A DNA stretch of 64,000 nt from Hyaloraphidium curvatum SAG 235-1 (Eukaryota; Fungi; Monoblepharomycota). A model generated the notes under the pieces. It had not been told where the DNA came from. It did no database searches and worked only from the letters and a program-made list of their open reading frames with translations. Of this stretch, positions 1-64,000 are shown in pieces. Position numbers and translations under genes: made by a program. The stretch lies in assembly GCA_025558095.1 (NCBI GenBank), contig JAIVFI010000010.1:620001-684000 (forward strand), read 5' to 3'. Numbering within the stretch: the stretch's first letter is position 1; each line of letters begins with the position of its first letter.

Positions 1-325
1 GCCTCCCGCCCTCGGCAGTTTTGCAAGCAGACAACGGAACAGATACATAGAGCGCATCAAATATGAAACATTTCCGGGTATTTCCTATTGGTTCCTGCTT
101 TTGCCGTGGCCTGGGGGATGGGAGATTCGGCGCCCAGTTTTGTGTGCGGGGTGGGGCCGGGTGGGCAAGCTTTGGAGAAACGGCAATATTGCGCGCCGAA
201 TCTCCCATCCCCCAGGCCACGGCAAAAGCAGGAACCAATAGGAAATACCCGGAAATGTTTCATATTTGATGCGCTCTATGTATCTGTTCCGTTGTCTGCT
301 TGCAAAACTGCCGAGGGCGGGAGGC
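1..325. repeat. Perfect inverted repeat (palindrome): 133 bp arms (1-133, 193-325) with a 59 bp spacer
   Basis: 1-133 (gcctcccgcc...ggagattcggcgc) is the exact reverse complement of 193-325. ORFs 57..263(-) and 63..269(+) have identical ends. The left arm touches the window edge, so it may be longer. Confidence 0.97.
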
Positions 326-735
326 CCAAAGCACCGTGCTGGGCTCAACCCGCGGTTCTCGGATTACAGCGCCTCACTGGTCCGCGTACATATCCCAAAA
401 CAATGTGCAGACTGCATTCGCCGTACCCAGGCCTGCTGAGCAGCGCCTTGAGCAGTCTTCCTGGCCGTCGCTGAGGGGCACCCGGTCAACGAGACCCAGC
501 AGCAAACCACTGTGTTTCGTCCCACACACCCCACGGCGGCAGAAAGAAAGCGGCAAATATGAAACTTTCGCGCCGGTTAGCTGGTTCTCGCTCCAACGGT
601 TACGGGGTGAGTGCGGTTGCAGTTAGGCAAGCGTTTCGTTCGCGGAAATTGGGGTGGGCAAGCTTTGCCCAAACGGCCATAAGGGGTTTCTGGCGGGTTT
701 GCTTAGGGCTCACGCATTTCCGCGAGACCGCGACG

Positions 736-2702
736 ATGACGGAGGACGCGGAGATTCTGACTTTCGAAGATGCCCCTTCGCTGGAGGATACGTTGCGTGC
801 CATGTTGCAGAGGGATGTCGGAGTCTACCATTACGAGCTGAACCGCGGCCGAGTTCCCCGCTTCATCAAAGACTATGGGGCCCGGGGAGCCGCGGAGGAC
901 AGGCCCATCGCGGACTGGATCCTGCGGTACGGCTCTCTGAACACTACTGCGGACGTTGCTGGGGCGGAGCCCGATGAGGAGGACGACGATGGCGCAGAGG
1001 ACGACGAAGAGTTCGACGAGCACGACGACGCCGCACCCGACGGGACTCGGCGGCCGTATTTGACCACGCCTAAGGCTATCGTGAATCAAACAGTCAAGGG
1101 AATGGCGCTCCAAGTCGTGGCTGCCGACGGCAACATCAGCCGCGACCAGGCCTGCCGTGTTGCGCTCACCGGTTAGCACAATATGCAGACCGCTTGGCCG
1201 CACGCAACGGACGAGCTGCTGGACGCGATGACGGAGGCGCTGGACGGAGCAAGGGAGGTCTTCCTGCGCAAGTACCCGACCTACGTCGCGGACAACCTGG
1301 GCCGCACGGTCTGGTCGCACATCATCAACGTCAAGCCGGCATTCCGCACCCCCCAGCGGCTCGCCGCGATGCTGGTGGACGCGGCTCTCCCGGGCGGACC
1401 AGATCGAGCGGGTGTTCGGACCGCTGAACAACGTGCGGAGGTAGAGCCTTTCGTCTTCCTTCCGGGCGGAACAAAGATCCGCTTCAACCCGAGAGGGCGA
1501 GCCTCGAGCCTGAACCAGAATGACGCGGCAAGGGGGGCTCACACCAATCTGGCACGGGCGATGATGAAGCCTGGGACCGACGAATCGATCGTTGCCGCGG
1601 CTGCGACGTGTTTCAGCCGCGCTCTGCGGGCCTCAAAGAGCGACGTCTGCGATCTCGTTCTGTCGCAGATTGACGCGAATGGCGTCTTCTAGTGGGTACT
1701 TCCAGCTTGCACTGTCATTTGCTAACGCACGTCATTCATTTAGCGGATACCAGCCGCTGACCTCGACGACTGGCTTCTATCATCAGATCGATCCTGAAGC
1801 CAAGCCCTACACATGCCTCCACCCGCACCTCGACCACAACCACCACGACATGCCCGGCATATTTCGTACGATCGAAGGGATTGATCTCTCGCCTTTCAAA
1901 GGTGGTTGGCAATCGTCTCCTTTTGCACTTGTTCTGATTCTGCTTGCCTCAGAACACCTGCTGCCCGAAGGCACCCGAGGCGCGGTCTTCCTCATTCGCG
2001 CAGGCGCCAAGGTCGACCTGTACAAGAACCTCACTATCGTCGCCTGCTGCCTAAACATGTTCAAGGACCAGACGAGTTCCGAAACCGCCCTGATTCGCCT
2101 TGCGAAAGCGAAGCTGTTCCACGAGAAGGACGGTGTTGCCGGCAAGCAAGGGTACGAAGCACCCCCTCCCGGTTACCTCGCGAAGCTCCTAGCCTACAAG
2201 CGGAAGGGTTGCGAGAAGTGGAACGTCAAGCATCCCGATCGTCCTCGGACATTGACGATGGAACTTGAGGATGCGGAGCACATGTGGGAGGAGGTCAAGG
2301 GATGGTGCAAGGGCACGGGGGAGTCGCTTGTGAAACAGGCTTCCTTCAATCGGTGGGTTGCATCCTTCATGGTCGTATCATTTCCTGATTCGTCTGCTTG
2401 CGCACAGGCTGCTGGATGAACACGAGCGGTACGGTGGTGTTGGTGACGGGAAGCTTTTCAAGGACGCCGGGTACCATGTCGTCAAACGGGAGGGCCACCC
2501 CGTTGTCTACGGGGTCGATCTGGTCTCGAAGGCCTTCAACAAGTTCATGATGCAGTCGTCTTTCGCGACTGCTCCTGAGGTGATTCTTGCCTTTGACTTC
2601 TCGGGCCTTGACCTGGGAGACATCGAGAGCTACGTGTACGAGCCGATACCTGCGGACGACGAGGATGACGCGGACGAGTGGGACGACGGACTTGAGAACT
2701 AG
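736..2702 (+). CDS. Orphan multi-exon protein with possible HNH/His-Me nuclease-like motifs
   Basis: Four consecutive ORF pieces. Introns 1692-1743 (gt...ctaac...ag) and 2353-2407 join them in frame; the first junction near 1150-1188 is unresolved. Motifs are PHLDHNHH and NLTIVACCLNMFK, with acidic tracts at both ends. Confidence 0.55.
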
Positions 2703-3060
2703 CTAGATCTTTGGTTGTGCCTGAAGCAAATGACATTGTTCGATACCCATCATTATCATCCGGGTTGGGTTGCAGTCGTGACTGGCCGTGACTGATGACA
2801 ACCGAAGCCTGAATGCGAGCGCAACTACCCCACGCGATGTTCGGGCTCGGCGATCCGGCGCGCGGGCACCCAGCGAACCAGGTCGGCTTATTGGCCGTCC
2901 GGCAGGTATGCAGCACGCCCGTCGCAGATACGGGTACAGCTTACGCGATTGTTTCGTTTTCGTTCTCTGGAGGCGCTTCGAGGACGTCCAGTGCCTGTGT
3001 GATCGTCTCCGACGCTCTGCCCACTGGAGTCGACTGGGCGTCACACCTGCATCCCGCGCG

Positions 3061-3738
3061 ATGTTCGCCCGCCTCTTTGCGGCCGTTCCGCCGCTCTCTC
3101 CGCGGCTCTCCGCACCTCCTGTGGCGCACCAGTCCGCCCGCCCGTCGCCGCTGCACGCGCTAGCCGCCGCCTTCCTCCCCGCCCTCGCCGCGCCCTCCTC
3201 CATCGCGCAGGCGCGATGGTCGACCACGGCCCGCGTCAATGTGAAGCTGCATTGGTAGATGATCTTTCCTGTGCCCGCGGACGGGGATGGAGCGCTGATG
3301 GACCGGACGCAGCGAGCACTGCCAGATTCGCGAGCGCAAGCAGTACGCGCTCGTGGTGTGCACGAAGCACCGCTCGCACTGGCAGCGCGCCGCGCTCAAG
3401 AAGATGCGGGCGAGAAAGTGGGTCCCGCCGCGTCGCGGGGCGCGATGGGCCGCTGATGGCGCTTCACCAGGTGGCCGGCGCAGTCCTGGGGCGTGCGGGG
3501 CATAAAGATACCGCCAAAGATTGACCCGAAGGAGGAGGCGCTGCGGCAGATGGGGATCGATCCGTTCAACCCGGTCAAGCCGAAGGTCAAGCCCGAGGAA
3601 CTGTTTGGGATCCCGCTCTATGTGCCAAGGAGCAAAGCGAGGAGAATCCCGCTGTGGCATCCGCCGCCGCCGCCAAAGAAGCGAAGCGCAGCGTTGGACA
3701 GTGTGGACGGGACGCTGCCGAGCCTCAAGAGCGACTAG
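3061..3738 (+). CDS. MRPL36: Mitochondrial ribosomal protein bL36m-like, with a long C-terminal extension
   Basis: Splicing 3255-3312 and 3418-3470 gives an Arg/Ala/Ser-rich presequence, then VKLHCEHCQIRERKQYALVVCTKHRSHWQR (the C-x2-C-x12-C-x5-H L36 zinc ribbon). It continues into ORF 3493..3738. Confidence 0.75.
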
Positions 3739-3809
3739 GCGACGACCAGCGATGGCATCGATGTCGACAATACATTCGAAGCCTCGTGCACGTCGCCTCC
3801 GCCCGTCCA

Positions 3810-6024
3810 CTAGTCGCCCAGCTCCTTCAGCAGGTCGTTGACGTCCAGCTTAAAGTCCAGGAGAGCAGAACTGTCGCGAATAACCGGCAGAGCTGCCTTT
3901 GGCTTCGCCGCGTCGCCACCAGCAGGTCCAGCAGCGGAAGAAGGCCCGTCCCGCAAAAGGTTGAGGAGGCTCGCTGCCGACGAAGGCGGCTTTGCGGCGT
4001 TAAGCAGCGGCGAAGGCAGCGGTGACGGCTCCGCAGTGTCTGTGCCCGCGTTCGCAGGGGACGGTTCGGAGAACAGGAACACGGCGGGAGATGTTGGCGT
4101 TGGGGGAATCGGCGCGTGCGGTCGTGGAGGGATCCAAAAGGGCGTGACGGGCGTCGGGGGAACGGGGTTCGCAGGACGCGGCGGTGGTGTCCGCGAGTCC
4201 CGAATGGGAGAGGAGAGCTCCGTGTCAGTGCTCGATTGCGCGCGCTCATCCGCGCTCGAGGCGTCGGCGTCCTTGAGCGGCATGTAATGCACGGGCCCGG
4301 AAAGGTCAGGATGCGGCAATCCCTCGGACACTGCCGTTGCCGGGCTGGCCTGGCGCGGCGGGGTGGTTACGATCTTGGGAATTGCGTGCTCCTTGTCCTT
4401 CCGCTTTAGCCCAGGCACCAGTGAGGCCAGGAGCGTGTCTGTCGTCCCGGATGGCAGCTTGGGGAGCGAAGCCTTGTGCTCAGCAGGATGGGACCCGGTG
4501 GCAGCTCCTGTCAGCAGGGAAAGAAGGTCTCCGGTTTCTTTCTGCGCTGCCGGTGGCGCTGATTGCTGCTCAATGAGTATGTTTGCTTCAGCAGGCCGCG
4601 TCAATGTCCTCGGCAGGGCTGCAGGCGGCGTTGTGGCCGCTGAAGGTGTAGGTTTGATTGAGACTAAGCCAGTATCGCTGGGTGCGAGCTGCGCTCGCGC
4701 GGCGTTCCGGAACAACCGTTCCAAGTCGTTGGCCTCCACCGGCACCGGTGGGGCGGCGACGAGCGTTTCAGGAGCACTGGGTGGCGACGAAAATCCGACA
4801 CCCAACAACGCTTTCAGAGCATCTGCGGCCCCAGGCATCAATCCGAGTTGGGGCAACGGTGCGGCGTCCTGCCCCAGATCAACCGGGTCCAAGGTGATAG
4901 GCTGGGAAACTGAAGACCTCTCCTCTGACTCAGCTTTCTTCGCTTTCCGTTTCTTCGCGTTCCTGGGCGTGTCGGCGGCACCCGCATCGCCGTACCCGCT
5001 TTCCACATCCGATTCGCTGCCGGCGCTCGAGGTGTCCGGCGCGGGCTGTACGGGAGCCCTGGCGCTGCGGCGCGTATCCTTCCTCTGTAGCTTCTTCTGC
5101 CGCTGGATCCAAGCCTGAAGGCGGGGCACGAAGGGCATAATGCTGTAGCTTTTCCCCATGGTGCTCCCGGACGCGTATCCCCCTCCGCTCGCGTAGCCCG
5201 GCACAGGGGATTTGTCGCCTCCCCGTCCGCCCGGCGAGGGGAGATTCTTCACCAGATGCCACTCGATTTTCTGCAAATAGGGTCAGCCAACGCACGCCGC
5301 GATCTCTCCACGAGGTACCCACCCCAATCTCCTGCCGGGTCTGGGCTTCGAACTCGAAATCTTCAGGAACCCCGACAACAATGTAAAGCTTGATCCTCTG
5401 CTCCTTCATCGTCAGCTCCAAGAACTGCGCCGAGTCCAGCAGCGCCGTGATGTCGAAGCCCGTCTCCTCGTACACCTCGCGGATCGCGCATGCCTCGTCG
5501 TCCTCGTCCTTATTAATCTTCCCCTTCGGAAAGCCCCAGCCTGCCTTCGCAGACCATCCACGAACCAGAAGCACCTGCGGGGCCAGCTTGTAAGCCGGAC
5601 GTGAGCAGGAAGGTGGGGACTCCCGACCTTCTCCATCGACGCATTCAGAAGGATCGCGCCGCAAACGGGCACGCGGTTCTTGTACTGCATAAAGTCGTCG
5701 AAAGCCTGTTCGTGCTCGTGCTGCCATTGCCGCAGCAACGGGCAGTGCCTGAAGAGCTGGGCCGAGAAGGTCTTCAAGTTGTAGTGGTGCAGCTTCGGCT
5801 GCTGGGGCCGGACAAAGTCCTCATAGAACCAGAAGGCCTGTTCGACCTGGAACAAGATCCGTTCCACGGAAGCCAGCTCCTCGTCCGGCACATTGAGGAT
5901 GAAACGGCTTGCGACGCGTCAGGGTACTTTGGCCCTTAGGACGCGGAATCGCGCACCTGGAGAGGTCATCCAGGACTTCCTGGAAAGAAGCCTTCACGAA
6001 TGTCGACGCGATTATAGAGGACAT
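3810..6024 (-). CDS. DCP2: mRNA decapping enzyme Dcp2
   Basis: Box A (VLDDLS.RF...ERILFQVEQAFWFYEDF), RVPVCGAILLN and Nudix box GKINKDEDDEACAIREVYEETG. The long low-complexity C-terminus has LLxLL-type motifs. Three introns. Confidence 0.95.
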
Positions 6025-6230
6025 GTCACATTTCAGCCCTTCGTCTGCGTTACGGTTGGCAGTTCGACAAGCGCGGGTTTGATGTCGATCAACCAGCAGC
6101 ATACAGTACACTACTGGGGGCACTCCATCTGCACACTGACTGGGCCGACGCCGGCTGGGGCAGTCTGGCAGGGGGTCGATCTCGCTTTTCAACACGGGAC
6201 TGAATCGAATTGCATGGCCAGACTGCAGCG

Positions 6231-7389
6231 ATGAGGATTCTATGCTGGAACGTCAATTCCATTCGGACGCTCCGGAGCTCGCTGCGGACCCAGTACCCGC
6301 GCGTGCCGGGCAACGATGATCCGAATGAATTGCATCGCTTCTTCGTTGCGATGAAGGCGGACGTGATTGCGTTCCAGGAAACAAAACTCACGGACTACAG
6401 CCAGCTGGCTTCGGAGAGGGAGCTTGTCCAAGTTCCTGGATATGAGAGCTTCTGGACGTTCTCCCGGAGCAAAAAGGGATACTCTGGAGTGTGCATTTAC
6501 GTGCGAAGCGGAAGCGCGGTCGACGCTTGGGATACATTCGAGATCGACGTTCCCAAAGAGAGGCGCCGCTTCGCGGATGAGGGCCGCTGCGTCACGGTCG
6601 ACCTGGGAAGCGACGTTCTGTTGATGGCGCACTACTTTCCGAACGGGCAAGCTTCCGAAGAACGGGTGGCCTACAAACTGGACTACTACAACGCGTTGCA
6701 GGAGACCTGCCGACGCCTCCGTGCGGAAGGGAAGAACATAGTCGTGTGCGGTGATGTCAACACGGCGCACCGGGAGATTGACATGTCGGTTTAGCTGGTG
6801 CAGACGTTGGCGACGGGTTCCTGACCGCGTCTCCTTTAGCTTCGACGCAGCAAAGTTTGCCAACGGCACGGGCTTCTTGCCGGAGGAGCGTCAGTGGATC
6901 ACGGAATTCCTGGAGGACGGGTTCGTGGACGCCTACCGATCTTTCTATCCGACAAAGGAGAAAGCCTACACGTATGGGCGCATGCCTGAGTCGTATCACG
7001 GTCGCATACTCATCATTTTTTGCAGTTTCTGGGATCTCCGCACGCAGAAGCGCGAGACGAATCAGGGGTGGCGCATTGACATATTCTACGTTTCGGCACC
7101 GCTGATGGGGAAGGTCACCGCGTCGGACATCCACGCCGAAGTGAAGGGCTCCGATCACTGTCCGGTCACTCTGGACTTGGACCTGCCCGTGCAGAGCGGT
7201 CTCAAGCCTCCTGCACTCGCTGCAAGCTTGAGGCCCGAGTTTTCATCCAAACAGCAGTCGATTAGCAGCTTCTTCAAGCCCAAGGCGCCAAAAGACGACT
7301 CGAACGATGCGGCATCCAAACGGAAGGCGGACGACAAAGCTGAAGCCTCGGGGAGCCAGAAGAAGCAAAAGCACGCGGATTCGCAGTGA
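6231..7389 (+). CDS. APN2: ExoIII-family AP endonuclease, APE2/Apn2-like, with PIP box
   Basis: WNVNSIR, FQETK, GYSGV, EGR, YFPNG, GDVNTAH, GWRID and GSDHCP motifs. PIP box QQSISSFF. Two introns. Confidence 0.88.
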
Positions 7390-7482
7390 CGGCACAAGCG
7401 CGGCAGCGCGCTCCTTTGACAAACAAGGGTCTGGATCATGGGTCGGAGTTCTGTTGCGATACCAATCAGAGTCTTTGTACGT

Positions 7483-9303
7483 TTAGTTCAGATACACGAT
7501 CAGAATGGCACTGAGCAGAGCATACATCCGAACGGAAGAGCCCCGACCAGCTGCATTTGGAGTCCGATCTCCGCGAAGCCATACACGTACCACGTCCTCG
7601 GTGGTCTGACTGCAAGTTCCCGCCTCCGATTCGTTCCAGGGCAGAACAGGGAGCGACTCGACGCTTCGGAGCTCGACAACCGGCCATGGTGCAAATGCGT
7701 ACCTCGACTTTATCCGACCGGCTAGCGAGCTCTGCAAAAGAACCGCTCCTCCCGGCAGAACGTCGTCCGGAATGGTGCGCACCGAGCTGGGTGACGCCCA
7801 ATCCGAACCGTTGCTGATCTCCAATCCTCCACAGTATTTCCTTTCGATGCGGCTCGGGCAAGCTCCGCTACTGTAAAGGATTGTCGCGTTCCGCGGCAGC
7901 GACGAAGTCAGGAAACTGACAACGATGCTCCCCGGAGACGACATGAGCGCGCAAGAAGTCCCGAAAGCAGGGTAGGCTCGGGGATAGTCGAGCCGGCTCG
8001 GCAGCACGGAGCTATTGCTCCTGGACAGGTAAGACCAGGCAAGCCGCTGTCCGATCGGTCGCTTGTAACGGGGATGGATGCTGCTCCAGCGGGAATCGGC
8101 GTCGCCGAGGTCTATGGCTGTGACCATCGACACGCCGATCTGAGGAAACCGGCGCTGTAGTTCGTCAATGGCGTTCTGCTGCGAGTTGCGGAGGACGGGT
8201 TCCGCAAAGGCATTAATCGCCACAAAGGGCGTGATCTGCACGTATCCCATCCACGGCGTCCTCCTGGTTCTCGGCTTCGTAAAGCGAGTCAGCATATCCG
8301 ACAATGTCGCCGTGAGCTGGCACTTGTAGTAGTCCCCGGCATGAGCGAACCCTGCTTCAGCGTTCGTTTCCCCTTGGTAGAATGCCAGACCTTCGAACGG
8401 CAAGGGGCCCAATGCAAGGGGCTGAACGAGACCATTGTAGAGAATCGATGCGTCAAACACATCGGGCACTTCCTCGTACGTCGGTGCAACAGGCTGAGGA
8501 CACCCCTTGAGAGCTTGCGCGGAAGACCACGCCTGTATGCTGGTTCCCGAGACGGCGATGCTCATGAGCCCGATCGGCACACGCTTGTCCGGAACATGAC
8601 GTCTAAAGGCCTCGTCCAAAGTCGTGCCGAAGGCAAAGCAGGTGGCGGAAAAAGCAGTCCATTCCTTCCCCATGATCGATTCGCGGCTTGCGACCGCCCA
8701 ACCTGGCGCCCCAGGCGACGTGTAGATTGTGTCGGTCGGGATCAGGCTCCTAGGCACCGACGAGTTCGGGTTCCCGTACCAAATGGTGTTTCCGGCTTGG
8801 AAAACCCGAAGCAATCCGTTCGAAAGCTGGGCTTCCGTGTAACTTTCCTCCGTTTGGCTGGCAGACATGACCATGTTCGATTGCCCGAAACAGCCGAAGA
8901 CCACCCCAAAGAGCACGTCTTCCAGCAAGATCGCAGCGGAGCCTGCCGTCGAGACCTCGATTGCGTAACTCACGAGCCCAGAGCTTGGCGCAACCGGATC
9001 CAGATCCACTTTCCAGAACCCATCGGCCCGTACCGCCGTCTGGTACACCTTTCCGGCCGCCTTGTCTCCGTCTCGAAAGATCAGCGTCTGCACGGTGGCC
9101 CCCGGATCCGACGTGCCCCATATCGTTGGCTCATCGTGCTGAAGGACCATTCGGGAGGAAAATACGGTGGATACTCGAAGCTCCCCGAGAACCGGAGTCC
9201 CGAACAATAGAACGCATGCCAGAATCGCTCGGAATGCGGAGACCGAGATCATCAATTGGCCTCGGGGCCGTGGAGTCCTTCCAAAAGCGGAGGACGGGGC
9301 CAT
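7483..9303 (-). CDS. Sialate O-acetylesterase (SASA/SGNH family), secreted, possibly GPI-anchored
   Basis: FSSRMVLQH, GQSNM, FSATCFAFG, PIGL...GTSIQAW, FYQGETN, IHPRYKRPIGQRLA and RYAF. Hydrophobic signal and C-terminal hydrophobic tail. Intronless; start codon uncertain. Confidence 0.88.
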   Translation of the reverse strand: MAPSSAFGRTPRPRGQLMISVSAFRAILACVLLFGTPVLGELRVSTVFSSRMVLQHDEPTIWGTSDPGATVQTLIFRDGDKAAGKVYQTAVRADGFWKVDLDPVAPSSGLVSYAIEVSTAGSAAILLEDVLFGVVFGCFGQSNMVMSASQTEESYTEAQLSNGLLRVFQAGNTIWYGNPNSSVPRSLIPTDTIYTSPGAPGWAVASRESIMGKEWTAFSATCFAFGTTLDEAFRRHVPDKRVPIGLMSIAVSGTSIQAWSSAQALKGCPQPVAPTYEEVPDVFDASILYNGLVQPLALGPLPFEGLAFYQGETNAEAGFAHAGDYYKCQLTATLSDMLTRFTKPRTRRTPWMGYVQITPFVAINAFAEPVLRNSQQNAIDELQRRFPQIGVSMVTAIDLGDADSRWSSIHPRYKRPIGQRLAWSYLSRSNSSVLPSRLDYPRAYPAFGTSCALMSSPGSIVVSFLTSSLPRNATILYSSGACPSRIERKYCGGLEISNGSDWASPSSVRTIPDDVLPGGAVLLQSSLAGRIKSRYAFAPWPVVELRSVESLPVLPWNESEAGTCSQTTEDVVRVWLRGDRTPNAAGRGSSVRMYALLSAILIVYLN

Positions 9304-9694
9304 CGTTGGGCCTCGGTTCCGCGGAGTCGCGTCCCGAACGAGTTCCAGGTGGCCGCCGCCGCGATGCGCTGCCCGGTGCCAATCAGGCCGCGCCAACCCC
9401 GAGAACGCCTCAACAGAGTGACGAGAACGGAACTTAGGACATTTTGAGGCCGATGGTCCCCAACAGGCGACGAATCGGGGAAGGAGCGGGCGGGCGGGCG
9501 GGCAGGGTCCGATGCGGATCCTCATCAGCTCCGAATCAGGGAAGATTTGGTTTCGGGCCAACCAGGGTATTAAGAGACAGAGACAAAGGTACATGATCGA
9601 GAAGTGTCAATCCGTGTTTCAGAGTGTTTCCAGTCTTGCCCATGCTCGCCTAGGCCACCTTTCCCGCGAGCCACCCCCTCCCCCGCGACAACGA

Positions 9695-11706
9695 TCACCC
9701 CTCCCGCAGGACAAAGTCGCGGAGCACCACCGGGATCGAGGCGTCCAGGCCGACAATGTCCAGCATCCCCAGGTCCTCCGGGTCCGCGATCGTGAAGTCG
9801 TTGACCGCGAACGCCGCCACCGCGAGCTTAGCGTGCGGACGGCCCATGCCGGCGCGGTACCGACGGAGGGCCTCGGAGGGGTGGATCCTGCCGAACCACG
9901 TCTCGTTGTCGGTGAGCACGACGAAGACGTCGACCTCGAGCCGCTTCTCGAGGGCGTAGGTCATGGGCAGGGCGCAGTCGGTTCCGCCGAACGGCATGCC
10001 GTCGCTCCTGTCGACGACGGCGTCGAGCCGCTCGTGCTTGCCGATGGGGAAGGGCGTGAAGGTGTCGCAGAACGCCATGGTGTGCACCTGCTGCTCGCTG
10101 CGCACGAGCGCGAGGGCGATCGCGCTCGCCGCCGTCCGCGAGCTGATGGACGAGCCCGCGATCGGCGACGACATGGAGCCCGACACGTCGATGCCGACGA
10201 GGAACTTCTTGCCCGTCGGCTCCACGTTCTCGAACGCCAGGTCGAACGCCGCCGACAGCGAGTCCACGATGCGCTCGTCCGGGTCCCACGACAGCGACCC
10301 GCGCACCCCGCGGCCGGCGCGGTAGGTCTCCATCGCCAGCAGGATGCTGAACGGGTGCACACGGGCCTTGCGGATGGCGTCGCGGGAGGCGAGCGCGCGG
10401 CACACCGAGTCCGACTCGTCCGACAGGGGCTCGAGCAGGCCGACCGAAGTCATCTTGCCGAGGTTGCGGATCATGGCCGTCATGGGCATGCCGATCGCGA
10501 GCAGAGCGCGCCAGATCTCGGGCGAGTTGAGGAAGGAGGTCGGCACGTGCTCGCGGGCGAGGCGGAACCGGCGGATGAGCTCGGCCGCGCGGGCAACGTC
10601 CTCGTCGGCGGGCTCGCCCTGCTTGAGGCCCAGCGCGGCCATGTCCTCGAGCGCGGAGATGAAAGCGGCGACACGGCGGAGCTCGGCTGCGTCCTTGGCC
10701 GGGGCGGGGGTGGAGGCGTTGCCGGCAGGCGCCTCCGAGGCGGGCATCGGCACCATCTCGAAGTCGTCGTCGTCGGCGATCGGCGCCGGGGGAGGGGGAG
10801 CGTCCGTGTCCATGTCGTCCGAGGAGGCGAGGATGCGCTCGAGCTCGCCCTTGACGCCGTCGCGGCCGCGGACGATGTAGCGGAGCACGAGGTCGCGAGC
10901 GCTGGCAATCGGAGGCAGGGGCTTGGCCGGGGTCTGCAGGCGCTTGGCGGTCTTGCCGGTCTCGGGCTGGGCGGCAGTCTCGGGCGCGACGGCGGCCTCG
11001 GGCTGCGCAGCGGGCCTGTTCTCGTCGGCGCCGCCGGGGACCTTGAGGTGCACGCAGCGCAGCACGTCGCGGCTCGTCCAGTCGTTGCGCGACTTGTACT
11101 TGGACGTGGTGTAGGCGAGGTCCATGGCGGGCTTGCCGAGGTACCAGCCGGCGACGGCGCGGCGCATGCCGGCGCCCCAGGTGGGCTTCTTGTCGCCGAA
11201 AAGCTTCTCGAACTCGAACAGCTGGAAGAGCGTGGTCGGGATGCGGCACACCTGGGGCACGGCGGCGTAGGCGGCGGCGCGGGTGTCGTCGTCGCCGAGC
11301 TTGATGGCCGCGGCCAGGGCAAACACCAGCGTGTCCTGCTTGGGCGTGCGGCTGCGCAGCGAAAAGTCGGCGACGGTGGCGACGACGTCCTTTCCGCGGC
11401 CAGAGGCGATCATGGCGACGAGGTGGTTGGCCGACAGCACGGTGAGGGCCTTCTCGGTGGCGTAGTACGAGCCCTGCGTGCGAATGCAGCGTCAGCCATA
11501 TCCAGGTTAGCAGGTCGTTGTGAACGTACCTTCTCGGTACCGAGGACGAGGAACCGCTCGAGCTTGGCCTGGTCCGAGGCCGCAAAGACGAAGCCGCCGG
11601 CGTTGTTCTCGACCATTTCGCGGCCGGGCAGCGGCTTGGACTGCGGCACGGCGGGCTGCGGGGCCATCGCGGCAGAGAGGTACGAGTTGCGGGCGCGGCG
11701 CGGCAT
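9695..11706 (-). CDS. RO60: Ro60/TROVE-vWA RNA-binding protein, copy 1
   Basis: PQSKPLPG..VENNAGGFVF, RFLVLGTEKGSYY, VCRIPTTLF, KYKSRNDW, MPMTAMIRNLGKMT, RVHPF, MIDAS DVSGSM, GGTDCALP and TDNETW. Intron 11474-11529. Confidence 0.95.
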
Positions 11707-11843
11707 GGCGGCAAGCGGTTCGGCCGGTGCGGTGCGATGCGAGTGATGAGAGGAGCCGCGAGGCTGTTTCACCGGCTTTTATTGCTCCAGCGGTGGAGCA
11801 GCGCCCCCGAGCCGCGAGACTCAGTTGCTGTGGCCCTCGGACC
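9695..11843. repeat. Left arm of a ~2.15 kb inverted duplication (partner 21749-23901)
   Basis: Reverse-complement identity with 21749-23901. Weaker, gapped similarity continues outward to ~9566 and ~24021. Confidence 0.97.
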
Positions 11844-11884
11844 CGTCTCAGAAGCCGACCGATCGCCGCGCGTCGGCCGCTTCA

Positions 11885-13147
11885 ATGGCGACGCGTCCGT
11901 CGCTGCAGCCCGGCGATGCCGCGCCCGCCTTCGACGTGTCCGAAGAGTACTTTGTGCAGGGTGGTCCGGCCCAGCCCGACGGGGCGATTCCGGTCACCCT
12001 CGTCGAGTGCTGGGCGACGTGGTGCGGCCCCTGCCGACAGACCATCCCGCACGTCGAAGAACTGCACCGCCAGTTTGCTCCCGAGGACCTGCGGGTGGTC
12101 GGCGTCGCGGTGTGGGAACGTGGTTCTCCGGAGGAAATCAGGGACAATGTGGAGCGCTTCGTGCGCGAAATGGGGGACAAAATGACTTTTCCTGTCTGCG
12201 TCGACCCGCCCTCGCCGATGGGCAAGGCGATATCGGGTCCTTCCGGTGGAAGACCGCGCTCGGGACGCGTGACGTCGGCATTCCTTGATGCCGCGGGACA
12301 AAACGGCATCCCAACGTGTTTCGTCGTTGGGCGTGACGGACGGGTAGCGTGGATCGGCCATCCGATGGCGGTCGACAGCGTGCTCCGACAATGCGTTGAT
12401 GGCACGTTTGACGTGGAAAAGGCCGCGAAGGACCACGCCGAGGCGTGGGACCGCAAGCAGCGCGTGGGCAAAATCAAGGCGGCGTTTGACAAGGCAGTCT
12501 GGGACAAGGACTACGGTACCGCCGAGCTGCGCGCCAAGGAGATGGTGGACGTGGATCCCAGGAACGGCATCCCCATTCTGGTGCAGCTCTACCGGGGCTC
12601 GATGAAGGCGGAGCCGGCAAAGACAGTCGCCTTCCTTGACTCGGTGCTGGCAAATCCGGACATTCCCGCCTCGCAGAAGCAACGCGCTGCGTTGACCAAG
12701 CTGGATGTACTTCTCAAAGACAGCAAGGATCCCGGCGCTGCCTCGTCTTTCGGCTCCGACCTGCTCGCTTACCTGGAGCCAAGCGGCGACGGCGACGCAA
12801 CAAACTCTGCGTCGCTCCTTTCTGCTCTTTCCCACGCCATCGTCGGCGGTTTCCTGGCTTTGCAAGCACCGGGCGCCGTTTCCGCGGACGCTCGTGCGGC
12901 TTTCACGGGGGTCGCCGCCCGGGCCGCGCGGCGCGCCGCGGACCTCGGCGGGCGGGGCTTCACCAACCTCGACACCTTGGCCGAAGCACTCTGGGCTTCG
13001 CAAGGAAAGCAGGAGAGGGAAGAGGCTGTCGCAGTGCTGGGGGAGGCGCTGAAGGCGCCGGACTCGCCGGGGGGGATGGCGGTCAGGAGGGTCGAGGCCA
13101 AGATTGAAGCGTGGGAGAAGGAGCTCTCGTCCGGTGCGGATGCTTGA
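11885..13147 (+). CDS. TlpA/redoxin-family thioredoxin-like protein with a helical (TPR-like) C-terminal region
   Basis: VECWATWCGPC, GIPTCFVVGRDGRVAWIGHPM and LDTLAEAL. Intronless. Confidence 0.88.
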   Translation: MATRPSLQPGDAAPAFDVSEEYFVQGGPAQPDGAIPVTLVECWATWCGPCRQTIPHVEELHRQFAPEDLRVVGVAVWERGSPEEIRDNVERFVREMGDKMTFPVCVDPPSPMGKAISGPSGGRPRSGRVTSAFLDAAGQNGIPTCFVVGRDGRVAWIGHPMAVDSVLRQCVDGTFDVEKAAKDHAEAWDRKQRVGKIKAAFDKAVWDKDYGTAELRAKEMVDVDPRNGIPILVQLYRGSMKAEPAKTVAFLDSVLANPDIPASQKQRAALTKLDVLLKDSKDPGAASSFGSDLLAYLEPSGDGDATNSASLLSALSHAIVGGFLALQAPGAVSADARAAFTGVAARAARRAADLGGRGFTNLDTLAEALWASQGKQEREEAVAVLGEALKAPDSPGGMAVRRVEAKIEAWEKELSSGADA

Positions 13148-13201
13148 CGTGCAGAAGAAGCAATGTGTGATTGCAGAGAGAGAACATCCCTTGGAAAAGA
13201 G

Positions 13202-13337
13202 CAACTACGAACCACTTCCTCCCCTTCTTCCCCTTCTCCCTTCTCTTTTTCTTTCTCCCCCCCCCTCCCCCCCCCCCCTCTTTCCCCTTCCCCCTCTTCT
13301 TCTCTTCCCCCCCTCTTTTCAAACCAACTACGAACCA
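13202..13337. repeat. Pure pyrimidine tract (13215-13320) flanked by a 13 bp direct repeat CAACTACGAACCA
   Basis: Repeat copies at 13202-13214 and 13325-13337. Only C and T occur from 13215 to 13320. Confidence 0.9.
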
Positions 13338-13340
13338 GCT

Positions 13341-16136
13341 TCATATGCACATCGCAAGCTCGCCCTCCAGCTGGTCGGCGAGCTTCCCCGCCGCGGCAAT
13401 ATTGTGCTGAACCCCGCGCAGCGACCTGATGTGGTATCCCACGTCCCTCCGAGTCCCTGCGACCAGTTCCTCCACCCCGTGCGCCCTGCTCGCCCGGAGC
13501 CCCCGCACCAGCTCCAGCAGCACCAGCGCCGAGCCGTGCACGCCCACCACCACGAGCCCCTTCATGTAGTCGAGCGCCTCGGGGTTGCGTATGTACAGCT
13601 TCTTGAGCACCTGCGCCATGGTCCGCGCGTCGTCGACGCACCGCAGGAACTGCTCCGAGCCGACCCAGCGCCTGCGCGTCTCCTCCTCCCGCGGCTCCAT
13701 CGGCGCGCCGCTCCGCGGGAGCCGGTCCGGTGAATGCAGGGACATGCGCGCCATCAGGAAAACGATGAGGACGCCGGGGACGACCTCGGAGTACTCGCTG
13801 TCGTCCGACGCCATCGCGTCCCACGCGGCGCCCGAGACCAGCTCGGGCGGCAGCGCCGCCCAGAACTCGTCCGCGGCCCGCTCCGCCGCCAGCCACTCCC
13901 CCGCCAGGCTGGGCGGGAAGTTGGGGCAGAAGGGTCCCCCGGTCTCGTGCTGCCGCAGCCTCTGCTTCACGGCCAGCACGCGCGACACGATCCCGAACGC
14001 CTGCGCCATGAGCACGAGGTTGCCCTGCGCGGCGAGGGAGGCGGTGCTCGCGACCGTGGATCGGAGCACGAGCTCGCGCGAGGCGGGCTCGAAATCGGGC
14101 CAGCCCATGCCGATCCGCGAGGGGAGCGTCAGGTGGCTCTGGTCCGTGGTGCTGGGGGCGTCCAGGGCGAGTCCGCCGCCATTGTGGGCGGCGATGGCGG
14201 CCGACTGCTGGTTCAACGTCCGGAAATCGCGTTCCGTGAGCGGCAGGTTGACTTGCGACTCGGTGACGCCAACGAGGGGAGTGGTGTTGGTAGATAGCGA
14301 CCACGCGCTGATAAGGTTGAACAAGATCAACTCTGCCTCAACCCTTCGGCTTTATCCGACCCACCAAGCGCAGTAAAACGTAACGAACCACGTCCTCCTC
14401 CTGATCTCCTCGTCCAGGGGCGTCATGGACGACAGCGCGGCCACCGCGTCCCGCGGCGCGTGCAGCCTCTCCAGCTCCTCCGCCTCTTCCGTCCCCGCGC
14501 CTTCCACCGCCACCCCGAATCCCCCGAACGGGTCCGATGCCAAGGGCGGGAAGAGCGACGTCCCGGCCTGCCTCTTCCGCGCCTGCGTCCGCGCGTCCCT
14601 GAGCAGGTCCCGCACCTCGCGGTTCATGCCCGCCTGCCGCGCCACCATGACCGCCAGGGTGATGTACCGGCTCCCCAGCGTGCTCGATCCGGCCCAGGCG
14701 GCGTAGTTCATGAGCAGGATGAGGGTCTGCACCACCGCCACCGTCTCTTGGGGGAGGAGCGAGGGCAGGCGGAGCATGGTGGGCTCGAGGGTGGCCTTGG
14801 CGTGCTCGTAAAAGTGCAGCGAGGCGGTGCGGGGCCGGTCCGCGATGTCGCGCTGGGAGGCGAAGCGGGCGGCGTTGGCGAACATGGCGAACTGGAGGTA
14901 GGGAGGCTGCTGCCGGAAGGTGCGGAGGAAGGTCGGCTTGTGGAGGACTGGATGTGTGGAGTTGGGGCCAACAACGTGAGAAGGCGAACATGAGGTGATC
15001 AGCCGACCGAGCAACGACTCACAGGGGAAGGACATGTGGTAGGTTTTCCGGAAGAAGGCGTGGATCATCTCCTTGGCCGCCTCGTCCGAGGGCCTCATGA
15101 GCGATCCGTCGACGCCGTAGGGCGACAGCCCCATCGGCACCTCAAAAGCCGGCCTGCCCAGCGAAAACTGCGAGTCCAGCACGGATATCGGGCTGCGCTC
15201 GTTCTCCGAGGCCGTCCCGCCGGCGGGGCTCGCCTCGGCCTTGCGCTTCCGCGCCGCGGCCGAGCCCGAGGGCGGCCCTGGCTTCTTACGGACCCGCGTC
15301 CTCTGGCACTCCAGCTCGAGCTTGATGCACCTGGCGCACGGGGACTGCCCGTCGCAGGCGGCCTTGCGCTGGAAGCACTGGTCGCACGCGTTGGCGACCC
15401 GCTTCCGCACCGGGCGCTCCGGCTCCGCCGCGGCATTGTCGGGCGAGCCGCCCGACTTGGGACCGTCCCCCCCGCTGACGTCGCTGTAGGTGAAGGACGG
15501 GGTGCGCGTGGGCACCTCCGTCACGGCGAGGTTGCGGCCGCCGAATGCCGAGGAGGCGGGGAAGGCGCCCCCGTGCACGGCGGGGCCGGCCATCGCGGCG
15601 GGCCCGAAGCAGTAGGGGTCGAAATTGGGGTACACGACGCCGACGGGCGACGCGGCGGGCAGGTTGATTGTAAGGTTGAGCTTGCCGCATGCGACGGGTA
15701 CCTGTGCGCCGAGTTCTCCGCGCCCCTCCCACTCGCCCGCAAGGATTCCATTCCGCGCCATGCTCCCGTTCCCACTATCCGGGGGCGGCAGGAAGGCGTC
15801 CATCCCGGCGGATCCCGCGTGCCCGCCAAAGTCAAAGTCCAGCTCTTCGTACGCTCCCTGCGGAGGGGCCACCCGGGGCGGCGGGCCGGGCATGTCGGGG
15901 AAGAGGTTGTGCGGGAGGCGCGGGGCGTGGGACGGGCGGGGCACGAAGGTGGCCGGAGGATGCTGCGCGCGGGGTGCCGGTCCGTCCACCGGCCCGTCCG
16001 CGGGTCCCGCCATGAAGAATCCGAGCGGCGGCGGCGCGGAGGCGGGAACCGCGCCGGGCACCGCTCCAGGGCCCGCGCCCGGGACGCCGGGGCCCCGCGG
16101 CCGTCCGCCCGCCGAATGCCCCGCCCCACTCTCCAT
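13341..16136 (-). CDS. Zn(II)2Cys6 transcription factor with fungal-specific TF domain
   Basis: ACDQCFQRKAACDGQSPCARCIKLELEC, PVLHKPTF and EEIRRRTWF. Introns near 14950-15020 and 14310-14365. Confidence 0.92.
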
Positions 16137-16336
16137 CGTCAGGGCGTCAGCACGGCGGGCTCCTCGCTCCGAAACCGGGCAGGTGGCGGCGGGGCGCTTG
16201 CATCCTCGAGGGAACCACCTCACCCCCCAACTGGCTGACGATCCGATTTACGGCACCTCGCACCATCGGGCGCAACCATACATACATCTTCAAGCACAGA
16301 TGCAACGCCGTTCGTGCATCGACACGCATCAATCAT

Positions 16337-17649
16337 CTACTCCTGCTTGCCATCCAGCGGGTCGGGCGTCTTGCCCGTGCCGTCGCCGTACGTCCCGAAC
16401 AGCCAATCCAGGGGAACGAGGTTCTCCCCGTAGTTGATCTCGAATCTGTAATCGGCGATGCCGTCAGCAGTGCACTGCATATCCCCGGGGGGCAAACGCA
16501 CTTGTCGTGGTGCAGCCAGTGCGGGAAGCTGCCCTTGCCCTCCACGGGCCCGAACCCGTCGTGCCCCAGCAGCGCGCCGACGTCCTCGTCCACCAGGCAG
16601 TACAGGAACCCGGGCATCGGGTGCGCCCCGAACAGCACGGGCACCAGCGCCGCGGAAAAGTACAGCGCCGACTCGACGGGGTGCATCCGCAGGGCCGACA
16701 TCTGTTTGACGCAGAGCAGTCAGTCCAGCGTAGATGACCCCCCCAAGGGAGACGGCAGCTTTTCTAATTCTAAAGTCCTACTTATGCTTTATACTCACCG
16801 CGGTGGGGTTGTACGCCTTGTGGTGGAGCGAGTGCACGTGCCGGTAGAGGAAGCGGCCCAGGTCGGGCACGGTCTTGGTGCGCCAGGGGTGGATGAGGCG
16901 GTGGATGCAGTCTGCCGGGCGCGCGCGCGGATCGGGCGACGTCAGCATCCACCGGGCACGACCGACCCCCATGCAGACCCACAGAAGTGCGCGATCCGCC
17001 AGTAGGGCATCGAAAGCACCCACAACCACCCTGCCACCGTACCCAGCCCATTCCCGGGGTAGGCCGCCCTGCCTTTGGGCCCCCACACGCGGACCCAGCA
17101 CCACATCTCGATGACCGCCATGACCAGCACCGAGCACCCGGTCCAGAAGGCATCGGCCGCGAAGCGTTGGGAGTAGGTGCGGTTGTATTTGGTCGCCGCC
17201 AGCCGGTCCCGCTTCAGGCGGTGGAACAGAAAGTCCCAAGGCACAGCAATTCCGAAAGTGATCAGCGCATCGCGCAGGAGGATCCGCAGAAAGAGGGCGC
17301 GGCGGTCGCCGACGGCGTCGCGGAAGTTTGCGTCGGCCTCGACGTGCCAGGCGAGCGCCGAGATCCACAGGCGCGGCAGAACGGCGCCGACCGTGAGGAA
17401 ATGGTCTCGCCAATCGTCGGCGATGGGTTTGATGTCCACGCGGAAGGGAACGCCGGCGTCGGGCGGCGGCGGGCGGAAGAAGATGGTGAAGAGCGACGAG
17501 AGGGGCCAGAGCGCGTTGTAGAGGAACGAGAGGAGCACGGGCGGGTCGGCCGGCCGCGGGACGCCCTCCGCCTTGCCTGCGATGCTGGGAACGGCATCGG
17601 GTGCTGCCGCACTGCCGGCTGCCGCGGCCGCACGGCGGGTTGTGACCAT
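16337..17649 (-). CDS. Fatty acid hydroxylase / sterol desaturase family protein
   Basis: His boxes HRLIH, HSLHH and HWLHH, plus MHPVE and NYG...DWLFGT after splicing. TM segments. Three introns. Confidence 0.88.
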
Positions 17650-17927
17650 CGTCGGGAGACGGCGTGCAGTCAACGATGACCTGCTCGATCGACTCACTCA
17701 CGCTACCCGTCCGCCGCGTCCTCCCGACGAGCCGATCGCATCACCGGAAAACTCGATCGGAGCCGGAATTGGGCGAAATTGCTCTCGATCGTAATCAGGG
17801 TGTGCGCCGAATGGTCGATCGCTGGACCGGATGCAAATGCGGGCATGCAGCCCGTGCCTTCGCAGCTCAGACCCAGATAACCTTTTATACAGGCACTATT
17901 AGACGGTCGATACTCGAAAGAGAGCAT

Positions 17928-19355
17928 CTATACGAGCAAGGCCATGAGGATGTCCCCGACAATGTCCGCGCCGACGTCCGCCGCCACCTCTACTTCCGCC
18001 GCATCCATCTGCGACTCGACCGCGGCATCGAATACTAGCCCGCCCCCGTCGAGCGCAACGCCCATCTCGGCGTATGCAGACGCCTCGAGCACGCCTTCCG
18101 TCTCGGCCGACCACTCCAGCGACACCGACAGGTCCTCCTCCCCATCCACCAGCAGGTCCTCCTCGACGAGCCTCCCCTGCTCCAGCGCCGCCACGACGTC
18201 CGTGGGCTCCAGCAGCCCGTCGGCGTCGCCCATCTCCAGCTGCAGCGCAGCCCGGATCGGAGCCATGATCGCGTTGGCGGCCTCCTGCACAATGGCGCCC
18301 AGCAGCTCCGCCGCCGAACCCAGCGCTTCCTCGGCGTAGGGGGAGAGCACGGCGCCGGCAGGGCCGACCCATGCGGAGCTGTACCATCCGCTCGGGGTCG
18401 ACGAGGCCGTTTCGCAGGAGGGGTTGTGGAGGGCAGGGAGCCCGGAGGTGCAGTTGAAGGCTACGGTGATGTTGGTCTGGTTGATGCCCTGCACGGTCGC
18501 CAGGTTGTTCTGCAGCACTGCGAGGGGGGCGTTGCCGCCGGGGTACGACGACAGGTTCTGCGCGGCGACCTGGCTCGGGAGATTGGCGTCCGGCAGCGGG
18601 CCCGACGATGCGCACTGCTGGCTCATGGCGTAGAGCGGCGAGACCCACGGCGAGAGCGGCTTGTTCCCCGTCTCGTTCCAAGCCGTGTAGGCCGCGAGGT
18701 AGGGAACGTACGGCGGGCTACCGTTGCCGCCGCTCTCGCTCCAGCTCACCAAGCCGGCGTCGTTGACCTGCCACGACTGGGCGCGCTGCATGGTGTTGGT
18801 CCAGTAGCCGGGGTAGCCGTTGGAGAGGCCGTTGACGCACGACTTGAAGCCGCCGCCACAGTACGGTCCGGGGGCCATGAACCACCACCGCGCCGCCCCG
18901 GTGCCACCGCAGCAGCCCGATCCGTATGGGGCCTGCACCTGGTAGTAGTACTCGCCGCCGAGGACGGGTACCTGCTGCTTGGTCCACGAGATGCCCGAGT
19001 ATCCGGCGTTGCTCCCGTTGAGCGCGTTGACGTAGAAGTTGCCGCCCGAGTCGAAAGCGGGGCCGACGATGTCGTAGCAGCCCATGGAGGACAGCACGAA
19101 CACGAACGAGTTGGCGCCGTTGCCCTTGAACTGCAGAGTCTCGCGGGCGAGATTCACCACTCTGTGGGACGCCGACGGGGGCGGCGAGGCCAGCGGACGA
19201 TCAATTCTGCAGCGGCGACGGCCAGTCTGTGCAGCTCACCGGATGACCATGCTCCCGGTGTTGTCGGCGTGCGTCCCAGGGATGCAGACGAGCGCGGCGA
19301 GGACCAGCGCGGCGGCACGCGCCGTCGCCGTCGGTCTTCTCGTTCCTAAGGGCAT
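17928..19355 (-). CDS. Putative secreted protein of unknown function with a very acidic C-terminal domain
   Basis: Signal-like AAALVLAALVCIPGTHA is spliced onto ORF 17928..19160. The core is rich in Gly/Trp/Tyr/Cys. Confidence 0.7.
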
Positions 19356-19567
19356 CGTGCGCGTTCCAACTGTTGCGTGCTGGATAGCAATTCTTCGTGG
19401 CGCTGGCGAGCAGCCTCATTCGAGGGTCGAGGCGGGAAAAATTCGAGGGTCGGCGGACCGCTCCAGAAACAAATCGGGGCCGATATGCCCCCAAAATGCC
19501 CCTGTGGCCGGAAGTGCTCCTTGGAATCGTGACGCATAGCGACCGACATCCTCTTCCTGCGCGCACA

Positions 19568-20463
19568 ATGTTGGCGAGCGGGAGCTTCCGACTCGCATTC
19601 CCGTCCGCGCTGCTGCTTCTCGCACTCTCGTGGCCCTCCGGCGCGGCGGCGGACGACCGGCGCTGCCTACAATCGTGCTGCGATAGTGCCTACTTCGTTG
19701 CCGCGAGGACCGCCGCCGGCGGTGTCGGGTGCCTCGGACCGGCGGAGGGGACTTGCTCCTGGGTAAGCATCCTGTGCGCCGCGACAGGACACTGCAGCTC
19801 TTTACTGCGAAGTGCCTAGTAGGCAGCCTGACCCCATCTCCGTTCACAGTTCACCGACGCCAATTGCAGCACGACACTCTCTGGCACGCCGCCTGGCAGC
19901 CCACTGCGGCCCGCGGTTGCGTGCCCGGCGATCCCCACTCCCGAGGCGTCGGACTGGTGCGCGGAGGCGATCCGTGTCGTCGTCGGCGGGCGGGAGCCGA
20001 CAGTTTGCGACGGGTTGGGCAGCTGCCCAGAGTTGCCGACAGGGGGATGGAACTACGGGGCGGCTGACTTCCAGTGGTGCGTCCTGGGCGAGGAACGGGC
20101 TGGAAGAACGCCTCGTGACGACTCGATTCGGCCCGCAGCATAAACTTCCCAAGCGCAACGTCGCCGATGTGGACGCCCGTCAAGCTCGTCCCCGGCGCGG
20201 CACCGGGCTCGCTGGTCCCCGCCTGCATGTCGGCCGACTCCTCGGCCTGCATCAAGACCTCGTTGGCCGGATGCGAGCACCTCGCGCTGCGTGGATCGGC
20301 AATCGGAACTGTGCCGTACGTCGCGTGCACGGAGGAGTACGCGGTTGCGGTCAAGATGCGGCGAGATGGCAAATCGTGGTGCCGGCGGGCGAGGTCGACG
20401 CTCCGGTTCCACATGTACCTGGATCCGGCGCTGGCGGGGATGGCTGGCGTCAAGGCGCAATGA
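19568..20463 (+). CDS. Small secreted cysteine-rich protein
   Basis: Signal peptide ALLLLALSWPSGAAA. Two introns (gtaagc..cag and gtgcgt..cag) join Cys-rich exons in frame into ORF 20167..20463. Confidence 0.65.
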
Positions 20464-20534
20464 ACTGATGAGCACGTCGTTGTATCCGATTAAATATGCA
20501 TGATGGAGGCGAAGTAACAACGATCCAGACGAAA

Positions 20535-21521
20535 TCACAGAGACTTCCAGAATTCGGCCAGAGCTCTGGCCCCCGCGGCCGGATCCCTGTTCTCAAGCAT
20601 CCACCAGTGGTCGAGCCCTGGCAGCTCGGCCACCTTGGCGTTGAGCTTTGCGGCCATCTCCTTCGCCATCTCCACTGTTCCGGTAAAGTGGTCTTCATGA
20701 GGGATTATTACTAAGCCGGGTTTCTTGAGGGTCTTTGCCTCGCACGCCTTGCCGAGCTCGATCATCTTGGGCTGGGCCACCGAACGATAGCTTCGCGCAA
20801 GGGGCATCTCGGTGAGCTCTTCAAAGCAAGCCAATTCATAGATGCCACCCACGCCGCGAGCAAGCACTCCCCCATCACGTCGGTCATCGCGTCTGCAAAA
20901 TTGTGGGCGATCTCACCCTTAATGTTGAAGCCCTCCAGACGTTTCAAGCGGGTCTCGTACGGCGCCCCGGCACCGTGCTCCTTCATATATATCTCGCCCT
21001 CGGGGGGTTCGGCCTGATAGATTTGCGCCGCCTTATGCCACCTTCACGGCGTGTGAGAACAAAGAGACAACACAGGAAGCACGGCCGGACACGCACACGT
21101 AGTCGGGGTGAATAATGCCGGCGCAGTCCGCCGCCCAGGACGCCACGAGCTCCGGGGCCTGTGCTACGACCTGGTAAACGTCAGCAGCTCCCCCTGACAG
21201 GCCAAAAGAGAGAAGGAGTGGCAAGAGCAGAGTAGGCGATCATCTTTCGTCGAATCGGTCGGGAGACATCGCCAACCCACAGTCGTGCCCGACGAGGTGC
21301 ACCGGCGTGCCATCCTTGCCGAGCTCCTTGAGCTTCTCCGCCAAATGCTCATAGTACCCCTGTGCCGTCGCCTTGAAGCCCTCTGGCACGGGCTGAATGT
21401 CGTGGCCCGGGCGCGGAATCGCATGGGTGTCAGTAATGCCGAGCTTGGCCAGCTCCGCCCTCAGCGCATCCCAAAGCGCCGTGGTCTCGGGGTTCCCGGC
21501 AATGAAGGCAACGCGGACCAT
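20535..21521 (-). CDS. Alpha/beta hydrolase (GHDWG, epoxide hydrolase/dehalogenase-type nucleophile)
   Basis: AGNPETTALWD, VHLVGHDWG (the W codon is split by an intron), SWAAD and LPGLDHWWMLE. Confidence 0.85.
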
Positions 21522-21744
21522 CGCGAACGGAAAACCTCGGAGCTCTCGGAGTCAGTTTCGGAAGATTCCAAAGTCAGTCCCTTCTGGGATGCGACGTCCT
21601 CGCTGTCTCCCAAACACGGGTGGGACAACCACGGACCTGCAAAGCAAGGTTTCAAGTGGGAGCCGGTGGAGAATGTGCATTCTTCGGCGAGATTCGTGCT
21701 TCGGCGCCTGATAGCACTACGTGCGATCGAGTGATCGGCCCGCC

Positions 21745-21820
21745 GGCTGGTCCGAGGGCCACAGCAACTGAGTCTCGCGGCTCGGGGGCGCTGCTCCACC
21801 GCTGGAGCGACAAAAGCCGG
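21745..21820 (+). ncRNA. Speculative Y RNA-like element or Ro-binding site
   Basis: Starts GGCTGGTCCGA (the 5' end of human Y1/Y3/Y4). Possible partner strand CGAC-AAA-AGCC at 21808-21818. No oligo-T terminator. Confidence 0.2.
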
Positions 21821-23901
21821 TGAAACAGCAAGCCTCGCGGCTCCTCTCATCACTCGCATCGCACCGCACCGGCCGAACCGCTTGCCGCCATGCCGCGCCG
21901 CGCCCGCAACTCGTACCTCTCTGCCGCGATGGCCCCGCAGCCCGCCGTGCCGCAGTCCAAGCCGCTGCCCGGCCGCGAAATGGTCGAGAACAACGCCGGC
22001 GGCTTCGTCTTTGCGGCCTCGGACCAGGCCAAGCTCGAGCGGTTCCTCGTCCTCGGTACCGAGAAGGTACGTTCACAACGACCTGCTAACCTGGATATGG
22101 CTGACGCTGCATTCGCACGCAGGGCTCGTACTACGCCACCGAGAAGGCCCTCACCGTGCTGTCGGCCAACCACCTCGTCGCCATGATCGCCTCTGGCCGC
22201 GGAAAGGACGTCGTCGCCACCGTCGCCGACTTTTCGCTGCGCAGCCGCACGCCCAAGCAGGACACGCTGGTGTTTGCCCTGGCCGCGGCCATCAAGCTCG
22301 GCGACGACGACACCCGCGCCGCCGCCTACGCCGCCGTGCCCCAGGTGTGCCGCATCCCGACCACGCTCTTCCAGCTGTTCGAGTTCGAGAAGCTTTTCGG
22401 CGACAAGAAGCCCACCTGGGGCGCCGGCATGCGCCGCGCCGTCGCCGGCTGGTACCTCGGCAAGCCCGCCATGGACCTCGCCTACACCACGTCCAAGTAC
22501 AAGTCGCGCAACGACTGGACGAGCCGCGACGTGCTGCGCTGCGTGCACCTCAAGGTCCCCGGCGGCGCCGACGAGAACAGGCCCGCTGCGCAGCCCGAGG
22601 CCGCCGTCGCGCCCGAGACTGCCGCCCAGCCCGAGACCGGCAAGACCGCCAAGCGCCTGCAGACCCCGGCCAAGCCCCTGCCTCCGATTGCCAGCGCTCG
22701 CGACCTCGTGCTCCGCTACATCGTCCGCGGCCGCGACGGCGTCAAGGGCGAGCTCGAGCGCATCCTCGCCTCCTCGGACGACATGGACACGGACGCTCCC
22801 CCTCCCCCGGCGCCGATCGCCGACGACGACGACTTCGAGATGGTGCCGATGCCCGCCTCGGAGGCGCCTGCCGGCAACGCCTCCACCCCCGCCCCGGCCA
22901 AGGACGCAGCCGAGCTCCGCCGTGTCGCCGCTTTCATCTCCGCGCTCGAGGACATGGCCGCGCTGGGCCTCAAGCAGGGCGAGCCCGCCGACGAGGACGT
23001 TGCCCGCGCGGCCGAGCTCATCCGCCGGTTCCGCCTCGCCCGCGAGCACGTGCCGACCTCCTTCCTCAACTCGCCCGAGATCTGGCGCGCTCTGCTCGCG
23101 ATCGGCATGCCCATGACGGCCATGATCCGCAACCTCGGCAAGATGACTTCGGTCGGCCTGCTCGAGCCCCTGTCGGACGAGTCGGACTCGGTGTGCCGCG
23201 CGCTCGCCTCCCGCGACGCCATCCGCAAGGCCCGTGTGCACCCGTTCAGCATCCTGCTGGCGATGGAGACCTACCGCGCCGGCCGCGGGGTGCGCGGGTC
23301 GCTGTCGTGGGACCCGGACGAGCGCATCGTGGACTCGCTGTCGGCGGCGTTCGACCTGGCGTTCGAGAACGTGGAGCCGACGGGCAAGAAGTTCCTCGTC
23401 GGCATCGACGTGTCGGGCTCCATGTCGTCGCCGATCGCGGGCTCGTCCATCAGCTCGCGGACGGCGGCGAGCGCGATCGCCCTCGCGCTCGTGCGCAGCG
23501 AGCAGCAGGTGCACACCATGGCGTTCTGCGACACCTTCACGCCCTTCCCCATCGGCAAGCACGAGCGGCTCGACGCCGTCGTCGACAGGAGCGACGGCAT
23601 GCCGTTCGGCGGCACTGACTGCGCCCTGCCCATGACCTACGCACTCGAGAAGCGGCTCGAGGTCGACGTTTTCGTCGTGCTCACCGACAACGAGACGTGG
23701 TTCGGCAGGATCCACCCCTCCGAGGCCCTCCGTCGGTACCGCGCCGGCATGGGCCGCCCGCACGCTAAGCTCGCGGTGGCGGCGTTCGCGGTCAACGACT
23801 TCACGATCGCGGACCCGGAGGACCTGGGGATGCTGGACATTGTCGGCCTGGACGCCTCGATCCCGGTGGTGCTCCGCGATTTTGTCCTGCGGGAGGGGTG
23901 A
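21749..23901. repeat. Right arm of the inverted duplication (partner 9695-11843)
   Basis: Differs from the left arm by a 4 nt insertion and 2 substitutions upstream of the ATG, and by 6 synonymous substitutions at 23613-23880. Confidence 0.97.
21890..23901 (+). CDS. RO60: Ro60/TROVE-vWA RNA-binding protein, copy 2 (protein identical to copy 1)
   Basis: Same motifs as copy 1. Intron 22067-22122. About 651 aa from the first ATG. Confidence 0.95.
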
Positions 23902-24165
23902 GCAGTGCTGCGGACGGCGGGGGGTTGGTGGCCTCGGGCAAGATTGGAACACTCTGGACACTCTGAAACTCGGATTTGCAACTTTTCGATCATTGTACCT
24001 TTGGTTCTGTGTCTGAATACCGCTGTTTCGCGCAGCAGACGCAGTGGGATTCGCGGGAAGCCATCGATCAGTCGTCCCCGCGTCCGGCTTGATTGGGCGT
24101 TGTTCCCCAGGTTCTCCCCCAGAATGCCCCTCCGCCTGGACTTGTTCGGCCTTTTGGGAACAGAA

Positions 24166-24867
24166 ATGTCGGCCCTCATTGCGGCGCGATGCAGCCCTGC
24201 CGCGGGACCGCGCTTCGGAGCTCTCCATGTCGCGCGATTCGCGTGCGCGGGGACGGGTTGTCGGACCAGGAACCCTGCGCCCCCTCGGGACGTGCCGTGC
24301 CGCGGCTTCTCGTCATCGCGCCCTTTGGCCCAGCGACATCGTACTCATGGCTTGGAACGCATGCCGCACCGGTCTCCCTACGACGTGCTCGCGGTCCCGC
24401 ACTCGGCGACCCAGGCGGAGATCAAAGCCGTTTATCGCGCCCTCGCGATGCGCTTGCACCCGGACCGGCATGCCCACGAGGTTTCTTCCATGAGCAGGGA
24501 CGAACGAACGCGGCGGTTCAAGGAGGTTTCGGAGGCCTACGCCTTCCTGTCGGAGAAGCGGGCCCTGGTGGACGCGCACTTTCTGCGGAGACCGATACCG
24601 CAGCCGACCTTTTACTACCATGATGTCGAGGATCCGACGGTTTGGCGCGGACCTAGGCCGGGCTGGACGTACTCGCCGGCCGCAAAGAAGTGGAGGATGA
24701 GATTCTGGATCGCGAAGTTCTTGGTGGTCGGGTTCCTGGCCTGGGGCACTATCGTGGGCAACATGTCCAACGTCAGTCGCCGGAAACAGGCGATGAGGCG
24801 CAGGAGGCAGGCAGCACAGGCGTCGCAGAAGGGCCAGCAGGTGCCGTCGGCGGCACCTTCCGAGTAG
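24166..24867 (+). CDS. DnaJ-domain protein, probably mitochondrial membrane
   Basis: PYDVLAV...EIKAVYRALAMRLHPD...FKEVSEAYAFLS, a C-terminal TM helix and an Arg-rich presequence. Start uncertain. Confidence 0.85.
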   Translation: MSALIAARCSPAAGPRFGALHVARFACAGTGCRTRNPAPPRDVPCRGFSSSRPLAQRHRTHGLERMPHRSPYDVLAVPHSATQAEIKAVYRALAMRLHPDRHAHEVSSMSRDERTRRFKEVSEAYAFLSEKRALVDAHFLRRPIPQPTFYYHDVEDPTVWRGPRPGWTYSPAAKKWRMRFWIAKFLVVGFLAWGTIVGNMSNVSRRKQAMRRRRQAAQASQKGQQVPSAAPSE

Positions 24868-25036
24868 ATTCTCTGGAACGCTCATGTCGGGGAGCTCAAT
24901 ACGGAATCAACAGCCATCGGCGCGCTACAACCGGAAGAATGGGATTGATGTAGTCTTCACTGACTCTGAAACGTTGACACAGATCACTTTGCGGATGGCC
25001 GAGATCTCGAATCCCCGGCGCACCGAATCGTCCAGC

Positions 25037-25812
25037 CTACATAAGGCGCTCCCAGCCTTCGAACCAATCGCAAGGAGCAACGTTCTTGCCAGTGACGTTG
25101 ATTTCGACGGCTTCGCCGACGGCCTCGCGCACTCCAGCGAGGTCGAAGTCCCCTTCCCCAACCACGACAAGCTCTTGGAGTGCCGGGGCGGAGAACCCGG
25201 CAAAGACATCGCCAGCCGGCATGGGTGCGGCATCCGTCGCCCCAACATAACGCATGATTCGTTCGCGCCCCGTCTTTGCGATTTGGAGACTCCTGAGGCC
25301 CGAAAACGTGCCCCGAAGGCTGAACTTCGCGCCAACTCGGTCCACCACGACACTTTCGAGACTCGGGCCGATCATGTCAGAGACAAGCCCAAGCATGGCT
25401 CCGGTACGAAGCTCCACTGTGTCATAGTTCATCCAGTGGCTCGTGAGACGACCGATTTGTAGCTTCCGGATGCGAGCACGGTGCTCTGGGCGCTTTGCCG
25501 TAAGAGAATAGACCACGAGAACGTTCTGGTAGCGGTCATCGGAAAGTGACGAAAGAGGCAATGTTTCACAGGCGACATCGCTGGGAACGCGGTAAAGTCG
25601 TCCGCAGCTGATCCGATGAAATGACCGTCTCCGCCCTGACGGACTCGAAGACGTGCTGGTCCAGGCGTTCCCGCGGGAGCAGCTGGATGGAGAGGCGGAG
25701 CTCCTCGTCCGGCGTGAGCGCCCGCTGGGCCGCTGCCGCCGGGGATGCGACGCGTCCCCGGGTTGTGTCCATTGGCGCCCTCGGGAACTTTCGTCTTCTT
25801 CTTGGGCGGCAT
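25037..25812 (-). CDS. Hypothetical protein with weak LRR-like periodicity
   Basis: MPPKKK start and protein-like C-terminal part (LRSLQI, PALQELVV). Exon structure unresolved. Confidence 0.4.
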
Positions 25813-25967
25813 CTTGGCTCTGCCGGGGGTTCTGTTGCAGGGACGAGGGGATCAAGCCGTGCGCGCGCCGCCCACGCCGGGTGTGGCCAATCCAACCGAG
25901 CCAACCCCACGCACTTCGCGTCCGTCCGCCCCTCCGCCCCATCGTCGACGCCAATCCCATTTCCAGA

Positions 25968-28024
25968 ATGTCGGGCAAAGGCCGCAAAGTCTACGTCGTC
26001 GGCGTCGGGATGACCAAGTACGGTTCTTCCGGCATTTGGGAGACACCGCCCGGCCTCTTTCTGGCCGCTTTACTCGGGGCTCCCAGCGCTTTACTCGGGG
26101 CTCCCAGCGCTTTACTCGGGGCTCCCAACGCTCTTTTTTGCTTTGGCCCTCTCACCCGCCCTTCCCGCCCGCAGGTTCGAGAAGCCCGGCGCCCGCGAGG
26201 GCGCCAACTACTACGACTATGCGCTGGAAGCCACCACCAAGGCCCTGCTCGACGCGGGGGTGACGTACGACAAGGTCGAGTTCGCCGCGGTCGGGTTCTG
26301 CTTCGGCGGGACGGGGCAGGGGCAGAGGGCGCTCTACCAGCTTGGGCTGACTCAGGTAAAGTTCTGCTCCGTGTACGACCTTGCGGTGCTGACCCTTCCT
26401 CGCCGGATGGCAGATCCCTGTAGTCAACACCAATAACGCCTGCGCCACCGGGTCCACCGCTCTCTACCTGGCCCGCAGCCAGGTCGAAGGCGGGCTGTAC
26501 GACTGCGTGCTCGCGCTCGGGTTCGACAAGATGCAGCGCGGGCCTCTCGGCGGTGCCACCCCCAACGTGGACGACGGGAACCCGATGGCGCCGCACATGG
26601 CCAGGATGAAGGTGGAGAACCGCCAGCTGAACCCTCAGATGGTATTCTTCGTTTCGCGCAGCTTCGGATGGGGGAATGCCTTGCTGAGCTCCGACCCCTC
26701 CGCACGCACCGACGCCTCCACATCCACCGACGCCTCCGTCCGCACCTCGCTGTCTACTTCTCCAACCCAACCCTCCCGTCTTCCACTACCTCATCTACAG
26801 TTTGTCAGTATGCCGCTCTGCTTGCCCCGGGGACGAGCCTAACGGACGGATTTCGCAGGGCAACGCCGGCCTCGAGTACGTCAAGAAGTACGAGAACAAG
26901 GGCGCCTCGACCCGGCACTTCAACATGATCGCCGCCAAGAACCACCGCCACTCGGCCAACAACCCGTACTCGCAGGTTGGCCCCTCCCTGTCGCGCAGCT
27001 CCGCCGGTGCTCACCGAACCCCCCGGGGACGGGCAGTTCCGCGACGTCTACACGGAAGAACAAGTCGCCGAATCCCGCGAGATCTACGGCCCCCTGCGCT
27101 TCCTAGCCGTTGGTGCTCCCGCGCGAGTTCCGCGCGCGGTTCCTCAACGAAATCCGCCCGATCCCGTCGACAGTGCTGCCCCACCAGTGATGGCGCCGGC
27201 GCCGCCGTCCTCGCATCGGAGGACTTTGTCAAGGCGCACAACCTGCAGGCCCAGGCGGTCGAGATCTGCGCGCAGGTCCTGGCCACCGACTCGGGCCGCG
27301 CGCTGATCGACACGGACCGGAGCGCGATCGAGCTCGTCGGCGCCGACATGGCGCGGAGGGCGGCGAGGGATGCGTACAGGATCGCGGGGGTGAAGCCGGA
27401 GCAGATCGGGGTGGTGGAGCTGCACGACTGCTTCGCTCCCAACGGTGCGTCCGCGTGCCGCGCCCCGCGGGTATCGCGGAAAGGCTGACGGCGACCCGCG
27501 TCGTGCAGAGCTCATCACCTACGACGCGATCCAGATCGCCAAGGAGGGCGAGGGCCACCTCCGCCTGGAGCGCGGGGACTACACTTTCGGAGGCAACGGG
27601 CCCGTGGTCAACCCCTCGGGCGGGCTCATCTCCAAGGGGCACCCGCTCGGCGCCACGGGGCTGGCCCAGCTGTGCGAGCTGACCTGGCAGCTGAGGGGGT
27701 GGTGCGGGCCGAGGCAGATTCCCAACCTCACCCACGGTGCGTCCCTTACGCCGTGTTGCGAGCCAAGGCCTGCCGGATTGCACGTGCTGACGTTTCGCCG
27801 CAGCCCTGCAGCACAACGTTGGCCTGGGCGGCGCCGTCGTCGTCGGCATCTACAAGAAGGCCTTCCCCGAGCTCAAGTGCGACCCCTCCGCGCGCTGGTC
27901 TTACAATCCCGCGGTGGAAGCCAGGAGGATCAGCGAGGCCGACATCAAGAAGGTGATCGCGTCGACCGGGGGGCTGGCGGGGAGCAAGGACGGGGTGGAC
28001 CCGGCGGTCGCTGCCAAGCTCTAG
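25968..28024 (+). CDS. SCP2-type (SCPx-like) peroxisomal thiolase
   Basis: [64 protein letters not shown] and QHNVGLGG. Ends in AKL (PTS1). About 7 introns. Confidence 0.93.
26066..26132. repeat. Minisatellite of 3 x 21 bp (CGCTTTACTCGGGGCTCCCAG) in thiolase intron 1
   Basis: Direct reading of the sequence. Confidence 0.9.
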
Positions 28025-28233
28025 ATTGGAGGCTAAAGGGGCAGGAAAACAAGTGTCGATGTGAATCCATGTGGATATCAAGTGGTCTCTGTGTTGCATC
28101 CGAGCTGCATCCGTGCGGATTGGTGTGGGAGCGAACTCGATTTTCGGAGGCTGCGTTGATCGATGGTTGGTGGCTCCATCGATCAACTCGCAAAGAGACC
28201 TCAATCAGGACCCAACCACTGACGACGAACAAC

Positions 28234-30952
28234 ATGTCAGTCGTGCCCGGTACGCCGCACACGGCGAATCCCGATGTCGGCGAAGGCGGCGGCGTGCCGC
28301 GCGGGGGGCGGCGGCGGCCAGCGCCCACGCCCAAGGTCGCAGACTTTGGATGGGACGAGGCCGACGCCGAGGAGGTCCGGCAGATGGCCGAGCGGCACCG
28401 GGGCGGCGCGGCGCCGTCGCACCGCGCGGAAAACCCGATGCCGCGGAGGGCGGAGAATGGCCGGGCCGGAGAGGGAGGGATGCAGGAGGAGGGCGCGCAG
28501 AGCCCGCTCCCGTCGCCTCCGCTCAGTGTGACCGAACGCCCCGTCGGGCCCCCGCAGAGCGCAGATCTGCGCGCGGGCGAGCTGCATGCGGGGGGCGCGC
28601 AGCCGGGGGCGCCGCAGACGGGCCCGGGCAGCCCGCGGGAGCGCTCCCCCGCGCCGGGCTCGCCCCCCGACGGCCCGCGCTGGTGGGACGGCGGCCACGA
28701 CTGGAGGGACCCGGGCTCGGACCCCGCCCCGCGCGCGCTCGAGGCGTCGATCGGCCAGCTGCAGTCGCTCGTCGATTACGACCACCGGCTGATGGAGATG
28801 GAGATGGACGCGCCGCACCTGGCTCGCCGGGCACGCAGGCAGCCGCAGCTGGCCAGATCAACAAAGCGCCGCCGCATCGCATCGCCGGACCGCCGGTTGC
28901 AGCTGCCGGATGCCGCCGATGGGCACGATGGGCGCACCAGGCGCGCAGCAAATGACTCGTCGTCCCCCCTGCCGCCGCCGTTCGGCGCGAGGGACAAGGG
29001 CAAAGGAAGGGCCGACCCCGCAAGCCCGCCTGCCGCACCGCTCGACGCGCCCGCATCGGATTCCGACTCGGACTCGACGGCCCCGCTGACGCAGCGCAGG
29101 CGCCGTGCTCCGCGGCCGCAGGACCCTCCCCCCCCGCCGGCCGCGGACGACGGCGACAGCTCCACGACGGAAGAGATCCCCGCCTCGCGCAGGCGCCGCG
29201 TGCATCGCCCGCCGCCGTCGATCGAGATCCCGTCGGACGACGAGGACGAGATCGCCCTCGCGGAGAGGCACGGCGACCGGCACAGGAGGCGCCTGGCCTT
29301 TTTCTCCGATCCCGCGCCGGCAGCCGCGCTTCCCGCCCCGCCCGGCTCCCGCCCCGTGGCCTCGCGCCGCGGCATCCACGCCGGATCGTCGCGCGACGAG
29401 GGCCGCCGCAGGCTGCTCCCCACCTTCTCCCCCGAAATCATCGGCCGCAACCGCCGCACCGCCGCCCCCACCGTCAACCTCACATCTGCCCCGCCGCACG
29501 AAGTCGAGGACCTCACCTCCCCCCCGCTGCCCCCCCACGACTCGGACGACCTCGTCATCCTCGACGAACGCAGCCCCAGCCCCCCGTCTTCGAGGCGGCG
29601 CCCTCCCCGCCGCCGCTTTGCCCCCGCGGGGCCCGTCGTCATCTCGGACTCGGAACCGGAAAGCACCGTCACCGGCCCGTCGGCCTCGGACACCGATTCC
29701 CGGCGCCGCGGCGGTTTGTCGGCGGCGTTCGCCCCCGCTGGCCGCTTCTCCCGGCGCGACCCGCCGCCTCCCCCCCGCGGCACCGACCCCACCTCCTCCG
29801 ACGCACTCCGCATGGCCCGCCTCCGCGAGGCCCGCATGCGGCCCCCCGGGGAGCGCGTGGTGCTGGTGGAGAGCGACGACGAGCTGGAGGCGGATCTGGA
29901 CCGGATCCGCGGGGCGGGGAGGGAGGGGAGCGACGAGGAGCTGGCGAGGAGGCTGCAGGAGGAGGAGTACGCGAGGAACGCGGGGGGAATCAGGTTGGGG
30001 GGGCCGATGGCGCCGCCGTTTGGGGTGGAGGCGGTGAGTTTTTCTGTTGTGCGCTGGCGGCCACGTCGCTGACGTACTTTTTTTCTTTGCAGCCGTACCA
30101 CCCTTACGTGCCCCCACCGCCGCCGCAGCGCCGCTCCCGCGCCGCACGTACCTCCCGCACCGCGCGCAACCAGCGCCAGCAGCACCAGCCCACCCTCCCC
30201 TTCGGCCGCCCCCCCGGGCCCCCGCCGGGCATCCTGTCCTTCCGCCCCTCGTCCGGCGGCGCGTTCGCCTCGCTGTACCACAGCCTCTTCTTCGGCGGGC
30301 CCGACAGCGTAGCGAGCAACCCCGCCAACTACCTCCCCGACCGCGCGCTCGAGAACGCGTCCTACGAATCCCTCCTCGCCCTTTCGGAGAGGATCGGGAC
30401 CGCGGTGCCCCGGACGCTGGACCGCGCGGCCGTGGGCGCGCTGCCGCGGAGGATGAGGAGGGAGGAGGAGCGGCAGTGCTCCATCTGCATGGACGACTTC
30501 GAGGACGACGGGGGGATGCTGACGAGCTTGCCAGAGTGCGACCACGGGTTCCATCCGGACTGCATAGGGACGTGGTTGAGCGAGGGAAACGCGAATTGTC
30601 CCATGTGGGTGCACTTGGACCGTTCGTCGCTATCTCGTCGCTGACATCAAGGTTCTCATTCGCCCACAGCTGCCGCAAGAAGGTCTCGGACCCCAACTCG
30701 GCTCCTCCCGGCGCCACCGACAGCCCGCCCCCGCGCCCGCCGCGGCGCCGCGAACCGCAGCGCCCCCGCGGCTCGCGCTTCAACGTCGGCGCGGCGCGCG
30801 GTGGCGGCGGCCCGATCGTGCTCGAGGATGAGCGGCCAAGCAGAAGCAGAGGCCGGACGCTGGGGGAGGCGCCGCGGGACCGCGACTACGGGCGGGACGG
30901 GTGGAGGAGGTCGGACAGGGGGCCGGAGCCGGATCCGGATGCGCTGCTGTGA
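28234..30952 (+). CDS. RING-H2 E3 ligase with multiple SIM-like motifs and a MIU-like motif
   Basis: [13 protein letters not shown] and CSICMDDF...[17 protein letters not shown]...CPMC (spliced). Long disordered N-terminus. Introns ~30034-30092 and ~30607-30669. Confidence 0.88.
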
Positions 30953-31023
30953 TGCCTCGCCGCGTGCTGGAAGGAGAAAGATGTATCGGCCGAATGTACG
31001 AGACGGTCCCCATCCGTTCGTTT

Positions 31024-32501
31024 TCACTTCGACACGCCGTACTTTTCCGGGTTCTTCTCGACCTCCTCCCGCGACACCATGTCCGCGCCCACCTCCTCCG
31101 AATACTTCCTGTCCACGGCCTCGATGTACCACGGCACGTTGACGAACTCGCCCTTCCTGCTCACCCCGCCCGTGAGGTCGAGCACGTACTGGTCCCACCC
31201 CTGCGCGCCCTTGCGCCGCGGCATGCGGTCGTTGGGCTCGATCCGGTAGAACACGTGGTACGAGCGGATGCCGGTGGCGTCGGGGAGCATGGGCGCGCGG
31301 GCGAGGGTGGCGGAGCGGTTGTGCACGAGCGCCTGGAGGAGGGCGGGGCGGAGGGAGGAGGTGGGGGACTGGAGGGAGGGGCATTCCGAGGCGTGGAAGG
31401 CCTTCCAGTCGGTGGCTTGGCATTGCTTGGAGCTGTTGGCGGCCGGTCAGCGGGATCGAGATGGATCCGCGACGGGACGAACCAGTAGACGGGCACGAGG
31501 CAGCCGGCGCAGCGGCTCAGCTTCTGCGCGTTGACGTCCAGCACGCACGTGCGGCACCAGAAGCACTGGCTGCGGAGCACGATGCAGCCGTCGTTGTCGC
31601 CCTTGGTCCCGATGGGGATGCCGAGCTTGTCCCAGGGCGGGCTCGATGCCAGCTTGGCGATCTCCTCCTCCGTCTCGGCGGCCAGGTCAAACTCGGAAGA
31701 GTCCCACTCGGGGGAGATCTTGCCTCCGTCGGCGCGGAAGGCAAAGTGCACGGGGAAGACGATGTCGCCCGAGTCGTCCACCTCGACAAACTCGCCGTTG
31801 GGCTGCTTGACCTTCTTCATGCCCACCTGGGGCGCGGTCGAGTACACCCAGGCGTTGCAGCGCAGGTTTGTGGTCAGGGCAAAGTTGAGGAAGGCCAGGA
31901 TGTCGGTGGTGGGGGTCGGCAGCTCGCGGAACACCTCGCCGATCCGCTCCTGCTGGTGCGACAGCAGCAGCTCCCAGATCTTCTTGCGGGCCACGATGAG
32001 CTGCTGCAGCACCGACGGCGGCAGCGGGCTGATGGCGAAGCGCATGCACTGCGAAAGCAGCGCGGCCGTCAGCGACACTTTGGGCTTCTTGGCCTTGCCC
32101 GCCGCGGCCAGCTTCACGGCCGGGTGCTCCTCGGCCACCTGCTCGTCCACGAACGCGGGCAGGAACTGCGACAGCACATGGTAGTCGAGCACGAAGCCCG
32201 ACGTGTCGCCCTGCGCCGACAGCCGCGCGGCCGAGCCGTCCTTGTCGAGGTACTGCTCGCGGAACGTCGCGGCGAAGCGCGCCAGCGTCGCCTTTGCCTC
32301 GGCGGCGTCCTTCGGCACGCCGGCGAGCCAGAACGCCCGCGTGATCTGCACGTTGTCGCCGCGCGTCACGTCGAACGGCAGCTTGCCGGCCGCGGCGGGC
32401 GACACGGACGCCGCCGCGAGGCCCTCGCTGAGCGCCGCCACGTCGCCGCCGGCGGCGTCCGCGGAGCCCTTGGCCTCCTTTGCGCTGCCGCTGGAGCTCA
32501 T
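31024..32501 (-). CDS. MYND zinc finger protein
   Basis: CFWC...LSRCAGCLVPVY|CSKQCQATDWKAFHASEC across an intron near 31435-31483. Confidence 0.82.
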
Positions 32502-32634
32502 GGCGCAGATGGGGAAAGCCGCGGCGATGCGGGCGGGGGAAGTTTCGTCTCTTTTGGCAGCGGGGACAGCGCATCAACAGGAGGAACGGACACCCCCATC
32601 TCCTCCTTTTCCGCCGATATTATTCAAAGCTAGA

Positions 32635-33510
32635 ATGGACGTCGCGGTCGAAGATGCCCTTCTTGTCTTTTCCGCGGCGGCTCCGCGGCCGTCTCCCGTG
32701 TTCTTGACCGTCGAACACGCTTCGTCTCGGATTCCCGAACCATGGCCCTCTCCGTCTCCCGGCGACGCTTCATTGCTGCAACAACACTGGGGCATCGACT
32801 TGGGGGCGGAGACTTTGGCACAGGAGATTGCTGTGGCTCTGGCAGCCGCAGAAGGACCGCATTCGGGCGAAGTTCGGGGAGTTGCGGCACGATTCTCGCG
32901 GCTGCTGTGCGACGCCAACAGGAACCTGGAGGACGACGAGGCCCTGGAGATGAAGTTCAGGGCGGGCGAGATTGCTTCGCCTGGGACGATGATGAGGAGG
33001 ACCTGCGAGGACGGCAAGGTCGTCGTCGACATGAACCGTTCTCTCACTCTTTCGGATCGGAAACGGCGGATCGACACCCTCTACAGGCCCTACCACGCCG
33101 CGATCGACCGCGAGCTCGGCTCCCTCACCTCTCGACTCGCTTCTTCGGCCCATCCGATCCTCGTGCTGAGCGTGCACAGCTTTACCGACATGTACGAGGG
33201 CCGCAAGAGGACACTGGAAGTCGGCGTGCTCTACCGCGACGCGGACGACGCGGACCTTGCGGTGCTGCTCTGCGCCAAGCTCGGCGAAGCTGGTTTCCGG
33301 AGCGCGATCAACGAACCCTGGTCCGGGAAGGAGGGTTTCATGCACTCGGCGAACGCGCATGCCAGAGGGTTGGGGGAGAGGGGGAGGGCGCTGATGATCG
33401 AGGCGCGGCAGGATCTTTTGGTTGGGGACGCGGCGTGGAGGAAGCGGCTCGTCGATTGCCTGGTTGCAACGCTGGGGAACTGGTACAGCGGGCTGGATCG
33501 CGCGTCTTAG
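32635..33510 (+). CDS. N-formylglutamate amidohydrolase family protein
   Basis: TVEHAS, HWGIDLGA, FSRLLCDANR, YRPYH, SVHSFT, NEPWSG and IEARQDL. Intronless. Confidence 0.9.
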   Translation: MDVAVEDALLVFSAAAPRPSPVFLTVEHASSRIPEPWPSPSPGDASLLQQHWGIDLGAETLAQEIAVALAAAEGPHSGEVRGVAARFSRLLCDANRNLEDDEALEMKFRAGEIASPGTMMRRTCEDGKVVVDMNRSLTLSDRKRRIDTLYRPYHAAIDRELGSLTSRLASSAHPILVLSVHSFTDMYEGRKRTLEVGVLYRDADDADLAVLLCAKLGEAGFRSAINEPWSGKEGFMHSANAHARGLGERGRALMIEARQDLLVGDAAWRKRLVDCLVATLGNWYSGLDRAS

Positions 33511-34749
33511 CTGCATTGTATGCGATTGAAACGGCTTGCCCCATCGGCATTGACGCTGAGGAGGGTTCCGATTTTGCGTGCTCGTTAGGCCGGTTCGAAG
33601 CAGGTTGCCGACTGCCCGCGCGCGAAGACCTGAACGGTTTCACGATTTCGGCACTCCCAAGCCCGCCTTTGCGCTCCCAAGCCCGCCTTTGCGCTCGCGC
33701 CGAGATCGGTCGGAACCGTCTTTGACGGATTCTCCGCGCCCGTTCTGCAGAAGCTCATCGTGATCGAAAGCGGCGATCTTACTACGATCGACGACGTTCG
33801 CCCGGTGGTCGGGGAGGGCGTCGAGATCGTCGGGACTTCCGGGTGGGTGGGAGGTCCGGCTAAGACCAGGAGGTGGCCAGAACTGAACGCCGCGATCCTC
33901 CAACCTTAAAAGCGCTCTGCACCAGCCCGCGTTGCGTGGAAGGACCGGCGCAGCTCCATGGTTTCCGCGTTACCCGGTGGGAAAGGAGCGACGCGAACTC
34001 CGAACGGGCGTCGAACTCCGCTCCCGCGCGCGAGTCGCGCAAACTCAGCACATCGGTCCAACTTCCTGCGACAATCTGCGCTTCACTGCGCCCCTCGCCT
34101 AGACCTGTTTTGCCGTGCCTGCGCTCTGCGGGCCGCCGCCGCGATGAGGCGGACAGCCGGGACCGCCGACCCGGCTCGGCCGAATGTCTCCACCGGCAAC
34201 ACCCACGTAAGCAGCTCTTTGAAAACGCTCCAGAATCGTTCATTTTGTCCTCATGTGTCGTCTTTTGCCGTCGTTTATCGTCCTTTGCCGGCCTATAGCG
34301 GCCTATACCGGCCTATGTCACCCTCTGCCCCCTCTGCTGCTCGCGGCCTTTGTCCCCCTATATCGGCCTATATCAGCCTACATCGACATGTACGGCCTAT
34401 ATTTCGAAAATTTGAGCCTTTGCGGGCGCCTGTTTGGACATATTGGCGATGGGATAGCAGCAACGGGGTCAGGGGGGCCCTGACAGAGCAGCAAACGATA
34501 CCATCGATCAAGACAAAATCGTGACTGAGCAACAAACGATACCATCGACGATATACATAATGTACGGCATCTCCAGTAATCGAGACAGATCGAGACAGCC
34601 AAGTGCCCTGAGCTCCACAAGACGAAGAGTGCGCCTGGGCTCTGGAGGAAGCATTCAGATCCAGCAGCGACCACGCGCGATGTAGGGCTGACTCTGAAGC
34701 GAGACAAATCCGCGATCAGAACATCCCGAGTCAAGTTTACTCGATTCGT

Positions 34750-36409
34750 TCACAAAGCGACGGCATCCCAGTAGAACCCAGCGCGTCCCTCCGAACGGTC
34801 CTCTCCGACCAGGCTCTCGGGCAGCTCCCAATCCGCGCCGGGCGCGGGCACCGCGACGTGCACGCCCCTCTCGGCGCAAAGCCCCGCGAACGCGGGCGCC
34901 ATCCCCGCGATGCTCATCCCGTACTTCTTCCCCAGCCCGGTCAGCAAGGCACCGCACCGCTCTCCACCCCTTTTCGACACTCTTCCGACCGCGCCCTCCG
35001 CAGCGCCGCGTCCTCGTACGTCTCCCCGATCAGTTCCTCCCTGTCGTCGATCCCGCCAAGCAGCTGCAGGCCGGTTTTGAACACGGACGGCGCGAGCATG
35101 TAGTACGCGCCCTCCAGCGTCCGATCCTGCCGCATTCCCGCCTTGAGGAACGACGCGAACCACAGCGCCCGCGCCAGCGCGGAGCCTTCGAACCCGGCCG
35201 CCGCGAGCCGCTCCATCACGCAGGCCTCGTGCACGAGGACGAGCTGCACCGCGATCCGGGCGTGCGCATACGAGGGGTAGTACGGCTCCCAGTTGGCGAA
35301 GAAGGGGCCGCTATCGCCCCGCGCAAACGCCGAGCGGAGGTCCTCGGGGACGGCCTGCATGATCGAGTCGGTAATCGCCGACAGGCTCGCCGCAAGCTGC
35401 TTGCGCGATGACGCGGGGGCGCCTTTGACGGCAAGCAGGAGGTGCTCCGCAAAGTTGGCGAGCTCCATGTGGCACAGGACCGAGCCGTAGCCCGAGTAGG
35501 CGAGGGCGGCGACGGAGCGGGCGTAAAGGGCGAGGTCCCCTACGGAGCCTTCCGAGAACTGCACGATCGGGGGCGAATGCGAGTTCCATACGCCGTGCAG
35601 ATTCGCGAAAGCCGATTTCCAGTCCGGGCGGTCGAACCACCGCTCGCTGGAGGGGAGCAGCCGTTCCCCGGAGGTGTAGTGGATCCCGAAACAAGGCATG
35701 CCGCTGGCCCCCGAAGCTCCCTGATCGAACGCGCAAACAGCAAGGCGAAGACGCGACACCGACTCGGCGTACAGCCAGGCATCCGCCGTCTCGGAACGCC
35801 GGGGAGTAACGAATGCACCAGGCGCCCCGACAGTTTCACGGCGCGGCGCAGGAGCGGGATCGTCTGCGCCTGCTTCCCCGCTAGTGCAGTAGCGTCCAAC
35901 AGCAGCATGTATGCCTGCGCCGACTCGAGGTCACCGCTGCTGCCCGCCACGAGGTGCTTGTGGGCGGCCTCCACGAATTGGAACAGCACTTGAAAGCGGC
36001 TCTTCTTGGAGAGCCCGGGGAGGAGCCGGGCGGCCGCAGCCGCGGTGGCCCACGCCAGCCCGAGAGGAGGTTTCTTGTAGAGGCAGTTGGGTTCGATGAA
36101 GGCCGCCTCGAACGCCCCGCGATGGAGCAACGGGATGAGGGAGAACAGGCTCTCCCGGAAAAAGCAGTCCACGGCCGCGCGCAGCTCCGGCGGGAACGCG
36201 CTGTGGGAGCCCCGTCCCGCGGGCATGCCGCCATCTGCTTCCTCGCGCGCCGCGGCGCTGTTGACGGCGATTGTTGAGGAGCCGTCGTCCGCGAAGTCGC
36301 AGTTGCCACCGCGGTGCTCCTCGGCCGCTTCCGCGGCCAGCGCCGCCTCGGCAGCGAGCGCACACAATTCGCTCCAGTCGCGTCCGTCGTCGATGCCGTC
36401 TTCGGACAT
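34750..36409 (-). pseudogene. Frameshifted paralogue of the Fungal_trans-like gene at 42175-43830
   Basis: Colinear with the intact paralogue but split over three frames, by a 1 nt loss at ~35793 and a 2 nt gain at ~34962. Confidence 0.8.
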
Positions 36410-36500
36410 GGCGATAAGGCCCGTCGGTCTTGTCTGAGGAGTGGGTAGATCCCCTGAGCCTAAATTGTTCACGAGCCGGCTCTGTGGCTCGCCGAGCAAC

Positions 36501-38356
36501 TCAGCGCGTAAGCACTACGCTTACCAAGGCCACTAGGCTACCTCGGGTGCGAACCATAGTTCGCCCCCAGGCGAATTCGGGAGGCGCCTGCACCGTCAAA
36601 GTCGAGGTCACGGGCGGCAGCTGCACCGTCAAAGTCGAGGTCACGGGCGGCAGCTGCACCGTCAAAGTCGAGGTCACGGGCGGCAGCTGCAGAGTCTCGG
36701 TGCTCGTCACGGGAGGGAGCTGCACCGTCGCGGTGGAAACGACCGTGATCGGGTTGCATCCAACGGGGGGAGTGGTCGCGGCGTGGGGTGGAGCCGACGG
36801 CGTCGTCGATGCCCGGAGGGTCGAGGTACGGCGGGCGGTAGTGGAAGCAGCACCGGAAAACGTCTTTGCCGTCAAAGTGCGGCTGGCGCCCGCCGTCCTG
36901 CTCCTGGTGGCGGTGCGGGAACGGGTGGTCGTTCGGCTACGGGTGCGGGTGCTCTGCGGAGCCACCGGGGCCACCTCGTTGCGGAACCCGGCGATCTCGG
37001 CGGCGACGTTGTTGAGCGAGCGGGCGTTGTCGGCGCGATCCACTTCGCCGGTCGCGCGGTTGTTGTAGTTGACGTTCGGGTTCGAAAAGTGAGCGATGGT
37101 GGGGCAGTTGACGACATCGCAGTCGTAGGCCCTTGGGATGCACAAACCACGTCAGCATACACAAGGATGCGCGCCCATGCATCTTGCTCACATGATAGTT
37201 CTGAAGCTGGCCTGTCCCTCGACGTGCTGGTACCCGTAGGAGTAAGCGAATGCGCCTGGAGAACCCCCGGCGTTGGCGGCGTCGTGGTCGCAGCCCATGT
37301 TGTGGCCGCACTCGTGGGCAAGCGTAAAGTCCGCGATGCATTCCGCGCTGCTGACCGCGAAACCCCAGTCGTCGTTGCCGGCCGTGCCCGGATCGGTGAG
37401 GATCCAGCCTTTGCCGCAGTACGCGTCATCGTCGATATACAGGTGCACGAGGTCCGCCCCGTACTCGTCCCTCAGGGCATGCACGCTGTCCATGTAGCCG
37501 TCGTCGGTGCCGTCGGAAATCGTCCCAATCGTAGTTGACCTGGGCCACGTGCACGAGCCGGAACCGGATGTTGACCAGGCTGTTCCTGAACGCATCGTTG
37601 GCGAGCTCGATGTCGTGCTCGTAGATCTGCTGGGGGTTGGCCGCGCCCCACGCACGCGCCGATGCGGGCGTGTAGAGTCCGAAGATGTCGACAGTAAAGA
37701 TGCCATCGGGGCCGGGGAGGGCCTGGCGCCGGCTGAGCCGGGGCTCGCTCGTGTGGTTCGCAGCGGAGGGCTTCTCGGGGTGCGCGAAGCTGGGCTTCGC
37801 AGTCAGGTTGACCTGCTTGATACGGTGCACGCCGGGGCCGTCCGGAAGGATCTAAGCAAGGCGAAGGACAGGTCAGACCGACAGCACCATCATGCACACG
37901 AGCACAAACCTTGTAGGTGCCAGAGGCCGTGATGACGGTGCCGATGATGTTGCCGGACGGCGAGGCGGTGAGCGCGACGTAGCTGGTCCCGTACAGGTCC
38001 AGGTCCCCGAGCCAGGTCGTCGACCGGCCGGAGTCGACCACCTGCTTGCACACGGCGGAGAAGGATGCGTCCTTGAACAGCGGCAGCGAGATTCGGTCGG
38101 GGCCGCCGGCGGCGAGCAGGCGGGGGTTGGCACTGACCCGGCGCTCCCGGACGGAGAACCGATCAGGGCGGTCAGGGCGGGCGCCGGGGAGCGCGTCCAT
38201 GGGCGGGAGGTCGGCAAAGAGGGAGGGAGCCTCGGCGGCGCTCGCCGTGCCGGCCAGGAGCAGCGTACAAAAGAGCATCGCCAAGACACCTCGGGCAGCA
38301 TAGCGGCGTTCGCCGGATCGAATCGCGGCGGATCCCGCGGCGCGACCGGCGGGCAT
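36501..38356 (-). CDS. Secreted reprolysin-like (M12/M72-type) metzincin metalloprotease; apparent frameshift at ~37527
   Basis: Signal peptide, HALRDEYGADLV, CGKGW, HECGHNMGCDH, Met-turn FRTIM, HFSNP and a Thr/Arg-rich linker. Confidence 0.82.
36589..36729. repeat. 33 bp coding tandem repeat (3 exact + 1 degenerate) encoding TSTLTVQLPPV
   Basis: tgcaccgtcaaagtcgaggtcacgggcggcagc occurs 3 times at 36589-36687. Confidence 0.92.
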
Positions 38357-39298
38357 CGTCGGGAGGCCTTGATAGAGTCTTGATGGTTGCTGCGGCTCGA
38401 GCTCGCCGTTTGGTAGAGAAACCAATCGGTTAACCGTCGGGCCGCGGGCGGAGGTTGGTCGGGACGCTTTGGCGGCACGTCCAGCCAGTCGGATCCAAAA
38501 CGTCATGGGCGGCGGCAACACAGCATATTCAGGGATGCGGAAGCTCGCTTATGCTTCGGAAACGTTTCCATTTTTTTCGCATGGGATGCGGCGCATTCCT
38601 GTAATGCGAGGCGGGACTCCTTGTCCTTCGAATCTCGGCTACTGGATCCGTACGGGCGGGCTGTGTCGGTCCGACCTCCGACCTCCGACATCCGACCGGC
38701 CGATCGCCCGACGCGGCAAAGTTGCAGCTGCCGCTTGCCGCACGGGTCCCAAAGGGCACCCTGGGCAGAGCACTCTTGCCGCCTTGCCGCGCCTTGCACC
38801 GCCATTGGTTGGCCCCGGCCCATTGACATGCGGACGAAGTGCTGGATCCACCACTTGCGCACGGATTGGATGCCAGCCTTGACGTATCGAGTCGCTCAAG
38901 GTGCGGCCTGCTGCCATTCATAGCCGGGGTTTTGCAATAATGGCGCCAGGAGATTTCGTCGTCGCTTCGCTGCCGAATGCATGTCGAACTTCGCCCAGCA
39001 ATGAATGTCCTCGTCACTTGTAGATTGCGAAGAGGCGGCAGTGGTATTCCATGTCGCCTGCACGAGGACAAAGCCTGACTCCTTTGGCACTTCAGAGGAA
39101 TGGTCCCCTGCGTTGTTCAGTTTGCGGCAAAGAAAGCCTTTTCTAGCAGATGGATCGCTGAATACCTTGCCTTTGCCGAGAGACTGAAGGGGAAGGAGAT
39201 GGGAGACAGGCCCAGCAACGGGGCACCGATGACTCGTCGATCACTACGAGCAGACTTTCGTTCTGACGGCGAGTGCGAGCTCGAAATGAACTCGAAAT

Positions 39299-41753
39299 CT
39301 AAGTGCTGAAGTACATGCGAATGTCTCCATCCTGCGCCTCCTCATCCTCGTCCGCGTCCGACAGCCCAGCGAGGCGGATCACGACCCGATCCGCGATCAT
39401 CCCCAGAACCTCGGATACGTCCTCGTCCGCGCGGCCCGTGCCCAGCCCGAGGTCCTCCGCGAGCACGTCCAGAATATCTTGGCGCAGAATGGCGAAGCCG
39501 CTGAACGGCCGCGTCAGGAAGACCTGCGAAACGCTGCCCGTGTGCTCCCCGTCCACGACCACCGCACCTAGGCCAACGTCGCGGATGCGTACAACGCGGC
39601 CCATGGTAGCCATGACCGCGGTCTTCTGCTCGTCGAAGCGCGTCCTTTTGAAGTCCGAATGGAACCAAGCGCCGTCGAACTCCAGCATGACCCGTTCGCC
39701 ATCCGGTCCCAGGAAGTGGGCGTCCACGCGCAGATCTTTCCGCGTCTGAGGGTGGGGCAAGATCTCCGTCATTGCCTTGTGGACCATCTCGACCGCCCGT
39801 TCAGGGTCCCAGATCCACCCATCTCCGAAGACGGCGAAGAGGTAGCAGACGACGGCGTGAACCTCCGAGATCGACCGCCCGGGCAGCTTCTTCTTCAAGG
39901 CTTTGCACAGGGCCTCGCCGAGCTTCCCGTTCCGCTGCTCGGGATCCGGGCACCGGGAAACGACCGAGCCGTGCTGGCAGGCGGCGTGCGTCCTCTTGTG
40001 CTTGGCCAGCGAAGCGGTCTGCGTGAACGCCATGCCGCATCCCAAGTAATCGCATGAGTAAGGCCGCTCCCCGGTATGGACCCGCCGATGGGTGACGAGA
40101 TGGGTGGAGCAGGCGAAGGCCATGATGCAGCCTTCAAAGTCGCATGGATACGGCCGCTCCCCAGTATGGCTCCTCCGGTGCACAAGAAGAGAGCCAGACG
40201 TCGAATAGGTCACGCCACACCCCTCGAACTCACACGTGTAGGGTCGTTCGCCGGTGTGAGTCCTTTGGTGCTTCGCAAGCCCTCCAGACTCGGAAAACGA
40301 CATGCGGCACCCCTCAACGTCGCACGCATAAGGTTTTTCGCCGGTGTGGGTTCTCCTGTGGATGACGAGAGAGCCGGGCGTCGTGAGCGCCTTCCCGCAG
40401 CCCGCGAAGTCGCAGCCGTAGGGCCGCTCCCCAGTATGCGTCCGTTTGTGCGTCACTAGATTGCCGGAGCAGGTGAAGGCCTTACTGCACCCCTCGAAAT
40501 CGCACGCGTAAGGTCGTTCGCCCGTATGGACCCGCTTGTGCGTGACAAGACCGCCGGATGTGGCGAACATTCTGCTGCATCCTTCGAAGTCGCACTGGTA
40601 GGGCCGGTCGCCCGTATGGGTCCGCTTGTGCGTCGTGAGACCGCCAGGCCAGCGAAAAGTTGCCAGTGTGTTTCCTTCTGTGCTTGACCAGAGCGCCTTT
40701 CTCCACGAACGCCCTGCCGCATCCCACAAAATCACATGGGTATGGCCGCTCTCCGGTGTGGATGCGCAGGTGTGTGACGAGAGAAGTCCGGGCAGCAAAT
40801 GCCATGGTACATCCCTCGAAACTGCACAGGTATGGTCGCTCCCCAGTGTGCTTCCGTTTGTGCGTGGTCAGGTTGCCCAGCCGAGCAAATGCCCTCCCAC
40901 ACCCGTCGAAATTGCACTCATAGGGCCGGTCCCCAGTATGGGTCCGTTTGTGATTGACAAGCGGACCCGAGGTGGCAAAAGACTTGCCGCACCCCTCGAA
41001 ATCGCACAGATATGGCCGCTGCCCCGTGTGCGTCCGCTTATGTGCATGGAGCTGAGCCTTGGTCCTCACGGCCTTGCCACATCCCTCAAATTCGCACACA
41101 AGGGGCCGCTCCTCCGTGTGCGTCAGCTCGTGCTTGACAAGATTGCCAGAAGTTGTGAAAGCCTTATTGCACAATGAGCACCGGTAGGGCCGCTCGTCCG
41201 TATGGACGCGCTCGTGATCCTTGATGTGGTGCTTCAGCTTGAACGTCTTTCCGCAGGTGGTGCACCTAAAGGGTCGCTCTCTGTCGTGGAACTGCTTCGC
41301 ATGAATGGTGCGCTCGCCTTTCGAGGCGAAGACCTCGACACAGGGCGGCCACTGGCACGGGAACCTGTTGTCGCCATTGCCCTCGTCTCCGCTGTCCAAA
41401 TGACCCGAGCTGCCGTCGGCGGATCCGGCCTCCCCGGAATCGCTAGTCGCTTCGTCCATCGAGCCGGCCGAACCCGAGTCATCCGAAACAGTCGCGAGGC
41501 CTTCGCCGCGCCGCGCGCGCTTCGTCGGACCACGCGCGGGGCCGACGTCCTCCTCCTCATCGCTGCTGATCTCGATCACAACCCTCTTCGCCTTCCGGGG
41601 CGCGGCAGCTGGCGTGCTCTCGTCGTGCGCTGCGTCGCTCACTTCGCCTGGCGCCGCTGCGCCCTGCAGCATCGCGGCGGACGGTCCCCGGGCGGGCGCT
41701 TTCGCGGCTCCGGCGAGCGGTGCGCTCTTACGCGCGGTAGGGATATCCGGCAT
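39299..41753 (-). CDS. Tandem C2H2 zinc finger array (15 complete + 1 broken finger) fused to a DUF559/Vsr-like endonuclease domain; frameshift at ~40661
   Basis: HTGERPY-C-x4-C repeats in ORFs 40482..41753 and 39299..40798. C-terminal LRVDAHF...MLEFDGAWFH...RFDEQKT...GRVVRIRD. No introns seen. Confidence 0.85.
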
Positions 41754-42174
41754 AGTCGCCTGGAAAACTGGAGTTGAGAGCGAACTGGCACAGCGGCGTC
41801 AGCTCGCCACCAGCCCAGTGCCCCTGCTGATGCACCGGGACCACAGAGTAGCTAGAGCGCACTGATTCCGGCGTAAATTGTATACTATCCCGCCGGTCTC
41901 CTTCGGAATCAGCACCACATGTACCGTTCCAGTGACATTCGGAGTGATTTGAGAGGGCCAAGTGCTGACTGACATCGTCTTCAGAAGCAGATCACTCTGT
42001 GCCCCGAAAGTCTGGATGATGCAAGCAAGCCCGCGGTGATCTACACGACGTGTCAATGGAACGTCCACGACGACGATATGCTTGCTTTGCGAAGGCCGTC
42101 AGTACTTCCAAGGGTCGCCAAGCTCGAAAGGCAGCGATACTTCCGATACTTCATCCATGCCATTTGTTCATCCT

Positions 42175-43830
42175 TCACAACGCAACGGCATCCCAGTAGA
42201 ACCCTGCGCGTCCCTCCGATCCGTCCTCCCCCACCAGGCTCTCGGGCAGCTCCCAATCCGCGCCGGGCGCGGGCACCGCGACGTGCACGCCCCTCTCGGC
42301 GCAAATCGCCGCGAACGCGGGCGCCATGCCCGCGATGCTCATCCCGAACTTCTTCCCCAGCCCCACGAGCAGCGCTCCGATCAGCTCGATCCCCTTCCGG
42401 CACTCGTCCGACCGCGCCAGGCGCAGCGCTGCGTCCTCGGGCGCCTCCCCGATCAGCTCCGAGCGCGTGTCGATGCCGCCCAGCAGCTGCAGGCCCGCCT
42501 TGAACGCCGGGGGCGCCAGGAGGTAGTACATACCCTCCATGATCCTGTCCTGACGGACCACGCCCTTGAGGAACGATGCAAACCAGAGGGCGCGGGCCAG
42601 AGCGGCCCCTTCGAAGCCCGCGATTGCGAGGCGGTCCATCACGCAGCCTTCGTGCACGAGGAGGAGCTGCACGCAGACCCGGACGTGAGCATAGGACGGG
42701 TAGATCCGCTCCCAGGTCGAGTAAAAGGGGCCGCTATCGCCGGCGAGAAATGACGATCGCAGGTCCTCGGGGAGGGCCTGCAGAATCGAGTCCGTGATGG
42801 CAGACAGGCTCGCCGCGAGCTGCTTGCGCGAGCCCGCGGGGGCACGCTTGACGATAAGCAGGAGGTTCTCCGCAAAGTTGGCGAGCTCCAGGTGGCACAG
42901 TGCGGAACCGTAACCAGAGTAGGCGTAGGCTGCGACGGAGCGAGCGTAGAGGGCGAGGCCCGCCACTGCGGCCTCAGAGAACATCACCATGGGGGAATGC
43001 GCCTTCCACATGCCTTGCAATTCAGCAAAAGCAGACGTCCAGTCCGGACGGTCGAACCAGCGTTCCCCGGAGGGGAGCAGCCGTGGGCCGTGCGCGTGGT
43101 AGTGCGTCCCGAAGCACGGCATCCCGCTAGCATCGCTCGCATTCTGGTCGAACGCACACACCGCCAGGCGCAGGCGCGTCACAGACTCGGCGTAGATCCA
43201 GGCATCCGCGTCCTCGGGAATCCCGGGGGGAAGAGCGCGCACCAGGCGCTCGGACAGCTTGACGGCGCGCCGCAGCAACGGGATCGTGTGCGCCTGCTTC
43301 CCCGCCAGCGCCGTTGCGTCCAGCAGAAGCATGTACGCCTGAGCCGACTCGAGGTCGCCGCTGCTGCCCGCGACGAGGTGCCTCTGGGCGGCCGCCACGA
43401 ACTGGAACGTCAGCTCGAAGCGGCTCTTCTTGGAGTGGCCGGGGAGCATGCGGGCGGCGGCGGCCGCGGCGGCGTAGGCCAGTCCGAAGGGAGGCGTCTT
43501 ATAGAGGCAGTTGGGTTCGATGAAGGCCGCCTCGAAGGCCCCCCGGTGGAAGAGCGGGACGAGCGCATACATAGATTCGCGGTGGAAGACGTCGACCGCC
43601 GGCCGCAGTTCCGGCGGGAACGCGGTCCCGGCGCCCGGCCCCGCAGGATTGCCTGCCGCGGACGCGGCAGAGACGTCGGCGCTGTTGTTGGCGACGGTCG
43701 AGGAGCCGTCGTCGGCAAAGGCATCGCCGCCTTCATGGTGCTCCGCGGCCTCGGCGGCCAGCGCCGCCTTGGCGGCCAGCACACACAGCTCGCTCCAGTC
43801 GCGCCCGTCTTCGCTGCCGTCTTCGGACAT
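42175..43830 (-). CDS. Fungal transcription factor-like protein (Fungal_trans-like domain, no Zn cluster)
   Basis: Open frame from MSEDGS. FHRESMYALVPLFHRGAF and LAYAAAAAAAR resemble the middle homology region. Confidence 0.7.
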   Translation of the reverse strand: MSEDGSEDGRDWSELCVLAAKAALAAEAAEHHEGGDAFADDGSSTVANNSADVSAASAAGNPAGPGAGTAFPPELRPAVDVFHRESMYALVPLFHRGAFEAAFIEPNCLYKTPPFGLAYAAAAAAARMLPGHSKKSRFELTFQFVAAAQRHLVAGSSGDLESAQAYMLLLDATALAGKQAHTIPLLRRAVKLSERLVRALPPGIPEDADAWIYAESVTRLRLAVCAFDQNASDASGMPCFGTHYHAHGPRLLPSGERWFDRPDWTSAFAELQGMWKAHSPMVMFSEAAVAGLALYARSVAAYAYSGYGSALCHLELANFAENLLLIVKRAPAGSRKQLAASLSAITDSILQALPEDLRSSFLAGDSGPFYSTWERIYPSYAHVRVCVQLLLVHEGCVMDRLAIAGFEGAALARALWFASFLKGVVRQDRIMEGMYYLLAPPAFKAGLQLLGGIDTRSELIGEAPEDAALRLARSDECRKGIELIGALLVGLGKKFGMSIAGMAPAFAAICAERGVHVAVPAPGADWELPESLVGEDGSEGRAGFYWDAVAL

Positions 43831-44407
43831 GGCGGCAAAGGCGTCGACGTGTCCTCGTCCTTGTGGTCCCTTCTTGGCAGCCGTTGAGTCAGCGCCACAT
43901 GCCGATGAAAAGACACTCGATTCGAGCAGCAGACGATGGCAATGTGTCTCCGACACGGACTCTGCAATCGCTGGCTCCAAACCATCATAGGTGCACTGAT
44001 GCGAATCGTCCACGGTATCCCGGCGCCTCCCACTTTGCTGCAGGCACCAAACCCGGCCCAACCTGTTGTGGAACTGCTCCTTTGCGCAGAGGCAGAAAAG
44101 CTCGCTGTCCGCCGTGACCGCCGTCTTCCGCTCCGCAGAGCGACATTCAACGCCGACGACTTGGGATTCCAGCTCAAAGAAAAGAAAAGCCGAATGCGCC
44201 ATGTTTCTCTCCTCGAACCCAACATTCGACGGTGCCGCATTTGAAGCTACGATCGATGGGCTCGCAAGGTTCAATGCCTGTTGCATTTGATGGGGCGTCG
44301 GCGGCAGAAAGCCCGGTCGCAGAACCAAACGAACGACTCGTCCCCGGGCCCCCGAGAGGCGTGCACTCGCCCGTCCTCTCCGCCTCCACGAGTCTCTCTT
44401 CATCATA

Positions 44408-46232
44408 ATGCAGTTCGTGAAGGAAGCCGTCGGCCTGGACGTCGAGCCCATCCGGAAGCTCCTCCGCGAGAACCCAACGCCCTTCAAGCCTTCCGAGGTC
44501 TACAATGTCGCCGAGGACCGCAAGCACGTCAACAAGGACATGAGGCGCTCCGTTTTCCGTTCCATGACCGACGCGAAGCTTTTTGACGCGGCGCAGGAGC
44601 TCGTCGCCGCATTTGCCGCGCAGGACAAGCTCCACGACTGGTTTCTCTTCCGGAACGATGTGACCGAGATCCATTACAGGTGAAGCAGATCAGATTATCT
44701 GCATCGTATAAGGGATCTTTTCTGACGCGTCCTCCTTCGTTTCTGCCCGTCTTCAACGCGTGACTCAACAGCCCCGGCGATTTCTTCAGGAGGCACCAGG
44801 ACTACCTGTCCATCACGAGCAACGCGCTGGAAGAGTGCACCATGATCGTCTGCATCACGCCCGACAAGGAGGCCGAGGGACTCGTCGGCGGCGAGACGGT
44901 TCTGCACCTTTCTTCGTCGCTCTCGCACGCCTCCAAGGCGACGACGACGCCGGGAGGCGCGATCTGCTTCCGCAAGGACATCAACCACGAGTGCAAGCCC
45001 ATCACCGCAGGTTCGGATCGTCGATTGTGCTGTACCGCGGTCTGCCGGCCGTCACTGATCACCTTTATGCGCACGACCAGGCGCGAAGCAGATCGTCACC
45101 CTGAACCTGTGGCTGGTGCCTAAGGACCGCAGCCGCGTGCTCCTGATCACGTTCCCGTCAGAGGCCGAGGCGGTGGACGATCCCGACGTGGCGAAAATCG
45201 AGGCCGCGCACAACTCCCGCAGCTGCGCCGTCAGCATCGATGCGATCCTCAAGCAGTTCCCGGACTCGCTGCTCGCCGGCCACGTGCGCTTCGCGGACTC
45301 CAAGGGCGCGGCGGAAAAGATCGTGACGTACGATTCCTCCCCCCCCTTCCCTCTCTCCCCCCCCAGCTCGCCAAGGATCTCGGCCTTCCGTACGTGACCT
45401 TCCGCATCGTGTTTGGCGAAGGTGAGCTTTCGCATGCGAGCGAGAAAAAGTGCATGCTTACAGTTCGTGATTCAGGGAGGATGGAGTACGGAGGGGAGAT
45501 GTACATGGACCCGCCGGCATCCGTCAAGAACCTGCCGCTCTGGGTCAGCTTCGGCGACTGCGACAACATCCTCTTGTTCCGCTGCCTCGGCACCACCGGA
45601 TCGTTGGATCCCATCCCGTTCGACAAGATGAACAACATGCTCACGGCGGTGCCCAAGAAGGTCGCGGAGTTGCTGGAGAAGGGCGAGCTGCTTCGGATCA
45701 AATGGGCGTGGAGGTACATATGGGGGACCAAGAAGGCTGAAGAGCCCGCCGCGGAGGGTCCCAGCGTAGAGGATCGCCATGAGCCTGAGGAAGGGTACCG
45801 CAGCCTCTGGCACGACAGCATGCACGACAGCGCTCGGTGCGACCTCGCTTTCGGCATCGGAAACAGCCGCAGCAGGGGCATCACCGCGCGGATCTTCGAC
45901 ATGGTGACCAGCACGACCATGGGAGGCTTCCCGCTCGAGAAGGTTATCTTCCTGCCCGGCACGTTGGAAGGAACGAAGCCCTCCCCCAGCACGACCATGT
46001 TCTCGATCGATCCCCGCGGCCGCACGACCTTTACGCTCATCAGGCGCGTCGCTCGACGGAAAGGATCGTCGCGATGGATCTCGTCGGCAAGGCCATGGAG
46101 CACCTGCGTTCGGGCAAGCTCAAGCTACAGCTCACGCAGAGCCACCGGAACATCGAAGAAAACTTCTGCAACGAGGCCATCTACGGCAACTTCAAGGTCG
46201 TCCAGCTTACGGGACTGGTGCACTTGGCGTGA
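44408..46232 (+). CDS. 2OG-Fe(II) oxygenase (P4H-like) with a BTB-like segment and an unknown C-terminal domain; possible frameshift at ~46035
   Basis: Y.PGDFFRRHQD, GGET, FRKDINHEC, KQIVTLNLW and ILKQFPDSLLA. Several introns. Confidence 0.75.
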
Positions 46233-46295
46233 ACGGCGGAGGCAAAGTGACCTCACATTGATTGGTCCGGCAATACAACAGCAACTGTTAGCTCG

Positions 46296-47742
46296 CTAGC
46301 TCTTGCCTTCCAAAAGGTCCACGCAGCGGGCGACTGCCGCAGTGATCCTCATCGCCCTCTCGTCCTTGTTCTTCTTCAGCAGGTTAGGCACGTACGCGAC
46401 AGCCACGTCCCTGTCCGGAGCGGCAATCACCACCGAGCCGCCAGCGCCACCCCATCCCACCCAGCGCCAGCCTTCGCCGAGAGCCCAGTCGGGAGTATAC
46501 GCGGTAGGAGGCGATGTCGAAAAGTCGACGGCACGACCACGAACGATCGTGCCCGGAGTGTTCCAGCCGAAACCGCCCCACGTCCTGTTGACGTGCTGCA
46601 TGTTAGCAAAACGGGCATGTTCATGCGCGAAGTGCGACCCACGTGTCGAACGGCGAGCCGAGCATGATGTCCACCTGCTCCCGGTTCCGTTCCTCAACCT
46701 GGATCGCCTTGGCCCACGTGTCCTCGTTCAGAATCCGATATCCGTTCGTGGTCCCCTTGTTGCTCCCGGTAAGGCAGTTCACCATGGTCGCCAAAGCCTT
46801 TGCGTTCCCGACGCAGCTGGCGGACGGCGACTCGCCGCGCAGAAAGGCAGGCGAATGCGACCAGATCTTGCCTGCGGCCGGATCCACATCGGCCAGCTTC
46901 GCAAGCGGTTGGAGGATCCGCACGGCAAGCGGAGCATCCAGTGCTTGCTTTACCATCCAGCCGGCATGTTGTTCCAAATAGTCGGATTCGCATATCGGGT
47001 GGCAAAAGTCAGGCGAATCCCGGACTTGGTCCGGAAGGCCGCAGTAGAACGAAATGCCCAGCTTCGGGCACCATTCCGAAGACAGAAGCTGCCCGAAAGA
47101 CTTGCGTTCCGGATGGGTCCTTCGTAGTAGTTCGTTGAGAAAAAAGCCTCGCGTTATCCCGTGGTACGCTCGAGACGCACGTCAGCGGGCTTCCTCCTAT
47201 CCACGACGCGCGGCTCACCCTTCGTTACTTTGCCGCCAAAGAGGTGGGGAGCTCCCTCCACCCTCTTGGCCAGGGCGTCCAGATCCGCCAGCTCGGCCGG
47301 TTCAGGCGCGAAGTCACCCTCGAGGGTCGGAAGTCCGCCCTGGTGTTCCAGCATGTCGCGGATCGTCACTGTCTCCTTGCCTCTCACAGCAAATTCGGGC
47401 CACAGGGACGCGATCGCGTCGTCGAATCCCAAGCGGCCTTGGGAGATGGCCTGGAGCACGGCGAGGGACTCGGGCACCTTGCCGGAAGAATGGACGATGT
47501 TGACCGTAGAACGCGTGTAAGGACGGCTCTTTTCCGCGTCCTGGAAGCCGCCGGCAATGTCCACGACGAGCTTGTTCTTGTCTGCCGCGTGGTCAGCATC
47601 CTGTGGGAGACACGAGGCGAACGGACCCACAGAAGACGGCGACGGACGCCCCTATATCGCTCCCTGCCGCCAGCGACTCGGAAAGAACATCGCGAACCGC
47701 CTCGAATCCGGGAGCGACGGTGCCTTCGATAGCTGGCGCCAT
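46296..47742 (-). CDS. Beta-lactamase-family serine hydrolase (EstA-like)
   Basis: GTVAPGFEAVRD, SSGK (SxxK), WPEF...KETVTIRDMLEHQGGL, YHGIT and GWGGAGGS. Confidence 0.9.
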
Positions 47743-47894
47743 GCTCGTGTTTGGATTTGTTGAATCCAAACTTCTGGCCGGCGAGTCCAACCAAACACGC
47801 CCCCGGCACCGGAGCTTCGATTTCGCCACCGCTCCAGTTCTCACGTTCAGATCTAAGGCAGCTACATTCATTCTGTCCCATGCTTCAGCTTAGC

Positions 47895-50519
47895 CTACGA
47901 GAGGTGATCCGACACCTTCACTTTGAGGTCTGCAAGGCAAAGATCGCCGGCCGGTCAGCAAAAAATGAGACGCAGCGGACAAAGGAGCACGCACCGGGCA
48001 CATCGTGCACAATGTCGATCGTCTTTTGCACGATCGAGGGGTCCGCGAGGGTCGAAAGGTCGCCCAGCTTGCCGATCGAAGCCTCGTCGGCAACCTCTCC
48101 CGAGGCGATCTTGCGCAGGATGCGGCGCATGACTGGAAGAGCAGCCCATCAGCAGATCCACGGGGGGCGCGCACGCCGCAACCCACTTTTCCCGGAACGC
48201 GTCTTGGGCAGGTCCGGCACGATGTACATCTTCTTGGGCGCCGCGAAGGGCCCCACGACACCCCGCACGTGGGTGATGAGCGACTTCTTCAGGGCCTCCT
48301 TCCGGATGTGGTGCCCGTGTGCGGCGTCGGGCGACGGCGACAGCGGCACCGCGTCCTCCTCCTTGCTGACCACGAACACGGCCAGCGCCTCGCCCGTGAC
48401 CTCGTCGGGGACGGAGCAGCAGGCCGACTCGGAGACGGCGGGGTGCGAGACGAGGGCGGATTCGACCTCGGAGGTGGAGATGCGGTGGCCGGAGACGTTG
48501 ATGACGTCGTCGACGCGGCCGCGGATCCAGTAGAACCCGTCCTTGTCGCGGGTGGCACCGTCACCTGGACGAACCAATCAGCACCGACGCAGCACATCCT
48601 GGTGGCTAAATGACGAACCGGTGAAGTAGTAGCCGGGGTAGACCTTCAAGTAGGTCTCGAGGTAGCGCTTGTGGTCGCCCAAGCAGGTCCTGGCGATGGA
48701 CGGGAAAGCGCCCTTGCCGAGCTTGAGGGCCAGCACGCCGCCGACGTCGTTGCCGGGGATCTCGGCGCCGCTGGCGGCGTCGATCATTGCGGGCTCGATG
48801 CCGAAGAAGGGGTAGGCGCACGCGCCCGGTTTGGTGTGGTGCGCGCCGGGGAGCGTGGTCATGATGACGGAGCCGGTCTCGGTCTGCCAGCTGAAGCGCG
48901 AAACGCCGTCAGATGCCGGACCAGTAATCCACCACGCCTGATACCCACTAGGTGTCCACGATGGCGGCCTTCTCGTCGCCGCAGACCTTGTAGTACCACA
49001 GCCACGCCTCGGGGTTGATGGGCTCGCCGACCGAGCCCATGACGCGAAGCGACGAGCGGTCGTACTTCTTGACGTAGTCGTCGCCGAACTTGCGGAGCAG
49101 CCTGATGGCCGTCGGCGCGGTGTAGAGCTGCGTGATCTTGTGGGTCTCGACCGTCTGCCACAGCCGGCCGGCGTCGGGGTACGTGGGGATCGACTCGAAG
49201 ACCACCGTGGGCGCACCCATGCTCATGGGGCCGTAGAGGATGTACGAGTGGCCCGTGATCCAGCCCACGTCGGCCATGCAGCCGTAGATGTCGCCGGGGT
49301 GGTAGTCAAAGATGTACTTGAAGGTCGTCGACACGCCGAGGAGGTAGCCGCCCGTGGTGTGGAGCAGGCCCTTGGCTGGAAGACCGGGATCAACGACAGG
49401 ATCAGGCAAGGCGTTGCCGGGTAGACCCACGCTTGCCGGTCGAGCCGGAGGTGTAAAGGATGAAGAGCGGGTCCTCGGGGTTCATCGGCTCGGGCGGGCA
49501 GTACGGCCTCATCTTGACCTGTTTGGCGCAAACCAGCGGTGAGACCAGGTGGCAATTTGCCATCCAAAGAACCCACGATCTCCTCGTGCCACCAGACGTC
49601 GCGGTTCGGCAGCATGGTAATGCCGAACTCGCCCGTGCGCCTGAACACGAGCACCTTCTCCACGCTCGGGCACTGGCTCACGGCGCGGTCCACCACGGTC
49701 TTGAGCGGGTGGATCTTGCCGCCGCGCTTGGCCTCGTCGGCCGTGATGACGAGCTTGGCGCCGCAGTCCTGGATGCGGTCGCGCAGGGCGTCGGAGGAGA
49801 AGCCGGCAAAGACGACGCAGTGGACGGCGCCGATCCTGGCGGCCGCGAGCATGGCGTACAGGGCCTCGGGGACCATGGGCACTGGGGCGAGTAGGGATCA
49901 GTCCACTGGGCAGGCGCCTCGGTAGCCAAACCCACTGTAAATAGCGACGTGGTCGCCCTTCTTGATGCCGTAGCTCTTGTACAGGTTGGCCAGCTTGGAA
50001 ACCTCGGCCAGGACCTTGCCGTACGAGATGTGCTCATGCTCCCCGGGCTCGTCGCTCTCCCAGATGATGGCCGTCCTGTCGGGGTCCACCTCGGCGTGGC
50101 GGTCCACGCAGTTGTAGGCCACGTTGAGCTCGCCGCCCGTGAACCAGGTGAAGTCGCCCTCCTTCCAGGTGCCGGAGCGGACCGTCTTGTAGGGCTTGCT
50201 CCACGAGATCAGCTCCTTGGCCATCTTGTCCCAGAACGCTTCGGGGTCCGTGATCGACTCCTTGTACAATTTCTCGTACGCTGCGAGCGAAGGGACGTGC
50301 GGAGTCGGCTTGCCGGGCGCGAACAGGGACGGGGGCGGCGGGAACACGGGCTCCATGTCGGCCTCCTTGGGGGTCGGGTGGGACTCCTTGAGGATGTCTT
50401 TAGGGCGCAGAACGCCGTCAGGAGGCTGATACGGAGCACCAGACCGCGAAAAACACACCAATGTTGACTGTGTCCTTGGTCCTCGCGGTGACCGCGAATC
50501 CCCGGCTGCGATGAATCAT
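47895..50519 (-). CDS. ACS: Acetyl-CoA synthetase
   Basis: [67 protein letters not shown] and GDLSTLADP. Many introns; start uncertain. Confidence 0.95.
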
Positions 50520-51456
50520 AGGGTGTCAAAGTCGTCCCGAAGCTCCAATTCCGGCGGCAGAGGCCCACCGAGAGTGCAGAAGCTGCGCGGGGGCGGGGGC
50601 GGCGGCGGTGCGCCCGCTAGCGGCGGTCCAGGGGGCCGCGGGGGCGGAGTAGGCGCGGGCGAGATTCGGGGCGGCGGGGGCACATCCCGCGCGCGGGGCC
50701 GCGGCGGCGGTGCCGTTTGCCCGCAGCGGCGCGCGGGCGAGGCGGGCGATCGAGGCGGCGGCGGCCGAGGCGTGCTGCTTCGTCTCTGTTGTTTGTGGTT
50801 AGCGCGGGTCGGGGTGGCGTCGCCTCGGGCCGCCGGGCGACAGTCGGAGACGTCGACCGCAGCCGGAGCTAACGCCCTTCCAGTAAAGCCTCCGAATGCC
50901 ATTTAATGGCCTGCGAACGGCCTTTGGAGTGTGCGCCGCCCGGCGGGACCCAGGCACCGTGCAACGCCGCAGCGCCGGAACTCACTCATCGTGCCGGGGG
51001 AGCGCGTGCCGTGGCGAGGGCACGCGATGCTCCTGATGAGGCGTGCGATGCCGGGTTCGCCGCCGCCGAAGGTGGGGTGGACCGTCGTGGACGGGTTCCC
51101 GAAACGAAACGAGCCGTGACCTCACGACGCTCCGACGCTCCGACGCTCCGGATCACGAGCCACGACCCCGACGCCACAACGGAGTCTCCCGTCATCGGCG
51201 AAAACACGGCCAGACATTGGCAATCAATGGATGATTATTATTGCGGACTCTGGAGGCCAGCGTTCCATCGGATTGCTCTCCCGGAGCCTCCCGCTCGTTG
51301 CCACAGTCGATCCCTCGAAGGCGGCCGCCTTCTTGGGCCCAAGCGTCCCGAAGTGTCGCCAACTAATACGAAACCTCATTCAACGAAACTCATCTATCCT
51401 CTAAGACATCTGTCTCGAGAGAATGCCACGTCGTCAGCCCGTGCTCGAGAACCTGT

Positions 51457-54327
51457 CTACCAATCGTCACCCGCGTCCTGGTCGTCGTCCATCACCGAGT
51501 CCCCATCATCGCTGCCATCGGCTTCGAGCTCCTCCCTCAAAGCGCTCGGCTTCTTCACCTTCCCGAGCCGCCGCGGAGCCTCCATTGCCTCCTCCATCCT
51601 CCCCTGCTCCGTCGCCCGCTTGCGGCTGGCCTCCTCCCCGAGCTTGGCGAACATCGCCGACCCCTTCTTGCGCAGCTCCTCCTTCTCCCTCCTCTCATCC
51701 GCGCTCTTGACTTTCTTCCCCTTGCCCTTGTCGTACTCAGCGTCGTAGCTCGACGGCCGCACCCCGATCTTTCCTCCCGCCCCGGCCGACCCCCACCTGT
51801 CGACGGGGCTCGCCCCGTCGGGCGTCCACAGCTCCACCCGCGGCGCCTTGCCGTCCTCCACCAGCTCCCTGAGCACGTCCCCGTCGGGGGTCCCGTACCG
51901 CGACCCGGACGACGCCATGGACGCCGCGCTCCGGCGGCGGTGCTCCGCCTCGCCGCGGATCACGGCGTCCAGCGCCGCGCGCTTGGCGGGCATGGGGGCG
52001 TCCCATGCCACGGCGATGGCGGAGGTGTCGATCGGGGGAGGGCGGGGGAAGACGGCGCCGCCGGTGCGGGGTTCGTCGTCGTCAGAGGAAGAGGATTCGG
52101 AAGCCACCCGGCGCAGGGGCTGGCCGAGCTGAGGCGTCCGCGTAGGTTCGGTGCGCGGCGGCGAAGGGAGCCTCTCAATCTCGGCGGCTGGGGTCGAGGG
52201 CTCCAGCTTGCGCTTCTTGGTCGCCGCGGGAGCAGGTGCAAGATCCGTCACGATCCACCGCGCCTCGACGCCGCCGTTCTTGGGGCTCCGCAACGGGGCG
52301 GCCGGGCCGATCTTCCAATTTGCCTTCTGGGTGGCTTGCAGGCGGTCCCTGTTTGCCTTTGCCGTCGCGGCCGAGGAGCCTGGCTTCGGTGCCTCCTTGC
52401 TCGTCGCCGCGGCCGGCACGCCCTTCGGCTCGGCTTCCTTGCGTTGCGCCGGGCCCTCCTTGCGGCCGGCATCCGCGTTCTCCTTCCGCGCCGACGGCGC
52501 ATCCTTGCCGCCCGCCAGCTTCCCCTCCTCCTTCCGCACGTCGCCGCGCGGCGCCCCGTCCTCGGCCCGCTTCTTGGCCGGCGGCTCCCCCTCCCTGCCC
52601 TCCTCCCGCTTCCGCTTCTTCAGCAGCGCCTTTTCGAGCTCCTTGGCCTCCGCGGCGCCGAGCTTCTCCCCGACGTCGGCGGAGGAAGGTGCCTGCGCCC
52701 ACGCCGGCCGCGGGTCGGGCTTGCGGTCGGCGGGCTCCTTCTTGTCCGGCTGCTTGTCCTTGGACTTGCCCGCCGGCGGCCCGAAAATGTCCGCGATCAC
52801 TGCCGGCCCGTTGCCCGCGGGCTTCGCCTTCTCCGGCTTCGCAGGGCGTTCGGCCTTCTCGGCAGCCGCCTCCCGCCCCGCCTCGGCCCCCACGTCCCTG
52901 CGGACGTACCAAGCGAGGTACGCCCCCTCCTGCCCCTCCCTGTCCACCCGCTCCCACCCAACCTGGCTCCTCCGCTCGTCGTCCATGTGCCACCACACCC
53001 CGTTGGCGGCCTTGACGAACGCGGTGTAGTGCCCGCTCCGCATCGACCCCCCGTGGTGCAGCGTGAGCGCGTACAGGTCGTACGTCCCTGCCTCCGGGGA
53101 CACCGAATAGGGCGCGATGTCCAGCTGCCGGTCGATCCGCACGCGGCGGGCGACCTTGGCCGCGTGGCCCTTGGTGTACCCGAACCGCTTGAGCTGCACC
53201 ACCAGCACCCGCGGCCCGCGCTCGATGCGGACCTCTTTCCGTGCCTCGACGCGGCGCGCGCATTTTTCGCAGGTCCAGTAGGCGTCCTTGCCGCGGAGGA
53301 TCTCGGGGCGGACGAAGCCGGCGAGGCAGCCGGAGACGGAGGAGGAGGAGAGGTCCAGGGGGAGGTCCATGAAGGGGTCGTGGGTGTCGGAGGTGTGGCC
53401 GCAGGTCTGGCAGGTGAGACGGGAGCGTAGGAGGCCGCCGAAGAGGTGCGAGGGGAGGGTGGTGAGGGCGAGCTTCGGCTCGACCCTGGAGGGAAGGTCA
53501 GTTGCTGATCCCGAGGCGGGGAAGCGCCAAACCCACTTCTTGATCCCGAAGCGGGCCATGTACGTCTTCGTGTCGCTGTTCTGCATCGCGTCCACAACCA
53601 TCCGCACGAATTCGTGGGCGTCTTCCTGCCGTCCCATCTTGAACTGCTTGCCGATCATCCGCAGGTTCTCCACGATGTGCCTGGGGCTGAAGGGCCCACC
53701 CGCCCGCGATCCGAAACAGCGCCCCACAAAGTTTTCCAGGTCACAGGTCATGCAGAACCCGGTGCCCCCGCGCCGCGTGGCGCACGACCGCGAGTGGTGG
53801 CCCGAGAGGAGGTACTCTGCCAGCGGCGGGGTGTGCGCCAGGCACTGCAGCGACGAGTTCAGGAAGCACGTGTTGCCCAGGTTGCCGAGGCCGGGCGCGG
53901 CGGGGTGCATGGACCGCCAGTCGCGCGGGATCAGGGCGGGGTCGAGGATCTGCGGGCCGTCCCGGGCCAGCACGGTCTCGCCGCCCGCGGGGGCGGCGGG
54001 GGCGCCCTGTGCCGCCTTGCCGCCCGCGGTGCGTACGGCGTCTGCGTTGATCGGGCGGTACTTCTTCCGCAGGTCCTCGTATGCGCGGTCAGGCGCTGTG
54101 GACTCGACAAAGTTGATGCGGCGGGCGAGCAGCGGGTTCGGTACGCCGACGGGGGCCGCGGCCACCGCATCGCCGGTGTCGCGATTCACAGAGGCCCCCT
54201 TCTTGTCGGTAGCCTTTGCCGCCAGCGTGCTCAGCAGGTGCTTCGATTGCAGCTGCGCGTCGAGCGGGCGCGGCTTCTTCCCGCCGTGCGCGCCCCGCGC
54301 CGCCGCGGCGTCGGTCTCGACGGCCAT
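51457..54327 (-). CDS. Ubiquitin-specific protease, USP36/USP42-like
   Basis: GLGNLGNTCFLNSSLQCL, QEDAHEF, LKRF, HHG...SGHY and C-terminal YDAEYDKGKGKKVK. Confidence 0.93.
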   Translation of the reverse strand: MAVETDAAAARGAHGGKKPRPLDAQLQSKHLLSTLAAKATDKKGASVNRDTGDAVAAAPVGVPNPLLARRINFVESTAPDRAYEDLRKKYRPINADAVRTAGGKAAQGAPAAPAGGETVLARDGPQILDPALIPRDWRSMHPAAPGLGNLGNTCFLNSSLQCLAHTPPLAEYLLSGHHSRSCATRRGGTGFCMTCDLENFVGRCFGSRAGGPFSPRHIVENLRMIGKQFKMGRQEDAHEFVRMVVDAMQNSDTKTYMARFGIKKWVWRFPASGSATDLPSRVEPKLALTTLPSHLFGGLLRSRLTCQTCGHTSDTHDPFMDLPLDLSSSSVSGCLAGFVRPEILRGKDAYWTCEKCARRVEARKEVRIERGPRVLVVQLKRFGYTKGHAAKVARRVRIDRQLDIAPYSVSPEAGTYDLYALTLHHGGSMRSGHYTAFVKAANGVWWHMDDERRSQVGWERVDREGQEGAYLAWYVRRDVGAEAGREAAAEKAERPAKPEKAKPAGNGPAVIADIFGPPAGKSKDKQPDKKEPADRKPDPRPAWAQAPSSADVGEKLGAAEAKELEKALLKKRKREEGREGEPPAKKRAEDGAPRGDVRKEEGKLAGGKDAPSARKENADAGRKEGPAQRKEAEPKGVPAAATSKEAPKPGSSAATAKANRDRLQATQKANWKIGPAAPLRSPKNGGVEARWIVTDLAPAPAATKKRKLEPSTPAAEIERLPSPPRTEPTRTPQLGQPLRRVASESSSSDDDEPRTGGAVFPRPPPIDTSAIAVAWDAPMPAKRAALDAVIRGEAEHRRRSAASMASSGSRYGTPDGDVLRELVEDGKAPRVELWTPDGASPVDRWGSAGAGGKIGVRPSSYDAEYDKGKGKKVKSADERREKEELRKKGSAMFAKLGEEASRKRATEQGRMEEAMEAPRRLGKVKKPSALREELEADGSDDGDSVMDDDQDAGDDW

Positions 54328-54485
54328 TTCGGACCGCGGTGGCCGGCCGGCAGGCTGCCCCGATGGGCGCCGAGTGCGGGAGGCTCTAGAGAAAAGTGGC
54401 TGTTTGCGATGTTTGGGTCGCCGCCCAACGCACCGTGCGGAGCGGTCACCTTCTCGCCTCCATCCCACGCCCGCCACTGAACACG

Positions 54486-54881
54486 ATGCCCGTCCGAATC
54501 CTCGCCAGCGTGAGCCCATCCCGCTTCTTTTTCCGAGTGGACACTCAGCCGCCCCAAGATCAACGTCAAGCCCGGCTCCGAGGCCGCACTCATCGCCGAG
54601 TTTGGCCCCATGTGCAAAGCGTCCCGCGCCGAACCCGGGTGCCGCGAGTACACTCTCACGCAGGATCAGGAAAAGTCCACGGTCTTTTGGGTTGTGGAGA
54701 TGTACGGTGGGTTGCCCGCTAGCGGTCGCCACCCCGGCCCGGGCCGACCCGCCTCCGGGCAGACGACGACGCCGCGATCCAGGCCCACTTCGACAGCGAG
54801 CACTTCAAGGGGCTCGGACCCAAGATCGGGCCGCTGCTGGATGGCGCGCCGACGATCCACAGGGTCAACATCGTGGTCTGA
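54486..54881 (+). CDS. ABM-domain protein (putative quinol monooxygenase)
   Basis: Spliced product KINVKPGSEAAL...SRAEPGCREYTL...FWVVE...AIQAHFDSEHFK. Confidence 0.82.
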
Positions 54882-54944
54882 GCCGTGTGGCGGGGACGGG
54901 GCGAATCTATCTTTGTGTCTCCCCGGCGCGTTTTCCTGCCAATT

Positions 54945-56235
54945 CTACGGCTCCGAGCCGAACGGGGGCCCGCCGGCGCCCGCCATGAGCCCGCCGTCCA
55001 CGACGATGCCGGTGCCGGTGACGAACGACGACTCGGAAGAGGCGAGGAAGAGGGCGACGTTCTGTCGAGCGGCAAACTCAGTCTCGTCGAGGGCACATCG
55101 CGGCAAGGACCCACCGCGACCTCGAGGGGGGACGCCCAGCGCTTCAGAACGTTCGACGAGGCGAATGCTGGGGAGCGTAAGCCCTCGCGTTGCCGCGGAC
55201 AGCCGGCAGATCAAACCTATCCGCGTCGCCTCCCGCTCCTCCTCGGGCAGCTGCTCCAGGCCGTCGAAGATGTTGGTGTCCGTCAGCCCCGGGTGGATGC
55301 TGCCGCCGATGGCCGCTGTCAATCCCGTCCCGTCAGCCGGACGAAGGATGGCGCCCACCAGTTCACCCGGATGTTGTGCTTGCCCAGGCTCAGCGCCGCG
55401 TACCTTGTCGCCCCCAGCACCCCGTGCTTGGTCATCGTGTCTGCCTTCCCGTTAGCCCTTCGCCCGGGCAGCGCGGAAAGCGGGCAACCCACAGTCGAAC
55501 GGCCCGCAGTTGCCCGACAGCCCCGCGACGCTCGACACGCTGACGATGCTCGCGGCTTCCTTCACCCCCTTGTCGCGCTTCTTCATGCTCCGCGCGGCTG
55601 CCTTGATCCCCAGGTAGACGCCGGTGAGGTTCACCGCCACGGTCTTGTTGTAGTCCGCGGTGGGGTGCTCCTCGAGGGGCAGCGAGCCGTCGCCGAGGCC
55701 GATGCCGGCGTTGCTGCGCCGGAACCGCGCGTCAGGTCGCGTGCGAGCAGCACGGCGCCGGGAGACCCACTTGAAGAGGATGTCCAGCGGCCCGAACTCC
55801 CTCTCGGCGCTTCATCCGTCGTCAGCACCTTCGCGCCGACATCCGCCGGCGGCAACCCACGTCGCAACGGCCGCATCCCACTGCTCCTCGCTCGTCACGT
55901 CCAGCTGCACCCAAACTGCTCCCGATCAGCGACTTCCGTCCCTCTTCCGGCGGAACGGACCGTCCCACCGGCCTCCCCTCCGGCGCCCTTGATCTCCTCC
56001 ACCAGGTCCCGGCCCTGCGCTTCCAACGAGGGGATGTCGGTCACCACCACCCTCGCTCCATGTTCCGCAAACAGCTTCGCGGCGGCCTTGACGCGTTCGT
56101 CAGACACGCGGAGCTTCCGCACGAGAGAGTGAGGGGACCCACGCGCCCGATGCCCTTGGGGGACGCGGCGCCGGTGATGAGCGCGACGCGGGGGGAGGAG
56201 GTGGAGTGGTTGTGCAGGCGCGGAGGGTGGGGCAT
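54945..56235 (-). CDS. Short-chain dehydrogenase/reductase
   Basis: VALITGAAS.KGIG, NAGI, VNLTG, SIVSVSS, NIRVN, IHPG and FLASSESSFVTG..IVVDGG. Many short introns. Confidence 0.9.
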
Positions 56236-56395
56236 CGTGGAGCTTCGGAGACAGTACCGGGTCAATGAAACTGTGCCGGGCGGAGGAACGGGAAGGCGGA
56301 GTCCGCGGCGTCTCAAAAGCCGACCGCGACGCGCTGAAGCAGCCGCGTGCACACGCGTTCGACTAAATCAGTTAGCCTCTGAAGCGCGTTGGAAA

Positions 56396-57052
56396 ATGTC
56401 CTCCGTCGAGCTCCACTTCGGCTACCACATCAGCCTGCGCCAACTTGTCGAGAACGCGTTCGTCTTCCGCCGGTGGCGCCCCGCGGTCGAGGAGCTGCGC
56501 CTCGCGCACCGCTCGCGCGTTGCGAACCCGTTCAGCGCGCTGCCCGTCGAACTGCTGCAAATGATCGAAGAGGCGCTCTGGGAAGCGATCCGGGATCCCC
56601 TGGTCGACCCGCACAAGTACGATGACGACCCGGAGTTCGACTGGTGGCGGTTCTCCTTCGAGATCATGAACGAGGACTTTCGGGAAGCGGCCGACCTGGT
56701 CAGGGAGCAGCTCGGAGTCGCTCTCGTGAAACGCGCGGATGCCTGGATCTATGATTTTGAGTTCAGCGACTTCCTGGCCTTCCTCGTCGTCGACCGCCGT
56801 GACCCCGTGCTGGTCAGCACCGGCCGGGATAAGCTGCAATTCGTCGCGGCAAGCCGCCGCATCTCGTTCCGCGACTACAAGGTGAAGAAGAAGCAGATCG
56901 CACTTCTGGACAGGGCCGTCAAGGTGCTGCGCCTCGACGTCTACGAGGAACCAGAGGAGGACGTGCCCTTCTTCAGCTTCGACAAATGTCCATGGACGAT
57001 CGACGAAGATCCGGAACCTGGCTGGATCCTCGTGCTTTCCTGCTCCGACTAG
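56396..57052 (+). CDS. F-box-like motif protein, tandem paralogue 1
   Basis: NPFSALPVELLQMIEEAL. Similar over its full length to the next two genes. Confidence 0.75.
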   Translation: MSSVELHFGYHISLRQLVENAFVFRRWRPAVEELRLAHRSRVANPFSALPVELLQMIEEALWEAIRDPLVDPHKYDDDPEFDWWRFSFEIMNEDFREAADLVREQLGVALVKRADAWIYDFEFSDFLAFLVVDRRDPVLVSTGRDKLQFVAASRRISFRDYKVKKKQIALLDRAVKVLRLDVYEEPEEDVPFFSFDKCPWTIDEDPEPGWILVLSCSD

Positions 57053-57283
57053 TGCCGGGCTCCTCGTTCGAGGATGGTGACGCGTGCCGCTCTCCAATAC
57101 AAGATCTGCCTGTTGTCGACCCTCCTTATGGTCTTCAACCAGATCGTTTGAAAGCACGAGCTTCACGTCCACGTCCTCACGTCGCCGGCCGGTGAAGTCA
57201 ACGAACTGTTTCTTCGCGCACGGGCGAGTCAGGTACTCAATCACTTCTGCGCTCGGCATCTCACTTTCTGCGCAGCCGAAACC

Positions 57284-57955
57284 ATGTCCTCCTACGACGA
57301 GTACCTCCCGAATCAGTTCACCGAAGCGTACGACACGTCATTCTTCGGCCTGAACATCAGCGCTCGCCAGGTCATCGAGAACGCACTCGTGTTTCCGAAC
57401 TGGTGCCCCGCGGCGGAGGAGCTGCGCCTCACGCACCGCTCGCGCCTCGACAATCCTTTCAGCGCGCTGCCGTGGGAGCTGCTCGAAGGGATCGAAAAGG
57501 CGCTCTGGAAATCGATTCGCGCCGATCTGACCAAGGGGTACGGTACCGACGGCAGATCCGTGCATTTCTACTTGCCGGACGAGTACGAGAAGGCCAGGAC
57601 GGCGCTTCGGCAGGAGTTTGGTCTCTCCGTGCAGATTCGCCCGGACGCGTGGCTCGAATATGCCGCCTACGACTGCCTGGCCCTGCTGATCCTCCCTCGC
57701 AACGATGACGTGTGGAGCGTCAAGCGCCCCGTTACTCCCCGCGATATCAAGATCGGCAAGAAGGACGTCGCACGTCTTATTAGGGCCGTGAACGCGCTCC
57801 GTCTCGTCGTGTATAAGGACCCGCCGGACGGAGACGTCGAATGGGACTGGACTGACAGAGGCGACGGAGGCGACGTTGGCGAGTGCCCCTGGACTACTGA
57901 AGACGACCCCGAGCCAGAGTGGATTCTCGTTCACGTGCCGGCGGTTCCTTTGTAG
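57284..57955 (+). CDS. F-box-like motif protein, tandem paralogue 2
   Basis: NPFSALPWELLEGIEKAL and shared C-terminus CPWT.EDDPEP.WILV. Confidence 0.75.
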   Translation: MSSYDEYLPNQFTEAYDTSFFGLNISARQVIENALVFPNWCPAAEELRLTHRSRLDNPFSALPWELLEGIEKALWKSIRADLTKGYGTDGRSVHFYLPDEYEKARTALRQEFGLSVQIRPDAWLEYAAYDCLALLILPRNDDVWSVKRPVTPRDIKIGKKDVARLIRAVNALRLVVYKDPPDGDVEWDWTDRGDGGDVGECPWTTEDDPEPEWILVHVPAVPL

Positions 57956-58064
57956 ATGGCACGTCGGTGGTTCCTTTTTAGATCTCGAAGTCAGGTCATC
58001 TTTCTCATTCCATGCGGGCGCCGCGTCCGATCATCCGTCCAAATTACCTAACAGAACGCGAAAC

Positions 58065-58775
58065 ATGACCTTCGGCGCCTCCGTCGAGCTCTACTTCGGC
58101 CTCCATGCCTCCGCGCGCCAGCTGATCCGGAACGTGGCCGTGTTTGCCGAGTGGCGCCTCGTGGTCGAGGAGCTCCGCCTCGCGCACCGTTCGCGCGCCG
58201 CGAACCCGTTCAGCACGCTGCCCCATTAACTGCTGGAAATGATCGAGAAGTTTCTTCGGGAGTCGATCGATGCGGACTCGCCCTGGGGCCTCCCCGGCGA
58301 AATCTGGGAGGAGACTTGGGGCTGGCCTTGGGAGCGCTTCAGGCTCGAGCGGGAGCTGCCCGCAATCCGGGAGATGTTTGAAGAAAGATTCGGGCTGACA
58401 GTCAAGCATCGAGAGGGCGTCAAGAACGAGAACAGACAGTTCGTTGAGGACGATTTCTTCGACTGCCTCGTGTTCCTCGTGCTCGATCGTGACGAAGCCG
58501 AGCTCGCCAGTGTCGAGGGGTCCCGAACCAGGGGTTGGCCAAGGGACGTCGCGGCAGCAAGCTGCGAGATTCCACACTCGTTCTTCTCGGTCAAGAAGCG
58601 GGAGGTCGCGCGGCTCGCCCGGGCGGTCAAGGTGCTGCGGCTAGACGCGTTCCGCGCGCCCTCGGACGAGCCATTCTCCTGGATCAACAGATGCGAACAC
58701 CCGGACTGCCCTTGGACGGTGGACGAGGAACGGAAGCCGGCGTGGATCGTCAATCTTTCCAGCTTTACCTATTGA
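58065..58775 (+). pseudogene. F-box-like tandem paralogue 3 with an in-frame stop
   Basis: TAA at 58227-58229 where the paralogues encode Glu (LPxE). The same frame continues to 58775. Confidence 0.75.
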
Positions 58776-58987
58776 TCGACCGAACAGCGCGCATTCTTCG
58801 CGCCACGCGGAACACCTCTCTCCCCTTGATGTCATCGCAGCCGCCTCTCCTAGCGGCACCAGCAACCTTCCATTTCGGGACGCACCTTGGCGATCGGGAC
58901 CGCCGACCGCCTGACTTTGCGCCCCAGCCACACGGCGGCAAGTCGGCATCAGGCACCGTCAGCCGCAAAAGCGCCGACCTCGCCGCG

Positions 58988-60877
58988 ATGCGCCCGGTGC
59001 TGCTCCTGCTGCTCCTCCTCGCCGCTGCGGCGCCCGCGCTCGGCCAGTGCCCGCTGAACACGACGGTGCGGCCGTCGCGGCGGCTCTGCTCCTCGGTCGG
59101 GGCGCCGGCCACGGCCTCGGGGGACCTGGCCATCGGCTCGCCCAACGGCCGCCTCGCGTTCCTGCTGGGCGTCAACCCGCGCATCCTGCGAGCCGGGGCG
59201 GCGGCGCCGGCGTGGAACCGCTCATTCGTCGCCCGCGGGACAGGATGCCCCCCCGCGGCCTTCTCGGTGCGCTTCACAGCTGGGTCCGTCTCGGTGTCCT
59301 GCCGCGGCACCGAGGCTGCACGCGTCACCCTGCGCCGCGCTGGCATCGCCGCCGTGAGGATCGCCATCGCAAACACGGGCATCGTCACCTTCCTCGGCCC
59401 GGCGAACCAGACCGTGCTCACGCTGCGGCCCGGCTCGGCCGCCGCCGCGTGGACCGTCAGCCTGCGGACGGTAACGCCCAAGACCACCGCCAAGGCGGCC
59501 GTACCGACCACCCGGCGCCTTGCACCCACCACCGCGCGCCCCAAGGCCACCACAGCTCGGCCGCCGGCCACCACGGCCCGCCCGCAGACCCCATGCTCGT
59601 CGCGCGGCTGGATGTCACTGGATGGCGGGCTCGTCGACCAGAACGTCTACTCGTTCGTCAACATGGCCGACGGCTCGGTGCTGCTCGGGGGCACGTTCAG
59701 ATCCGTCAACTTCACGTCCGGCCCGCGGAGGGGCCAGTCCTTCGCCACCCCCAGGGGCCTCGCCAACTTCACCGGCCGCACCTTCGCCCCCCTCTTCCCC
59801 GAGCCCTCCTTTGTCCGCGGGCTCTCGGGGGGCTTCGAGCTGCGCGACAACTTCAACATCATCGACTGCGCCGGCTACCTGTACATCAGCGGCCGCACCG
59901 CGCTCTTTGCCGGCGGCCACATCTACATGCGGGACCCGGCGGGCGAATGGGCCGCCATCGACGAGGCATACCCGGGCATCCCGACGGCCTTCTTCTTTGG
60001 CAACATGTTTGGCCGCGGCGTGTGCGACGCCTCGCGCGGCAAGGTCTACTTCGAGGGCTCCTTCTTCGACGATTTCGGACCCGTGAAGGCGGTGGCGGCG
60101 TGGGACCAGAACGCGCGCACGTGGTCGGCCATGGGCACGGGTCTCGGGCGGTTCGCGAGCCAGGTGCGCACGCTCGCCGTCGACGTTACCAGCGGCCTGG
60201 TGTACGCCGGCGGCGAGTTCCTGCGGGACGGACCGAACTCCAGGGACCTCTACCGCGTGGCAGTCTTCGACGGCACGTCGTGGGAGAACCTCGGCGGGGG
60301 CACGGACGGCGCCGTCAAGGCGCTGGCTGTGGGATACGGCACCTCCGAGCCGTTCCTCTACGTCGGCGGCGAATTCTCCAAGGTCTACCCCACCGCCGAC
60401 CGCTCCGAAGCTTCGGCGATCACGGTCAACAACATCGCCATCTGGCGCACCCGCTCGCGCACCTGGTCCCGCCTCCCGCACCAGGGCCCGGCCTCGGCGA
60501 TCGGCCTCGGCCCGTTGGACCTCATCCTCCTCGGCGTGTCGGCGATCCACACCCGCCCGTACTGCGGCGCCCCCGGAACGTGCGAGCAGGACTCCACGGT
60601 GCTGCTGGGCGGTTACTTCCGCACCTTCGGACCCGTGAGCACGCGGTCCGTGGTGCGGTACCGGCCGCTCGTACCCTCCGTGGAGGCGCTCGGGGACGGG
60701 GTGCCGTTGTCGGAGCCGCAGTCCAACGACGGGTTCGTGGATTCGCTGGGGATGGGGCCGGGGCCGTGCCCGGGGGAGGAGTACGTGTACGCGGGGGGGA
60801 CCTTCATGATGGCGCCGCGCGCGTTCAGCACCACCGACAGGTTCGGGAACGTGGCCATGTACGGGCTGCTGCCTTGA
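58988..60877 (+). CDS. Secreted protein with Thr/Arg/Pro linker and beta-propeller-like (Rax2/kelch-like) repeats
   Basis: Signal peptide MRPVLLLLLLLAAAAPALG. Repeats W..LG.G....V..LA...LY.GG.F. Intronless. Confidence 0.78.
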   Translation: MRPVLLLLLLLAAAAPALGQCPLNTTVRPSRRLCSSVGAPATASGDLAIGSPNGRLAFLLGVNPRILRAGAAAPAWNRSFVARGTGCPPAAFSVRFTAGSVSVSCRGTEAARVTLRRAGIAAVRIAIANTGIVTFLGPANQTVLTLRPGSAAAAWTVSLRTVTPKTTAKAAVPTTRRLAPTTARPKATTARPPATTARPQTPCSSRGWMSLDGGLVDQNVYSFVNMADGSVLLGGTFRSVNFTSGPRRGQSFATPRGLANFTGRTFAPLFPEPSFVRGLSGGFELRDNFNIIDCAGYLYISGRTALFAGGHIYMRDPAGEWAAIDEAYPGIPTAFFFGNMFGRGVCDASRGKVYFEGSFFDDFGPVKAVAAWDQNARTWSAMGTGLGRFASQVRTLAVDVTSGLVYAGGEFLRDGPNSRDLYRVAVFDGTSWENLGGGTDGAVKALAVGYGTSEPFLYVGGEFSKVYPTADRSEASAITVNNIAIWRTRSRTWSRLPHQGPASAIGLGPLDLILLGVSAIHTRPYCGAPGTCEQDSTVLLGGYFRTFGPVSTRSVVRYRPLVPSVEALGDGVPLSEPQSNDGFVDSLGMGPGPCPGEEYVYAGGTFMMAPRAFSTTDRFGNVAMYGLLP

Positions 60878-61133
60878 TGGCGTCGAGGGGGATGCTGCGA
60901 TCGGCGCAACTCATAAGGCAGGGAAAATGGCATTGGATCTTCTGGGGAACTAGGCGTTGGAGGGGAAAACCGGCACTACACTTGGCAAGAATGTTATCGG
61001 GCTTCCAAACGGCTTCAGTCTCTGCGCAATTCCGCAACCTCTGCAGTTCCTCAGGTCCGGCCTCGAAACGTACCCTTTGGAAATGGTGAGTCGGTCGGTT
61101 GGCGTCGCTCTGTTTACGCGCACATGCCCTGCC

Positions 61134-63209
61134 ATGTCCCCCTCCCTCCGGTGCCTGAATGGGCTGTTTCGGGCCCGCAATCCTTTCCTTGGAACGCATC
61201 GATCATTACCCGCCGCGGTGCCCCGCGATGGCCCGCCCGTCCGCCCGCCGCCATGCCGCGCCTCGTCGTCGGCGGCGTCCGCCGGCGCGGCGCTCGCCTC
61301 TGCGCTCTCCGGCCTCGAGGGCGGCGCACGCCCGAGCCAGGACCGCCTGTGGGACATGTACGCGCGCGCCGCGGCGGACCCGTCCGTGCTGCGCGCCCTG
61401 GGCCCGGCGGACCTGGGCCGGCTGGCCGGGTGGCTCGCGGGCCGCGCGCTGGGGCGGCGGCGCAAGCTGGCCCGGGGGGAGATCCGCGTGGGCAGGGACA
61501 AGTTCGCGAGGGAGTGCGAGGCGATGATGGCGGAGGCGGCGGGGCGGCTGGGGAGGGTGGCCGAGGACGCCTTCGCGGCCGGCGTCGAGCTGCCCGACGA
61601 GGTCGGCACGCTGCTCGCGCGGACGTCGGAGCCCGGGCTGCGGACGCACGCGGACTGCGAGGCGCTCGCCGGCAGGCTCGCGAGGCTGGGGCTGGGCCCC
61701 TCGGCGCGCGCCGTGAACGCCATGGCGGACCCGCTCGCGAAGCGGGGCAACTACACGGCCGTCGCGAAGCTGCTCCACGAGCGCGGCGGCGAGGCGACCC
61801 CGCACGCGCTGACGATCCTGGTGCAGGCGGCCGCGGCGGCCCGCCCCGCCGCGTGCGAGGAGCTGGAGGGGTACCCCGTCGGCGCCGCGTCCGCGGGGGA
61901 CCTGCGGGTCGACCTGTGGACCGAGTTCCGCGACCGCGGCGAGAGGGCGTCCCGCCGCGCGCCCGACGCCCCCGACGCCTCCGCGGACGACCCCGCGCAC
62001 CTCATCGACGCGTCCCCGGACCCCCTCGCCGCCCTCCGCGCGCACCTGGCCCTCCGCCCCGCACCCACCCTCCCCTCGCTCACCGCCCCCTCGGCCCTCC
62101 CCGCGCACTCGCCGGCCTCCAAGACCCTCTCCGTGCTGCACGCCGCATCGGCGGTCCCCGCCCTCCCCGACGCCCCGCTGCTCGCCACCGCGCTGCATGC
62201 CTTCTTCCTGCGCCCCCTCCCGCGCCTCGCCTCGGCCGCCGTCGACGTGTTCTCCTCCGACTTCAACGTGCGCCCGGGGCCCGGCGTCTGGGCGCAGTTG
62301 CTGCACCGCGCCTCCCGCACGGGCGAGCTGGACGCCGCCGGCCGCGCGCTGGACGGCCTGTCGGCGGCGTCGGACGCGCCCCCCGACGCGCGCGCCGCGA
62401 CCATGGTGCTCGCGGCGTTGGTGATGGCCGGCAGGTTCCGCGAGGCCGCGGGGGTCTGGGGCGGGCTGGTGGATGCGCGCGGGGGGAGGGTGGCGGCGGA
62501 GACGGTGGGCGCGTACCTGGGTGCCGTGCTGGCGACCGGCGGGGACGCGGGGGCGTGGCTGGCCGAGGTTGCGGGGAAGGGCGGGGAGGTGACGGCGGGG
62601 CACTACAACAAGGCCGTGCACCGGCTGATCGGGATGGGCAGGGCGGAGGAGGCGCGGGCGGTGTTTGAGGGGATGCGGGTACCCGCGAACGGGACGACGG
62701 CGGCGACGGTTGCCAAGCTGGCGGGGGTGATGAAGGACGCGTGGCTCCTGGACACCGCGCTGCGGTGCGTTCCGGCACCGATGCTGGGCGCGGATGCGTG
62801 GGCGGCGGCGGGCAAGGCGCTTTCGGTGATGGGGCGGCCCGGGGAGGGCGGGGAGCTGCTGCTCGCGTGCCTGCAGGGGCGGGAGGCCGATCGGGCCCGG
62901 CTCCCGGACGGGTTCCCGTTGGCGGGTGTGCAGCCCCCCCGGCCGCACGTGGGCGTCGCCGCGGCCGCGCTGCAGATCGCCGAGCGCGTGCCGGGGGAGC
63001 CGAGCGAGGAGCTGGTCCGCGCCTGCCGGGCGTTCTTCGAGGCCGCGGGGGAGCCGGGGGCCGGGGGGATGGGGATCGAGGGGCTGCTGAGGCTGGCGGG
63101 GATGGAGCCGTGGGTTGACAGGCCGAGGGAGCAGCGGGTGGAAGGGGGGAAGGGGGGGGAGAGGCCGGCCAGGGAGCAGCGCGGGCGGTTGCACGGGAGG
63201 GGGGTTTGA
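61134..63209 (+). CDS. PPR-like helical repeat protein, probably mitochondrial
   Basis: Arg/Ser-rich presequence. Degenerate PPR units such as HYNKAVHRLIGMGRAEEARAVFEGM. Confidence 0.6.
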   Translation: MSPSLRCLNGLFRARNPFLGTHRSLPAAVPRDGPPVRPPPCRASSSAASAGAALASALSGLEGGARPSQDRLWDMYARAAADPSVLRALGPADLGRLAGWLAGRALGRRRKLARGEIRVGRDKFARECEAMMAEAAGRLGRVAEDAFAAGVELPDEVGTLLARTSEPGLRTHADCEALAGRLARLGLGPSARAVNAMADPLAKRGNYTAVAKLLHERGGEATPHALTILVQAAAAARPAACEELEGYPVGAASAGDLRVDLWTEFRDRGERASRRAPDAPDASADDPAHLIDASPDPLAALRAHLALRPAPTLPSLTAPSALPAHSPASKTLSVLHAASAVPALPDAPLLATALHAFFLRPLPRLASAAVDVFSSDFNVRPGPGVWAQLLHRASRTGELDAAGRALDGLSAASDAPPDARAATMVLAALVMAGRFREAAGVWGGLVDARGGRVAAETVGAYLGAVLATGGDAGAWLAEVAGKGGEVTAGHYNKAVHRLIGMGRAEEARAVFEGMRVPANGTTAATVAKLAGVMKDAWLLDTALRCVPAPMLGADAWAAAGKALSVMGRPGEGGELLLACLQGREADRARLPDGFPLAGVQPPRPHVGVAAAALQIAERVPGEPSEELVRACRAFFEAAGEPGAGGMGIEGLLRLAGMEPWVDRPREQRVEGGKGGERPAREQRGRLHGRGV

Positions 63210-64000
63210 GGCGCCGCCCTGAATCGATGCGGCATCCGGCGAACAAGATTTCGAAAGCCGTGCCGGCGGTGCCGCTCCCTCAATCCTGCCGCCGCGGTGA
63301 GCCGCGCCGGTGAGACAGTTCCCCGATCCGATTCCCCGATTCGCGCGGCCGCATGACGCAACGCGGAAAATCGGCCCCACCATTGACGTCGCCTGCGGCG
63401 CGTCGCTTCCATCCAACGCCCCTCCCTTCCCGTCGCCGTGCATCGAACGACCCTGCTTGTCATCGGCGGATTCGGATCCCGCCGCCCGGTCGGCGGCACG
63501 GCCGCGCCGGCCGAGCGCACGGAACCCGCGGGCGGTGGGATTTCCCCACCGGCCCACCCCGCGATCGCGCGGCGACGGAGCGCCGTCGGCAGCCGCCCGC
63601 TCCTGCGGATCAGGGCCGCCGGTGCGGACCCCGTGATGGCGATGCGTGGGGTGCGGCCTTGGATTTTGGGGTGGTCCGCGGGAGCCTAAACTGTGGCGGC
63701 GTGGCGTGCGGGTGCGGGGCCCGATCGGTGACCAGTGGTGGCGGGACCCGGGCCATCGGTGGGCGAGGAGGAAGGCGCTGCGTCAAGAGAAAGTCAGGGG
63801 CAGCGGCGAGGCGGCGGTGGTTCGGTGGCGTCGGGGAACTCGCGGCGGCACGCGGTCGGCAGCCGTCCGCGGGCCCCGCGTGCCCTGATGCCCCGAGTGT
63901 GGATGCAGCCACGCGCCCGGTGCCGGATGGATAAAATCCGGAGGGCCGAGGCTCGACCGCCGCATAGTTATCGGCGGGGCGCTTTTTCAGAGGCACGAAC

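What the first reader, a model, noticed from the sequence alone, without database searches (positions are those of the whole stretch)
39299..41753. Natural zinc-finger nuclease: ~16 C2H2 fingers fused to a DUF559/Vsr-like endonuclease domain
Seen: eight fingers, one half finger and seven more fingers with canonical TGERP linkers and varied recognition helices. They are followed by ~220 aa containing RVD-x12-EFDGAWFH-x7-D-x2-K-x8-VVRIRD (EFDG region 39659-39688). Established: this matches the DUF559/Vsr-like PD-(D/E)XK signature (D...ExDG..H...D..K/R...G..VxR), and all of those positions are intact. Inference: a long modular DNA reader joined to a nuclease is the architecture of engineered ZFNs and is not a standard fungal TF. 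The gene is intronless, whereas most core genes here are spliced. That suggests a selfish (homing-like), giant-virus-derived or genome-defence element.
Basis: partly seen in the sequence, partly recalled or inferred. Interest (0 to 1): 0.9.

Follow-up and report, generated by a model that had tools for sequence, protein, structure and literature searches.

The report
Broken zinc-finger/Vsr-like nuclease fusion gene
This stretch of the water fungus Hyaloraphidium curvatum holds one frameshifted copy of a six-locus family that joins long C2H2 zinc-finger arrays to a homing-endonuclease-type (Vsr/EDxHD) DNA-cutting domain, the layout of an engineered zinc-finger nuclease, not found in the papers searched.

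Summary
On the minus strand, 39299-41753 encodes 8 C2H2 fingers, a truncated finger and 7 more fingers. A Cys/His knuckle and a ~170-aa domain follow. That domain keeps every residue of the EDxHD/Vsr catalytic set.

The caveat is that this is not one reading frame. A 38-nt loss in finger 9 (~40657-40662) shifts the frame by +1. An independent run's contig is colinear across the lesion, so it is not an assembly error.

The nuclease assignment rests on a family profile that hits the I-Bth0305I homing-endonuclease catalytic domain (E 6.6e-6). Relatives pass Pfam DUF559, and fold neighbours are mostly PD-(D/E)XK nucleases, but only at middling scores.

The genome has six loci. C15, C7 and C28 are intact. 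C10 (this window), C17 and C8 each carry one lesion.

Paralogue domains show dN/dS 0.14-0.20 with saturated dS. The family is therefore old and constrained, and the lesions are recent. No transposon, intron or intein context was found.

Outside this fungus the same domain follows EsV-1-7 arrays, CxHG-type Cys-repeat arrays and phage DUF4379 arrays. A PIP-box-like tail ends the eukaryote-type members.

This scan had already found the family on another contig (s1-704282).

Verdict: a recently disabled copy of a new eukaryotic variant of the EDxHD/Vsr nuclease lineage. Cleavage is untested.

The parts
41364..41753 (-). N-terminal low-complexity region of ORF1. It starts M-P-D-I, a degenerate form of the M-x-D-I-R-x-[YF]-[FL] start of the C15 and C17 copies, with 5 aa missing. 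It contains a SUMO-interaction-like hydrophobic+acidic patch (VVIEISSDEEED, 41582-41547) and a basic KAKR patch.
   Evidence: The motif readings are inference.
40662..41363 (-). Fingers 1-8 of the C2H2 array (frame of ORF 40482-41753), ending in HTG at 40662.
   Evidence: Pfam zf-C2H2 and zf-H2C2_2 hits; finger list; 90-nt repeat register.
40610..40661 (-). Truncated ninth finger: 52 nt instead of 90. The 38-nt loss removes the Cys half and shifts the frame by +1 at a TTTT run (~40657-40662). The upstream frame then runs out of register to a stop at 40482.
   Evidence: Sequence; spacing 322 = 3x90+52; lesion present in the X1 contig with 0 gaps.
39986..40600 (-). Fingers 10-16 (frame of ORF 39299-40798), 30-aa units with TGERP linkers.
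   Evidence: Variation among 48 family fingers peaks at helix positions -1, +3 and +6.
39905..39979 (-). Cys-His knuckle (C-x-H-G-x6-C...C) between the array and the nuclease core. It is kept in all family members whatever the upstream array type.
   Evidence: Alignment A2: C5, H7 and G8 nearly invariant, C14 invariant. Zinc binding is inferred.
39371..39880 (-). EDxHD/Vsr-like nuclease domain. Key residues: E 39865-39863, D 39724-39722, E 39682-39680, D 39676-39674, H 39661-39659, D 39634-39632, K 39625-39623, and the VVRIRD strand ending near 39581.
   Evidence: Profile hit to I-Bth0305I (3r3p), E 0.0015 then 6.6e-6. Invariant columns. AF2 model pLDDT 85.3. Fold neighbours. Residue mapping from PMC3239194.
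39299..39331 (-). C-terminal tail with a PIP-box-like motif (D-G-D-I-R-M-Y-F; canonical Q-x-x-[ILM]-x-x-[FY]-[FY] in the C7 and C8 copies and in several outside relatives), followed by the stop codon at 39301-39299.
   Evidence: PCNA binding is inferred and was not tested.

Best explanation
The window holds a recently disabled copy of a Hyaloraphidium curvatum gene family. Its intact members are sequence-directed DNA endonucleases.

Proposed mechanism, by part:
- An N-terminal array of 10-18 C2H2 fingers reads a long DNA site.
- A conserved Cys/His knuckle links the array to a C-terminal Vsr/EDxHD-type (DUF559-clan) nuclease domain.
- That domain cuts or nicks nearby DNA by metal-dependent catalysis. 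It uses the conserved Glu, Asp, Glu-x-Asp, His and Asp-x-x-Lys residues, as the proven homing endonuclease I-Bth0305I does.
- A PIP-box-like C-terminal tail probably tethers the enzyme to the sliding clamp.

The family is a eukaryotic offshoot of the lineage of 'tandem zinc modules + EDxHD nuclease' proteins. In phages these sit in introns, in inteins or free-standing, as homing endonucleases.

In this copy a 38-nt deletion in finger 9 shifts the frame. Ordinary translation then gives an 8-finger protein with a nonsense tail and no nuclease.

Shown here: the architecture, the homology, the conserved residues, the lesion, the purifying selection and the paralogues. Inferred: DNA cleavage, the target length, clamp binding and the biological role.
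For: Architecture and lesion.

Homology to a proven nuclease:
- The family profile hits the I-Bth0305I catalytic domain at E 0.0015 with 5 sequences and at E 6.6e-6 with 18 sequences.
- Relatives P0005 and P0009 pass Pfam DUF559 gathering scores: 28.8 and 23 bits against a cut-off of 20.6.
- 15 of the 30 nearest language-model clusters are DUF559.

Catalytic residues: E43, D90, D106, G107, H111 and D120 are invariant, and K123 nearly so, across 18 members. They map onto E170, D196, N208, H213 and D222 of I-Bth0305I.

Fold:
- The AF2 model has pLDDT 85.3.
- The top PDB neighbours are almost all PD-(D/E)XK nucleases: PaqCI Z 8.1 and 7.2, Can2, Bax1, Vsr Z 6.0 and 5.5.
- The nearest Atlas models are DUF4379-array/DUF559 proteins, TM 0.52-0.57.

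Family:
- There are six loci. C15, C7 and C28 are intact ORFs.
- dN/dS is 0.14-0.20 with dS above 1.4.
- Finger variation peaks at the base-contact positions.

Relatives in homing contexts: L028 sits inside an intein and L024 sits next to a phage DNA polymerase. PMC12350094 describes CapR/DUF4379-array EDxHD/Vsr homing genes in phage group II introns.
Against: - The window domain itself is below Pfam thresholds: MTES_1575 14.5 bits against 38.2, and DUF559 not listed. The DUF559 model finds nothing in the genome.
- Fold matches are only middling. Z is at most 8.1 and the best Foldseek E is 0.026, within the range the tool calls common.
- No cleavage, binding or target data exist.
- The finger contact residues are mostly Thr, Ser and Gly, so high sequence specificity is not assured.
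- The window copy is broken, and its N-terminal motif is degenerate.
- The RNA nature of run X1 is the tool's guess.
Confidence: 0.6

Rival explanations
1. The window gene is still functional. One route is a +1 ribosomal or transcriptional slip on the TTTT run at the lesion, which would fuse the two halves with the half finger serving as a long linker. The other route is separate products: an 8-finger protein, and a 6-7-finger nuclease made from an internal start.
For: Both frames remain open for 423 and 499 codons, and they overlap by 316 nt. The frame change falls exactly on AAC-TTT-TCG, where tRNA-Phe could re-pair one base on. The branch dN/dS of this copy is still low, about 0.17. The locus appears to be transcribed as one colinear contig.
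Against: There is no conserved recoding signal, and no second example in the paralogues. Their lesions are of different kinds (a TGA in C17, a frameshift in the C8 nuclease core), which looks like random decay. A low dN/dS is also expected from a very recent lesion. The N-terminal motif of this copy is also eroded.
Confidence: 0.12
2. The family are ordinary zinc-finger transcription or chromatin factors. On this reading the Vsr-like domain no longer cuts DNA and serves for dimerisation, DNA-end or mismatch binding, or partner recruitment.
For: The long TGERP-linked arrays look like transcription factors. The paralogues are old, dispersed single-copy genes under purifying selection with no mobile-element features. 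Inactive PD-(D/E)XK domains are common (my own knowledge). One copy (C28) and one relative (P0008) have Phe in place of the Glu of E-x-D-G.
Against: The five EDxHD positions are invariant across 18 divergent members, which points to catalysis rather than scaffolding. The Glu-to-Phe position is Phe62 in active Vsr itself. Three of six copies carry fresh disabling lesions, as expected for a costly or dispensable nuclease.
Confidence: 0.17
3. The frameshift is an assembly or polishing artefact inside a tandem repeat, and the real gene is one ORF of about 16 fingers.
For: Finger arrays are repetitive and prone to collapse. Run X1 may be the same project's data rather than an independent sample.
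Against: A contig assembled independently from run X1 crosses the site with 0 gaps and 0 differences. The change is a 38-nt loss in a 90-nt register, not a homopolymer slip.
Confidence: 0.05
4. The C-terminal domain is a RAP/FASTK-like RNA-binding module, and the protein acts on RNA.
For: RAP-domain chains appear among the fold neighbours: FASTKD4 at Z 6.7 and 5.8, and a T. gondii mitoribosome protein at Z 7.0 and 6.0.
Against: Pfam lists no RAP match at E up to 1. Sequence and profile links go to DUF559 and EDxHD instead. The C2H2 arrays have canonical linkers, and their variation falls at DNA-contact positions.
Confidence: 0.03

Closest known systems
I-Bth0305I and the EDxHD/Vsr-like homing endonucleases (PDB 3R3P; PMC3239194)
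   Same: Homologous catalytic domain (profile E 6.6e-6) with the same conserved Glu, Asp, His and Asp set. Bipartite layout, with an N-terminal modular DNA-binding region and a C-terminal nuclease.
   Different: I-Bth0305I uses NUMOD/helix-turn-helix modules and sits in a phage group I intron.
CapR/DUF4379-array + EDxHD/Vsr homing endonuclease genes of phages and bacteria (PMC12350094)
   Same: Tandem small zinc modules followed by the same kind of nuclease domain. They are found by the family profile at E 1e-10 to 1e-8 and are the nearest Atlas structures.
   Different: The modules are treble-clef ones of about 55-60 aa, not C2H2 fingers. The context is prokaryotic or phage. There is no PIP-like tail.
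Engineered zinc-finger nucleases (C2H2 array + FokI cleavage domain)
   Same: The same logic and domain order: TGERP-linked C2H2 fingers at the N-terminus and a restriction-fold nuclease at the C-terminus.
   Different: The nuclease is Vsr/EDxHD-type, not FokI (FokI is only Z 4.7). The arrays are far longer. Whether it needs to dimerise is unknown. It is natural and untested.
EsV-1-7 repeat proteins of brown algae and their viruses (Pfam PF19114; IMM of Ectocarpus)
   Same: Metagenomic relatives P0008-P0015 carry 5-9 EsV-1-7 repeats directly upstream of the same nuclease domain. The knuckle before the domain resembles one such Cys/His motif.
   Different: The EsV-1-7 text I read, one brown-alga preprint, treats these proteins as possible developmental regulators. 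No held paper contains both EsV-1-7 and DUF559. The window gene has C2H2 fingers instead.
R2 retrotransposon protein and yeast HO endonuclease (my own knowledge)
   Same: Natural proteins that combine zinc fingers with an endonuclease to cut one genomic site.
   Different: R2 carries a reverse transcriptase and only 1-3 fingers; Pfam finds no RT here. HO has a LAGLIDADG/intein-derived nuclease and C-terminal Cys-type fingers.

Membership tests
C2H2 zinc-finger arrays (Pfam PF00096 / PF13465) | Repeated C-x2-4-C-x12-H-x3-5-H units above Pfam's gathering score, joined by TGERP-type linkers | tested here: met
   zf-C2H2 scores 83.6 and 101 bits against a cut-off of 25.2. zf-H2C2_2 scores 140 and 135 bits against 40. 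Fifteen complete fingers are listed.
EDxHD / Vsr-like homing endonucleases | Sequence homology to the I-Bth0305I / Vsr catalytic domain | tested here: met
   Profile of 5 paralogues against PDB sequences: 3r3p E 0.0015. Profile of 18 members: E 6.6e-6, 29.3 bits.
EDxHD / Vsr-like homing endonucleases | Conserved Glu, Asp, (x), His, Asp active-site residues | tested here: met
   E43, D90, D106, H111 and D120 are invariant in alignment A2 and present in the window copy. They are mapped through the 3r3p alignment and PMC3239194.
EDxHD / Vsr-like homing endonucleases | Vsr-like restriction-endonuclease fold | tested here: inconclusive
   The model is confident (pLDDT 85.3) and its neighbours are mostly PD-(D/E)XK nucleases. 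But Z is at most 8.1, Vsr scores Z 6.0 and 5.5, 3r3p scores Z 5.3, and the best Foldseek E is 0.026.
EDxHD / Vsr-like homing endonucleases | Homing context: inside an intron or intein, or a free-standing gene next to its own target, with empty-site alleles | tested here: not met
   No intron or intein, and the paralogue flanks share no DNA. Empty-site alleles cannot be tested with a single genome. Viral relatives do sit in an intein (L028) or next to a polymerase gene (L024).
EDxHD / Vsr-like homing endonucleases | Site-specific DNA cleavage | not testable with these tools
   Needs biochemistry.
Pfam DUF559 (PF04480) | Score at or above the gathering cut-off of 20.6 bits | tested here: not met
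   Not listed for the window protein even at E up to 1. No match in the whole genome at E 0.01. It is met by relatives P0005 (28.8), P0009 (23), P0028 and P0031.
Pfam REase_MTES_1575 (PF18741) | Score at or above the gathering cut-off of 38.2 bits | tested here: not met
   14.5 bits, E 0.039, for the window domain.
RAP domain (FASTK-type) | Pfam RAP match, or a clearly best structural match | tested here: not met
   No RAP hit at E up to 1. RAP chains score Z 5.8-7.0, no better than many DNA nucleases.
R2-type site-specific non-LTR retrotransposon | Reverse transcriptase between the zinc fingers and the restriction-like endonuclease | tested here: not met
   Pfam lists no RT domain in either ORF. 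The fingers run straight into the nuclease domain.

The most novel reading that the evidence does not exclude
Hyaloraphidium, at least one other unidentified organism, and protists or viruses carrying EsV-1-7 or CxHG-type Cys-repeat arrays harbour active, naturally modular zinc-finger nucleases. On this reading, interchangeable zinc-module arrays (C2H2, EsV-1-7, CxHG-type Cys repeats) programme a compact Vsr/EDxHD cleavage domain. A C-terminal PIP box would bring that domain to PCNA, so that cutting is coupled to replication or repair. The role could be a nuclear homing or gene-conversion drive, or a sequence-specific defence against invading DNA. This would also assign a DNA-reading role to the enigmatic EsV-1-7 repeats of brown algae.
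Probability: 0.35. Interest if true: 0.85.

Novelty: new variant of a known kind. Interest (0 to 1): 0.7.

Why it matters
Zinc-finger nucleases are regarded as a human invention. A natural, selectively maintained family with the same layout but a different and smaller cleavage domain would matter in three ways.

1. It would show that evolution reached the same design.
2. It would offer a new cleavage module and natural long-array scaffolds for genome engineering.
3. It would extend the EDxHD/Vsr homing-endonuclease lineage from phages into eukaryotic nuclei.

The same domain also follows EsV-1-7 arrays. That gives a testable hypothesis that those widespread, unexplained repeats read DNA. The PIP-like tail suggests a link between site-specific cutting and the replication clamp that can be tested directly.

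Tried and rejected
- Intron rescue of the frame: no GT...AG pair of workable length spans the lesion. The only candidate (a 64-nt GTCAAG...CACAAG) would destroy finger 8's His ligands.
- Word-indexed homologue searches found only H. curvatum's own paralogues. This reflects the tool's sensitivity, not absence, because the exhaustive HMMER search found 755 hits.
It was repeated with a closer 5-sequence set.
- Homodimer prediction of the nuclease domain gave no verdict, with a score of 0.00. This counts neither for nor against dimerisation.
- PADLOC and PHROGs gave only sub-threshold hits. Examples are PADLOC 'HEase' at E 0.003-0.013 for relatives and nothing for the window domain.
- Pfam accessions PF26176 and PF26218 are precomputed on paralogue P0001 but are not in the local library, so I could not learn what they describe. 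One of them could already cover part of this protein.
- Transposon hypothesis: blastn among 20-kb neighbourhoods of all six loci found similarity only inside the coding regions.
- Target-site prediction from the finger code was not attempted. The contact residues are mostly Thr, Ser and Gly, for which the recognition code is weak (my own knowledge), so a genome search would return noise.
- Giant-virus origin of the window block: base composition shows no distinct stretch here (GC 0.58-0.70). The large ORFs of the block were listed, but only the TF-like one was scanned against Pfam, with no hit. No search for giant-virus genes was made.
Full report
**Observation**

On the minus strand there are two long overlapping ORFs in different frames: 40482-41753 (423 aa) and 39299-40798 (499 aa). 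Pfam finds strong C2H2 signals in both (zf-H2C2_2 E 1.8e-40 and 5.3e-42). In the last 223 aa the only hit is a weak match to the restriction-like family MTES_1575 (E 0.039, 14.5 bits, cut-off 38.2).

I count eight fingers in the upstream frame and seven in the downstream frame. A 90-nt tandem register runs through 39948-41132. One spacing in it is 322 nt, which is 3x90+52. One finger unit has therefore lost 38 nt.

After the HTG of finger 8 (ending at 40662) the sequence continues with the second half of a finger, but read one base further on. No intron of workable size can restore the frame. So is the position of EFDGAWFH (39682-39659). But the gene is not one reading frame.

**The lesion is real**

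The best public run, X1, yields a 2290-nt contig lying on 39325-41614 with no differences, gaps or joints. The tool labels X1 as RNA only by guess. The contig stops near the gene's ends. The neighbouring contig has a fourfold different depth (14.2 against 58.5), which fits RNA. If X1 is RNA, both halves sit on one unspliced transcript that carries the frameshift.

**Organism and family**

A protein search returns 'hypothetical protein DFJ74DRAFT_670374 [Hyaloraphidium curvatum]' as the only close hit. It is 621 aa and 61% identical over the domain.

The domain occurs at six loci of the 31.9-Mb assembly:

| Locus | State | Detail |
|---|---|---|
| C10 (this window) | broken | frameshift in the finger array |
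| C15 | intact | 707-aa ORF with at least 10 fingers |
| C17 | broken | 15 fingers matched by my pattern, which misses degenerate ones; one TGA at a codon that is Cys in the window copy |
| C8 | broken | 11 fingers with a recently duplicated 3-finger block; frameshift just before the catalytic E-Y-D-G |
| C7 | intact | 596 aa, long-loop fingers |
| C28 | intact | 345 aa; CxHG-type Cys repeats instead of C2H2 fingers |

DNA similarity among 20-kb neighbourhoods is confined to the coding regions at about 65-70%. For the domain, pairwise dN/dS among C10, C15 and C17 is 0.14-0.20 with dS 1.5-2.0. The C10 branch is about 0.17. The family is therefore old and constrained, and the three lesions are recent.

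**What the C-terminal domain is**

- *Sequence, PDB.* A profile of the five paralogue domains finds the catalytic domain of the homing endonuclease I-Bth0305I (3r3p) as the best PDB sequence, at E 0.0015. With 18 family members the E-value becomes 6.6e-6. A DUF559 'endonuclease-like protein' (3hrl) comes second at E 0.13, which is not significant.
- *Sequence, wider searches.* An exhaustive HMMER search of 1.84 billion representatives gives 755 hits at E 0.001 or better. Relatives P0005 and P0009 pass Pfam's DUF559 gathering score. The language-model search puts DUF559 clusters nearest, 15 of 30 hits at scores of 0.92-0.94.
- *Conserved residues.* Across the 18 sequences the invariant columns are C14, S40, E43, D90, D106, G107, H111, D120 and R135. 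K123, V133 and R137 are nearly invariant.
- *Mapping to the active site.* Through the 3r3p alignment and the I-Bth0305I paper, these are E170, D196, N208 (His64 of Vsr), H213 and D222. That is the 'EDxHD' set. The paper also notes an extra acidic residue at the Vsr Phe62 position (PMC3239194). All of these are present in the window copy.
- *Fold.* The AF2 model is confident (pLDDT 85.3, pTM 0.82). Structural matches are only middling. PaqCI scores Z 8.1 and 7.2, Can2 and Bax1 about 6-7, Vsr 6.0 and 5.5, and 3r3p 5.3. The best Foldseek E is 0.026. Nearly all top rows are PD-(D/E)XK nucleases. The nearest ESM-Atlas models are DUF4379-array/DUF559 proteins, TM 0.52-0.57.
- *Formal membership.* The window domain fails the Pfam thresholds for DUF559 and MTES_1575.
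- *Conclusion.* I file it as a divergent new subfamily of the Vsr/EDxHD/DUF559 clan. This rests on profile evidence and residue conservation more than on fold scores.

**A wider architectural theme**

The closest outside relatives carry the same domain, including the Cys/His knuckle before it, behind different tandem zinc modules:

- C2H2 fingers in P0005 and P0006.
- CxHG-type Cys repeats in P0007 and P0012.
- Five to nine EsV-1-7 repeats in P0008-P0015 and P0019.

P0005 comes from another organism. A neighbouring gene on its contig is only 30% identical to its best H. curvatum match.

More distant hits have three to seven DUF4379 treble-clef modules before an MTES_1575/DUF559 domain. In IMG/VR such genes sit next to a phage DNA polymerase (L024), next to a recombinase (L020), and inside an intein of an IMPDH-like gene (L028).

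A 2025 paper describes exactly this group, CapR/DUF4379-like modules plus an EDxHD/Vsr-like domain. It reports them as homing endonuclease genes in phage group II introns and as 'a large unrecognized outgroup' (PMC12350094).

I found no paper linking DUF559 with C2H2 fingers or with EsV-1-7 repeats. The one brown-alga preprint I read treats EsV-1-7 proteins as possible developmental regulators.

**The reader module and the other motifs**

Among 48 thirty-residue fingers of the family the ligands are invariant. Entropy peaks at helix positions -1 (3.07 bits), +3 (3.15) and +6 (2.86), the canonical base contacts, and also at the first, linker-side residue of the unit (3.40). This fits DNA-reading arrays. 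The window copy's contact residues are mostly Thr, Ser and Gly, so per-finger specificity may be low.

Eukaryote-type members end in a PIP-box-like motif. It is canonical (Q-x-x-[ILM]-x-x-[FYH]-[FYLM]) in C7, C8, C28, P0007, P0011 and P0022. It is a near-miss in most others. In the window it reads D-G-D-I-R-M-Y-F. The phage group lacks it.

The C15 and C17 ORFs begin M-x-D-I-R-x-[YF]-[FL]. The window copy has lost five residues there. An [VI]-rich patch followed by Ser and acidic residues, which looks like a SUMO-interaction motif, lies in the N-terminal region of C10, C15 and C17. P0005 has a similar patch, though it did not align with theirs. All of these readings are inference.

**Interpretation**

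The intact family members are best read as sequence-directed endonucleases descended from the modular EDxHD homing-endonuclease lineage. The window copy is a freshly broken member.

The biological role is open. Old, dispersed, constrained paralogues without mobile-element features argue against a currently spreading element. Three single-lesion copies out of six fit the decay phase of a homing cycle, or selection against a costly nuclease.

Rivals are listed with their odds: recoding or split products, an inert domain in a transcription factor, an assembly artefact, and an RNA-acting RAP-like domain. A homodimer prediction gave no verdict.

**Context in the window**

The gene and a metzincin-like gene lie between two diverged direct copies (74-90% identity, spacing about 7423 nt) of a 770-aa gene that has no Pfam match. 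The left copy is itself split into two ORFs. I found no sign that this duplication is linked to the nuclease.

**Relation to earlier notes of the scan**

The same family was already reported from the C17 contig and followed up (s1-704282). Other first-stage notes cover two further C2H2 paralogues and the Cys-repeat copy. My work agrees with them. It adds:

- the read-level check of this copy's lesion;
- the selection analysis;
- the link to I-Bth0305I and the phage DUF4379 group;
- the EsV-1-7 fusions;
- the terminal motifs.

Noticed in passing
L004:1900-3351 (-) = G000:C8:527680-529131, right after the C8 paralogue: A 483-aa ORF with a weak tyrosine-recombinase match (Phage_integrase E 0.0018, below threshold) abuts the frameshifted C8 zinc-finger nuclease. 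It may be a Crypton- or DIRS-like element.
   Followed up: partly
L004:237-1784 (+), C8 paralogue: The finger array contains a very recent duplication of a 3-finger block (identical fingers repeated). The gene is frameshifted immediately before the catalytic E-Y-D-G motif.
   Followed up: partly
L003 near 2026-2028 (-), C17 paralogue: The single in-frame TGA falls at a position that is Cys in the window copy and Ser, Ala or Gly in others. That is one base away from a Cys codon. It is most simply a nonsense mutation.
   Followed up: no
P0008-P0015, P0019 (metagenomic proteins); L009:1047-2732: Arrays of 5-9 EsV-1-7 cysteine-rich repeats are fused to the same Vsr/EDxHD-like domain. This suggests that EsV-1-7 repeats read DNA. 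No paper in the library holds both EsV-1-7 and DUF559. The L009 contig also carries two ice-binding-protein genes.
   Followed up: partly
L028:4661-6964 (IMG/VR contig): A 271-aa relative of the nuclease core lies between the two halves of an IMPDH/GMP-reductase-like gene. The halves end and restart with intein-like junctions (…GGGCFVPG… and …VHNS…). It looks like an intein-associated homing endonuclease.
   Followed up: partly
window 34746-36413 and 42171-43834: Direct duplication (74-90% identity, spacing about 7423 nt) of a 770-aa gene without any Pfam match. The two copies bracket the metzincin-like gene and the zinc-finger nuclease. The left copy is split into two ORFs (34941-35759 and 35540-36499).
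   Followed up: partly
window 36578-36742: A 33-nt tandem repeat with 4 overlapping copies at 67-100% identity, in the neighbouring gene that the scan notes call a metzincin.
   Followed up: no
window 40040-40351, run X3: A 2024 freshwater metagenome holds two 151-nt pieces identical to the finger array. This organism or a very close strain seems to be present there.
   Followed up: no
P0001 (C15 paralogue as annotated by NCBI, 621 aa) against L002:31-2154: The deposited model starts at an internal Met (MIVLDSDDDD…). The conserved M-x-D-I-R start shared with C17 lies about 60 codons upstream, so the annotated N-terminus is probably too short.
   Followed up: partly
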